A DNA stretch of 64,000 nucleotides from Octopus vulgaris (taxonomy: Eukaryota), in the NCBI GenBank assembly GCA_951406725.2, contig OX597827.1:32116001-32180000 (forward strand), read 5' to 3'. The notes under the pieces are model-generated. The model was not told the DNA's origin. It did not search any database and was given only the letters and a program-made list of their open reading frames with translations. The position numbers were made by a program, and so were the translations under genes. Below, in pieces: positions 1 through 64,000 of the stretch (position 1 is its first letter; every line of letters begins with the position of its first letter).

Positions 1-55
1 ACGTAATATAAATATTTTGGTGCGTGACTTTTGACCCACTCTCTGTATGTGTATA

Positions 56-110
<55 letters not shown>

Positions 111-834
111 ACATACTTATGAAATATATTATCGTAGATATTTGATGCTTTGATGTTTTATGCATCATCTTTACTATATGGATTTGTGTGTGTACGTATG
201 TGTGTGCTGTTTCTCTCCTCCGACTCATCAGGTAGCTCTTTGATCGTTGTTGTAAGGAGCATTAGCTCGTCGATGCGTGTGTGTTTGTGTACGTACACAC
301 ATATACGTACGTACACATTTCTATCTATTTCTATTTTTAGAGATACAGAGATACAGAGAGAGAGAGGGGGGTGGAGAGAGAAAGAGAGAGAGAGACTTAA
401 TTAAAATTAGGATTAGAATTAAGAACTAAAGGAATACACTAGCTAAAAATGTTTGTTTGAGGATTAACTCATGATTCGCCATTATGTAAAGGCTTGTCTC
501 TGAATTTAGCCTTCATCGGTGGGACTTCACGAGATTTTCTTTATTACACGCTCAAACACACACACGCATACACGTTCTCTCTCTTTCCTTCTCTCCCCCC
601 CTCTCTCTCCAGTATATACAATCATCGCATAAGTGTATGTCTGTGTATGGATATACATATATATATATATGCATGTATGTATGTATGTATGTATGTATGT
701 ATGTATGTATGTATGTATGTATGTATGAATGCATGTATGTATATGTGTGTGTTTGTGTGTGTAAGCATACGCATATACATACATAACTATATATGTGTGT
801 ATATGTATGTATGTATGTAGGTAGGTAGGTATCA

Positions 835-905
<71 letters not shown>

Positions 906-1230
906 GTAAGAACCTCATTTCGAAAATAATTATTTTTATTGAACATATTAATTTATATATATATATACAAGTATATATATTCTGCAAGTATATAATGCCC
1001 TCTATATATAAATATATATATATATGTATATATATATATGTATACATATATGTGTGTATATATATATACATATATATATATAAATATTTATATATTCAGA
1101 CAAACATATATACATGCACATACATACACACGCATATATAAAGACACACACGTACATACACACGTACACACATACATGCATACATTACATATATACATAT
1201 ATATCAAATCGATATTGACAATATATCAAT
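56..1230. repeat. Compound microsatellite field: (TG)n, (AG)n, (TATG)n, (TATC)n, (TA)n
   Basis: Direct reading of tandem di- and tetranucleotide tracts; the ORFs here are low-complexity translations. Confidence 0.95.
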
Positions 1231-1822
1231 ACACATATATTGAGATTGATGATGGGGCTGAGGCTATTATTATGCGTAATTTCAAAGACAGCGACTATGA
1301 CGCCCGCGGCATCAAATTAATTTCCTACCGTCCTTATTCTCATTACCGACGAGGAGATCATTCTCTAAAGAGTTACGATGAATATTTCACTAATGTCGGA
1401 GAAATGTCAATCATCTATCAAAAAATGAAAGCCATTAGCTGTCTTTGGCAAGTTCCAGCCGTCAATGCATCTCTCCAGATTTCCCCATCCCGCTCCCCCC
1501 CCCCCGCTTTCTGCCTCATTCACCATTTCACCTTGATTCACGTCTATATACTCCTCCGACACTGCTTCCTTGTTTTATCTATCTCTCTCTACGCTTATAA
1601 GTCACTATAGGTGCTAGATTATTGCTGTTCTCATTCCGCTCAACTATTTCCCCGTTTCTCCTCCATTTCCTTCCGTTCCACCCCACTTCTCTCCAATCTA
1701 CATTTACGTCAGAAATGTTAGGCTCTATGTCAACCTGAGGAAGTCTTGTAGAAATCATGGCTGCACAGCTTCTTTAGTTTTTCTGACATCATAACAAATT
1801 AAGTTGTTAATTTTGGATATGT

Positions 1823-2095
1823 CTTTTATTTTTTAGTTATTTCAATAAACAGACTGCGGCCGCGCTGGAGCACTGCCTTCAAGAATTTTAGTTGAACGAG
1901 CCAACCCCAGTACTTACTTTGTTTAAAGTCTGCTGCTTATTCTATCGAAACGCTAAGTTACGGGGATGTAAACACACCAACACCGGTTGTCAAACGGTGG
2001 TGGGAATCAAACACACACACACACACACACACACGCACAAATACAAACACAAGCACAATCACACACACATACACACACACGTACACACACAGACA

Positions 2096-2132
<37 letters not shown>

Positions 2133-2299
2133 CCACATGAATATATACGACGAACTTCTTTCAGTTTCCGCCAACCAAATTCCCTTTGGTTGGCCCGTGG
2201 GCATGGTAAAAGACACTTGCCCCAGGTGCCACGCAGAGGGACTGAAGCTAAACCAAATGGTTGGAAGCAAGCCTGTTACCACACAGCTAGGCCTGCACC
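1823..2299 (-). mobile_element. tRNA-derived SINE, family A (octopus OR/OK-like), with internal (CA)n
   Basis: Reverse complement matches the copies at 7679-8084 and 12065-12430: tRNA-like head, GGGCAAGTGTCTT body and GCTCCAGC..GGCCGCAGTC tail. Confidence 0.8.
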
Positions 2300-2526
2300 T
2301 ATATATGGTAAGACCGGCCACGCAGAGGTAGTTTTATCCAAAAGATCTGCATTCCAACGGTGTCTAAACCATTTTTTCAAGATCATATTGTTAAACGTGT
2401 TCTTTTTTTCTTTTACGATTGTAGGGTATCATTTGAAGAAAAGTTGGCTGATGTTTCTAGCAGATGAAGCAACAACTTAAAGATCCATGTTTGTCACGTC
2501 TATTTTGTTTTCGGCACTGCATTATA

Positions 2527-2702
2527 GGCACAGGCATGGCAGTGTGGTAAGAAGCTTGCTTCCTAACAAGATAGTTCCCTGTTCAGTCCCTCTGCGTGGC
2601 ACCTTGGACAAGTGTCTTCTACTATAGCTTCGGGCCTTAGGCCTCAGACCAACCAAAGCCTTGTGAATAGATTTGGTTGACGGAAGCTGAAAGAACACCG
2701 TC

Positions 2703-2706
<4 letters not shown>
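2527..2706 (+). mobile_element. SINE family A, 5' half
   Basis: GGCACAGGCATGGCAGTGTGGTAAGAAGCTTGC...GTTCAGTCCC (A/B-box-like) then CCTTGGACAAGTGTCTTCTACTATAGC; ends at the internal (TA)n. Confidence 0.85.
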
Positions 2707-2746
<40 letters not shown>

Positions 2747-2810
2747 GACGTCGTATATATATATATATATATAACACCGTCGTATATATATATATATATA
2801 CGACGGTGTT

Positions 2811-2899
<89 letters not shown>

Positions 2900-3207
2900 T
2901 GGAGGCGCAATGGGCCCAGTGGTTAGGGCAGCGGACTTGCGGTCATAGGATCGCGGTTTCGATTCCCAGACTGGGCATTGTGAGTGTTTATTGAGCGAAA
3001 ACACCTAAAGCTCCACGAGGCTCAGGCAAGGGGTGGTGGCGATCCCTGCTGTACTCTTTCGCCACAACTTTCTCTCACTCTTTCTTCTGTTGGCCTGCTC
3101 ACTTAGCCAGTGGGGTGGCGTCATGTGAAGGCTAAAACAATGCAAAGTGCATTGTGACCAGCGATGTGTAACAACATCTGGTAACCTGGTCGGCCACGGC
3201 GATCACG

Positions 3208-3212
<5 letters not shown>
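2900..3212 (+). mobile_element. tRNA-derived SINE, family B, tail type 1
   Basis: TGGAGGCGCAATGGGCCCAGTGGTTAGGGCAGCGGACT...GGTTTCGATTCCC head; about 190 bp shared with 6735-7041. Confidence 0.8.
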
Positions 3213-3243
<31 letters not shown>

Positions 3244-3246
<3 letters not shown>

Positions 3247-3582
3247 AGATGTACTCGCATAGCAAGTAATTTGATCTGAGATCGTGTGCTGAAACGAAAA
3301 CAATTGCAGCGTGGAAGGTGATTATAAGCCATTTAAGAAACACACAAAAGCCGTTCGATTCACTTCAACATTTAAGTTTAATTTGTCAAAATATTTTCGT
3401 CGCTAAAATCCGCGACCTGTTCACTGACAAAGTCCGTGCTGCACGGACTTTGTCAGTGAACAGGTCGCGGATTTTAGCGACGAAAATATTTTGACAAATT
3501 AAACTTAAATGTTGAAGTGAATCGAACGGCTTTTGTGTGTTTCTTAAATGGCTTATAATCACCTTCCACGTTGCAATTGTTT
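3244..3582. mobile_element. Fold-back element in (TA)n: 142-bp inverted arms (3298-3439 / 3441-3582), probably a Penelope-like terminal repeat
   Basis: Arms are reverse complements around a 1-nt centre (T3440), with one mismatch seen (3309/3571); each arm holds an HHR fold. Confidence 0.8.
3449..3498 (+). ncRNA. Type I hammerhead ribozyme fold with G3:C8 core variant (mirror copy 3382-3431 on minus strand)
   Basis: TTTGTCA-GTGAACA-G-GTCGC-ggatttta-GCGAC-GAAA-ATAT-T-T-TGACAAA: 7-bp stem I, 5-bp stem II, palindromic loop III. Confidence 0.65.
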
Positions 3583-3699
3583 ATATATATATGTATATTG
3601 GTAAAAACGGTAACATAACAAAAGAAAGAAAGATACCTCAATATTATGTAAATAGAGGAATTTATCTGTAAATATATGTGACAATTATATTTACAAATA

Positions 3700-3943
3700 T
3701 ATATGTATGTATGTATGTGTCTTTGTGTCTGTGTTTGTCCCCCACCACCGCTTGGCAACCGGTGTTGGCGTGCTTGCGTTCCATGTAACATAGCGGATCG
3801 GTAAAAGACACCAATAGAATAAGTACTGGGCTTTAAAAAAGCCCTGGGATTTATTTATCCGACTAGAACACTTCAAAGTGGTGCCCCAGTATGGCCGCAG
3901 TCAAATGACTGAAACAAGTGACAAAATATAAAAGATAAAAGAT
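3700..3943 (+). mobile_element. SINE family A, 3' half
   Basis: TGTGTTTGTCCCCCACCACCGCTTG...GTGGTGCCCCAGTATGGCCGCAGTCAAATGACTGAAACAAG. Confidence 0.8.
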
Positions 3944-4706
3944 ATTCAATGTGTCTCACTCTTTCTCAAGACAATATGGTGTCATTTAAGGGATATTTGG
4001 CTCTTATTTCTAGGAGGTCAAACAAGTACTTTTCAAAGCTAATAAGTTCGACGGAGTCTTAGCTAGTATTACTCGTGGGATCCCGTGATCGTTGCGATTT
4101 CCGAATAGAATAGATACTGACGGAGTGAAAAAACAATAACCCAAACAAGCTGAACGAGGGTCAATTGTCGTCGTATATGACGTAAACCCATCAACAGACG
4201 CTGCTGGGTCAAACAGGTCAAATACTTATACATTTATTTACTTTTATAGTTGTTGTTCTTGTTGCTATTTAACCAATGAAGTGACAAATTGGCAGAATCG
4301 TTAGAGCGTCGGAACATTTGGTTTTCAGCCTTTGATCCGGCTCTTTACCTTCTGAGTTGAAATTCTGCCGTGGTACCAACTTTGCCTTTTTCATCATCCC
4401 TGCAGTAATGCGATCGATACAATAGACTAAATAGCCCTTTCTTCAAAATGAATGGACTTATACCTAAATCAGACCTCATTGTTTTGAGGGGTTTCAAGCT
4501 GGTAGAACCTATTGCAGAGGTTCTCAAACGTCTTGGGCCACCGCCCCCTCATAGCCACATAATGCTCTCAGTGTCTCAACCCCTATTTTTATGTATAAAT
4601 ACATATTTATATGTATTACAAAGAATAAGTGCTGGGGTAGATTTACTCGACTAAAGGCGGTGCTCCAGCATGGCCACAGTCAAATGACTGAAACAAGTAA
4701 AAGAGA

Positions 4707-4738
<32 letters not shown>

Positions 4739-5539
4739 GAAGTTAGTTCAATATATATGCAAAGTTAGTTCAGTAAACTCTATTGGACATAGGAAAATTT
4801 GTATTGGGAGTACTATTGTTTTTAAAAATAGATATAGGGGACACAAGAATTCATTTATTCACTCCAATATAAAAAATTCCATGACATTAGCATCATACAT
4901 TATTCACCTCAAAGAGTGTAACATTGAGTATAATTAAAGGTGGTCGATAATTACTGAATCACCACCATATAACACACATACTAAGTCTTGTAGGCTTCAC
5001 ATAAAGGAATCGAGTTGCATACTATACACTAGTAAGAGAAATGATAACATATTATTAGATAAAATTCCAGATATGTTAATATGTTGGGAGCATAAATATT
5101 TATCAACTTAAAAATTTTTTTAAACTTTAAAATAAAACTTTTTCTGAAAATATGATCTGGATTAGATCCAATGAACACTTATACACAAATGTTTAATGTT
5201 AAATTATTTCTTTGTTATAGCAGTATGGATGAAGAAATAATTCCAACGTCGCCAAATCATCAGAAATAATTAAAAATTTTTAGATATTTTAAAAACCATA
5301 TTCCACGGTTAAAAATGTGTCATTGGACCTGAAATTCAGAGCATAACATCACCAAAACGTCACCAACCATCTCATTAGGTTTCTACTGTTGTTTATATAG
5401 TTGTATATTCAGTTACATCTGACTTCCAATTAAGAGATTAAACCGAGAGAAGTATTTGTTTTAAAGACACTTAAATGCAGTTTGTAAAATAGACAGATAT
5501 TTAAAATATCTAGGATCAGGCGGAAAATTCATTCGAATA

Positions 5540-5702
5540 AGGCGTGGCTGCGTGGTAAGAAGCTTGCTTCCCAACCACATTGGTTCCGGGTTCAGTCCTA
5601 CTGCGTGGCAGCTTGGGTAAGTGTTTTCTACTATAGCCACAGGCCGACCAAAGCCTTCTGCGTGGTTTTAGTAAACATGAACTGAAAGAAGCCCGTCGTC
5701 TA
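5540..5702 (+). mobile_element. SINE family A, 5' half
   Basis: GGCGTGGCTGCGTGGTAAGAAGCTTGC...GGTTCAGTCC...AACTGAAAGAAGCCCGTCGT. Confidence 0.8.
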
Positions 5703-5779
5703 CCTATATATACATATGTATGTATGTATGTATGTATATATGTATATATGCATATATACATACATATATGTACATACTT

Positions 5780-5810
<31 letters not shown>

Positions 5811-6159
5811 GAATGGTAATGGCTAGCTTTCCGATTTCTGCACGACGTTTATTTTTTGTGAGTGTATAATGATATGTGGAAATTGATGAAATAAAGTCTG
5901 TTATCAGCATATTGTTGGGAATCAAACTTCTTACCACACAGTCACTCCTGCACCTTTATTTATTTTAGTTTTGGTTTTTATCTACCTAGGACTATATTAT
6001 CTAATGGAATTTCAAACTTATCTTTCTCAGCCTTGTCATAGTAAATATATATTTACCCTGCAGTGTCTTGAAATTTAAATTACCGATTTCCAGTATTTCT
6101 CTTGCAAACTTCTCAAGGGTCTGGAGTTCACAAGTCGAGAACTGTCGTACGATATATTG

Positions 6160-6575
6160 GTTTCAAATAATTTCAAATTTTGGTACAAGGTCAGCAATTT
6201 GCGAGTAGGAGGAAGCCGATTACGTCGACCTCAGTGGTCAAGTGGTACTTTATTTTATCGATTCCGAAAGAATGAAAGGTGAAGTTGACCTCGGCGGAAT
6301 TTGAAATCAGAATGAAAAGACGGACGAAACGCCGCTAAGTATTTTGCCCGAGGTGCTAATAATCCAACCAACCCGCCACCCTCCATTGTACGATATATTA
6401 TATATTAATTTAAAATCTTGGTGCAAGGTCAGTAATTTCTAGGGAGGGGATAAATCGATTATATTGATCCCCGGTGCTCAACAGACACTTTATTTTACGG
6501 ATTCCGAAAGATGAAAGACAAAGCCGACCTCGGTGGAATTTGAACTCAGAACGTAATAACTGACGAAATGCCATT
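6160..6575 (-). mobile_element. SINE family C, two tandem degenerate copies
   Basis: Repeated GGTACTT..TTTATCGA..CCGAAAG.ATGAAAG...GACCTCGG.GGAATTTGAA.TCAGAA core also seen at 17918-18320, 39262-39950 and 57945-58450. Confidence 0.75.
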
Positions 6576-6670
6576 ACTCAGAGAGTGAGGTATGCTGTAA
6601 GATTTAAGGTTTGATGACTACGACTTTTTAACATTCGTCACTTAATTCTACAAAGTCTCTGGGAAATAAC

Positions 6671-7207
6671 TTAACCCTTCTGGTTCTCACTCACCAGAGA
6701 CAGCCCCGCGTTCTATGATACATACTTCTTCCTTTCGTCGCCCTTTTAAAGCCTAGCCAGGCTCATGGACCCGGTTTCCCGGTTTCTGTGGCGTATATGT
6801 TCCCTCCAGCTGGACGGGACGCCAGTCCATGGCAGCGTTACTCAAGAAACAGGAAGAGAGTGTGAGAGAAAGCTGTGGCGAAAGTATACAACAGGGGTCG
6901 CCACCACCCCGTGCCGGAACCTAGTGGAGCTTTTAGGTGTTTTCGCTCAATAAACACACACAATACCTGGTCTGGGAATCGAAACCGCGGTCTCCCGACC
7001 GCGAGCCCACTGCCCTGACCACTGGGCCATTGCGCCTCCACTTCCTCCTTTAAACGGATCTAAATTAAAATATTTCATGAAAATTACGCGCAAATTTGTT
7101 TTAAACAACAATTTAATTATGACAAGATTATTTTACGTAATTTATTTTCAAAATAAATTGCAGAAAAGGCCGAGTATCTCAAAAGAAATATGATAACGAA
7201 ATGGTTA
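6671..7207. mobile_element. piggyBac-like non-autonomous element interrupted by a SINE B copy
   Basis: Starts TTAACCCTT and ends AAATGGTTAA (TTAA flanks, CCC/GG termini); part of the interior is repeated at about 7210-7330. Confidence 0.45.
6735..7041 (-). mobile_element. SINE family B, tail type 2
   Basis: Same head and body as 2900-3090, followed by an unrelated tail (ATGGACTGGCGTCCCGTCCAG...CACAGAAACCGGG). Confidence 0.8.
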
Positions 7208-7580
7208 AAGTGATCTGAATTTAAACCTGCCATCAAAATTTTATGTTAATTTATGTTCCAAACAACAGCTTAATAATGGCATGAACTGAAACAAAGGAAG
7301 TTATTTCAACAGAAATATGGTAACAGGAGAAACTCTAAATCATGGATCGACTTCTTTATAAGAAAAGGAAGCATTGGGTACAATATATTCCGAAAAACAA
7401 ATACAGACAGGATGGCCACTGTTGAAACTTCTTCGGTCCAATATTTAATTAGGAACCATTCAACCACATAAACACACACACACACACACACATCAATACA
7501 CACATATTCAACTGCAACGATTGTAAACCAAACAACGTAGCCACAAGCCTTCACAATAGACATATTCATATCCACAGGCA

Positions 7581-8084
<504 letters not shown>

Positions 8085-8424
8085 TATATATTCACATATA
8101 TATATATATATACATGCATTTATAGGCATATGTATATACATGCATATATAGGCATATGTACATGTATATGTGTTTATGCAGAGAATGTTTGTGAGTATAA
8201 ATAAGTGTTGTGTATGTGTGTGGAGTCACGGATACTTTAGAGACTAGATTTGTAGTTACTTAATTCCCCACCACAGGGTGACCGTGAAATTTTAAGCTAA
8301 AAATCTCACTATCAGTTTGTATCATATTCATACATGCATACACACACGTACACAATCAAACACATACATACATATGCATATATAGTGATATATATTCATC
8401 TATATTTATAAGTATATATCTCTC

Positions 8425-9485
8425 TCTCTTCCCCCGTCTGTCTTGATAGACAATGGGTCGCGCCAAGGGTGGGGGCCTACTTTGATGATGAGCAGCGTCT
8501 GCTGTGACTGAACAGTCCAATTCTAGAGTGGCAGTCCCTGGTACAGTTGCTGCACACGAACATCGATGGGTACGTGTGGGGTGTTGCTGCAGTTGTCCTC
8601 CTCCTGTCCCGCCTGTCCGACCACAGCTGTGCTCTCCTTTCCTCAGCCATGGAAACGCCTTTCCTCACTGTCCGACGCCAGGCAGAGCGGTCAGCAGCTG
8701 TTACCTCCCACGTGTCCACACAGATGTTGGCAGTCCTCAGGTCGCGCTTGCACACATCCCTGTATCGTAGCTGTGGACGTCCCTTGGGTCGGGATCCCGT
8801 GGTGAGTTCGCTGTGCAGGATGTCTTTAGGCATGCGACCGTCCTGCATGCGGCAGACGTGTCCGAGCCAGCGCAGTCGTCTCCGCACGAGGAGGGCATGC
8901 ATGCTTGGCATATTAGTCTGTTCTAGGATGACTCCGTTTGGTACTCGGTCCTTCCAGGAGATGCCAAGGATCCGTCGAAGACACCGCATGTGGAAGCCGC
9001 TGAGGCGGCATTCTTGCCGGGTGTATGTTGTCCAGCTCTCGCTGCCGTAGAGTAGGGTGCTCAGCACGCAGGCTCGGTACACTGCGATCTTGGTGGTTAT
9101 TGTGAGCATGTTGTTTTCCCACACTCTCCTGGAGAGCTTAGCCATGGCAGCAGCAGCCTTCCCAATCCGTCTGTTCAGCTCCGGCTCGAGGGACAGGCTG
9201 CTGGAGACCGTCGATCCCAAGTAAGTGAACTCGTTCACCACCTGCAAGCTGTGGTCGCCGACACTGATGCTGGGGACCCCTCCGACGTCCTGGCCCATGA
9301 TCTCTGTCTTTTTCAGGCTGATGGTAAGGCTGAACTCTTGGCAGGCATCCGCCAGGGAGCTGACCAGCCTCTGGAGACCCGGCTGGTTGTGTGATGTTAG
9401 GGCGGCATCGTCAGCAAAGAGGATCTCTCTGATCAGCACCTGACGGACTTTGGTCTTAGCTCTGAGGCGCGCAAGATTGAACATA
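8425..9485 (-). mobile_element. RTE-clade LINE, 5'-truncated: C-terminal RT plus C2H2-type finger; ORF 8477-9484 uninterrupted
   Basis: 335-aa ORF with LFADD, FTYLGS, LLYGSESW, RRLRWLGHV.RM, GRP.LRY.D and CSNC..CHSRIGLFSH motifs typical of RTE/BovB-like elements. Confidence 0.95.
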
Positions 9486-9621
9486 AGTATATATACTTAT
9501 ATATATATATATGTATATATGTATATGTATATGTGTATATGTATATATGTATATGTATATATGTATATGGATATGTATATATGTATATATGTATATGTAT
9601 ATATGTATATATGTATATGTA

Positions 9622-9667
<46 letters not shown>

Positions 9668-9746
9668 CACATATATATGTATGTATGTGTGCGTAAAGCG
9701 GTCGTACATTTCTTTGTATACACAAGGTATGCTATATACTGATGTG

Positions 9747-9784
<38 letters not shown>

Positions 9785-10294
9785 CATACAGGCTTCTTTC
9801 AGTTTCCGTCTACCAAATCCACTCACAAGGCTTTGGTCGGCACGAGGCTATGGTATAAGACACTTGCCCAAGGTGCCACGCAGTGGGACTGAACCCGGAA
9901 CCATGTGGCTGGTACGCAAAATGCTTACCACACGTATCTATATTCATATTTCTATGTCAATGTGTTTATTCGCTTTCCCTATCCGCACACATCCATGTAT
10001 ACCACAAGAATTCATATCATTATCATCATATAATGTATTCATATCAACATACTACATCACACACACACAGATAATACGGTAACCTGTGACACACCCACAA
10101 ACCTCCATATATCCTGAAACACACACATGCACATACTTAGACACATACACACACACACTCCTCCCACACGAAGCACACTCTCAAATACTTATATATACAT
10201 ATGGTATAATTTCCAGTTTGCATATTGGTATATATTTGTACACATATATACACACATATCCACACGTATATAAACTGGCAGGTAGACGCACAAC

Positions 10295-10335
<41 letters not shown>

Positions 10336-10468
10336 CTGTCTGTCTGTCTGACCCTCTCTCTCTCTCTCTCTCTCTCTCTTCCTCTACATATATATATATC
10401 ATAACATATATGTTTATATAAATGTGTGTGTGTGTGTATGTGTGTGTTTGAATATATATATCCACACA

Positions 10469-10511
<43 letters not shown>

Positions 10512-10944
10512 GATTTGTATTCATTATTTAATGCAACGCTTCGTACAACAAATTTTCTGTTTCTATGTGTGTGTGTGCGTGTGTATATATACAGAGAGCG
10601 CGAAAAAAAGACTGAAGGGAGAGACAGAGAGAGAGAAGGAAATTATGTATCGACATCAATATAATAGCATCCCAGTTTATAAATATATATATGTAAGCGC
10701 GTATATGTGTATGTCTATATAAGTCCATAAGTATGTCTGCCGTAGATACTTGTAAAAACATGCAAGAATAGAGTTGGGAGTAAACAAAATGATGGCGAAC
10801 TGAGAAGCATCGAAATAGATTTTATTAAAACTGAAACTTCGTGACTTTAGGTTTCACGGCCCCAAACTACGAACGAAATTAATTACATATGGATGCAGGC
10901 ACACACGCATACACTCACTCACTCACTCACTCACTCACATACAT

Positions 10945-10989
<45 letters not shown>

Positions 10990-11156
10990 CATACATATAG
11001 AGAGGGATATATGAATATATGAATATTCGTATATCAATATACATGCATATATGTGTGGGTGGGTGTATGCATGTATATAGATATAAATATAGGTAGAGAT
11101 AGTTAGATATACAAATAAGAGTATATCAATATCTATGTATCTATCTATCCGCCTAT

Positions 11157-11212
<56 letters not shown>

Positions 11213-11239
11213 ATATATATATATATATATCATTCTTTT

Positions 11240-11552
11240 ATCTAATTACTTGTTTCAGTCATTTGACTGTGGCCATGCTGAAGCACCGCCTTAAAGAGTT
11301 TCAGTCGAAAGAAATCGACCCTATGACTTATTCTATCGGTTTTTGGCCGAACCCCTAAGTCGTAAACATACCAACATCGCTTGCCAAGCGATGGTAGGAG
11401 AACAAACAAAGTTACACACGTTAATACACACAAACACACACACATACATGCATACATACACACACACACTCACACAAACACATATACGACGGGTTTCTTT
11501 CAGTTTTCGTCTACCAAATCCACTCTCAAGATTTTGGTCGGCCAGAGGCTAT
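11240..11552 (-). mobile_element. SINE family A, lacking the head
   Basis: TGTTTCAGTCATTTGACTGTGGCCATGCTG tail and CAGTTTTCGTCTACCAAATCCACTC body. Confidence 0.8.
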
Positions 11553-11720
11553 GAAGGCCTGATTGAAGGCCCAACTTTCCGAGTTCTTTTTATGGGGTTT
11601 AGAAAAACTGAAGGACCGCTGCAATAAGTGTGTGGATCTGAGAGGGGAATATGCTGAATAAAAACCATAAGTAACTGATCCTCTTGTGTTTTCTTTTACC
11701 CAAAACTAGGAGCTTTTCAT
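11550..11720 (+). mobile_element. mariner 3'-end fragment
   Basis: Encodes ..KLKDRCNKCVDLRGEYAE*, matching the mariner transposase C-terminus; homologous to 12444-12661. Confidence 0.65.
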
Positions 11721-11943
11721 ATATATATATATATATATATAAAATTAACGTACATTTATACACAAAAGAGGTGACCCCTAACAGGACATCTTACATGCTA
11801 GAAGGAACAATCAAAATCCAAACCAAGGTTAAGAGCAGTTTCTAAGGGGATGAAAAATAAAAACATTTTCAATAGTTACCACTTGTACCTAGGTTTTGGA
11901 CATTAATGAACAAATAAACAATCTGTTTATCTGTGTCCATTCA

Positions 11944-11985
<42 letters not shown>

Positions 11986-12013
11986 GAACAGACACACACA
12001 CACACACACACAG

Positions 12014-12064
<51 letters not shown>

Positions 12065-12066
<2 letters not shown>

Positions 12067-12430
12067 CGCAGGAGTGGCTGTGTGGTAAGTAGCTTGCTAA
12101 CCGGGTTCAGTCCCACTGCGTGGCATCTTGGGCAAGTGTCTTCTGCTATAGCCCCGGGCCGACCAATGCCTTGTGAGTGGATTTGGTAGACGGAAACTGA
12201 AAGAAGCCTGTCGTATATATGTATATATATGTATGTGTGTGTGTTTGTGTGTCTGTGTTTGTCCCCCTGGTGTGTTTACGTCCCCGTCACTTAGCGGTTC
12301 GGCAAAAAGACCCGATAGAATAAGTACTGGGCTTACAAAGAATAAGTCCCGGGGTCGATTTGCTCGACTAAAGGCGGTGCTCCAGCATGGTCGCAGTCAA
12401 ATGACTGAAACAAGTAAAAGAAAAAGAAAA
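12065..12430 (+). mobile_element. SINE family A, near full length
   Basis: GGCGCAGGAGTGGCTGTGTGGTAAG head to GGCGGTGCTCCAGCATGGTCGCAGTCAAATGACTGAAACAAGTAAAAG tail. Confidence 0.9.
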
Positions 12431-12443
12431 ATATATATATATA

Positions 12444-12661
12444 TATGAGAGCGTGTTGAAAAGTTCCTCGCTTTCAGGGTATGGCTGGAGGTTCAACCGT
12501 CTGTGTTCTTTTATCGGGCTTAAGGAAAATGAAGGACCTCTGCAATAAGTGTGTGAATCTGAGGTGTGTGTGGGGGGATATGTTGAATAAAAATTATGAT
12601 TAACTGAACCTCTTGTGTTTTCTTTTAACCAAAGCCAGGAACTTTCCTGCACCTCCCCGTG
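12444..12661 (+). mobile_element. mariner-derived MITE (internally deleted)
   Basis: Degenerate TIRs TATGAGAGCGTGTTGAAAAGTTCCTCGCTTT / AAAGCCAGGAACTTTCCTGCACCTCCCCGTG enclosing the transposase C-terminal remnant. Confidence 0.7.
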
Positions 12662-13404
12662 TAAGTATATGGATGGATATAAGAGAAAGAGACAAAGGGA
12701 GAGAGAGATATGCATTTATTCAGACAGACACACACACACGCACACAGACACACACACACACACACACATAAAGACACACACACACATATAAAGACACAAA
12801 GACAAACACATACACAAAGTCACACACGTATAAATGAACACACACGCATACACGAATATATACATCCGTATATGCATACATGCACACATAGATATATATA
12901 TACTTACATGCACACAAATATACACATACACCCATTCTTACATACATACATACACACATATATACACACATACGTACATGCATACATATATTTATATACA
13001 TTCACGCATGCATACACAAACATATACAATCATGTATACATACATATATACATGCATGTATACATACATACATACATATATACATACACACATACACAAA
13101 CATACACACTCACACGCATGCATACATACATACATACATACATCCATACGCACATACATATTTGCATATATGTATACATACATACACGAACACTGATAAA
13201 TCTATGAAATCGATATACATTTCACAGTGTTCAATATATAAGATTATGTAGCAACTGTCTGGTAAGGTCCAGTTCCATACCCCTTTCCCTAACCCCTATT
13301 CTCTCTTCCCTGTCTCCCTCCGGCCATCTTTCTCTCCCTCTCTTTCTCCCTCTCTTTCTCCCTCTCTTTCTCTCTCCCTCTTTCTCCCTCTCTGTGATCT
13401 TTAT

Positions 13405-13580
13405 GTGGCCTGCTTGACCTGCTAGAAATAGCAACTGAATCTCCCTTAAATAACACCCTAACAAGTTAGAGAAAAAGGATACGTCAGATGAAGTAGATCT
13501 AAAAAAGATGGGATGGTCACGACTGGAATAAGTTTAATCAAAGATCTATTCGATCAGGGTTGATCTTATGGTTAAGCTGC
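13405..13580 (+). repeat. Unclassified short interspersed repeat (family E)
   Basis: GCTAGAAATAGCA..AATCTCCC...GGATGGTCA..GGAAT motif recurs at about 16580-16740, 20040-20260 and 53895-53940. Confidence 0.5.
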
Positions 13581-16145
13581 AATATTTTGTGCACATATAC
13601 GCACGCACACACTCACACATACGCACACACATGAGCACTTATACATACATACACATATTCACTTATTTTTTTAATACATTTCAGCCCTAAGGCTGTTGCC
13701 AAGCTGGAGCACCGCCACATACATACATACATACATATACATACATGTATATGCATACTTATCACTACATGCATAGATATATATACATATACACACACTC
13801 ATATACACACAGATGCATACACATATGTGCACAAGAAATTTGCAAATGCTTGTTTAGTCACATTCACACACACACGTATACACGCAGAAACAAGCATAAA
13901 CATAATCACACACACAGACAAACATGCACACGAACACCAAACGCACACACACACACATAACTTCACATGCTTACATTCACATATTTGACAATACAACTAC
14001 TTATCAAACCCAAAAAGGAGATAATACAAATAATAAAAAAAGCAGAACGTATCGCATATCGAGTATCAGCTACCTACCTCATAGAAGTGCAATCTCAGCT
14101 GCTGTCGACAATGTCCAATTAGAAAACAAGCCTTGGTTTTTAGTCGTCCGTTAGTGAAAACTGTAATGGGGATATCTCCGGCAGTTTCAGAACTAGCGTC
14201 CGTGACGTCAATTCGTCAGTGGCGCGTGGTTGCTTTGTAGAAATCTATTGTAATGGCATCACAAGAGAGAATCTGATAGTTGTTGGTTAATAAAATTATT
14301 TCATCTTTTTATCTTTTTTTCTTTTTCTTTCCTTTTTTTTTTTTTTTGTCTTTGCCCTTTTATCTTTCCGGAAGATGTAAGTTAGTGGTGGAAACGTAAA
14401 GGCACTAAAGCTTTAGACTGAGGTCAACTGATGCCCTCAGCTCAGCCCATTATTTATACCTCCCTGCGACTTCGAAGTGACAAGCCATTAACACGTAATA
14501 AATAATCGAACACGAACTAATCGATAAACAATTTCGGTTTTCTTTCAGGCCATCGATATCCAAGCCAAATGTATTTATGTATATTGAACATAAACTACCT
14601 TTTTTTATTTTAAAATTCTATTTATTTATGACAAAATACTTTTAATTAGGGCAACAAACGAAACAATTATAATGAGAGAAAGAAGCAAAAAATAATCATA
14701 ATTCGGGTTACAGGTTAAAAAAAAATCATACACAGGGTAACAAAATATTATAATTTAGGCAACAGGCAAAAAAGCATCATTCGGGCAACAGGTGAAAAAC
14801 TGTAATTAGGGCAACAGGCAAAAAGAAGGCAAATTTTCGTTTTTTTCTGTTTTTTTTTTTGTTTTGATTTTATTTTTCTATAGACACTGATTAAGTTGCG
14901 CCATAGTAAATCTGGAAACAAAAAAGGAAAAGGCATAACCTTGTGACGCCCCTAGTTTCATTTGGTTCCCCCAATATTTATTACTTTGCTTAATGGTGAG
15001 TTAATCTTGGAGTGCTGTATAGGACCAGTTAAGTAGTAAAAACGATACAATGCTCTGTCTCTCTCAATCGTACGTGTAAAGGGACGAACCACAAGGATAT
15101 ACAACCTTCTGCTCGTGTTAGAAATATGTTTGTTTTTTTACTTTTGCCAAGGTCCATTTTGCGTTTCATATCTGCGCAGTTCAGAAGTATGAAATGCCAG
15201 TCAGGTACTGCAGACGATAAGATCGGTTGTCTAACCAAAACTTCCGAATCCAACAAATTTCTAGTTGTATGCTTAAGTTAGAAATCATTTTCCTTTTCTT
15301 TTAAATCTTTTTGTTTGAATAGAAGGAAATGCGCTTTCCTCTTTGCAGGGTCTCTGAGACAGACGGATGGGAGAGAAGAATATATTTTTGAGCGAGCAAC
15401 TTGATTTGAATGCTTGCAGCTTAAATTCTAAAGGTACTCAGTGCCAGATGGTGGAGTTAAACTGTATAACGGATTAAATATATTCTCCAACCAGGCCGTG
15501 GTTCGATTTGAACTCACAACAGGAAGAGCAGGAAAAAATACCACAAGGCATCCAGTCCGACCTTCTTACATTTCACCGGCTTGGATTGGTATTTATTTTG
15601 TATCGACCCCGAAAGCATGAAAAACAAAGCTGACTTTGGTGGGATTTGAATGCAGAGAATCGGAACAAAATACAGTGACGCATTGAGGCCCAACGCTCAA
15701 GTACCAGGTTTAATATCAAGGTACTTGGGTTGATTCATTCGACTAAAATGTTTCAAAGTGGTGCCCCAGCATGGCCGCAGTCTAATGACTGACACATGTA
15801 AAAGAGATTAAAAAATAAAAGATCTATTCGTAGGACTACATTGTCCCCTGTGTTCCTTCGAAATAAAGCTGCAGGGTCTGATTTAACTCATATAATGTCA
15901 ATGTGCAGAAGAAAATTACTTGTTTTTCACTTTCAGGATATTTAGGAATTAAGCATAAACTGCAAAAAGACTGAACTTTCTTATAGAGAAAAAGACATCG
16001 GATAATATAGTCTTAGATACATTATGACTGAAAGAGAAGGAAGGGGCGCCTTTAATCCTACATCTGCTCGATCTGAACTAACCTGAGACTATTAAACAAA
16101 AATAATAACTGAAGTGTTTTTGTGCTTTTGGTGCCCTGGACTATC

Positions 16146-16549
16146 TTACTCTTTTACTTGTTTCAGTCATTTGATTGCCGCCATGCTGGAGCACCGCCTT
16201 TAGTCGAGCAAATCGATCCCAGGACTTATTCTTTGTAAGCCTAGTACTTATTCTATCGGTCGCTTTTGCCGAACCACTAAGGTACGGGGACGTAAACACA
16301 CCAGCATCGGTTGTCAAGCGATGTTGGGGGGACAAACACAGACACACAAACATATACACACACATATATATACATATATATATATACATATACGACGGGC
16401 TTCTTCCAGTTTCCGTCTACCAAATCCACTCACAAGGCTTTGGTCGGCTCAAGGCTATAGTAGAAGACAGTTGCTCAAGGTGCTACGCAGTGGGACTGAA
16501 CCCCGAACCATGTGGTCTGTAAGCAAGCTACTTACCACACAGCCACTCC
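16146..16549 (-). mobile_element. SINE family A, full length
   Basis: Closely matches 7679-8084. Confidence 0.9.
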
Positions 16550-17594
16550 GAAAGTTTCAAAGTAGGGTCTCTTCTCATAGAATGCCATTGTCTTCCATGA
16601 CAGGAGGAAAATATGCATTGGATACTGTCGTCTTAAGTACAGTAAATCTGAATATTTCTTAAGATGTGATGGTCACGACGGGAACATTTTTTATTGATAA
16701 GTCTGGTTAATTAGTATTGACTGGAAGCTAAAAGGCGACGGCAACGACGACGTCGAAAGTAGCAGCGTTAGCGGCGGCGGTGATGACAATGACGGCGGTC
16801 ACGACGAATCAATAAAATGGAGTGTTAACATGGTTAAACGTCCTGCTTGTAAAACACCTAAATTTCTCTCAAATCACATCCAGCCATCCTTTAAATTATT
16901 TAAGTGGACGCAAAGCGCGTTATGAAGTGAGATGTATTTGGCTGCTATTTCTATTGAGTTCGGAACTGCCGAGAGGTTCCCACATACAAGCTCGGGATCT
17001 CTCGTTAAATCCTTCATAGGTTTTCACTGAATCTATTTCAATCCTATCTTCCGACGCAAATCTAACACAGTAACACGTCTCTAAACGTAAAACACAAGGG
17101 CTACGAACAAAACGCTGTTAAGTTTCTTTTTTTTATATATTTTGTGTTTGTTACTCTTGCTGTGAATAAATTTGCATTTACATTACATTTGTTATTCCTT
17201 CGGATTACTTGTTACCAAATGTAGACACACATCTAATTCCTCGGATTCGTGATTTTAAATTGATTATATAAATGACCGAATTGATTGAACGGTGATGTAC
17301 CAATTGAAAGGTCACTGGTTCTTATCATGTCTGTTGTCAAGACACTTAATTCCCAACTTGCGTGTCATTTCATCACGGGAATCGTCATGGCAACGCGGAG
17401 AATACAGTGAAATGCCTCTCAATTCTGAGAATACTGTTTCACTCAAGAATCGTCTCTACTCCCCCCTTCATGCCGTGTGCATATGCACACGCACACGTGG
17501 TTTGTAATCAGAGCACATAAATAATTAATGTGCGCACACGAAACATAATGTGTACACGAAAGTTTCATTGTTAAAAATCAAAGAATAATTAACA

Positions 17595-18590
17595 GTTTCT
17601 AATTTAGGTTGAAGGCCAATAATTTTTCACGGGAGGCGGTTGGTCGAAACCATTGTCTCCAGTACTTAAATGGTATCTTATTTTGTCGATCCTGAAAGAA
17701 TAAACGGTGAAGTTGACCTCGGCGGGATTTGAACGCAGAATGTAAAGAACCGGAAAAAATACCGCAAAGCGTTTCTCCCATCACTCTTACTCTTCTTCCT
17801 GTTCACTGCCTTTGATTATGGTTTCTGGTTTAGGCACGGAATCATTTTTAGGGGAGGCAGTATATCGATTACATCGACCCCAGGACCTAAATCGTACATT
17901 ATTTTATCGATCCTGAAAGGCAGCGACCTAGTAGAATCGTTGGCACCCTGGGCGAAATGCTTAGCGGTATTTTGTCTGCCGCTACGTTCTGAGTTCAACT
18001 TCCGCCGAGGTCGACTTTGCCTTTCATCCTTTCGGGGTCGATTAAATAAGTACCAGTTACGCACTGGGGTCGATGTAATCGACTTAATCCCTTTGTCTGT
18101 CCTTGTTTGTCCCCTCTGTGTTTTGCCCCTTGTGGGTAGTAAAGAAACAGGTATTTTGTCTGTTTTTACGTTCCGAGTTCAAATTCCACCGAGGTCGACT
18201 TTGTCTTTCATCCTTTCGGGGTCAATAAATTAAGTGTCAGTCGCGTACTGGGGTCGATCAAATCGACTGGTCCCCTCCTCCAAAATTTCAGGCCTTGTTC
18301 CTGTAGGAGAAAGGATTATTTTATCGACTCTGGAACACTGAAAAGCAAGGCTGACCTCGATAGGATTGAACTCAGAACGTAAAGAGTTGAAACAAAATGG
18401 TTACTGATTTAGGGAGGAGGAAAGCAATCTTGAGAAGTGAGTGTAATTGTGTGGCTGGTACTTATTTTATCGGTCCCGGAAGGATGAAAAACAAAAACTA
18501 ACTTCGAAGGGAATTGAAACCAGAAGGTAAAGATCGGGAAGAAATATCACAAAGCATTGCTCAAACGATTCTTCTGGCTCACCACCTTAT
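17595..18590. mobile_element. Cluster of SINE family C copies in both orientations (plus-strand dimer 17918-18320)
   Basis: Multiple GAGGTCGACTTTGCCTTTCATCCTTTCGGGGTCGAT cores and their reverse complements. Confidence 0.8.
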
Positions 18591-19207
18591 AATACATACA
18601 GTTACAACACCTACTTCTCAGACACTGATAGTCCGGAACTTCTTATCCACACTGATTTACGCGCAGGAACTTCAAATTTCCGCGACCGTCTGACTAGTTT
18701 CACTATACCTTGCATATTACAGTATTAATAAATTTGTATCCCTGAATTAATGCACAGACACCACTATTTCATTTAATTATTGAAGTAAATTTAATATTTG
18801 TTTAATTTAGAGTATGTTAATCAAAGTGCCTACCTTAGTTTTCGAAGAATCAATAATCTAGAAAGTCTTTGAAATGAAAGGTTCTGGAAAACTAATGTTG
18901 TACCTGGAAGTAATAATTGATTTAATCTTATCTCAACGCCAGCAATTTTGAAAGAAAAAAACAAATCGATACCATGGGCCTCAGTAGCTAACTGGTACTT
19001 TGTTTTATCGAGCTTGAAACGGCGAAAGACAAAACTGAATAGAGTAATAAAGGATTTACTTCTTGGTTGTGATACTGAAAGAAAGAGCAATGACTCATGA
19101 AATATGCATGTACACCTCGGAGGCATTTGAACTAAGAACGTAGAGAGAGACGACATGTCGCTAAGCATTTTGCCCGGTGTGGTAACGATTCTGCTAGCTC
19201 GCCACCT

Positions 19208-19900
19208 TACTTGTTTCAGTCATTGAAATACGGTCATGCTGGGGCACCAACTTGAAATGTTTAGTCATTCAAATTGACCCCATTACTGATATTTTTAAAG
19301 CCTGATTCTTATCCTGTTGGTCTCTTCCTGCCAAACCACTAAGATATGGGGGTCGTAATTAAACCAACAACGGACGTCAAGCGATTTGGAGAACAAACAC
19401 GAACACGCACATATACATATGTATAAACACACACACACACACACATACACATGCACACATATTTATTTCATAACTGGCACTCCGTCGGTTACGACAACGA
19501 GTGTTCCAGTTGATCAGATCAACAGAAGAACTTTCTGAGCACTCAACAAACACACGTGTCCTTAAACGTAGTTCTCAGCGAGATTTCAGTGTGACACAGA
19601 ATGTGACAAAGCCAGCCTTTTGAATTACAGGTGCAACTCGTTTTTGTCACCTGAGTGGACTGGAGCAACATGAAGTAAAATCTCTTGCTGAAGAACGCAA
19701 CGCATCACCAGGAATCGAACTCACGGCCTTAAGATCGCGAGCCGAATACGCATAACCACTAAGTTCCCGTCGACAAAATTCACTCAGTGGTTATGTCCAG
19801 AGCTACAGATGATACTTTATCAAGGTAGTGTACAGTGAAACTGAAACCGTGACCCTGTGGTTGCTAAGCGAACTTGCTAACCACACAGCCATGTTTGCAT
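19208..19900 (-). mobile_element. Old SINE A copy with a nested family D (CORE-like tRNA SINE) insertion at 19473-19765
   Basis: SINE A tail at 19208-19400 and head at 19770-19900 flank CTGGCACTCCGTCGGTTACGAC...GGAATCGAACTC...TAACCACTAAG, which matches 61428-61740. Confidence 0.7.
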
Positions 19901-20798
19901 CGCTGTCTGAAAGAAAGAAAACAATAGAATGCTTTTACGGCTGCAGCAGGTTTTTACTCATGAATTATTATTATCTTTTTTTTTCATCAAAATCGCGTTG
20001 AGAACTAAACAACAACATCAACATCAACAATAACAAGTGGCCTTTACGTTGACGCTCAAGCTGCAAGAAATAGCAGCCAAATCGTTTTCATATCACGGCC
20101 TTACCAAGGTAAAAAGGAAAACTCAAAGGTTGTTCTTTGGTGAGCTGGATAATTCCGAAAAGGCAGGATGGTCATAGATGGAATATTTTTGATAAGATAT
20201 CTCTGCTTGGTCAGGTTTGATCAGGCTTGCTCTGAGAGCTGAACAATCACAACCACAACGACAATCAGGAACACAATAAAACGCCCTCCTTCGCAGCATG
20301 AACAACAGGCCAGGCGTGGCTATGTGGTAAAAAGCTTGCTCTTTAACCACATGGTTCTGAGTTCAGTCTCACTGCAAGGTACCTTGAGCAAGTGTCTTCT
20401 ACAGTAGCTACGTGCCGACTAAAGCCTTGCGAGTGGATGTAGTGGACAAAAATCGAAAGAAGACCAACGTTAATATATATTCACACACATATATATATAT
20501 ATATATCTTACCGTCGTTCTGGTCTAACGACTCCCATGTTTGTTTTAGTTCCGTTTCCTTGTATGTCTCCACTGTCCTGTTTTTGTTCCCAACTTTGACC
20601 CTCCATCGAAGACTCATATTGTCATTCAATGCTCGAAATGAGGAGTAGATAGACAGCCGACAATTGATGAAGAGTTTTATATTACTTGTCCTGTTTTCCA
20701 TTTGTTTCTCTCGTTGTTTGCGTATTCAACTTTGTTTTCGTATTTCATGTTCTTTATTGTTGGTGACGTCCTGTACCCATATATGCACACACACACAC

Positions 20799-20849
<51 letters not shown>

Positions 20850-21047
20850 TGAGAGTTCACGAAAAAGACAAAAGACGAAGACAGGTGGGGTACAAAACAA
20901 ACAGATGTATTAGTATAACGCTCAGGAATAGAAAACGTCTTTTACGTTTCAAGCCTACGCTCTTCTACAGAAACGGACACAGAAAAAACAAGGAGAGAAA
21001 CAAAGAGAGAAAAAAATGTGTGTAGTGGCTAACGATCTATCATGGCG

Positions 21048-21123
<76 letters not shown>

Positions 21124-21129
21124 AAGGAT

Positions 21130-22670
21130 GAAAAGGAACACACGAGTTGATATATATGAAAAAATAAGTCAGGATAGAATATGCTAAAATAATTTTATAA
21201 AGAACATTTCAGTTCCGGTTTCAGTTATTGAGACATTTTCAACTGTAACAATTAAATAATTAAATTTAGAAAAATTAAAAGAAAAGTTTTTTAAAAGAAT
21301 ATTTGTATAGTGGTCAAATATAAGTGGCATTTTCCTTGTTTCTGCCTGTCTCTGTCTCTCTTGTTTACTCTTGTGTGCTCAAGGTCGTTGTGAATTCTTG
21401 GTAGGGAAGAAGATGAAGGAGGAGGAGGGGAGGAGGGGAGGAAGGATACGAAGAATTTGGGAGTGCCTTGATTGTGGTATTTTGAATGGTCAGTGAATGC
21501 TAGCAGTTGCTGTTCAATTCATGAAAATATTTCTATTGAAAGTTTTGCTTATACAATTTGCGTAGGTGTTATACTAAAAAGCATTAGTGATAAAGTTAGG
21601 AAGAAGAAGGAAGAAGAAGGAAGAAGAAGAAGAAGAAGAAGAAGAAGAAGAAGAAGAAGAAGAAGAAGAAGAAAGAAAGAAAGAAAAGGGAGAATATGAA
21701 TGAGTGAAAGTAGTGAGGTGTTGGATGACAAAGTTGACACGTTATGGATTATAGCAGTGATTGGGGCTGATTTTTAATGGATTCTTAGGAATATAATATT
21801 TGCGTGTGTATTTGTGTTATTCTAAGGCCGAGGTGGATATATCGTTTGTCGTAGACGCGTTCAGAAGGGGCCTGTATTTGTAATAAAGAGAGTTTCTTTA
21901 CTAATTCGTTGGTTCCAGTTTGTATCGTCCCTGAATTGGTAGAGGGGAAAAATCCTGAAGCTTGGAGTTTTGTTGTTGGCGCAAATATCTATGTGTTGGC
22001 TGAATGCTATTTTTCTATTTTGGGGAATATTTATTTGGGATCTGTGCAGGGCCATTCTTTTACGTAAACTATTTTTTGTTTGGCCTATGTATTGCTCTTG
22101 ATACCCAGAGCAGGTTAGTGTGTATATCAAGTTCTCCGAAGCACATGTGAAGTTGCTTTTCACTGTGAAACGTTGTCCCTGTTTGAAGGAGAACTCTGAT
22201 CCCTCAATTAGATAATCGCATATCGCACAATTGGGCCTTCCACATTTTTTTACTGTCGGTTTCTGTGTTGGTGAGCTTATTCGGGCTTGTGTTAGGAGAC
22301 TTTTCATAAATTTGGGCTGTCTCTTGTGTGTGTTTGGAGGATTAAGTTCATTCTGTGGTCCTTTTCTAGCAGGGGTATGTTTTGGAGGATGGTGTCGAAG
22401 GCTTCATTGTTGAGAGGGTTGTGTGTGGAGATGTATGGTAAGGCTTTAGGTCGTACATTTTTCTTTAATTTAGGATGTCTGAGTTCCTGGATGATGAGTT
22501 GAAGGGCACGTTGAATGCATCTGTCAATTAGTGAAGGTGGTTAGTTCCTGGTGATGAGGGTATCTTTTAGTTCATGTAGTCATGTGTCTCTGGTGTTTGC
22601 ATTAGAAACTATAGTACATATCCTTTTTGCTAGATTGAAGGGGATATTCATTCTGGTGTGTCTGGGGTGG
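21130..22670 (-). mobile_element. Penelope-like element (PLE), 5'-truncated: post-RT region, GIY-YIG endonuclease, 3' UTR and terminal repeat
   Basis: ORF 21861-22307: KCGRPNCAIC zinc motif, NLIYTLTC..QYIGQT...RMALHR; upstream YVCHPRHTRMNIPFNLAKRICTIVS matches the PLE S.HP..TK.NIP motif. Confidence 0.9.
21861..22307 (-). pseudogene. PLE GIY-YIG endonuclease domain remnant
   Basis: CxxxxCxxC zinc finger followed by LIY...YIG motifs. Confidence 0.85.
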
Positions 22671-22679
22671 CATACATAC

Positions 22680-22940
22680 CTATATCTATGTGTGCGTGTG
22701 TGTATGTGTGTATCTTTGTGTCTATGTTTGTCTCCGACCACCACTTGATAACCGATGTTGCTGTGATTACGTCCACGTAACCTAGCAGTTCGGTGAAAGT
22801 GACCGATAAAGTAAGTACCAAGCTTAAAGATAAATTTTAAAAATAAAGAACTACTGAGGTGTATTTCTTCGACGAAAATTCTCCATGACGGTGCCCCAGC
22901 ATGGCCGTAGTCGAATGACTGAAACAAATAAAAGATAACG
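22680..22940 (+). mobile_element. SINE family A, 3' half
   Basis: GACGGTGCCCCAGCATGGCCGTAGTCGAATGACTGAAACAA tail. Confidence 0.75.
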
Positions 22941-23694
22941 CAATATAACAACCAGCACCCCCACCATCACTATAACAAGAACAACAACGACGACAACAAC
23001 AACAAAACCATCAACGTAACAACAACACCAATTGGCACGTGTTCCATTAGTAATTCAGCATTTAAGGCAGAAAAACTATGCAAAACGTGACATTTCTAAC
23101 GGGACACCTGCTCAGGTTTAATTTCCCTCAATCTGCTCGTCTTAATCTTTTCTGGATCGGAAAATTAATTGATGGCGAATTGTAATTGAAAAAAATAGAG
23201 CAGGACTGGGTGGTGGTGGTGGTGAGAGGGGAAGGGATGAATATAGGAATGAGAGAATGAATGGTTAGAGGGAGGTTGAATGAATGAAGGAAGGAACAAA
23301 GGAAGGAAGGAACAATGGAAAAAAGAGATTAAAAGGAAAAATGGATGAGAGAAATAAAGAAAATATGAAAGACGGAATGAAAAAGGAAATAAGATAGAGA
23401 AGAAAGAAAGGAAAAAAGGATGTAATGAGTGAAAGAATGAAGGGAGGAATGGAGGAAGGAAGGAAGGAATAGAGGAAAAAAAGAAAAAGTACAATCAATG
23501 AATCAATAATTGAAGAAAGAAAGAAAAATAAGGAATGAAAGAAAAAAGAAAAACGTTGGATAGGAAGAAAAAGAAAAGAAAGAACAAAATAATATTAATC
23601 CCACTTTCGCCTCCTGCTTCTCTTGCTTCTTCTCCCCCTCCTTTTCTTGCTTCTCCTCCTCTCCCTCCTCCTCTAATGTATGGAGGCTCTAAAT

Positions 23695-23926
23695 TAGTGG
23701 TTGTCAATGGGGGCCTATATAACCTTTGGGGGAGGTTGAGGTCCATATAAGATTTTGTCCTTAAAATCTATGGTTATACGAGTAAAATATTTTAAGATTT
23801 CTTTTTCTAGAATTCCTAATAATATTTTGGATTTTTTAAACATTGAACGTCTATGAGGGTCCATCCAAACAAAATAGTAATCTAAAGGGGGGCCATGGGT
23901 AAAAGAAAAATGGTTGAGAAACACTG
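23695..23926. mobile_element. hAT-type MITE
   Basis: Termini TAGTGGTTGTCAA ... GTTGAGAAACACTG resemble CAGTGGTTCTCAAC hAT TIRs; no clean 8-bp TSD. Confidence 0.55.
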
Positions 23927-24084
23927 ATTTAACCAATTATAGTTGGTACTCTGTCGATTACGACGACGAATGTTCTAGTTGATCCAATCAACGGAACGGC
24001 CTGCTCGTAAAATTAACGTGCAAGAGGTTGAGAGCTCCACGTAACCTCAATGTGGTTCTCTGAGGGATTCAGCATATATATATA

Positions 24085-24481
24085 TAATTTACAAAATGAG
24101 GGCAAGAGAAAAATTCTAATGCCAAATATGCCGAAAAAAAGACAAAAATTGTCAATAACCATTATAATTTATGCGTCTCGAAACAAACCGATAGAAATTT
24201 CTAAAAAATCCGTTATTACCGTATTGGTCCCAATTTCGGGGTTAATTCATAAGAATTTTCCCCTCGGATTTTTTAGAAATTTCTATCGGTTTGTTTCGAG
24301 ACGCATAAATTATAATGGTTATTGACAATCTTTGTCTTTTTTTTCGGCATATTTGGCATTAGAATTTTTCTTTTGCCCTCATTTTGTAAATTATTTATAA
24401 ATTTAACCTTTAAAGGTATTTTTTGATATGCTGGCCAATGATAAAAAATTTTTCCCGAAAAAAATTTCTATCCTACATTAG

Positions 24482-24485
<4 letters not shown>
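24085..24485. repeat. Inverted-repeat element in (TA)n: about 128-bp arms (24085-24212 / 24265-24394), about 52-bp spacer
   Basis: AATTTACAAAATGAGGGCAA...AAAAAATCCG mirrored by CGGATTTTTT...TTGCCCTCATTTTGTAAATT. Confidence 0.85.
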
Positions 24486-24513
<28 letters not shown>

Positions 24514-24749
24514 CAATGATAAATATCAAAGTGAGTTATATACAGTAGCGGTAACACATCGTGACGTATTTTTGCCATTTCAATATGGCTAACCCCTAAG
24601 GGTGGATGCTACTGTAGTTTTTAGCCCCAGGAGGACACACTCCTCCAGCTGGCCATAGACACACTTTCTGTGTCCTGTCAGTATTTGCAAAGGGAAAAAG
24701 TATAAGTATTTGTGAAGGAAATCTAATTCTCGGCGACAACTATGATTGT

Positions 24750-24794
24750 CACACGCTGACGAGAGGTCAATACCTCGAAACTCGAGTCCGTGTG
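24750..24794 (+). ncRNA. Type I hammerhead ribozyme, canonical core
   Basis: CACACG-CTGACGA-GAGGT-caat-ACCTC-GAAA-CTCGAG-TC-CGTGTG; predicted GUC cleavage after 24788. Confidence 0.9.
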
Positions 24795-25102
24795 TATCAT
24801 AAGTTGAAGACGGGAAGGATGACTTCCCTTTGCAAATACTGACAGGACACAGAAAGTGTGTCTATGGCCAGCTGGAGGAGTGTGTCCTCCTGGGGCTAAA
24901 AACTACAGTAGCATCCACCCTTAGGGGTTAGCCATATTGAAATGGCAAAAATACGTCACGATATGTTACCGCTACTGTATATAACTCACTTTGATATTTA
25001 TCATTGTTTGACTTCACTTTTTCAATATCAGCGACAGTGGGCGCTGGAAAAAGTATAAGTATTTGTGAAGGAAATCTAATTCTCGGCGACAACTATGATT
25101 GT

Positions 25103-25147
25103 CACACGCTGACGAGAGGTCAATACCTCGAAACTCGAGTCCGTGTG
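25103..25147 (+). ncRNA. Type I hammerhead ribozyme, canonical core (second tandem copy)
   Basis: Identical to 24750-24794; predicted cleavage after 25141. Confidence 0.9.
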
Positions 25148-25308
25148 TATCATAAGTTGAAGACGGGAAGGATGACTTCCCTTTGCAAATACTGACAGGA
25201 CACAGAAAGTGTGTCTATGGCCAGCTGGAGGAGTGTGTCCTCCTGGGGCTAAAAACTACAGTAGCATCCACCCTTAAGGGTTAGCCATATTGAAATGGCA
25301 AAAATACG

Positions 25309-25339
<31 letters not shown>

Positions 25340-25345
<6 letters not shown>

Positions 25346-26500
25346 GAATGGAGTCGAACGACGATTTTAACAAAATTCCTTTACTCTCGACATATGTTTC
25401 GAAGACTGCATACTCTTAATTCCGAAGGAATAAAGGGTGCATTATGCCGCCTTCTCATCAATATAACTTTCAAGCTGGATTGGTCCATATTGTCTGTATC
25501 CTTTCCTTTTGATAAGGGCAGGAAATATTGTGGCGTCTGTAATTCCGAACTATTCTATATCATTTTCGCCAAGTTCCCCATGGTAAACACAATAATAGAA
25601 AAATCCTATAAGTGCATGCATTGGCAGAAGCACACTTTCCACTCATATGAATGATGATTAATATAGATAACCTCTTTGATAATTTAGTTCCATTTCTACA
25701 ACACCACCATAGACAAATCTTTTTTTACACTCCGTTACATGATGAACTACTACTAAATTTCGTTGGGGTATGTTTCACCTCTGTCTCTCTACCTCTCCCC
25801 CCTCTCTCTCTCTCTCTATCATAAGCACAATCAAATACACAGACACAAACCTCACCACTAAATGTATTTGGCATTTGTCCCCCCACACACACAATCACGC
25901 ACACACACACACACACAGGCACGAATGCAGTTATATACATACACACACATAGACACTCAAACTCATTAGCAAAAGCAAACAACCACGCATCCCCATACAT
26001 GCAGCTTGCACTCTGTCCCGTTCCTATTCTTAGAACTTTCTCCTTCCAACCATTTTTGAACTCTTGAACTTTTTAGAACCTTCTCCATCCAACCTATTTT
26101 GACGTCATTGCTTATAACGGAATATTTTAAAGAAACACTCATTATTACTGTGGACTTCATGTGGGCAGTCATCTAAAAGTTTTTGTTCGTCATGATGCTG
26201 ACATAGGTTCCTTGTCTTTCCTGATGAGAAGGCGGCATAATGCACCCTTTATTCCTTCGGAATTAAGAATATGCAGTCTTCGAAACATATGTCGAGAGTA
26301 AAGGAATTTTGTTAAAATCGTCGTTCGACTCCATTCTTTCATTTACTTATAGTTAAAAAAATACACAAATTTCCACACGAAAACACGGGATTTCTGCCCT
26401 TGGCATGTAGCTTCAACCGTGTTTTCTGACGTGAATTTGCTACCCGGGTATCGGTTAACCGAATTATCCATGCTAGGATAATTCATTCACCTACTTAATT
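25340..26500 (+). mobile_element. 5'-truncated Penelope-like element with an inverted terminal-repeat copy at its 5' end
   Basis: 25340-25459 is the reverse complement of 26222-26342; 25460-25654 encodes WSIL..PF..G.KYC.VC..E...I......N...E....C.H..K, the C-terminus of PLE GIY-YIG proteins. Confidence 0.75.
26216..26298 (+). ncRNA. Type I hammerhead ribozyme with extended stem II
   Basis: CTTTC-CTGATGA-GAAG-[46 nt]-CTTC-GAAA-CATATG-TC-GAGAG; palindromic stem III (ACATATGT), GUC site. Confidence 0.8.
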
Positions 26501-27112
26501 ATATATATATATATATATATATATGCATGTGTGTATATATATGTGCATGTATGCATATGTATATGTGTGTGTGTGTGTGTGTGGACATGTCAGATCACTC
26601 TTAGATTTACCCAGTACAAGCTGTGGCATGATCGGGCCGTCGGCATCTTAACCGGCACACCCTACCAAGCCTGCTTGGTAAGGAGGACGATTTTCATCGG
26701 ACACCCTACTGGTTGATAAACGAAACCTGACAAAGGTCGGATGAACTCAACAGCGTCAACTGTCATCCAATAGCTGGGAGAGAGTGGACCCCTAATCTTC
26801 GTTTAGGTATTTCTGTATTGAACAAAGAAATTCCTAAAGAACACCCAACTAACAGTGAAGCCGGAGATCTTGTTCTTATTTATTTTTGGAGTACTTGGTT
26901 TTGTAGGGGATGGACATAGCACTGTTGTGCAAGCTGTTGTTGGCTTTAAATTTCAGTATTGGCATCGCTGACAGCCATTGCCTTTCAAATCTTGGATAAG
27001 ATATTTTGTGTGTAGTGGTCATACTTCCCTACGAATTGAAATATATACCGCGTGTGTATGTATTTGTGTACATATGTATGTATGTATGTATGCATGTATG
27101 TATGTATGTATG

Positions 27113-27143
<31 letters not shown>

Positions 27144-27251
27144 GTATGGATGAATGGATGGATGGATGGATGGATGGATGGATGGATGGATGGATTATAT
27201 CAGTGTGTGAGTGTGTACGCTTGTGGTTTGTACTTGGTGAATTAATCGTGT

Positions 27252-27284
<33 letters not shown>

Positions 27285-27494
27285 TAGCGGGAGAGTATGC
27301 ATGTGTATGTGTGTAATTGTGTATGGATATCTATATGTATGTGTATGTCCATATGTACGTCTGTGCATATGTATGCCTAGATTGATGAATGAATAGATGG
27401 GTGGACGGACGGATGGATGTGCAGTTGTGCATATATATTTGTGCTTTGTGAATTAATGCGTGTATAGTGAGTGAAAGAGCATGTGAATGTGTAT

Positions 27495-27533
<39 letters not shown>

Positions 27534-27588
27534 TGTATATTTCTATGTATGTATTTGTGTATGTATGTATGTATGTATGTATGTATGT

Positions 27589-28104
27589 ACCCACGAGGGG
27601 GCACCAAAAAGTAACCGGAACCGTTCGCTGTGGGACAAGCTCGCTGTAGTTTGCCGATCGGTGTCATCCACTAGTGTAGTACGCCCACGTGGTGCGTCTT
27701 CGTTTTGCAGTGCTTCTCCCTTGTACGTCAATTTTTGCGATGGCTGAAAGGAAGGAACAGCATGCTTCCATGAAATTCTGATTTCTGCTGAGGAAAACAG
27801 TGACCAAAACAGTTGTCATGCTTCAAACAGTATACAAGGAAGCTGCCATGAGCAAAACACGAATGATTTACGAATGATTTTCACGCTTTAAGAATGGTTA
27901 CTTGTCGCTTGAGGACCAACCTCGTTCAGGGCCATTGTCAACCTCCCGAACGAATGAGAACATCATGAAAATTCATGAACTGATCTTGAAGGACTGTCAC
28001 TGAACAATTTACGAACTTGTTGATATGACTGGTGTATCTTGAAGATCCAGCCAACGAATTTTAGGCGAGGAATTGTGAATAAAAAGAGTTGCAGCAAAAT
28101 TCGT

Positions 28105-28105
<1 letters not shown>
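27589..28105 (+). mobile_element. mariner element, 5' TIR and degraded N-terminal HTH region
   Basis: CACGAGGGGGCACCAAAAAGT terminus; EQHASMKF*FLLRKTVTKTVVMLQTVY and EDQPRSG mariner motifs with stops. Confidence 0.75.
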
Positions 28106-28138
<33 letters not shown>

Positions 28139-28141
<3 letters not shown>

Positions 28142-28715
28142 GAGGGTGAATAAATTGCCGTGCATATTACGCAAAGAGGATAGTAACACTGACATCTCAT
28201 TTTAACAGATATATTTACCAAAATTACATAAAAATTTCTTGAAAGACTAAAAAGTAAATTGATTCAATAGAATCGCCATAGGCTTCAACCACGGCCTTCA
28301 GACAACTTCGGAATCTCCTGCAACTCTTCTGAACGGTTTCTTTGTTTAAGTTGGTGAATACTGCCATAATCCTTGCCTTCAGTTCATCTTTGGTGTTATA
28401 AGTCGTCTTGTTCCTCTCTCGCTCAACTACACCCCACACATCAAAAGGGTTGCAGTCTGGGGAGTTAGGTGGCCAGCTGTTAGGGGTGATGTGGTCGCAG
28501 AAATTATCTGACAGCCATGGCTGGATTCTCCTGCTTGTGTGGTATGGTGCAGAGTCCTGTTGCCAGACATAAAGACTTCCAGCAGCCACACTCTTGACCC
28601 AGAGCAACACTACCTCCTCGACGCACTTGATATAGGCCTCGGTGTTGAGTCTGAGGTCGTGTGGGAAGATGATTGGAGGCATAACGTCGCCATCACTAAT
28701 GATCACTCCAAACAC
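28139..28715 (-). mobile_element. Tc1/mariner maT (DD37D) transposon 3' part
   Basis: QQDSAPYH...WPPNSPDCNPFD with 37 residues between the second and third D; terminus CAGAGGGTGAATAAATTGCC. Confidence 0.85.
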
Positions 28716-31098
28716 CTACTTGCATGGCCTTCCACGACTCTCGGCAAGAGAGGGTGAGTGTTGTGAAAGACCCATCACAGCCGTGGACGTACGGGATGCG
28801 ATGGCAGGCTTGGATGGTTTGCCCTACGAGTTCTATTGTCATATGCCAGACTTGTTTGGAGGTGTCTTGGCAGCGGTCTGTTGCAACTGGCAGCAACACG
28901 AAGCGAAGAGTTGTGGCTCTGCTAAACAATGATGCAAGCAAGGGAAACGTCATAGATAACTTCAGGCCTATCACTGTGCTCAACGCAGATTTGAAGATTT
29001 TGGCCAAGGTGCTAGCCGAGACGTTGGAGCTTGTCATCGAGAAACTGTTCGAAAAGGCACAAACATGCGCCGTGCTGGGAAGGATTATCCATGACAACCT
29101 CCATCTGATGCGCTACATCATAGACAGGTTAGTTAAGGAACCTGGTATGGGCGGGGCCCTGATCAATTTGGATCAATCAAAAGCTTTCGATAGAGTCGAC
29201 CATCGCTATTTGGAAGCTGTCCTTAGAGCGGCTGGTTTCGGTCCCGTTTTCCGCGGTTGGATCGCTGCCTTATACAGCAGCATCCGCACGGTAGTTCGCG
29301 TAACTGGTCATCTGTGCAGACCATTTAACATCACACGTTCGGTCTGTCAAGGATGCCTCCTCTCGTTGCTGCTGTACGTACTAGAGCCACTATTGCGGAA
29401 GCTGGCGACGCTGAGGGGCTTCCCGCAAGAACTGGGATTCAAGAGGAACGTGTCTGCATACGCGGACGACGTCTCCGTGATAGTGTCTAGCCATAGGCAT
29501 ATCGACCTGGTCGCCGAGACACTAAAAGAATACGAAGCGGTAACGGGATTAAAATCAACCGGGAAAATTCTGTGGGCTTGCGACTCGGCACCTGGGGAAG
29601 CAAGCCCATGCTGTCCAACAGCGTTTCCATCGTGGGACGCCGGACTGACGGATCAGTTAAATTGCTCAGAGTCTGGTTCGGTCCGGACCTCCAAATGGAG
29701 AAGAACTGGGACGAGATAACGAGTAGGGTGGCCACTCTCACCCAGCAATGGGCCGAGAGGAAGCTATCCCTAAAAGGTCGGGTGGAGGTGGCGAACGCAT
29801 ATATTGCTTCTGTCATCGGTTACCGTCTGATCGTCGTGCCTTGTCCTGACTCTACCATCACTAATAAAAACGCATACTCTTCAACTTTTTGTAGAAGGGA
29901 AGCGTTCCTATGGTTAGGCGATACATTTTCTGTCAATACACGCTAAATGTAGGGCTGGGCATGCCTTGGTTGATAATGCGTAGACATGCGCTGAGACCGC
30001 GACGTCTCTGGCGCTTCATAGACGACGGTGAACAGGTTTGTGAGGCGCGCTTTCCCGCAGCAGGTCTCTTTGGCCGGACTTCAGTTGTGGATCAAACAGA
30101 GACCGAGGCTAGGCGAATGGCACCGCGAGTGCTGCCTTGCTCCCAAAGCAACTCTGCCGTCCAGGACCAAACTTGTGCGACTTCAATTCCACGAAGGCGT
30201 TCTATAGAGGATTAGTGGAGGGGAGGTGGGATGACGTTCTCTGGGAGAATCTGGGCATCGACGAGGAATACCTGACTCGCCAGTTGAGGACAACTTTCGG
30301 GCCGGGACCTATGGACAATCACCAGAGATTCCTGGCCTGGCAATGCTATCGGGAAGCATGGCCCGTTCGGTATAAGCTCTACAGGCACGGTTAAAGATAC
30401 ACCGGACCGACTTGCCCGAGATACGGTCAGAGCGACAAAACCGTTCTGCATGCACTCGTGCAGTGTCCAACCATTTCGGACCTGTGGGCTTATGCCGAAC
30501 GGCAGCTGTCACATGTGGGACGAATTTGGTTGTCGGCCGAGTCTATCGTGAAAATTGCTCCACCACCTTCCCTCAACAGGGAAGGCAAGCCAGTTTTCAT
30601 CGTACTGGTGGCCATGGTGAAAGAATGTATATGGTGGACTCGAGCGAAAGGTTTAGAGACAAACACTTTCCTCTCTGGCCAATAGCTTATCAACGTTTTC
30701 AAGTCCCACTTGAAAAGGAAGGTGAGAATAGAGGGGCAAGTTTTGTCTCATGAAAGATTCAATAAAAGGTGGATGAATGCAGCAAAAATGGTACGCGTGA
30801 ATGACGAAACCACTTTGAGCATGCTCCTGTAAACCCCCCCAAAAGAGAGAGAGGGCACTTTGCTCTCATGTGATTTTTTTCCCTTCCTGCCTGATGTTAC
30901 CGTAGGCTTGTCTCTCCACGGATAAACCTAATCTGTTTTTTTTTTTACATTTTTACTCTGTTCTGTGATACACGAACCCTTTTGATCGGAACTTTTTCCT
31001 CCTTCTTTTCAATTTTCCCTTTTTTTCCTTTCGAAAAGAAAAAAACTCTACATTGTATTTAGTCCCCTTTGTGTTCGGCCCTGTGTGAATAATAAAGA
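28716..31098 (+). mobile_element. L1/Tx1-clade LINE, 5'-truncated, frameshifted (RT plus C-terminal zinc finger)
   Basis: GLDGLPYEFY, FRPITVLNAD.KILAK, LDQSKAFDRVDH, SAYADD, ETV.HAL..C motifs; AATAAA then (TATC)n. Confidence 0.92.
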
Positions 31099-31175
<77 letters not shown>

Positions 31176-31179
31176 GTCT

Positions 31180-34100
31180 GTCTGAAACAAATATGCCACG
31201 ATACAGGTTCGCTTCAACAGCGAAGAAAGAGCGAAAGAACTTTCGACGCTCACATTACAGTCGGAAAAACTAATTTTAATTCCGACCTACCTTGGTCAAC
31301 GCGTGACCAAAATTTCGATTAAAAATGTCCCTCCAGAAATAGAATCACAATGGCTGTTGTCAGCGGAGGAAAATATAAATATTCCGGAATATGCCGCCTT
31401 GGAGGAAAAGAAATGGTCGGGGAAAGTGGTTCAGTTATTGATGCAAATTGATCAAAACCAAATCAATAACATCCCCCACCAAATTGAGCTGCCAAACGGC
31501 AATTTCCTTTACGTGGTGGTAGAGGGTGGGAGGCCTCGCTGTTACTTGTGTGGCAGCGAGGAACACCTCAAAAATTATAGCCCAACAGCAAAAAAAAACA
31601 ACAACAAAAACAAGAACAAGAACAACAACCACAACAAGGAAAAAATCAAAAGAAAAAAGAACCACTACTACCCACACCACTATCAGCACAGAGGACAAGC
31701 AAAGGGAATACGGAACCAAACTCGCCAACACCAACAAATGAACATACAACAACATCTGAAAAAACACCAACAACAACAGCAAGAACAGAACCATTACTAA
31801 CCACACCACCATCAGCACAGAGGACAGACAAAAGGAGTAGAAAACCAAACCCGCCAACACCAACAAATGAACATACAACAACATCTGAAAAAACACCAGC
31901 AAGAACTAAAGAAACAGTAAAACCAAAAGACAATACAAAAACTGATTCCCCTTCCCCCACATCACACACACCACACACACAAGCAGTCAACAACCAGCAT
32001 CAACGAAAACAACAACACAACCAATTACACAAACATACATTGAAGCCTACAACATGCCCCTACCTCCTTCCGATTCCTCGGAAATTTCGTCGGAAGACGA
32101 AAGCACTGAGGAATGGCAAATAGCCAGAAAAGGAAGGAGGAACAAAAAAAGAACAAAATCCAATACAAACGCAAACAAAGCAGAGAGATATGCATCTCCC
32201 GAAGACATCTCAAACCCTACCACAAACAATATCAACGCCACAAAAATATATAAAAAGAATATGCTCACAGCCATGGAGACCAAAAGCACAGAGTTGATGA
32301 AATACATCAATACAAACACAAACATTACAGAAAACGACATTAAAACGAACAATCACCCACAAACAAAACAACCAGAACACATAAAAATTTATCACATATC
32401 ACCAACATTGCACCACACACTAAAGTCCCTCTATCCCAATGCGGTAGGGGGATGTCATAAATATTTACGTAAAAACAGCCTCCTTGATGAAAAATCAAAG
32501 GAGGAGACAAATCTTTCGAAAGGTAACTCTCCTTTCCTTTCGTTTGTGTTTTAAAGCACACAACTCAATAGGCTCATGGTCAAGATTGGTTGTGTGAATG
32601 CGCGTGGCTTGGGGTCCCCTTGGAAACAAGGGTACCTTTTAAATGACATCAAGTCACATAATTTGGAAATCATAGCAATGAGTGAGACCAGACTCCATGA
32701 ACCCTTGACCCTAAAGTTCATGTTTGGCGGACAGTTTAACATTTATTTTTCTCCCTGTCCGCCAAGAATGGGCGGTAGTTTGTGGTACTTTTTCGCAAGA
32801 GTCTGGATCTCGAAGTAAAGACGATATTCGTAGACCCGGAGGGTAGACTGGTTGTCCTGGATGTCGACGGCAATGATGGGTGCGCTTTTCGACTCGTATC
32901 AGTCTACGCACCGCTTTTAACAGGTCGGCCGGATTTCTTTCGACGTCTAGAAGTATTCCTGGGAACGTCTCGTCCTTTACCTTTAGTGGGGGATTCGAAT
33001 GCTACCTTGGACACGCATTTAGACTACGTGGGGAGAGACGAAAATAGACGGGGATGTAAATGCCTCAGAGACCTGCACAGACGCTTTCAACTGTCTGACA
33101 GGTACCGACTCGACGACCTAAATGTGCCAACGGGGACATGGAGCAATCGCATTGGGTCGTCGAGATCGTATCTAGATAGGATACTATGCAGGACAGCAGC
33201 TAGGGATAGCTTAGGATGTCCACAATTTCACATAGTCAGCTACACAGATCACAAACTTGTGACGTGCACGCTAGACTTAGATTAGGCACATAGGCAGGGT
33301 CCCGGTTACTGGAAACTGAACGCGTCTTTCCCGTCGAGACAGGTTTTCAGAAACCGAATTAGCACACTAGTAAAGAGGGCTTTGACGGGAGCCATCGTCA
33401 ACAACAAATGGTGGTTTGCCCTCAAGAGAGCAGTAAAAGCAGAAGTCATTAGGTATAGCAAAGCACTAGCCATAGATAGAAACAGAGTAGAGAGTGAGCT
33501 AGTTAAGAAGTTAGAAGAGGCAATAAGAAGCGGCATCACATCCGACGTTTTGGCGGCGAGGTTGGCCCTCGACAAACATTTCAACGCCAAACACGAAGGG
33601 TGTGCTGTCAGGGCTAGGATGCGTGCTCTAAGGATGGAAGGTGTTGGAGACGCGAGAGAGGCCCAGGTGGCGGAGGCGCAACGGGGCAACAAAGCCACCA
33701 TTCGGTCTCTGGTAGATGAACAGAGACGCGAGTTGCTCGAGCCGAGCAAGATGTGCGAGGCGTTTCAGCAGCATTTTGGCCGGCTGTTCGAGAGGAGTGG
33801 CGAGCGAGAACGCAGTTTGAACTTCAGCCTGCCACGATTCTCGACAAGAGAGGTGGAATGCTGCGAAGGTGCCATCACGACGGCAGATGTGGGGGACACA
33901 ATGGCAGAATGCTCGAGAGACAAATCGCGGGTTTGGATGGTCTGCCCTACGAGTTTTACAATTGTATGCCAGACTTGTTTGAAGACGTCTTGGCAGCGGT
34001 ATACTGCAACTGGCAGCAAAACGGGAGCATACTCGGTTTTGCGAGCCGAGGAGCCGTAACGCTACTGAAGAAAGATCCAAACAAGGGGGACATTATAGAT

Positions 34101-36150
34101 AACTTTAGGCTCATCATTCTGCTCAATGCAGACCTGAAAATTGTGCCCATGGTGTTAGCCAAGAGGTTGGCGCTTGTCATCGAGAAACTGGTCGACAAGG
34201 CACAAACGTGCGCCGTGCCGGGCCGGAGCATCCATGACAACTTCCATCGAAGCGCTACATCATAGACAGAGTAGTTAAGGAATCTGGCATTGGTGGGGCC
34301 CTGATCAATTTGGATCAATCGAAAGCTTTCGATAGGGTAGACCATCGATACTTGGAGGCAGTCCTGAGAGCGGCTGGTTTCGGTCCCGTTTTCCGCGGCT
34401 GGATAGCTGCTTTGTACAGAGGTATCCGTTCGGCAATTCGCGTAAATGGACATCTATCGAGACCTTTCGACATTGCACGTTCGGTCCGTCAGGGATGCCC
34501 CCTCTTTCGCTTCTATACGTATTGACTCTCGAGCCACTACTGCGGAAGCTGGCGACTCTGAGGGGCATCCCGCGAGAACTGGGATGCGGGACGAGCGTGT
34601 CTGCATACGCGGACGACGTCACCGTCATAGTGACAAGCCACGAGCACATCGAGCTGAAAGACTACGAAGCGGTGACAGGAGCAAAAATCAACCGGGAAAA
34701 GTCAGCGCCTCCGTCGTGGGACGCTGGACGGAAGGCCCAGTCGAGTTGCTCGGGGTCTGGTTCGGTCCGGACCTCCAAATGGAGAAGAACTCGAACGAGA
34801 TAACGAGTAGGGTGGTCACTCTCGCCCGGCAATGAGCCGAGAAGAAACTGTCCCTAAAAGGTCGGGCGAAGGTGGCGAACACGTACATCGCGTCCATAAT
34901 CTATTACCGCCTGACCGTCGTACCTTGTCCCGACCCTACCATCACCAAACTAGAACGCATTCTCTTTCACTTCTTGTGGAAAGGATGCGTCCCGATGGTC
35001 AGGCGATCCATTTGCTGTCAACACCCGTTAAAAGGAGGACTGGGCATGCCGTGGTTGATGATGCGCAAACACGCGCTAAGACTGCGACATCTCAGGCTCT
35101 ACGTAGACGACGGTGAACAAGTGTGGTCGCCGTTTGTGAGGCACGCTTCCCCGCAACTCGTCTCCATGACCGAACTGCAGTCGTGGATCAAAAAAAGGCC
35201 AAGGAAAGGTGAATGGCACCGCGAGTGTCGCGTTGCACTCAACCAACTATGCCATCCCGGGTCGACCCAAGCATTCTATAGGGGATTAGTGGAGGGGAGG
35301 TGCGACGACGATCTTGGGGCGAACCTGGACGTCTACGAGGAATACCTGACCCGCCTGTTCGAGACGACTTTCGGGCCAGGGCCCATGGACAACTTCCAGA
35401 GATCCCTGGCCTGGCAGTGCTACCGAGAAGCGCTACCCGTTCTGGATAAGCTCTACAGACACGGCTCGAGAAACACGGGGCCGACCTGCCCGAGATGCGG
35501 TCAGAGCGACGAAACCGTTCTGCACGCACTTGTGCAGTGTCCAACAATTTCCGACCTGTGGGCTTATGTCGAACAACTGCTGTCACGTGTGGGACGAGTC
35601 GGTTTATCAGCCGAGTCTATCGTCAATATCGTCACGCCTCCTTCCTTCAAACGGGAAGGAAGAGCTATTTTTATCATCCTTGTGGCTATGGCGAAAGAAT
35701 GTATCTGGTGGATGCGTCTAAAAGGATTGGAGACAAACACTTTCCTCACTGGTCAATCTCTCATCAACTTCTTCAAGTATCACTTGAAAAGGAAAGTGAG
35801 AGTAGAGAGGCAAGTTTTGTCTAGCGAATGTTTTAAAAAAAGATGGGTGAATGTAGCAAGAATGGCACGTATGAATGACGAAGCCACCTTGAGCATAATC
35901 CTATGAACCTGGAAATTGAAAACAGAGGATTACCTACTTGCAAATAAATGTGGTAACATGTAACAATATTAACCGAGGTTACCGTGGTCTTTTCCGTAGG
36001 CTTTTCTCCCCACGGATAAACCTTATCTGCTTCCCCTTTACACCTTACATCTATGATACACGATCCCTATTGATCGTTTTTTTCCCTTTTTGTTTCCCTT
36101 TTTATATTTTCTCCCGTCTGTGTGCATCCCTTTGTGGCTAATAAAGAATC
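31180..36150 (+). mobile_element. L1/Tx1-clade LINE, near full length, degraded: ORF1 (zinc knuckle) and ORF2 (APE endonuclease, RT, zinc finger)
   Basis: ORF1 RCYLCGSEEHL; ORF2 VNARGL, SET, VYAP, GD.N, SYLDRI, TDHK, LDQSKAFDRVDH, SAYADD, CPRCG..DETVLHAL..C; AATAAA then (TATC)n. Confidence 0.93.
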
Positions 36151-36151
36151 A

Positions 36152-36231
<80 letters not shown>

Positions 36232-36879
36232 AATTAGAATTGAAAGAAAGTCTTGTTGAACTTTTAGCATGATCATTTTGAATATTCTTTTTCAAAGGTT
36301 ACCATATAATAAACATTAATTTTTATATACGATAGTTTGTTCTTTTTTTTTCTTTATTTATAGATTACTTTATACCATAGTGGTTAAATTTGTATAGACT
36401 TTAGCTTTTCAAAATGAGTAAAATTACGCCTACAGCAGACATTCAATGCTGCATGAATTCAAAAGATGCTCTTCAGCAATGGAAATGGTAAGAAATATCC
36501 GTCCTGTCAATGGAAATGAAGTTTTAAGTTCCCGGTTATGCTAAAGATAATTTGGCCAGTTTCGTGCGGGAAATTTTTCTGTCGCCAAATTTCTATAATC
36601 TGGACAATCAAATCTATTTATACTAAGCTTCTGGAAACCATATTAGAGGAAAATCAGGGGCAAGCTGCACGGAAGTTAGCAAAACAGTTCACGTCACACT
36701 TCGATTGTAAAACATCTTATGGGATTAGGAAAAGAGTCAAGACTTGGTCAATGTGTCCCTCATTATCAGACTGCTTCTCAGCTCAATCAAAGGGTTGCCT
36801 TCTATTCGTAATTGAACAGAATTGCTACCGAAACTTTCCTGGATAGAATTATCACAAGTGATGAAGAGCGTAATTTCTA

Positions 36880-37176
36880 CATTATTTACATTTGACGGAT
36901 ATTTGTCTTCATCTTGTTTGTTGTTAATACAACGTTTCGGCTGATATACCCTCCTGCCTTCATCAGGTGTCTTGGGGGAAATTTCGAACCTGGGTTCCCA
37001 TTCCTAAGGTATTTTTCGATGTTATCATCATCATTTCAGGTCACTACCTGGAATCGAACTCGGAATCTTGGGGTTAGTAGCCCACGCTCTTAACCACAGC
37101 GCCATATGCCCGTGGGCGTAGGTTCAGAGCGCGGACTACTAACCCCAAGATTCCGAGTTCGATTCCAGGCTGTGAG

Positions 37177-37235
<59 letters not shown>

Positions 37236-37242
37236 TAACAAT

Positions 37243-37273
<31 letters not shown>

Positions 37274-37455
37274 TCGAAAAATACCTTAAGAATGAGAACC
37301 CAGGTTCGAAATTTCCGCAAGACACCTGATGAAGGCTGGAGAGTATATCAGCCGAAATGTTGTGTTAACAACAAACAAGATGAGGACAGATATCCGTCAA
37401 ATGTAAATAAAGTAAATAATGTACATAATTCCTCATCTTTTAAATATAGAACTGC
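36880..37455. mobile_element. Head-to-head inverted dimer of a tRNA-head / (AAT)n / hammerhead element, 13-bp TSD
   Basis: AGCGTAATTTCTA at 36867-36879 and 37456-37468; arms are reverse complements around about 37112; HHR folds at 36926-36971 (-) and 37321-37366 (+). Confidence 0.85.
37321..37366 (+). ncRNA. Minimal type I hammerhead ribozyme
   Basis: GACAC-CTGATGA-A-GGCTG-gagagtatat-CAGCC-GAAA-TG-TT-GTGTT (other copies have GAAACGTT). Confidence 0.75.
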
Positions 37456-38125
37456 AGCGTAATTTCTATAATCATATCCAACGAAAGCGACAACGGCCAG
37501 CACCAGATGAGAATCCATTACCACAGAAAAAGTGGCACATGAAGGGTGTCGTCTACCATGAAATGCTTAACCAAAACGAAATACATAATGTGAAGATTTT
37601 ACTGCCGTTAATTATAAGCATTGTATAAAAATATGCAGAAAAAGCGATAATCAGGGGTCAATTGTAAATCGGGGTTGCGCTCACACAATAATGCGAGACC
37701 ATAAATTAATTAAGTCACGAAAGCGTTTATCAATTGTGAAGAGGTTAATTGAGTTTTTCTGTACTTCAAAACCTGAAGAATATTACGCGCGAGGGCGCAA
37801 CGTTCTGCAAAATAGATGGAATTACATTATCAGTAATGAGGGGAAATAATTAATCTTGTTTAAATATTTTAATTAATACCAAAGAATCATTTGTTTCTTT
37901 CCCATCTTGAAGTGCGAAAAGACACACACACATTGATATATACTTATATATATTATCTATATGTGTGTATATATGTGTGTGTATACTTGTGTGTATGTTT
38001 GTGTGTGTGTGTATTTGGTATGTGCATGTGTATACTCGGAAATATCTTTCACTTAAATCTATTTCAATCATCAAAAAATTTGTGTACTCAGACACTCTCA
38101 CCATTTCTCTCTTTCTCTTTCTCCT

Positions 38126-38179
<54 letters not shown>

Positions 38180-38193
38180 GATATACATATATA

Positions 38194-38288
<95 letters not shown>

Positions 38289-39261
38289 TGTATGTATGTA
38301 TGTATTTTATATGTATTTATGTATACACATGAATAATGTGCTCACAGGACACCAAGTACACTTTTGAGAAAAATTGACAAAATGTACGGAAATTCTGTGG
38401 AACCAAAATCAATGGCTTAAATTCTGTGAAATCAATCAAGACAACAAAATCAATAACTTTGAAGCATGAACTGAAGATGTTGAGTGAAAAACTTCTTTCT
38501 GTGAAAAAATGCCGGAACGAACCAGCAATGACCACGAATAATTCACAAGCAGTATGTAAGAGGATGAAGGTAAACGACATGATTGTAAAAAGGGCCCCCT
38601 TGAGAGGATACATTTAATCCAGAAACCGAATGTGGGAGGATAAAGAAAAACGATGTGATTTTAAAAGAAAGTCCTTCTGAGAAAGATCATAAATCATTTT
38701 GTTTAAAAGTTGGGAATGAAAGGAAGATTTTTAATCGAAAAGACAGCATCGTGAAAGTTACCTCTGGATGAACTACGATAGAAAAGCTTACATATAAAAT
38801 AAGATTGGAACTTTCACCAAAGTGCTGGGAATGTGAAAGTGCTTGGCGTAGTAGTTAAGGTTTTCAGCACACGATCTGAAGATGGTTAGTTCAATTCCTG
38901 AAACTTGCGGTGCCGTCGTGTTCTTCAGCCAGATTTTCGTTACTTTAACCCAAATTCCGGAAATGGATCTTCCGTTTCACTCTTAGAAAACTGCTTCTTT
39001 GTCGTAGGAAGAATTCCAATACTTAAAAAGAAACATATGTAAAAATAGCCTGTTGATATTGTCGAAATTCCAATGAAAGGGCCTTGGAGCTAGGTTAGAA
39101 ACCGGCTTTTTCTCGATTGGGAAGACATCTTGAAATGAAACTGAATAATGACATACATACATTCATACGTACGTACACATCTACGTACATGCACACATTT
39201 ATACATGTAAAAATATACAGATGTATACACACGTACATACCAGTGAAACAAACCACCTAAT

Positions 39262-39950
39262 AATGGTTTCAAATTTTGGCACAAGGCCAGCAATTTCAGT
39301 GGAGGGGAGGAATCGATTACATCGACCCCAATATTCGACTGGTACTTATTCTATCGACATCGAAAGGATGAACTGCAAAGTCGACCTCGGCCGCATTTGA
39401 TCTCAGAACATAAAGAGGAATGAATGCCGCTAAGCAATTTTCCCAGTATGCTAACGAATCTGCCAGCTCGCCGCCTCATCACATCAGATAATAATCCTCT
39501 CTAGTAAGGGTACATGGCCTGATATTTTTGTGCGGAGGGGACTAAGTGATTACATCGACCCCAGTGTTTCACTGGTACTTAATTTATCGACCCCGAAAGG
39601 ATGAAAGGTAAAGTCAACCTCGGTGGAATTTGTACCCAGAACGTGTGGACAGACGAAATGCTGTCAAGCATTTCGCTCGACGTGCTAACGCTTCTGCCAG
39701 CTCGCCACCTTTTCACACCAGATGATAATCTTTTCTACAATAGGCACAAGGGCAGAAATTTGGAGGGCGGGGATAAGTCGATTATATCGACTCCAGTACT
39801 CGACTGGTACTTATTTTATCGACCCTGAAAGGATGAAAGGTAAAGTCGACCTCGGCGGAATTTGAACTCATAACGTAGCGGCAGACGAAATGCCGCTAAG
39901 CATTTCGCCCGGCGTGCTAACGATTCTGCCAGCTCGATGCCTTATCACAC
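39262..39950 (-). mobile_element. SINE family C, tandem trimer
   Basis: Three successive copies of TCGAC.CCA...CTGGTACTTA...GAAAGGATGAA...GTC.ACCTCGG...GCTAACG..TCTGCCAGCTCG. Confidence 0.85.
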
Positions 39951-40771
39951 CATCACAGTAACAGAAACCAACGACGTGAAAGCCTTGAAAATCTTATTGA
40001 AATCTCACAATTTTTATATATGACTGCCATGTGTCTTTTTTTATTCCTTTATATGGCAAGAACCACATTTCGCTCTGTTGTTGTGTTTAGATAGTTAACA
40101 CATGCAATACATATAAAATATATATATCAAATACGTCATTTTTAAAAGGTCCTAATTGCAAATGGGAATACAGTTGATGTGTTTCTGTTTTTATTTTGTT
40201 TTCTATGTGTGTGCGGATTTTATTGTATTTCTCGTTGTAAACAATGAAAAATTGTTAAAACAGAAATATGGAAACTGACATTTCTCTTATTTTAAATGTT
40301 TTTTTTTGTTTTGTTTTGGTTTACGATTATGTGTAAATGAAATTTTTGGTTTTGTCGTTCTTTCTGTGATTGATGTGACTGTGTTAAGAACGCGCACGCG
40401 TGCGTTTTTTGTGCGGCCATGTTTAAACATGTATTGTGTGGATTAATATAACAACGAATGTATGAATGTGTATGCGTGTGTGTGTGTGTGTCTCATATGA
40501 GTGTGGAGTATATAAGAATGTGCATGGTGTGTGTGTATGTATGTGAGTGCATGTGAGAGTGTGTGGTTTGTGCAAAAAGTTTGTGTGTATATTTATGTGC
40601 GTGTTTATGTGTTGTGTGACACTGAGTGGGAATATATATCTAGCTTTGAGTATGTGCTCTGTGTGTGTATGAATGAGTGTGTAATACGTATAAGAATGCG
40701 TTTGTGGGTATGTGCTTGTATTTGTGTGGTGTAGTAAAATGTATACATACATATATATATATATATATGTA

Positions 40772-40806
<35 letters not shown>

Positions 40807-40960
40807 TTATACATATATGTATGTGTATATCTCTGAGTGGTGTGCATAAGGATGTGTGTGCGTCTATATGCGTTATGGGATCATGTGAGAACGTACATTT
40901 GTCTATGTGTGTGTAGCGTGTATCTGTATGAATGTGTGGTGTGACGTACGTGAGAATTTC

Positions 40961-41017
<57 letters not shown>

Positions 41018-41148
41018 ACAAACGTTTGAGTATGCAATTATTTGCGTATGTTCAATGGGGAACAATCTCTCATAACGTCTCTGTAACCATGCATAAATGA
41101 CGAAGTACATGCACCGCACTACACACACATACCCACGCACACACTCAT

Positions 41149-41186
<38 letters not shown>

Positions 41187-41443
41187 ACACACACACATTA
41201 TATTTGTGGGGGATCACTATACGAAAAAAGTAGATTGGATTGTATTTTACGTCGCTAACTTGTTACTAAATCATGTTACATAGAGTTTCAGCGTTTTGTA
41301 AATTAAAATTGATTGATGTTACTTAGTCGTTTACCTGCCGCTTGCCATAAATTCTGTGGTCGCCCAAGGACAGATGCCTAAACCGTGTTAAAGTATAAAA
41401 AAACAATAGAGAAAAGGAAATAGTCCAAAAATATATATTTATT

Positions 41444-41496
<53 letters not shown>

Positions 41497-41497
<1 letters not shown>

Positions 41498-44470
41498 AAG
41501 CTGGAACTACCACCACATAAGGCCACCACCAAAAGATGCAGGATGGCCACCACAGACACCAACACACACACCGCAAAAATATTTCTACTGAACGTAGGGG
41601 CGCTGCTGCGCGGCAACTGTAAAAGCAAAATCTCATTCCTGAGAGACCTTGTGACATGCAATCAAGCTATATGCATGGCACTCATAGAAACGCATCTTGG
41701 ACCCGATATAGGGGATGCAGAAATACACATACCGCAATATGTTGTCATACGCTCAGATAGAAAAGGGAGGAGCCATGGTGGAGTTGCAATGTACATCCGA
41801 GATGACCTCACGCCCCAGGTCCTGTTGTCATATTCAAACTCAGTGTGTGACACTCAAATTGTACACATAAGACAACTGAATATCATCATATGTACTACAT
41901 ATCGCCCACCGGATGCCCCAAATCACACAGGCACGTTTAAAGACTGCCTAACAAAAATAGGAGAAGTTCTCACCAACCTTGAACCAGTGTATTCTTCATG
42001 GGTGACTTTAACTTCCCCAATGTGGAATGGCCTGGGGGGGGGGCAGATGCTCCCAGGAATGACACACCATCAGCAGGCACAGGCAGAGTCCCTGCTCCAT
42101 CTCACAAATGCCTCTTTCATGGAGCAAATAGTACTGCAACCAACTAGGGCAAATAATATACTGGATCTCTGCTTCACAAACAATATGGATATTATCCATA
42201 ATGTTAAAGTGATGCCGACAATGATCTCGGATCACAACATAATAGAGCTGTCTATGTATGGATCAAAAGACCCCGCAGACACACAGCCTATACGAAGCAT
42301 CCACAATCTCTCCAAATTAAACTTTCATAAAGCAAATTGGAAGTTGATTGAAAAAGAGATCCTCAAACAGGATTGGCCTAAATGTCTCTCCACACCAGAC
42401 ATTGACATGAAACACAAAAGATTCATGTCCATAATACAAGCCATATGTGACAAATATGTCCCAGTGTGCAGGGCCAGCACACGCAAAAACAAAAACAGGA
42501 TCCCTAGAGAAAGGAAGATTCTTATGAGACGACGAACAAGGATTGCGAACCGCCTGAGCAAGCACATCAAAAGTGGTGAGAAGTCTCGACTCGAGAGAAT
42601 GCTAATAGAAATTGAGAAAAGTCTGCATCAGTCTCATAAAAAGGAGAGAACAGATAAAGAAGCTTGGGTAATAGAAAATATAAAGTCAAATCCAAAAGCT
42701 TTCTTTAAGTTTGCCAAAGAGACAGCCACAGTGCACCAGAGAATAGGACCTCTCTTCCAAAAAGATGGCTCTCTCACAGGAAATCCAACGAGGATAAGTG
42801 AAATACTGAATGAACAGTTCCAAAGTGTGTTCACTACACCTCTAGGACACAGGCAAGTAAACAACCCTGAAGAATTCTTTGCCACTTTACCTGCGGCCAA
42901 ATAGGCAAAAATTGAGTACATCAACATTGAAGATGATGATATTACACTGGCCATAGATGAGATTGACATAAACTCAGCTGCTGGACCTGATGGATTTCCA
43001 GCGATCCTTCTCAAATCGTGCAAACGAGCACTTGCAGAACCGCTACAGCTTCTTTTTCAGAGCTTTCGTGCAAGTGGTAAGGTCCCAGTCAAATTGAAAG
43101 AGGGGGGAATATGCCCTATCCATAAGGGAGGAAGCAGAGCAGACGCTAAAAATTATAGGCCTATCTCTCTGACCTCACACATCAGCAAAGTTATTTTCTT
43201 CCTTGAAGAAAATGACTTGCTGACTGACACCCAGCATGGATTTCGACAAGGTAGAAGCTGCCTAACACAGCTCCTGCAACACTATGACTGGGTGTTAAAA
43301 CAGCTACTAAATGGCTCAAATGTGGATGTGATATATATCGATTTTGTAAAAGCCTTTGATAAAGTCGACCATGGTATGATTTGTCACAAACAGCGTGGTC
43401 TCGGCATAGGCGGAAAACTTGAAGAGTGGCTGCACAACTTCCTAAAAGATAGAAGGCAGGCAGTTGTGACCAATGGAGCCACCTCCAAGGAAACACAAAT
43501 AACAAGCGGTGTTCCACAGGGAACCGTCTTGGGGCCACTGCTGTTCATAGTGGTCCTTTCAGACATGCCCTCAGTTGCTAAGATGGCCACCCTTGCTAGT
43601 TATGCAGAGGACACAAAAGTTTCCCACACAATACAAAACCCTGGAAATATTGCACATCTGCAACAAGAAGAATTGTAATCCCTGAGTCAAAATCAGTGCG
43701 TGACCTGGGCATTGACATGAGCAATGATGCATCTTTCCAAGTGCATATTACTAATTTGGTGATAAAATGCAGACGGCTAGCTGGATGGATTCTCCGAACT
43801 TTCAGAACAAGAGAGAAGGAGACACTGATGGTCCTGTGGAAAACTTTCGTCCTCAGCCGCTTGGACTACTGCTTCCAACTATGGTCACCACACAATATAA
43901 AACTAACAGCAGAACTCGAAGCAATTCAAAGAAGCTACACAAAGAAGATCGTCTCAATGCAAAATATCAGCTACTGGGAAAGACTGAAAGCATTAAACCT
44001 CTTCTCCCTAGAGCGAAGGCAGGAGAGATATGCAGTGATATACATCTGGAAAATCCTGGAGGGTCTAGTCCCAAACTTTGGCATTCAAAGTTACCCCAAC
44101 CGCAGAACGGGGCGCCACTGCATGGTGTCAAAGATTTCAACATCACCATCAAAATACAGGACCAGATACTGCAACAGCTTGGGTTTCAGAGGACCACAGT
44201 TCTTTAACATCCTCCCTAAATGCCTGAGAGACTTGCATGGTGTGGATGTGGGTTTCTTTAAAACTAAACTGGATCTCTTCTTGTCGGGGGTCCCAGATGA
44301 ACCTACCTCACGACAGGAGACACAGATGCGGGCAGCGGCATCGAACTCCCTTGTTGACCAAGTGCCACGTATCAGAGGTGGATTCACATACTAGTGTAGC
44401 TCATTCAGCGGTGGTGCCCCAGCATGGCCGCAGCCTTCGGGCTGAAACATTTTATAGGATTTTAAGGATT
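41497..44470 (+). mobile_element. CR1-clade LINE ORF2 (APE endonuclease plus RT), with stops and internal deletions, intact 3' end
   Basis: ETHL, RSDR..GGVA, YRPP, NILDL, SDHN; GPDG, NYRPISLTS, QHGFR.GRSC, KAFDKVDH, SGVPQGTVLGPLLF, YAED, RRQERY..IYIWKIL. Confidence 0.93.
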
Positions 44471-44474
44471 TATT

Positions 44475-44561
<87 letters not shown>

Positions 44562-44562
<1 letters not shown>

Positions 44563-45025
44563 GGGTTGATGCTACTGTAGCTTGTAGCCTTAGGAGGACA
44601 TCTCCAGCTGGCTATTGACACACTTTCTGTGCCCTATCAGTATTCACAAAGGGAAGCCATCCTTCGCGTCTTCGACCTATGATACACACGGACTCGAGTT
44701 TCCGGGTATTGACCCGTCATCAGCGTGTGACAATCAATGGTTGTCGATATCGGTGACTTTTCGTCACTGGAAAAAGGATATATATTTGCAAAGTGAGGCC
44801 TACTTTTCATCGGCAATCAGTGATTGTCACACGCTGGTGACGGGTCAATACCCAGAAACTCGAGTCCGTGTGTATCATAGGTTGAAGACGGGAAGGATGG
44901 TTTCCCTTTGCAAATATTGATAGGGCACAGAAAGTGTGTTAACAGCCAGCTGGAGGAAGAGTCCTTCTGGAGCTACAAGCTACAGTAGCATCCACCCTTA
45001 GGGGTTAGCCACATTTAAGAGGCAA
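44562..45025. mobile_element. Diverged sister of the 24512-25312 HHR element, as an inverted pair in (TA)n
   Basis: Shares the GGGAAGGATG..TTCCCTTTGCAAATA..GA.AGG.CACAGAAAGTGTGT...CTACAGTAGCATCCACCCTTAGGGGTTAGCCA block; HHRs at 44685-44729 (-) and 44828-44872 (+). Confidence 0.85.
44685..44729 (-). ncRNA. Type I hammerhead ribozyme, canonical core
   Basis: Minus strand: CACACG-CTGATGA-CGGGT-caat-ACCCG-GAAA-CTCGAG-TC-CGTGTG. Confidence 0.88.
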
Positions 45026-45160
45026 ATATATATATATATATGTGTGTGTGTGTTTGTGTGTATATATATATGTATGTATATGTATATATATGTATGTATA
45101 TGTATATATAGGTATGTATATATATATGTATGTATGTATATAGATGTATATAGATATATG

Positions 45161-45218
<58 letters not shown>

Positions 45219-45637
45219 CATGTATATATGGATATATATGTATATATATGCATATATCAATAATACAGTGATGATTTCATGTCAGGAACAAAAAGATTAA
45301 TAGCACTGCTATAGAAGTGCTCTATTGAAAGAGACAAATATATCAAACTAAGGTTATAGAACAAACATATATATTACTTTACGTTATTTTTACTTTCTAG
45401 GTGTTGTAATTTTTTTTAAAAAAGATGTATTTTTCTGAATCGCTAAAGGATTAACACTAAACCGTGAAGAACTTTTTTCTCGCACCTTATATGCTTATAT
45501 GCTTGTACAGATGAATTATGTTCCATCTTGAGGGATGTTTATAGATATATTCTATGATTAAATGTTCGAATTATGAAATGTTATGCGGATGACCTTGCAT
45601 TTGTTTGTTCTATAATCTTATTTTGATATATATGTAT

Positions 45638-45671
<34 letters not shown>

Positions 45672-46029
45672 ATATGCATATATATATATGTATATATGTA
45701 TATATATGTATATATATGTATATATGTATATATATGTATATATATGTATATATGTATATATATGTATATATATGTATATATGTGTATACATGTATATATA
45801 TGTATATATATGTATATATATATATATGTATATATGTATATATGTATATATATGTACATATATGTGTATATATATGTATATATGTGTATATATGTGTATA
45901 CTTATATATATATAAAGTTAATCCAAACATGAAAACACAAAGAGAAACACAACAACGCGAGGACATGGGACAAATATAGTATTATTGGACGCTCATATAT
46001 GTATATATATTTATGTGTGTGTGTATGTA

Positions 46030-47845
46030 AGCCATATGCCAGAAATATATCCCGGAGTACAAGGCCAAAACAAATAGTAGCAAGATTCCAAGAGATAGTA
46101 ATATCCTCATGAGACGACGGACGAAGGTTGCAAGGTTGCAAGCGAAACGTTCTGCCTAAAAACAACACTGATAGAGATCGAAAAAAGGCTGCAACATTCC
46201 TATGTGAGGGAGAAAGCAGACAAAGAAGCCTGGGTTATAAAAAAACATTAAATCAAACCCAAAGGCCTTCATTCATTACGCGAAAGAAACAGCCTCAGTG
46301 CACTACAAGATAGGAACCCTTCTCCAAAAGGATGGCTCCCTCACAGACAGTCCAACTAAGATCAGTGAGATACTGAATGACCAGTTCAAAAGTGTCTTTA
46401 CCACCCCGTTGTAACACAGACAAGTGAACGAACCAGTGGGCCCCTTTGCCGCCTCACCTATAACCAGCGAGGCAGTTACAATTGAATACATTGACATTAG
46501 CGAAGAAGATGTACTGCTAGCCATAGATGAAGTGGACACAAACTCAACTGCTGGTCCTGATGGTTTCCCAGCAATCCCCCTCAAATCGTGTAAACATGCC
46601 CTGGCAAAAACCCTCAAGATTCTTTTCCAGAGCTTTCTTACAAACTGCCAAGCAAGCTGAAGGAGGGAATAATATGCCCAATACATGTGTGGTTACATGA
46701 CTTCCTGAAAGATAGGAGTCAGGCAGTAGTGGCTAATGGAGCCACCTCTATGAACACACAAATAGTGAGTGGTGTTCCACAAGGCACTGTCTTGGGACCA
46801 CTGCTTTTTATAGTGGCCCTCTCAGATATGCCCTCAAATGTCCGGATAGCCACTCTGGCAAGCTATGCAGATGATACGAAAGTCTCACAGAAAATACAGA
46901 ACCCCAGCGATGTTGCACACCTGCAGCAGAATTTGGACTCAATTTACAGATGGGCTGAGGATAATAATATGCAGTTTAATGCTGAAAAGTTCCAGGCCCT
47001 GCACTACCAGCATCCAAAACTGAATATTAAACCTACAGGGTACACCGGTCCACAGGGAATTTCAATCCCAGAGCTTAAGTCAGTGAGGGACCTGGGTATC
47101 GACATGAGTGATGATACCTCTTTCCAAGTGCACATTACCAGGATGGCGACAAAGTGCAGACGACTGGCTGGATGGATCCTAAGAACATTCAAAACCAGAG
47201 ATAAGGAAACCATGATGGTCCTCTGGCGGACATTCGTCCTCAGCCGCCTGAATTACTGCTCACAGCTATGGTCACCCACCAGTGTAAAATTAACAGCGGA
47301 CCTTGAAGCAATCCAGAGAAGATTCACAAAGAAGATCGTCTCTTTGCAACAGCTCAGCTACTGGGAAAGGTTGAAACAGCTAAGACTCTACTCCCTGGAG
47401 AGAAGACGGGAGAGCTATGCAGTAATATATATCTGGAAGATCCTGGAAGGAATTGTGCCAAATTTTGGCATTGAAAGCTACACCAATGCCAGAACGGACG
47501 ACACTGCATGGTGCCAAAGATCCCAGCAATGCCATCACGCTTCAGGACCAGCTACTGCAACAGCCTGGGTTTCAAGGGCCCACAGCTTTTTAATATTCTC
47601 CCAAAGAGTCTGAGGAACTTGAACAAAGTAGATGTAGGGGGTTTTAAATCAAAACTGGACCTCTTCCGATCGAGAGTCCCAGATGAACCTACCTCACGCA
47701 AGAAGTGCAACTGAGGGTAGCTATATCAAACTCCATTCTTCATCAAGTGCAACATATTAGAGGAGGCTCTTAGTAATAACAGGGTAGCGCAAAACGGCGG
47801 TGCATCAGCATGGCCGCAGTTCTGCGCTGAAACTTTTAAAAAATA
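46030..47845 (+). mobile_element. CR1-clade LINE, second subfamily, 5'-truncated with an internal deletion near 46685
   Basis: AGPDGFP, SGVPQGTVLGPLLF, SYADDTK, RDLG, YWERLK.L.LYSLERRRE motifs; 3' GGCGGTGCATCAGCATGGCCGCAG. Confidence 0.92.
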
Positions 47846-47847
47846 CT

Positions 47848-47942
<95 letters not shown>

Positions 47943-47957
47943 GTATATATATATATT

Positions 47958-47992
<35 letters not shown>

Positions 47993-48032
47993 GTATACAT
48001 ATTTATATATGTATATATGTATATAAATTCCT

Positions 48033-50005
48033 TTAAAATATTTTAGCCTGAAGGCCGCGGCCATGTTGGGGCACCACCGCTGAATGTGCTACACCAATAT
48101 GGGAAACCACCTCTGATACGTAGCACTTGGTCAACAAGGGAGTTCGATGCCGCTGCCCGCATCTGTGTCTCCTGTCGTGAGGTAGGTTCATCTGGGACCC
48201 CCGACAAGAAGAGATCCAGTTTAGTTTTAAAGAAACCCACATCCACGCCATGCAAGTCTCTCAGACATTTAGGGAGGATGTTAAAGAGCTGTGGTCCTCT
48301 GAAACCCAAGCTGTTGCAGTATGTGGTCATGTATTTTGATGCTGATGTTGAAATCTTTGGCACCATGCAGTGGCGCCCCGTTCTGCAGTTGGGGTAACTT
48401 TGAATGCCAAAGTTTGGGACAAGACCCTCCAGGGTTTTCCAGATGTATATCATCGCATATCTCTCCCGCCTTCGCTCTAGGGAGAAGAGGTTTAATACTT
48501 TCAGTCTTTCTCAGTAGCTGATATTTTGCATTGAGACGATCTTCTTAGTGTAGCTTCTTTGAATTGCTTCGAGTTCTGCTGTTAGTTTTATATTGTGTGG
48601 TGACCATAGTTGGGAGCAGTAGTCCAAGCGGCTGAGGACGAAAGTTTTCCACAGGACCATCAGTGTCTCCTCTCTTGTTCTGAAAGTTCGGAGAATCCAT
48701 CCAGCTAGCCGTCTGCATTTTATCACCAAATTAGTGATATGCACTTGGAAAGATGCATCATTGCCCATGTCAATGGCCAGGTCACGCACTGATTTTGACT
48801 CAGGGATTGCAATTCTTCCCGGGCCAGTGTATCCAGTCTGCATGTCGTTTACCTTTGTGTGCCGGTAGCGCAGGGCCTGGAACTTACCTGCATTAAACTG
48901 CATGTTGTTGTCCTCAGCCCACCTGTATATTGTATCCAACTCCTGTTGCAGATGTGCAATATTTCCAGGGTTTTGTATTGTGTGGGAGACTTTTGTTTCA
49001 TCTGCATAGCTAGCAAGAGTGGCCATCTTAGCAACTGAGGGCATGTCTGAAAGGGCCACTATGAACAGCAGTGGCCCCAAGACAGTGCCCTGTGGAACAT
49101 CGCTTGCTATTTGTGTTTCCTTGGAGGTGGCTCCATTGGTCACAACTGCCTGTCTTCTATCTTTTAGGAAGTTGTGCAGCCACTTTCCGAATTTTCCGCC
49201 TATGCCGAGACCACGCTGTTTGTGACAAATCATACCATGGTCGACTTTATCAAAGGCTTTTGCAAAGTCGAGATATATCACATCCACATTTGAGCCATTT
49301 AGTAGCTGTTTTAACACCCAGTCATAGTGTTGAAGGAGCTGTGTTAGGCAGCTTCTACCTTGTCGAAATCCATGCTGGGTGTCAGTCAGCAAGTCATTTT
49401 CTTCAAGGAACATGATTAGTTTCTTGCGGACTATTCGTTCCATGATTTTGCTGATGTGTGAGGTCAGAGAGATAAGCCTATAATTTTTAGCCTCTGCTCT
49501 GCTTCCTCCCTTATGGATAGGGCATATTACCCCCTCTTTCAATTTGACTAGGAGCTAACCACTTGCATGAAAGCTCTGAAAAAGAAGCTGTAGCTGTTCT
49601 GCAAGTGCTCATTTGCACGATTTGAGAAAGATCGCTGGAAATCCATCAGGTCCAGCAGCTGAGTTTGTGTCAATCTCATCTATGGCGAGTGTGATATCAT
49701 CATCTTCAATGTTGATGTACTCAATTTTTGCCTATTTGGCCGCAGGTAAAGTGGCAAAGAATTCTTCAGGGTTGTTTACTTGCCTGTGTCCTAGAAGTGT
49801 AGTGAACACACTCTGGAACTGTTCATTCAGTATTTCACTTATACTCGTGAGATTTCCTGTGAGAGAGCCATCTTTCTGGAAGAGAGGTCCTATTCTCTGG
49901 TGCACCGTGGCTGTCTCTTTGGCAAACTTCAAGAAAGCTTTAGGGTTTGACTTTATATTTTCTATTACCCAAGCTTCTTTATCTGTCCTCTCCTTTTCAT
50001 GAGAC
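48033..50005 (-). mobile_element. CR1-clade LINE, 5'-truncated, same subfamily as 41497-44470, opposite orientation
   Basis: 343-aa RT ORF 48511-49542 is nearly identical in translation to 43094-44000; same 3' end. Confidence 0.93.
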
Positions 50006-50478
50006 TGATGAGACTGATATATATATATATTTATATATATATATAAACTTACTTGGAGAACAGAAAAGAAACGAAACGACGCGAGAGCGCTCAGTCATGC
50101 AATAAATTAATAAATAAAATACATGCATACATACATATATGTACGTACCTACATCCACATGTATATATACATGCATATATAAATATATATATGTGAGTAC
50201 AGGACACCAGAAATAGACGTAGAACTCGACGAGAAACGAAAACGTAAAAACAAACTTGGAAACGGACTTTTTTTTAAACAACGAAAAAACAGAGTACAAG
50301 ACAGACAATACAAGGAAAATTCCCCTTCATCAGCTGTCCCTAGTTCGACTCCATGCGTGTTTCGAAGGTAAGGACAGAACACGACTCGTCGAACTAGCCC
50401 TTCCTGCGAAAGAATTAAATAAAATTCCTTTGCAGAGGGGTAAAAAGAAGGAAAGAAAAAAATATTTATTTCCCCTTA

Positions 50479-50540
<62 letters not shown>

Positions 50541-50544
<4 letters not shown>

Positions 50545-51194
50545 TAAATATAAGGGTGATCTATTAAAATAGTTTATAGTTTATTACAAGTGGTTAGCAT
50601 ACATAAATAAAAGTCATAAGACAAAATATTTTTAAAAATATAACATTGTATAAAATACTTCTATACATAAAGAGGAAATCATTGACAGGGCTCCTCAGTC
50701 CTTACATATTTTATGCACACTTATACTTTTAAAAATATGTTCTGTCTTATGACATTTATTTATGCATACAAACTACTGGTAATAAATTATTTTTCATTTA
50801 TTACCCTCATATTTACGATAGTAATAGAATTATGAGGCTACATAGGACACACTTTTAAATTTCTTTATTTACTGCGGGACTATGTATTTACGCTCGCGCA
50901 CCAAGTTAGAATCCTTAATGGATAAAACTGTAGCTGTTTTGCGCATGTGTTTTCGGTATGTATTTGCAAATATATAATTTATTCATTGATTAGCGATTCT
51001 GCTGATGAGCTACAGCTTCCAAATTAGTGTGTTTGGTAATTAATAGCAAAATTCGAGTTCAGGATTAACTATATTCATTTTTTTTGTTTGTTCTAATGGC
51101 GTGCCTCATGAATTCTCTTTTTTGTGGTTTGGGCTTTAACTGGCCTTTTTAGCATGTAAGGCGTCTTGTTAATGGTCTTCTCTTTGTATATAAA

Positions 51195-51200
<6 letters not shown>
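50541..51200 (+). mobile_element. Old inverted-repeat element in (TA)n with a degenerate hammerhead (probable PLE end)
   Basis: Degenerate arms 50541-50676 / 50693-50819; 50995-51066 reads GATTCTG-CTGATGA-GCTA...TAGC-AAAA-TTCGAG-TT-CAGGATT. Confidence 0.55.
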
Positions 51201-51249
<49 letters not shown>

Positions 51250-51535
51250 CATATATATTCATATACAAATACATATATATGTATGCGTGTGAGTGTGTGT
51301 ACTTTTTCCTGTCCGAAGCGTCGAAATATCCACTCCCTGCCGGCGAGTACTCCTTTTGACGATTTCATTAAGTAATACAACTCTTACCGACGCAGACCAG
51401 CACTCAACATTTTGGGATTCTGTAAACGTATCTGCATACGTATACATACGCATATACATATATGCATGTACATACATACATACATGTACGAATGAATATG
51501 CATATATATTTGTATAATACATGCTATACATGTAT

Positions 51536-51599
<64 letters not shown>

Positions 51600-51630
51600 A
51601 TATATATATGTTTTCGTATATATATTTATA

Positions 51631-51686
<56 letters not shown>

Positions 51687-52955
51687 TATGTATATATATA
51701 TTTGTATATGTAATATACATATATATGTATATATGTGTGTGTACATGTAAATGTACACATATATATGTGTGTATATACACTAATATTTATACATATACAC
51801 ACACACATACATATTTTTGTGTATAGGTAAAGGGGCGTATATGTGTATATGTAAAAGGGGGAGCTGACAGAATCTCACGGCACTGGACAAAATGCTTAGC
51901 GGCATTTTCATTCCGTATTTACCCTCTAAGTTCAAATTGCTCCAAGATCATCTTTACTTTTCGGGGTCGATAAAATGATGGACCATTTGAGCATTGGGTT
52001 TGATGTAATCGATTTGAAGTGGTACAAGCCTAATATTCTTAATCTGTTCTGCGATCACTTCGACCTGCAATCGCTTCGACCTTCGTAATGTCGATTTAGA
52101 TAGAAGGAGTAATCTAATTTACAGCAAAAACACTTTCATCACAGTAAACAAATCAATTGTGGTGCAACTTGTTCAGCAAAAGCAGTTACAGGATCCTCAT
52201 GTGTCGTTTACGACAGGAAAGACCAAGTTGTGTGCGTGTGTATGAGCATGTATGTATGTGGGTGTGTATGGTAACTCGTTGGCCGAGCATGACCATCGCT
52301 GACTGGAGTGCCAGCAATGACCTCACGCAGGGTTTTAAGACAATTGCCACTCTCACTGGTATTAACAAGACGCCCAGTGACAAGAAGAGTGCAAGATGTT
52401 CGGCTCAATAGAGCAGCAGGTCTTATATACGAGTTGGCATTGTCCTAAAGGGATGCCTTGACAACGATCTGGGGTCCCTCATTCCCATTGGGTCTACTAC
52501 GCCATTGGACACCAACCCGTGTATTTCTACTTCCTGGTGTATGCATACATGCATACATACATACATACATACATACATACATACATACATACATACATAC
52601 ACACACACATACACACATACACACATACTCACATACATACATACATACATACATACATACATACATACATACATACATACATACATACATACATACATTT
52701 CAAACCCATTATGATTCTAGCAACAGGATACAAACCAGCTCGTCTGCAGCTCAGTATGGCTGAAGTTGGGTATTTGGAGAGGGAATGCAAATCCTTAATT
52801 CTTCACCGCAAATGATTACGATATCTGGGACTATAAAAATCTGCAAAACTTCCTTAAGATATAAAGGATGGTGATTAATAGAAGACACTTTCCTGCATAA
52901 CCTTGCTACCAAGTAGGAGGCCGGCCAGAATTTAGTTTAAAGAGAACACATACAT

Positions 52956-53017
<62 letters not shown>

Positions 53018-54330
53018 CGCGCGCACGCACGCATGCATGCATACAAGTGTGTGTATATATATTTATATATATTCATGTATAGATAGGCATATTTACATAT
53101 TTGCACATATATTCCCATATACTCGTCTGTCTGTTTGGCTCTCTCTCTCTCTCTCTCTCTCTCCCTCCGGCATTCTCTTTCCGTTTCAGTAAGCAGTAGC
53201 TCAGAACGTTCGTATTATTGTACACTTTCCAACCATCTTCCAGCCTTGGTCCTTATCCACGACAAGGTTAACAACCTCATTAAGTTTAATATTGCGTCCA
53301 TCCGGCTAAACGCTTATTAACGCGTGAAATGTTTGTCTTTTGCAAATCTCCTTCATGCTAACTCTCATCTGCTTGGTTTTCTCGCGTCTAAAAGGTAGCC
53401 ATATCTGATCTCCTTAAAACATCTCCAATTAAAATGAATCTTGTTGAACATAAAATGCTAACGGACGAGAAATTTCTGCGTTTGCTTGCATTTAGCCAAG
53501 ATCCTTGCATTCATTATTTAATTTTCGTGAAAAATAAACTCCGAGATCATCAAGCAACTATATTTTCTGCGAGTGTTTCTACTTTTTTTTCACGCTTAAC
53601 TACTGTGGTGTAATGCACAACTATTTCAATGCAATGCAACTTTTGAAAAGTAGCATCTTGATTCTATCATTGACGGAACTATTCCAAATATGGTAAAATT
53701 CTTCCATGGCGTTAATTGGCGTCTTTGGCTAAAAGCCCTTGTCCTACTACTTCCAATGTCGCATCGAATATAAAGCGAAAATACGAGATTAGAGAATGTC
53801 GTCACCATGAGAGAACATTTCTAATTTTGGAACGCCAATCACCAAAAAGCATGACTTCTGTTATATATGCACACATACACACTTACTAGACCCGCTATGT
53901 GGTCGCTTGACGTGCTAGAAATATCAACTAATTTACTTGGCATCTTAGGCAAGTATCTTTTACTGTGGCCTCGGACTAACCAAAGCCTTGTGAGTAGATT
54001 TGGTAGATAGAAACTGAAAGAAGCTCGTCGTGCATATATATATAAAATTAATATAGACAGCTGTGTGAATGTGTGACCAAAAAGGAAAACTATAAACGTC
54101 AGTAAATATGAGTAGGGTATTAGAACACCTACATTGCTAGAAATAAGAGCTAAAATGCCCTAATCCTGTATAAAGCACATAATTGTATACACATGCACTG
54201 ACATAGATTGTAATCGCCCGAAAACACCGGTCGAGAAATTCACTACACTGATCGGTCAGTTTCGGCTAATTCCATAACCTCATCAGCAGGGACCGTTGAT
54301 TCGGCTGATTCCGGACTTAATCATCTGTCA

Positions 54331-54366
<36 letters not shown>

Positions 54367-54804
54367 GCGTACGTACGTGTATGTGTGTTTGTGTTTGTCC
54401 CTCACCATCGCTTGACAACTGGTGCTGGTGTGTTACGTCCCCGATCAGGGGAATATCGGCCAGCTCGCCTATAACGTATACATATGTACACACACACATA
54501 TACACACAGAAAGTGAGACAGACAGACAGACAGACAGAAATTAAGAGAAGTTCGCTTTACACCAAGGTTCTGTCTCTACAATCTCTTCAAATTCTTTATT
54601 TTGATTCAGTATAATGTGGTTGTCTCTAATTTATGCTCTGGGCTACGACTTGTGTATTTATCGATTAAATCAACCCCGTTTCTTCACTACAAAAACAAAA
54701 AGTGACACTCATTAAGTGAAACAAATAAACTTGTCGCGAAGAAGCGGCTGGTTTTAAGGTTTCAAGCAAGAAAATTCCTCATTAAAGAAAAAATTAAGTA
54801 AAGC

Positions 54805-55160
54805 AACTCCCGGTATAAGGACGTGTGCAGGAGGGACATGAAGGCGCTCAACATCGACATCAACTCCTGGGAGGACCTGGCAGCGGACCGCACCAGGTGG
54901 AAAAGCACACTTCTCAAACAACTACGGATCGGTGAAGAGAAGCTGTCCGCTGCAGCTGCAGAAAAGCAAGCCCGGCGTAAGGGATCGACAGCCGACAGAC
55001 CGGAATCCACACACAGATGCGATCTAAGTGACCGAAACTGTCATTCTCGCATTGGTCTCTATAGCCACAAGAGGCGCTGCTCAAGCTGAAAGGCCCAACC
55101 TAGACAATAAATGGGAGGATGTGATATCCATGGTCAGCCATGACCGAAGGTGGCCAAAGA
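54805..55160 (+). mobile_element. RTE LINE 3' fragment (different subfamily from 8425-9485)
   Basis: RYKDVCRRDMK...WEDLAADRTRW...CHSRIGLYSHKRRC. Confidence 0.85.
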
Positions 55161-55269
55161 TACGTCACATTTCTTTTCTTTCTAAATTCCTTCTATCTCG
55201 TGAACCATTGACGTTCGCTGTTTACCAATGCAAACTGTTAACATGGACGACATTTGATATCAGAAACAA

Positions 55270-56183
55270 AACTGAACTAAATAACACACTTTGTTTACTT
55301 ATATCATGAGGATTTGCGCCGTGTATCAAAATATCGACATCAAGACGGCTGTGAGCACTGTAAATGTTGTAAGACATGACATGGACAGTTGCAACGGAGA
55401 CGACTGAGCTGTGGCCAGCAGGAAGCGACACAGCAGTCTTCGGACTGCGTCCGCACGCTGAAATTCATCTAACAACTGTAAGACAAGATGATGGAATACC
55501 CGAGTAGATGAATCTGAGCTTGGACGAGGTGTGATAGGTATTGGAGTCCATAGCATGAATGAGGACCTTCACCACCACTCGTACAAGAGACGCAAGAACT
55601 CTGACAGCCAAGGCGAAGGCCAAAGGGAACTAGGCTACCTGCACAGCCTTGGTATCGCAGACAGAAAAGTCGGTGTCTTTCTCAGCCGCACCCAACACCT
55701 GTTAATCCTGAACAATCCGAAGCATCCTGTTCAGCCGGAGTTGTGGTTCTTCTCAGATGAGAGGAGCTTCTGCCAGGAGTAATTGCACAACACCCAGAGC
55801 AACTGGTAGCTTGCCTACAATTCATGTGATGTCCCACACATCACGAAAACCAAGTTCCCCAAAGCTGTGACGGTCTTTGGGTATGTCTCTAGTAAAGGGG
55901 ACATAATGCCGCCCCACATCTTTGAATAGGACCTTACGCTCAAGTCAGTCAGTTAGATGAAGCTAAAGGACACTCTGATCAAACTCCTGCAGGAAGGTCA
56001 TGTGTGGCAGTAAGGTTTGGCCCTTTGCCATACCGCTGGAGAAAGTCAGAAGTGGCCCTCGGAGAATTCTTACCGCTTCATCAATCCCAATTTCTGACCT
56101 AATTCCCCCGATTGTAATTCCAAGGATTAACAGGTGTTGGGTGCGGCTGAGAAAGACACTGAGTGCTCTGCCTGTGATACCGA
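55270..56183 (+). mobile_element. Degraded maT-like transposase remnant
   Basis: WFFSDE.SFCQ and KFP.AV.VFG.VSS.GD.MPPHIF, homologous to the 28139-28715 element. Confidence 0.7.
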
Positions 56184-56510
56184 GGAAATCGACCCCAGGA
56201 CTTATTCTTTGTACGCCTAGTACTTATTCTATCGGTCTCTTTGGCCGAACCGCTAAGTTACGGGGACGTAAACACACTAGCATCGGTTGTCAAGCGATGT
56301 TGGGGGAACAAACATAGACACACAAACATATACAAACACGTACATATATACGACGTGTTGCTTTCAGTTTCCGTCTACCAGATCCACTCACAAGGCTTTG
56401 GTCGGCCCGAGGCTATAGTAGAAGACACTTGCCCAAGGTGCCACGCAGCGGGACTGAACACAGAACTATGTGGTTCGCAAGCAAGCTACTTACCACACAG
56501 CCACTCCTAC
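56184..56510 (-). mobile_element. SINE family A lacking the 3' tail
   Basis: Matches 7740-8084. Confidence 0.88.
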
Positions 56511-57214
56511 TATTAATAAAACATTACAAAGTCTGTGAATTAGCAAACCCATCATAATGTCGAATAGATTGCTTGTCGGTATTTGTTTCGGTTCTCTGCT
56601 GCATGTGTTCAAATGTCGCTAAGAGCAACTTTGTCTTTCATTCGTTCGGGGTCAACAGATTAACAACTCCGATAGAGATGGCAAAAGAACCATAGCAAAT
56701 TCAACAAAACCAAAATGGAGTTCTTTTTTTAACAGATGAAGCAACAATGATAGAAATGAAATGTTACATGAAGAGTAGAAATGGATTGGGCTGACGTAGA
56801 GATTCATTGAAAATGTTTGTAGTCATCAAGATAAATACAATTTCAGTACATTAGTCGTTAAAAGGTCTCTGTACTGTAAATGTGTGTGTGTGTGTGTCTA
56901 TGCGCGCGTGCGTGTATTTTATTTCCTGCTTGCAAATTGGTAGAAATCGCCTGGCTCTCACCAGCAACCGATACTGCTACACATCTCTAAATAAAAACCA
57001 TTTCTGTTAGCATGATTGAAACATTTCTCTGACACTAAAGCTAAGCAAACATTTTAAGATTTATGGTCGCTATGAAGTCTTAAAGTAGAAGGCAATTTCT
57101 CTTTAATATATCATGTGTTCCAGAGTGGCTGTACATGTCTACGGACGTGTGTCTGTTGTGTATATGTATGTTTGTTTATTTGATGTGATCACTGATTGGT
57201 TATTGAGGTATATA

Positions 57215-57263
<49 letters not shown>

Positions 57264-57667
57264 TCATATAAATACATACATATCGCTGTGAGTGTGTACA
57301 CAGTTATAATTTATGCTTGTATGTGTCTGCCTCAGCATGATGTCTGCACATGCACATAATAAAAGAAAGCTTACGCACATAGATGTATACATACATACGT
57401 ACATACATACACTTATACATATATGCAATATTCACAGGTATTTTCAAGGAAAGAACAATGAAGCCGCGGTTATAACATCGAACACGAAATAAATCTGTAC
57501 AGGAAAACGTTAGTTGATAACAATTTCATACAAATTCACCTTTGTGTTTGCTTGTTTTTCTGCCTGACTCTGTTTCTAACTCTCAGTCTGTCTCTGTCTC
57601 TCTGTGTCTGTCTGTCTGTCTGTCTACCTACCTACCTACCTACCTACCTACCTACCTACCTACCTAC

Positions 57668-57778
<111 letters not shown>

Positions 57779-57801
57779 GGAGTAAACACATAAATGTGAA
57801 A

Positions 57802-57839
57802 CTGTCCGATGAACGGCAACGGGAAACTCAGAGTAACAG
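57802..57839 (+). ncRNA. Compact hammerhead fold with U4C core variant
   Basis: CTGT-CCGATGA-ACG-GCAA-CGG-GAAA-CTCAGAG-TA-ACAG, about 25 bp downstream of a (TA)n tract. Confidence 0.5.
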
Positions 57840-57944
57840 GTTTTGTTGAATCAAGCTCAGATAGACACGTATACAAACGATTAATACATGATTTTATATT
57901 ATACACTCGCGGTCTTAAACATCCATCAATATTTAAGCTGTGAT

Positions 57945-58450
57945 TAAGGCGGTGAACAGGCAGAATCGTTAGCACGCCGGGCTAAGTCCAAATTCTGCCG
58001 AGGTCGACTTTGCCTTTCGTCCTTTCGGGGTCGATAAATTAAGTACCAGTTGCGTACTGAGGTCGATGTAATCGACTGGCCCCTCCCCAAACATTTCAGG
58101 CACTGTGCCTAGAGCAGAAAAGAATCGTTAGCACGCCGGACGAAATGCTTAGCGGCATTTCATCCGTTTTTACGTTCCGTGTCCAAATTCTGCCGAGGTC
58201 GACTTTGCTTTTCTTCCTTCCGGAGTCGATAAATTAAGTACCAGTTGCGGACTGAGGTTGTTCTAATCGACTGGCTCCATCCCCCAAAATTTCGGGCACT
58301 GTGCCTAAAGTTCAAATTCCGCCGAGGTCGACTTTGCCTTTCGTCATTCGGGGTCGATAAAATAAATACCATTTAAACAGTGGGGTCGATGTAATCGACT
58401 CCCTCCTCCTCCCGAAATTGCTGGCCTTGTGCTAAAATCTGAAACCAGTC
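57945..58450 (+). mobile_element. SINE family C, tandem trimer
   Basis: Three GCCGAGGTCGACTTTGC.TT...GTCGATAAA.TAA.TACCA cores. Confidence 0.85.
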
Positions 58451-59684
58451 TTTGAGCTTCGATTACATACGCACACAACATACACACACGCATATAGAGA
58501 TGTACAACCGGTGATGAATACAAATGATATGGGAAACGACACAGGAACACACGACATTAAAAAACAAAAATTACCTTCCACTTTAAAAGCTGACTGCGAC
58601 CGTAAATCTTAAAATGTTTGCTTAGCTTCGGTGTCGGAGTAATGTTTAAATCATGTTAACCGGACTGGTTGTTGTTTAAAGAAGAGTAGTGCCATTAGTT
58701 GCTGGCGAGAACCAGGCGATTTCTGCCAGTTTGTAAACAGGAAAGAAAAGACACACACACACACCTGCAGACATTTCCAATACAGACACCGTTTAACTAC
58801 CAAAGTACTGAAATTGTATCTATCTTGATGAATGCAAATACTTTCAGTGAATTTCTGCGTCAGATCATTTTTATTCTTTATATAATATTATGTTTGCTTG
58901 CATTTTCAATCATTTCTTTTGTGTGTGTGCGTGTGTGAGTGTGTGATTTATCGACTAAAAAAAACCAAGTCCATCTTGATTTTGTTGAAGTTGCTATGGT
59001 CCGTTACTATTTCTGTTGGAGTTGTTTTTCTCACGTTAAAGCGATATAATGAGAAATTTGCAATCCATCCCTATTCAATACGCAATATGGATTTTACTTA
59101 TTTATTCATTTCCATTTTTACAAATAATTATAGTTGTAAATACGTCAGTCTCAAGGTTAAAATGTGTATTCCCCCACACACACTCCTCTCACGTACACAC
59201 ACAATACACACACATACAACGATATACTGACTCTTACATATATACACATATACATACGCAGACACGCACACACACACATATATGAACACGGCCGAGTTGA
59301 GAAAGCATTGATTGGAAATCTTATTCGTATGTCTTGAATTTGTAAACTGCTGCAGGCGTTTTGTTACATTTCTAAATAGAGAAATTTATTTTACTTCCCC
59401 CTCGTTGATCGGAATAACTTCCAGATTACAGGAAAATGTTACCTCAGAAAAACTGGTCTCCTATCAATCCATTTCATATCAATATGTAAATTTAAAAAAT
59501 CTTAGTCACTCACTAACGCACCTCTGACCAAGAGATATTCTGTCGATTACAGGTAAGCTCACCGCCATCAATTCACTGTGAAGAAAGTTCACTGTGAGGA
59601 AAGTTTACGGAGAAAATATTCCCATAGTATCTCACCATTCATAGTTAAAATCCATTTTTTGAAAATCAAAAAAAGACAAAAAAA

Positions 59685-60565
59685 AACGCTCACCACCTGA
59701 CGAATAGCGGCCATACCTGCTCACCGTCAAGGAAATGCGCGAGACGCCGCAGCCTCAGCGCATGCCTACGCATCAGCAACCACGGCATGCTCAGCCCTCC
59801 GTTCAGCAACTGTTGGCAGCTGATGGACAAGAGAAATGCGCCCCTTCCACAGAAAGTGAAAAACTATACGCTCCAACTTGTTCAGGCGTGATTCGAGGTA
59901 CTGCACGATGGTCGGACGGTAATAGCTGACGGATGCGATACACGTATTCGCCACCTATACCCGACCTTTCAGTGACATTTTCTTCTCAGTCCATTTCCGA
60001 GTGAGTTTGGCTACTCTAATCGTCCCCTCGTCCCAGTTCTTGTTCACCTGGAGGTCCGGACCGAACCAGACCCCGAGTAGCTTAACCGGTCCGTCTATCC
60101 AGCGCCCTACGACGCTGTTGAACGGCATAGACCTGCCTCTCCAGGTACCGAGTTGCAAGCCGACTGATTTGTCCGGGTTAATCTTCGCTCCTGTCACCAC
60201 TTCATATTCCTTTAGAGCGGTGCCGATCGCCTCGTTGTGCGTGGAGTCGGACATAGCTACAGTGACATTGTCTGCATACGCCAACACGCTCCTCTCGCAT
60301 CCTAGTTCTCGCGGGAAACCGCTCAACGCCTCCATTTTCCGTAGGAGTGACCCTAAGCTCAACACATACAGAAGAGATGAGAGCAAGATACCTTGGCGGA
60401 CCGAACGCAAGATACTAAACGATTCCGATAGGTGGCCACTGTCCTTGACCACCGAGGAGGTGCCATCGTAAATTGTCGAGATCCAGCCCCTGAAAACCGG
60501 TCCAAAGCCGACAGCCCTGGGGACCGCTGCCAGATATCGATGGTCGACCTTATCCAAAGCTTTCT
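59685..60565 (-). mobile_element. L1/Tx1-clade LINE RT fragment
   Basis: KALDKVDHRYL, SVRQG, LAYADN, GAKINPDKS, VKLLGVWFGPDLQ; homologous to 34310-35130. Confidence 0.9.
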
Positions 60566-61424
60566 CTCAACCCCCACCACCACTATCTCAAAACCTTGAT
60601 ACTATACTATCCAGAACCATCTAGAGTTTGGCCATTCTTCAGTTGATGGTGAATGTTTTCATGAACAGTAAAATTGTGTAAATATGAGATATGCCGAGGA
60701 ATGGATAAACCAGAACATCTCAGTGTTACGATAAAAAAAAAGATAGAAGTAGTCTCTTTGCAGTCGCTCAACCCCACCCCACTTTTTTCCTTACATTGCC
60801 AGAAAAGGAAGTGATGTTCCCACGACTCTTTTCGGGGTCTTCAAGAAGATCTCCCTCGACCTCAGACCCTATTCGAATGCTTGTAACGCAGCAGACCCGG
60901 CTAAAGAACCCCAACGTGTAGGTACCTGTGATATATTGGCCGACGGATGAAACGTTTAGCCAAATTTCTCTAAGATCGGATCTAACTCTCATATAATTAA
61001 ACGTTGAATAACGTAGTCGTCAGTTCACTGTACTCGAAAAAGGACAGGATAGCCACGGATGGAACGTTGTCTATTATGTCTGCTCGGCCACAGTTGATAT
61101 GGAATCAACCAATCAAGGAGATGATGTTTGACCCATTATCTCTATCACTGATTCATCAGTAAAGTGAGTTTAACATTCTGCATACTCTATTTTCTTTGTT
61201 CATAACAACGTCACCGAAATATGATGCTTTCTGGATTTTTTGATTGCAGGTTCAAGGAACCGGATTTATTTTTAAAAGGGTATCTTTGTAAAATATAGTA
61301 AATATATAAAGTATAAGAATTCAGATCTATGTGTAATGAATATCGCCATGCAGTTAAGCAAACGATGTCTTGATGTTAGTGTGTGGGTGGGAAGACACAT
61401 TTTAAGCTTGGAAGCGACATATTT

Positions 61425-61742
61425 GGCCCGGCACTCCGTCGATGACGACGACGAGTGTTACAGTTGATCCGATCAGCGGAACAGCCTGCATCTGAAATTA
61501 GCGTGCAAGTGGTTGAGTACTCCACAGATACATGTAACCTTAAAGTTGTTCTCAAGGAGATTCTGCATGACCCACAGAATGTGTCGAGGTTGGCCCTTTG
61601 AATCACAGGCAGAAATTTGCCAGCTAAGTGGGCTGGAACAACCTGAAATAAAGTGTCTTGCTCAAGAATGCAAAGCGCCACCAGGAATTGGATTAATGAG
61701 CTTATAGTCATTAGCCAAATACCCCAGTCATGCGCCTTCACT
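61425..61742 (-). mobile_element. SINE family D (CORE-like tRNA SINE) with an 11-bp TSD
   Basis: GCGACATATTT at 61414-61424 and 61743-61753; minus strand has a TCTTGAGCAAGACACTTTATTTC CORE-like block. Confidence 0.8.
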
Positions 61743-62056
61743 GCGACATATTTACAACAATAATTGATAGTAAAAATGAAAATAAATAAATGAGTAAAGT
61801 CCATATTGCATGTGGAATAGAAATGGAACGCAAATTCCTCATTATGTTGCTTTAATGTGAGAAAAATAACCCAACAGAAACAGTAATGGGCCAGTAACTA
61901 CAACAAAATCAAAATCATATTGTGCTTTTAATCGATAAATCAAAAATAAAAAAAAAATTATGTCAAAATCATGCCAGCAAGCAAAATATTATTTAAAGAG
62001 TAAAAATGGATTGATTTGTCGTAGAAATGAAATAAAGAACCAACTAGTTTCGTGGT

Positions 62057-62272
62057 TCTATACTTAAGAGATGAGGAATTATGTACATTATTTATATTAT
62101 TTACATTGCTTACATTTGACGGATATTTGTCCTCTTCTTGCTTGTTGTTAACACAACGTTTCGGCTGATATATCCTCCAGCCTTCATCAGGTGTCTTGGG
62201 GAAATTTCGAACCTGAACCCATATTTCAAGATGAGGACAAAAATCCGTCAAATGTAAATAATGTAAATAATG
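62057..62272 (-). mobile_element. Second insertion of the 36880-37455 HHR family (centre deleted), intact HHR at 62150-62195
   Basis: Minus strand GACAC-CTGATGA-A-GGCTG-gaggatatat-CAGCC-GAAA-CG-TT-GTGTT; near-TSD TAGTTTC(G/T)TGGT at 62045-62056 / 62273-62284. Confidence 0.8.
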
Positions 62273-62703
62273 TAGTTTCTTGGTCTTTATTGCTTATTGG
62301 GTTTCGTTCATTCCTTTCTCTCCAAATATATCGAGCTAAAAGCAGCGGAAATTTTATTTATTGAGATATTAACAAATTAGGTACCTGGAACAGCTCATTT
62401 GCATAATGATACGAGAAGGACACAGCGACATAAATTACAATGATGCCAAACAAAACAACACTTACGAATAAATAAGTATAAGACTTAAACGCTTAAGAAA
62501 TCGCTAAAGATAGCCCAGTCCAGATTTAATATTGATAAAAGAACCGTTAGAATGCAAGAAAAAAGCCTTATGGAACTTGTCCGGCGCAGAAGTCAACTTT
62601 ATCTTTCTTTCCACTGAGATCGATAAATAAATAAAGTACTAAAAGACCAATGATATCCACCGAAATTCTTCCCTCAAAATTGCCTTCTACTAAAACTTGA
62701 AAA

Positions 62704-62769
<66 letters not shown>

Positions 62770-63317
62770 GAGTGAGAGAGCAGTGCATGCCATCAAACTG
62801 GGGTAAAATATACGAAGCCCAATATACCCATCATGACTACCCGTCTGATAAGGGTACACCAGGCACATGCATCACAACCATATGTGCACGACATGGTGAT
62901 CTCATATCAAGATAAACAGCACATGACCTTGCAGGTGGGGCCCAGTTAGAATTTTCTTCAGGTTGAGTAGCCCATCCCGATCAAAAGGTCCCTGAATAAG
63001 GATTGTTTAAGGATGTTGAAAGAACCACCCATGTTTCCAGAGGTAAATTATTCAAACCCCAAAGAATCCCTCTCAACACATGGCTATGATGCTCCCCCAC
63101 TACTTCTGCTCGTGATCAGAGATGCACATATCATCAGCCACTAAGGGACATGCTCTGGTTAAGGTCAAACAACTGACAAGCAAATCTGTGGTATTGAGCA
63201 GAATATTTGCTGTAGCCCATCTTTTATACCAAGACAAAACAATGTACATGATAACACTTCCAATCAGTTAAGATCAGAAGCCATGAGAGCCACTGCCTGG
63301 TACTGCATCAGGGCATT
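62770..63317. repeat. Unclassified 550-bp element bounded by (ATT)n tracts
   Basis: More GC-balanced block sharply bounded by (TTA)n on both sides; no ORF; family not identified. Confidence 0.4.
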
Positions 63318-63342
63318 TATTATTATTATTATTATTATCATC

Positions 63343-63374
<32 letters not shown>

Positions 63375-63378
63375 TATC

Positions 63379-63410
<32 letters not shown>

Positions 63411-63454
63411 CATTATCATTATCATCATTATTATTATTATTATTATTTTTATCA

Positions 63455-64000
63455 TTCAGTAGTTTTATTTTTATAGCGTGCTTTCACTTCACTACCGAGC
63501 GCAGCTCTGTGTGCCTTGGGTATGTGCTGTGATTTGTTGTGATGCTCTGATTGTTACTGTATTGAAAGTGTTCTGCGTAGGATGTGTGCAGTGCCTTGTA
63601 GTTCAATTTTCTGTATGTTATATGTGTTTGTAAGTCCTGGTGTTTTTGTTATGTATTTATCTGAATTTGTTTTTTTATCATACCTAATGCACCAACTATG
63701 ATAGGAATTGTTTCTGTTTTTAGATTCCACATTCTAGTTACCTCTATTTCCAGGTCTTTGTATTTTGAAAGTTTCTCCATTTCTTTTTGAGATACGTTGT
63801 CATCTGCTGGTATTGATACATCAATTAGAAAGCATTTTTTTCTTCATGATCTCTGACAACTATATCTGGTCTGTTGGCCTTAATTTCTCTATCTGAGTGT
63901 ATTGGCATATCCCAGAGTATGGTTGCTTTCTCGTTTTCTGTGACCTATTCTGGTGTGTGCCTATACCATCTTTTTTCTGTTGTTATTCCATAATGTTGGC
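63455..64000 (-). mobile_element. R4/Dong-clade LINE 3' end with restriction-like endonuclease (continues beyond window)
   Basis: Minus translation WY.H.PE...ILWD.....DR.I.ANRPDIVV...LIDVSIP...EK..KY.DL...IPIIVGALG...GTAHILRR; 3' end abuts (TAA)/(TGATAA)n. Confidence 0.9.

Follow-up and report, generated by a model that had tools for sequence, protein, structure and literature searches.

A hammerhead ribozyme motif lies twice, once in each arm of an imperfect inverted repeat, at 44562-45031 of the octopus DNA analysed here (a 64-kb stretch, hereafter the window), and copies some 20 kb away spell its second stem differently. Does this difference record selection on an RNA fold, or mutation after insertion? 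A preliminary description read it as two base-pair covariations in stem II (CGGGT/ACCCG against GAGGT/ACCTC), took the plus-strand arm to be decayed and concluded that the fold had been selected in both source subfamilies; the letters that it gave for stems I, II and III, GAAA and position 7 in both arms and in the distant copies are confirmed exactly. Here we report that 44562-45031 is an old, decayed two-armed insertion of an abundant non-coding type I hammerhead retrozyme, an element of a known kind. We are confident in the reading developed below, in which a non-LTR retrozyme, likely moved by a Penelope-type enzyme, entered a (TA)n target and has been decaying since, and in which ACCCG is a private letter state and not a subfamily covariation.

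The focal locus consists of two truncated arms only, with no tandem array. The left arm (44563-44749, minus strand) is a 5'-truncated retrozyme piece that reaches from about -55 to +132, counted from the predicted cut, with a 3' end shorter than both ends usual in the family; the right arm (44744-45031, plus strand), also 5'-truncated, runs from about -123 to +165/+175 and stops at the first of the two usual ends, eroded into (TA)n (about 45029-45043). They overlap by about 5-7 nt at their junction (44744-44749; TCGAT/ATCGA). The target site is the (TA)/(CA) microsatellite tail (44477-44562) of a broken APE+RT LINE upstream (41399-44460, plus strand; PF14529 below cut-off, PF00078), which is unrelated to the retrozyme repeat. 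LINE copies at 42626-44562 and 47926-50010 lie in inverted orientation, are 91-95% alike and have an older relative in between; the tail of the inverted sister near 47.9-48.7 kb is plain (TA)n and contains no retrozyme.

The left-arm hammerhead (44685-44729, minus strand; predicted cut between 44691 and 44690) reads CACACG CTGATGA CGGGT CAAT ACCCG GAAA CTCGAG TC CGTGTG, and its catalytic core (C3-U4-G5-A6-N7-G8-A9, G12-A13-A14, A15.1-U16.1, H17) is complete. Its right-arm partner (44828-44872, plus strand; predicted cut 44866/44867) carries CTGGTGA and ACCCA, hence C10.1·A11.1, and departs from the core at A6 only. This A6G change (44837) is private decay, as the preliminary description had it: relatives read A6 at 35,056 of 35,229 depth in sequencing run X15 and at 5,879 of 5,917 in X16, and a natural A6C change gives low activity (PMC3088659). 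The motif comprises three helices with helix I open (6 bp plus a distal 4 bp, a helix II of 4-5 bp and a helix III of 2 bp), an arrangement other than the one predicted as the monomer's ground state. The Rfam hammerhead model RF00163 gave no match to the two focal arms at E<=10, and nothing within the 64-kb window reached an Rfam gathering score. We rejected an alternative register in which, as in minimal Penelope-like element (PLE) hammerheads, A9 is followed by an additional base; G12 would then be preceded by a second unpaired base.

The counterpart near 24.7 kb is a young two-armed insertion of the subfamily that we call E (24512-25315; minus arm 24512-24696, plus arm 24693-25315; (TA)n flanks) with a near-perfect inverted and tandem structure. 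Its plus arm holds a 353-nt tandem unit with hammerheads at 24750-24794 and 25103-25147, both reading CTGACGA and GAGGT/ACCTC; these score 32.2 bits on RF00163 (E 5.5e-6; below the cut-off of 34), and the copy shows 0/302 differences from the E consensus. As had been noted, the sequence upstream of the hammerhead is the more divergent when the focal plus arm is compared with the copy at 25 kb (51/78 identical, against 51/57 in the hammerhead). Downstream, however, 127 of 149 positions agree, so the hammerhead is barely better kept than that flank.

Both insertions belong to a family spread through the 2.8-Gb genome. With the loop given as CAAT and with helix II and positions 4 and 7 unconstrained, a 35-place pattern finds 879 matches, against 0 for its reversed control, which rules out the chance motif that the preliminary description had also dismissed; 175 further exact matches have a loop starting in another base, giving 1,054 copies with an exact scaffold, counts that are lower bounds with decayed and truncated copies missed. 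The unit is 352 nt long, carries one type I hammerhead and recurs every 352/353 nt in arrays that reach 9 pure units, and its longest ATG open reading frame in a dimer is 38-57 aa. Circular folds of subfamilies A to E have a predicted pairing of 60-67%, and comparison with 30 shuffles gives z -6.5 to -7.8, although single 57-nt hammerheads fold no better than shuffles (z 0.04 to -1.5, one of five references being ignored). The family thus has the marks of a non-LTR retrozyme: tandem units within 170-400 nt, non-coding and, by prediction, highly self-paired.

Its anatomy is that of a metazoan non-LTR retrozyme. Like the 350-390-bp repeats of mussels and the axolotl Rtz_353 (HHR_Amex2) described in PMC7229834, it is a non-coding tandem unit of about 350 nt with one type I hammerhead, a 2-bp helix III closed by a tetraloop and a self-paired predicted circle; there too, sister families differ in helix II, and some have U·U at its base. 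Beyond the forms described there, octopus subfamilies also fix C·A, C·U and C4 and offer a readable age-ordered series. The open literature held no description of it that we found, and subscription papers, repeat libraries or supplements may hold one. Contigs wrapping around 353 nt occur in four sequencing runs whose RNA nature is presumed, and tandem DNA would produce them equally; contigs covering the E-type unit in four runs guessed to be RNA are likewise not evidence of transcription, strand or circularity. Runs X15-X20, from several organisms, contain near-identical words of the young E unit at shares of 0.60-0.84. The private letters of the focal arm occur in no long contig among the pieces listed, and run X17 yields three short pieces at the focal locus.

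The dating of these copies is based on 229 hammerhead-spanning arms, reduced to 197 by collapsing tandem units and to 187 with at least 100 flank columns, a non-random sample of top BLAST hits and first-listed pattern matches with rare variants chosen deliberately. Groups were seeded by their hammerhead states and then reassigned by flank sites alone, whereby 11 copies moved. By median non-CpG divergence, the oldest is the outgroup Z (8.6%, n=19; U4, G7, C·A), followed by A (4.8%, n=41; U4, U7, C·A), B (2.5%, n=34; C4, C·A), F (2.5%, n=20; U4, mostly U·U with a few A-U and G·U), C (1.8%, n=28; C4, C·U), D (1.6%, n=24; C4, U·U, A-U at 10.2) and E (1.0%, n=21; U4, C7, G-C). Rooting the consensus tree on Z gives a ladder of A, B, C and then (D,F)+E, with supports of 81, 89, 70 and 92; on this ladder the canonical G-C pair is derived and the 24.7-kb E copy young. 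Both focal arms fall in the old subfamily A (left arm, 8/168 differences from the A consensus against 20/168 from E; right arm, 18/283 against 54/284). A further old variant (L210:1-238) has helix II CGACT/ACCCA with C·A at 10.1/11.1 and is 76-78% alike to Z and A, which indicates that subfamilies older than those sampled exist.

As read from these consensuses, the source lineage was mismatched at 10.1/11.1 through six subfamilies (from C·A by way of C·U to U·U), and G-C appears only in E. What this adds to the known retrozymes is a dated series of helix II states that passes from mismatches to the canonical pair. The G10.1-C11.1 pair is highly conserved in hammerheads, with known exceptions; here it is subfamily-wide only in E and absent from the focal arms, which have a private C-G and a C·A. 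A U·U mismatch occurs there in natural hammerheads (PMC3088659); a fixed C·A or C·U at this pair was not reported in the open literature that we searched. The octopus genome thus offers age-ordered natural variants of one hammerhead lineage, several with a 10.1/11.1 mismatch or a C4 core, and the series makes a retrozyme's need for self-cleavage directly testable.

Was the fold under selection? In the source elements this is likely, judging from the sequences of the family and not, as first argued, from two copies, one of whose covariations is a private post-insertion mutation. Across the seven consensuses, 0 of 29 catalytic (11) and helix I/III (18) positions vary, whereas 112 of 302 flank positions do; the search patterns had fixed 19 of the 29, and the free test is the 10 stem I positions, of which 0 vary. 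In a predicted rod that extends helix I, taken together with the hammerhead, two-sided change occurs in 14 of 48 pairs among 26 distinct genomic copies, compared with 8.0±1.6 in shuffled controls (0/500 as high) and 1-7 in slid controls; the shuffle ignores relatedness, and the rod is taken from the predicted fold of one subfamily. These changes include the stepwise series C-G/U·G/U-A and A-U/G·U/G-C. In the hammerhead alone there is one two-sided change at subfamily level. The invariant core and stems, together with the rod, are what point to selection in source elements; the two-sided changes of the rod are the better evidence and constitute support, not proof, for selection on the source RNA. 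A comparable argument from conservation and compensatory changes, 10.1/11.1 included, was made for the hammerhead of the Dolichopoda pDo500 satellite (PMC2837043), where the changes described are scattered over copies; in the octopus family they are fixed per subfamily and can be dated.

It could be objected that the mismatched hammerheads (C·A, C·U, C4) are dead or dispensable, that the repeat is a SINE-like RNA mobilised by Penelope, and that its core persists through protein binding or for want of time. Hammerhead mutants did not impair insertion by an anole Penelope protein in vitro (PMC11167929), U4C lowers activity in vitro (PMC3088659), and among the 409 matches without G10.1, 289 have a letter other than U at position 4, mostly C among the matches listed. 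The downstream flank, moreover, is nearly as conserved among A to F as the hammerhead (25/176 against 8/45 positions variable). On the other hand, 0 of the 11 catalytic positions vary between consensuses up to about 26% apart, a partly circular comparison, and the changes that did occur sit at positions known to be tolerant (4, 7, 10.1/11.1 and loop 2). The axolotl Amex2 hammerhead, with U·U at the base of helix II, cleaves (PMC7229834), and tandem arrays of unit length fit a cycle of cutting and circularisation. We regard a dispensable hammerhead as improbable, though of the alternatives weighed here it deserves the most attention.

In nearest-neighbour predictions, which leave out tertiary contacts, the active hammerhead fold of each of the seven circles lies 3.6-6.2 kcal/mol higher than the ground state, in which G5-A6-N7 tends to pair with the helix III strand. 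The palindrome ACUCGAGU of helix III can form an 8-bp duplex predicted at -10.7 kcal/mol, and retrozyme hammerhead dimers are reported to cut better than monomers (PMC7229834). In the cycle that we propose, tandem source loci would be transcribed, the palindromic helix III would let two hammerheads cut as a dimer, and the unit RNAs would circularise and fold into the rod, in which the single hammerhead would sit in the predicted off fold. Selection would act on these source RNAs and not on inserted copies. In subfamily E the computed gap to the off fold is 5.9 kcal/mol with C7 and 4.7 with U7, a widening which suggests that position 7 may not be free in this retrozyme RNA. We offer tentatively, as one possibility among several, that the subfamilies document, with dates, how a natural hammerhead evolved within a single lineage: waves of hundreds of copies each would have spread while lacking the usual 10.1-11.1 pair (C·A, C·U and U·U, at one stage with a C4 core), until G-C was regained together with a U7C change that strengthened the predicted off fold. 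If so, retrozyme hammerheads would be tuned not for speed and instead for a balance between cutting in multimers and staying shut in circles, an idea for which the seven source forms are a natural test series.

The shape of the insertions bears on the mobilising enzyme. Penelope insertions are known for an inverted 5'-truncated copy, a one-sided tail and (TA)n targets (PMC8557442), and in an anole Penelope element two internal starts of reverse transcription (RT) explain the PLE tail (PMC11167929). The octopus family has the same marks, namely an inverted truncated arm, two 3' ends and an AT-rich target: counted from the predicted cut, 115 of 258 arm 3' ends fall at +168-182 and 90 at +210-226, and 154 of these 205 run into TATA/ATAT. 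Among 50 inverted-pair rows (48 loci), 18 combine both kinds of end, the first kind is used twice at one locus and the second twice at none; in 30 of the 50, at least one arm ends at neither preferred site. Compared with the Penelope-like insertions described in PMC8557442 and PMC11167929, which share the inverted 5'-truncated arm, the two 3' ends, the tail at one end and the AT/(TA)n targets, the octopus unit has no ORF and a tail of about 45 nt where theirs is 30-40. We infer by this analogy that the mobilising partner is a Penelope-type enzyme, whose RT and endonuclease would prime at two fixed positions within the unit, some 45 nt from each other, one per target strand, so as to give divergent arms. 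The family thereby provides a check, in a second family, of the two-fixed-ends rule for Penelope-type insertion.

Candidate partners exist. Frames of 781 codons with Pfam-supported RT and GIY-YIG domains were present in 16 of the 148 matches listed. A young intact Penelope-type element (L206-L212, L219, L220) has a 765-aa RT with a C-terminal GIY-YIG and, in its 3' region, repeats rich in GATTGG and TGACGT motifs; a helix-II filter found no hammerhead near its ORF. Should the repeat then be seen as a pseudo-LTR left behind by an autonomous Penelope element, rather than as an independent retrozyme? The Penelope-type shape of the insertions would agree with that, as would the reported resemblance of retrozymes to pLTRs (bioRxiv 10.64898/2026.07.22.740005). 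It is nevertheless hard to square with head-to-tail arrays of up to nine units. By blastn, 23 GIY-YIG loci (of the 148 listed) held no Penelope similar to the unit, only two unrelated neighbouring retrozyme fragments met there by chance, and the 56 of 61 flanking ORFs scanned from 137 loci (four left out were the window's own LINE and one overlapped another) included no GIY-YIG and three untyped RVT_1 matches. The hammerhead itself differs from the minimal PLE form: the latter shares type I topology, a palindromic 15.2-16.2/loop 3 and a predicted dimer with it, and is described with a long helix II, with an additional base following A9 and with G10.1-C11.1 highly conserved (PMC4209133), whereas the octopus hammerhead has a helix III, canonical helix lengths and mostly no G10.1-C11.1. 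An orphaned pseudo-LTR is accordingly an unlikely account, and we retain the independent retrozyme.

With the family in view, the spelling of stem II that raised the question can be traced. Set side by side, 44685-44729 and 24750-24794 do differ in two base pairs changed on both sides, and with G11.1 the gap predicted between ground state and active fold is 3.6 kcal/mol instead of 5.0, so that CGGGT/ACCCG might be taken for a subfamily state reached by two compensatory changes, with the ACCCA of the plus arm as its decay. The counts refute this. Of the 879 exact matches, 457 have G-C at 10.1/11.1 (879 minus 409 without G10.1 and minus 13 without C11.1 among the other 470), 223 have C·A and 3 have C-G, one of them the focal minus arm; the remainder are mostly C·U and U·U among the matches listed. 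At the A>G rate found outside the hammerhead in subfamilies A and B (47/3216), 3.3 C-G copies are expected among 226, and the three fall in scattered, unrelated places of a tree of 137 copies inferred from the flank columns alone. ACCCA, in turn, is the consensus in 35 of 41 subfamily A copies and in 17 of 19 copies of the older outgroup Z, and the sister arm of the same insertion carries C·A as well. Counts, neutral rate and scattered placement together identify ACCCA as the source state, not the decay that had been supposed, and ACCCG as a post-insertion mutation: the A>G change at 11.1 (44703) is private, arose at the neutral rate and is not compensatory, and a compensated subfamily state is very improbable. 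In a six-unit E-type array elsewhere (G000:C9:52302413-52304212), every unit has G10.1·U11.1 in place of G-C, which indicates a variant copied from one template.

The second claimed covariation stands. At pair 10.2-11.2 both sides did change: of 26 distinct copies 16 have G-C and 9 have A-U, with G-C in Z, A, B and C and A-U in D, F and E. It is the only pair that truly covaries in the two-copy comparison, probably by a single event, although the bootstrap of only 70 for (D,F)+E means that A-U may have arisen twice. Covariation in a hammerhead repeat is to be expected, and half of the claimed set was an artefact of comparing two copies.

At the focal locus itself, the arms have no non-consensus change in common over 184 overlapping columns and differ in 19, the pattern that a joint insertion followed by separate drift would leave. 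Inserted copies show no sign of selection on the fold, and a ribozyme used by the host and selected at this site, which might be suspected from a minus arm in which no catalytic letter is lost and one pair is gained, is extremely unlikely, given that both arms have drifted about 5-6% from consensus as their siblings did, that helix II in A copies is no better kept than the flanks (32/410 against 293/6086 sites differing from consensus, the former inflated by sub-lineage polymorphism and sampling) and that the arms sit among repeats, in the tail of a LINE. Poor cutting would be expected either way from a single monomer whose palindromic helix III has 2 bp, and 44685-44729 as it stands has likely never transposed. 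For an ADAR footprint, there is no overall excess of sense-strand A>G (93/8039 against 63/6707 for T>C, p=0.23) and none in subfamily A; an excess in B and Z (p about 0.004) is tentatively attributed to unresolved sub-lineages, and we make no claim for ADAR.

Another family of hammerhead repeats in the window is of the minimal Penelope type (36878-37023, minus strand; 37270-37452, plus; 62055-62274, minus), with CTGATGA, an extra A, a 5-bp helix II and almost no helix III, arranged in inverted arms of which one lies beside (AAT)n. A lone hammerhead-like motif at 54260-54286 (minus strand), with a 5-bp helix II, a 4-5-bp helix III and G at the cut position, is probably decayed.
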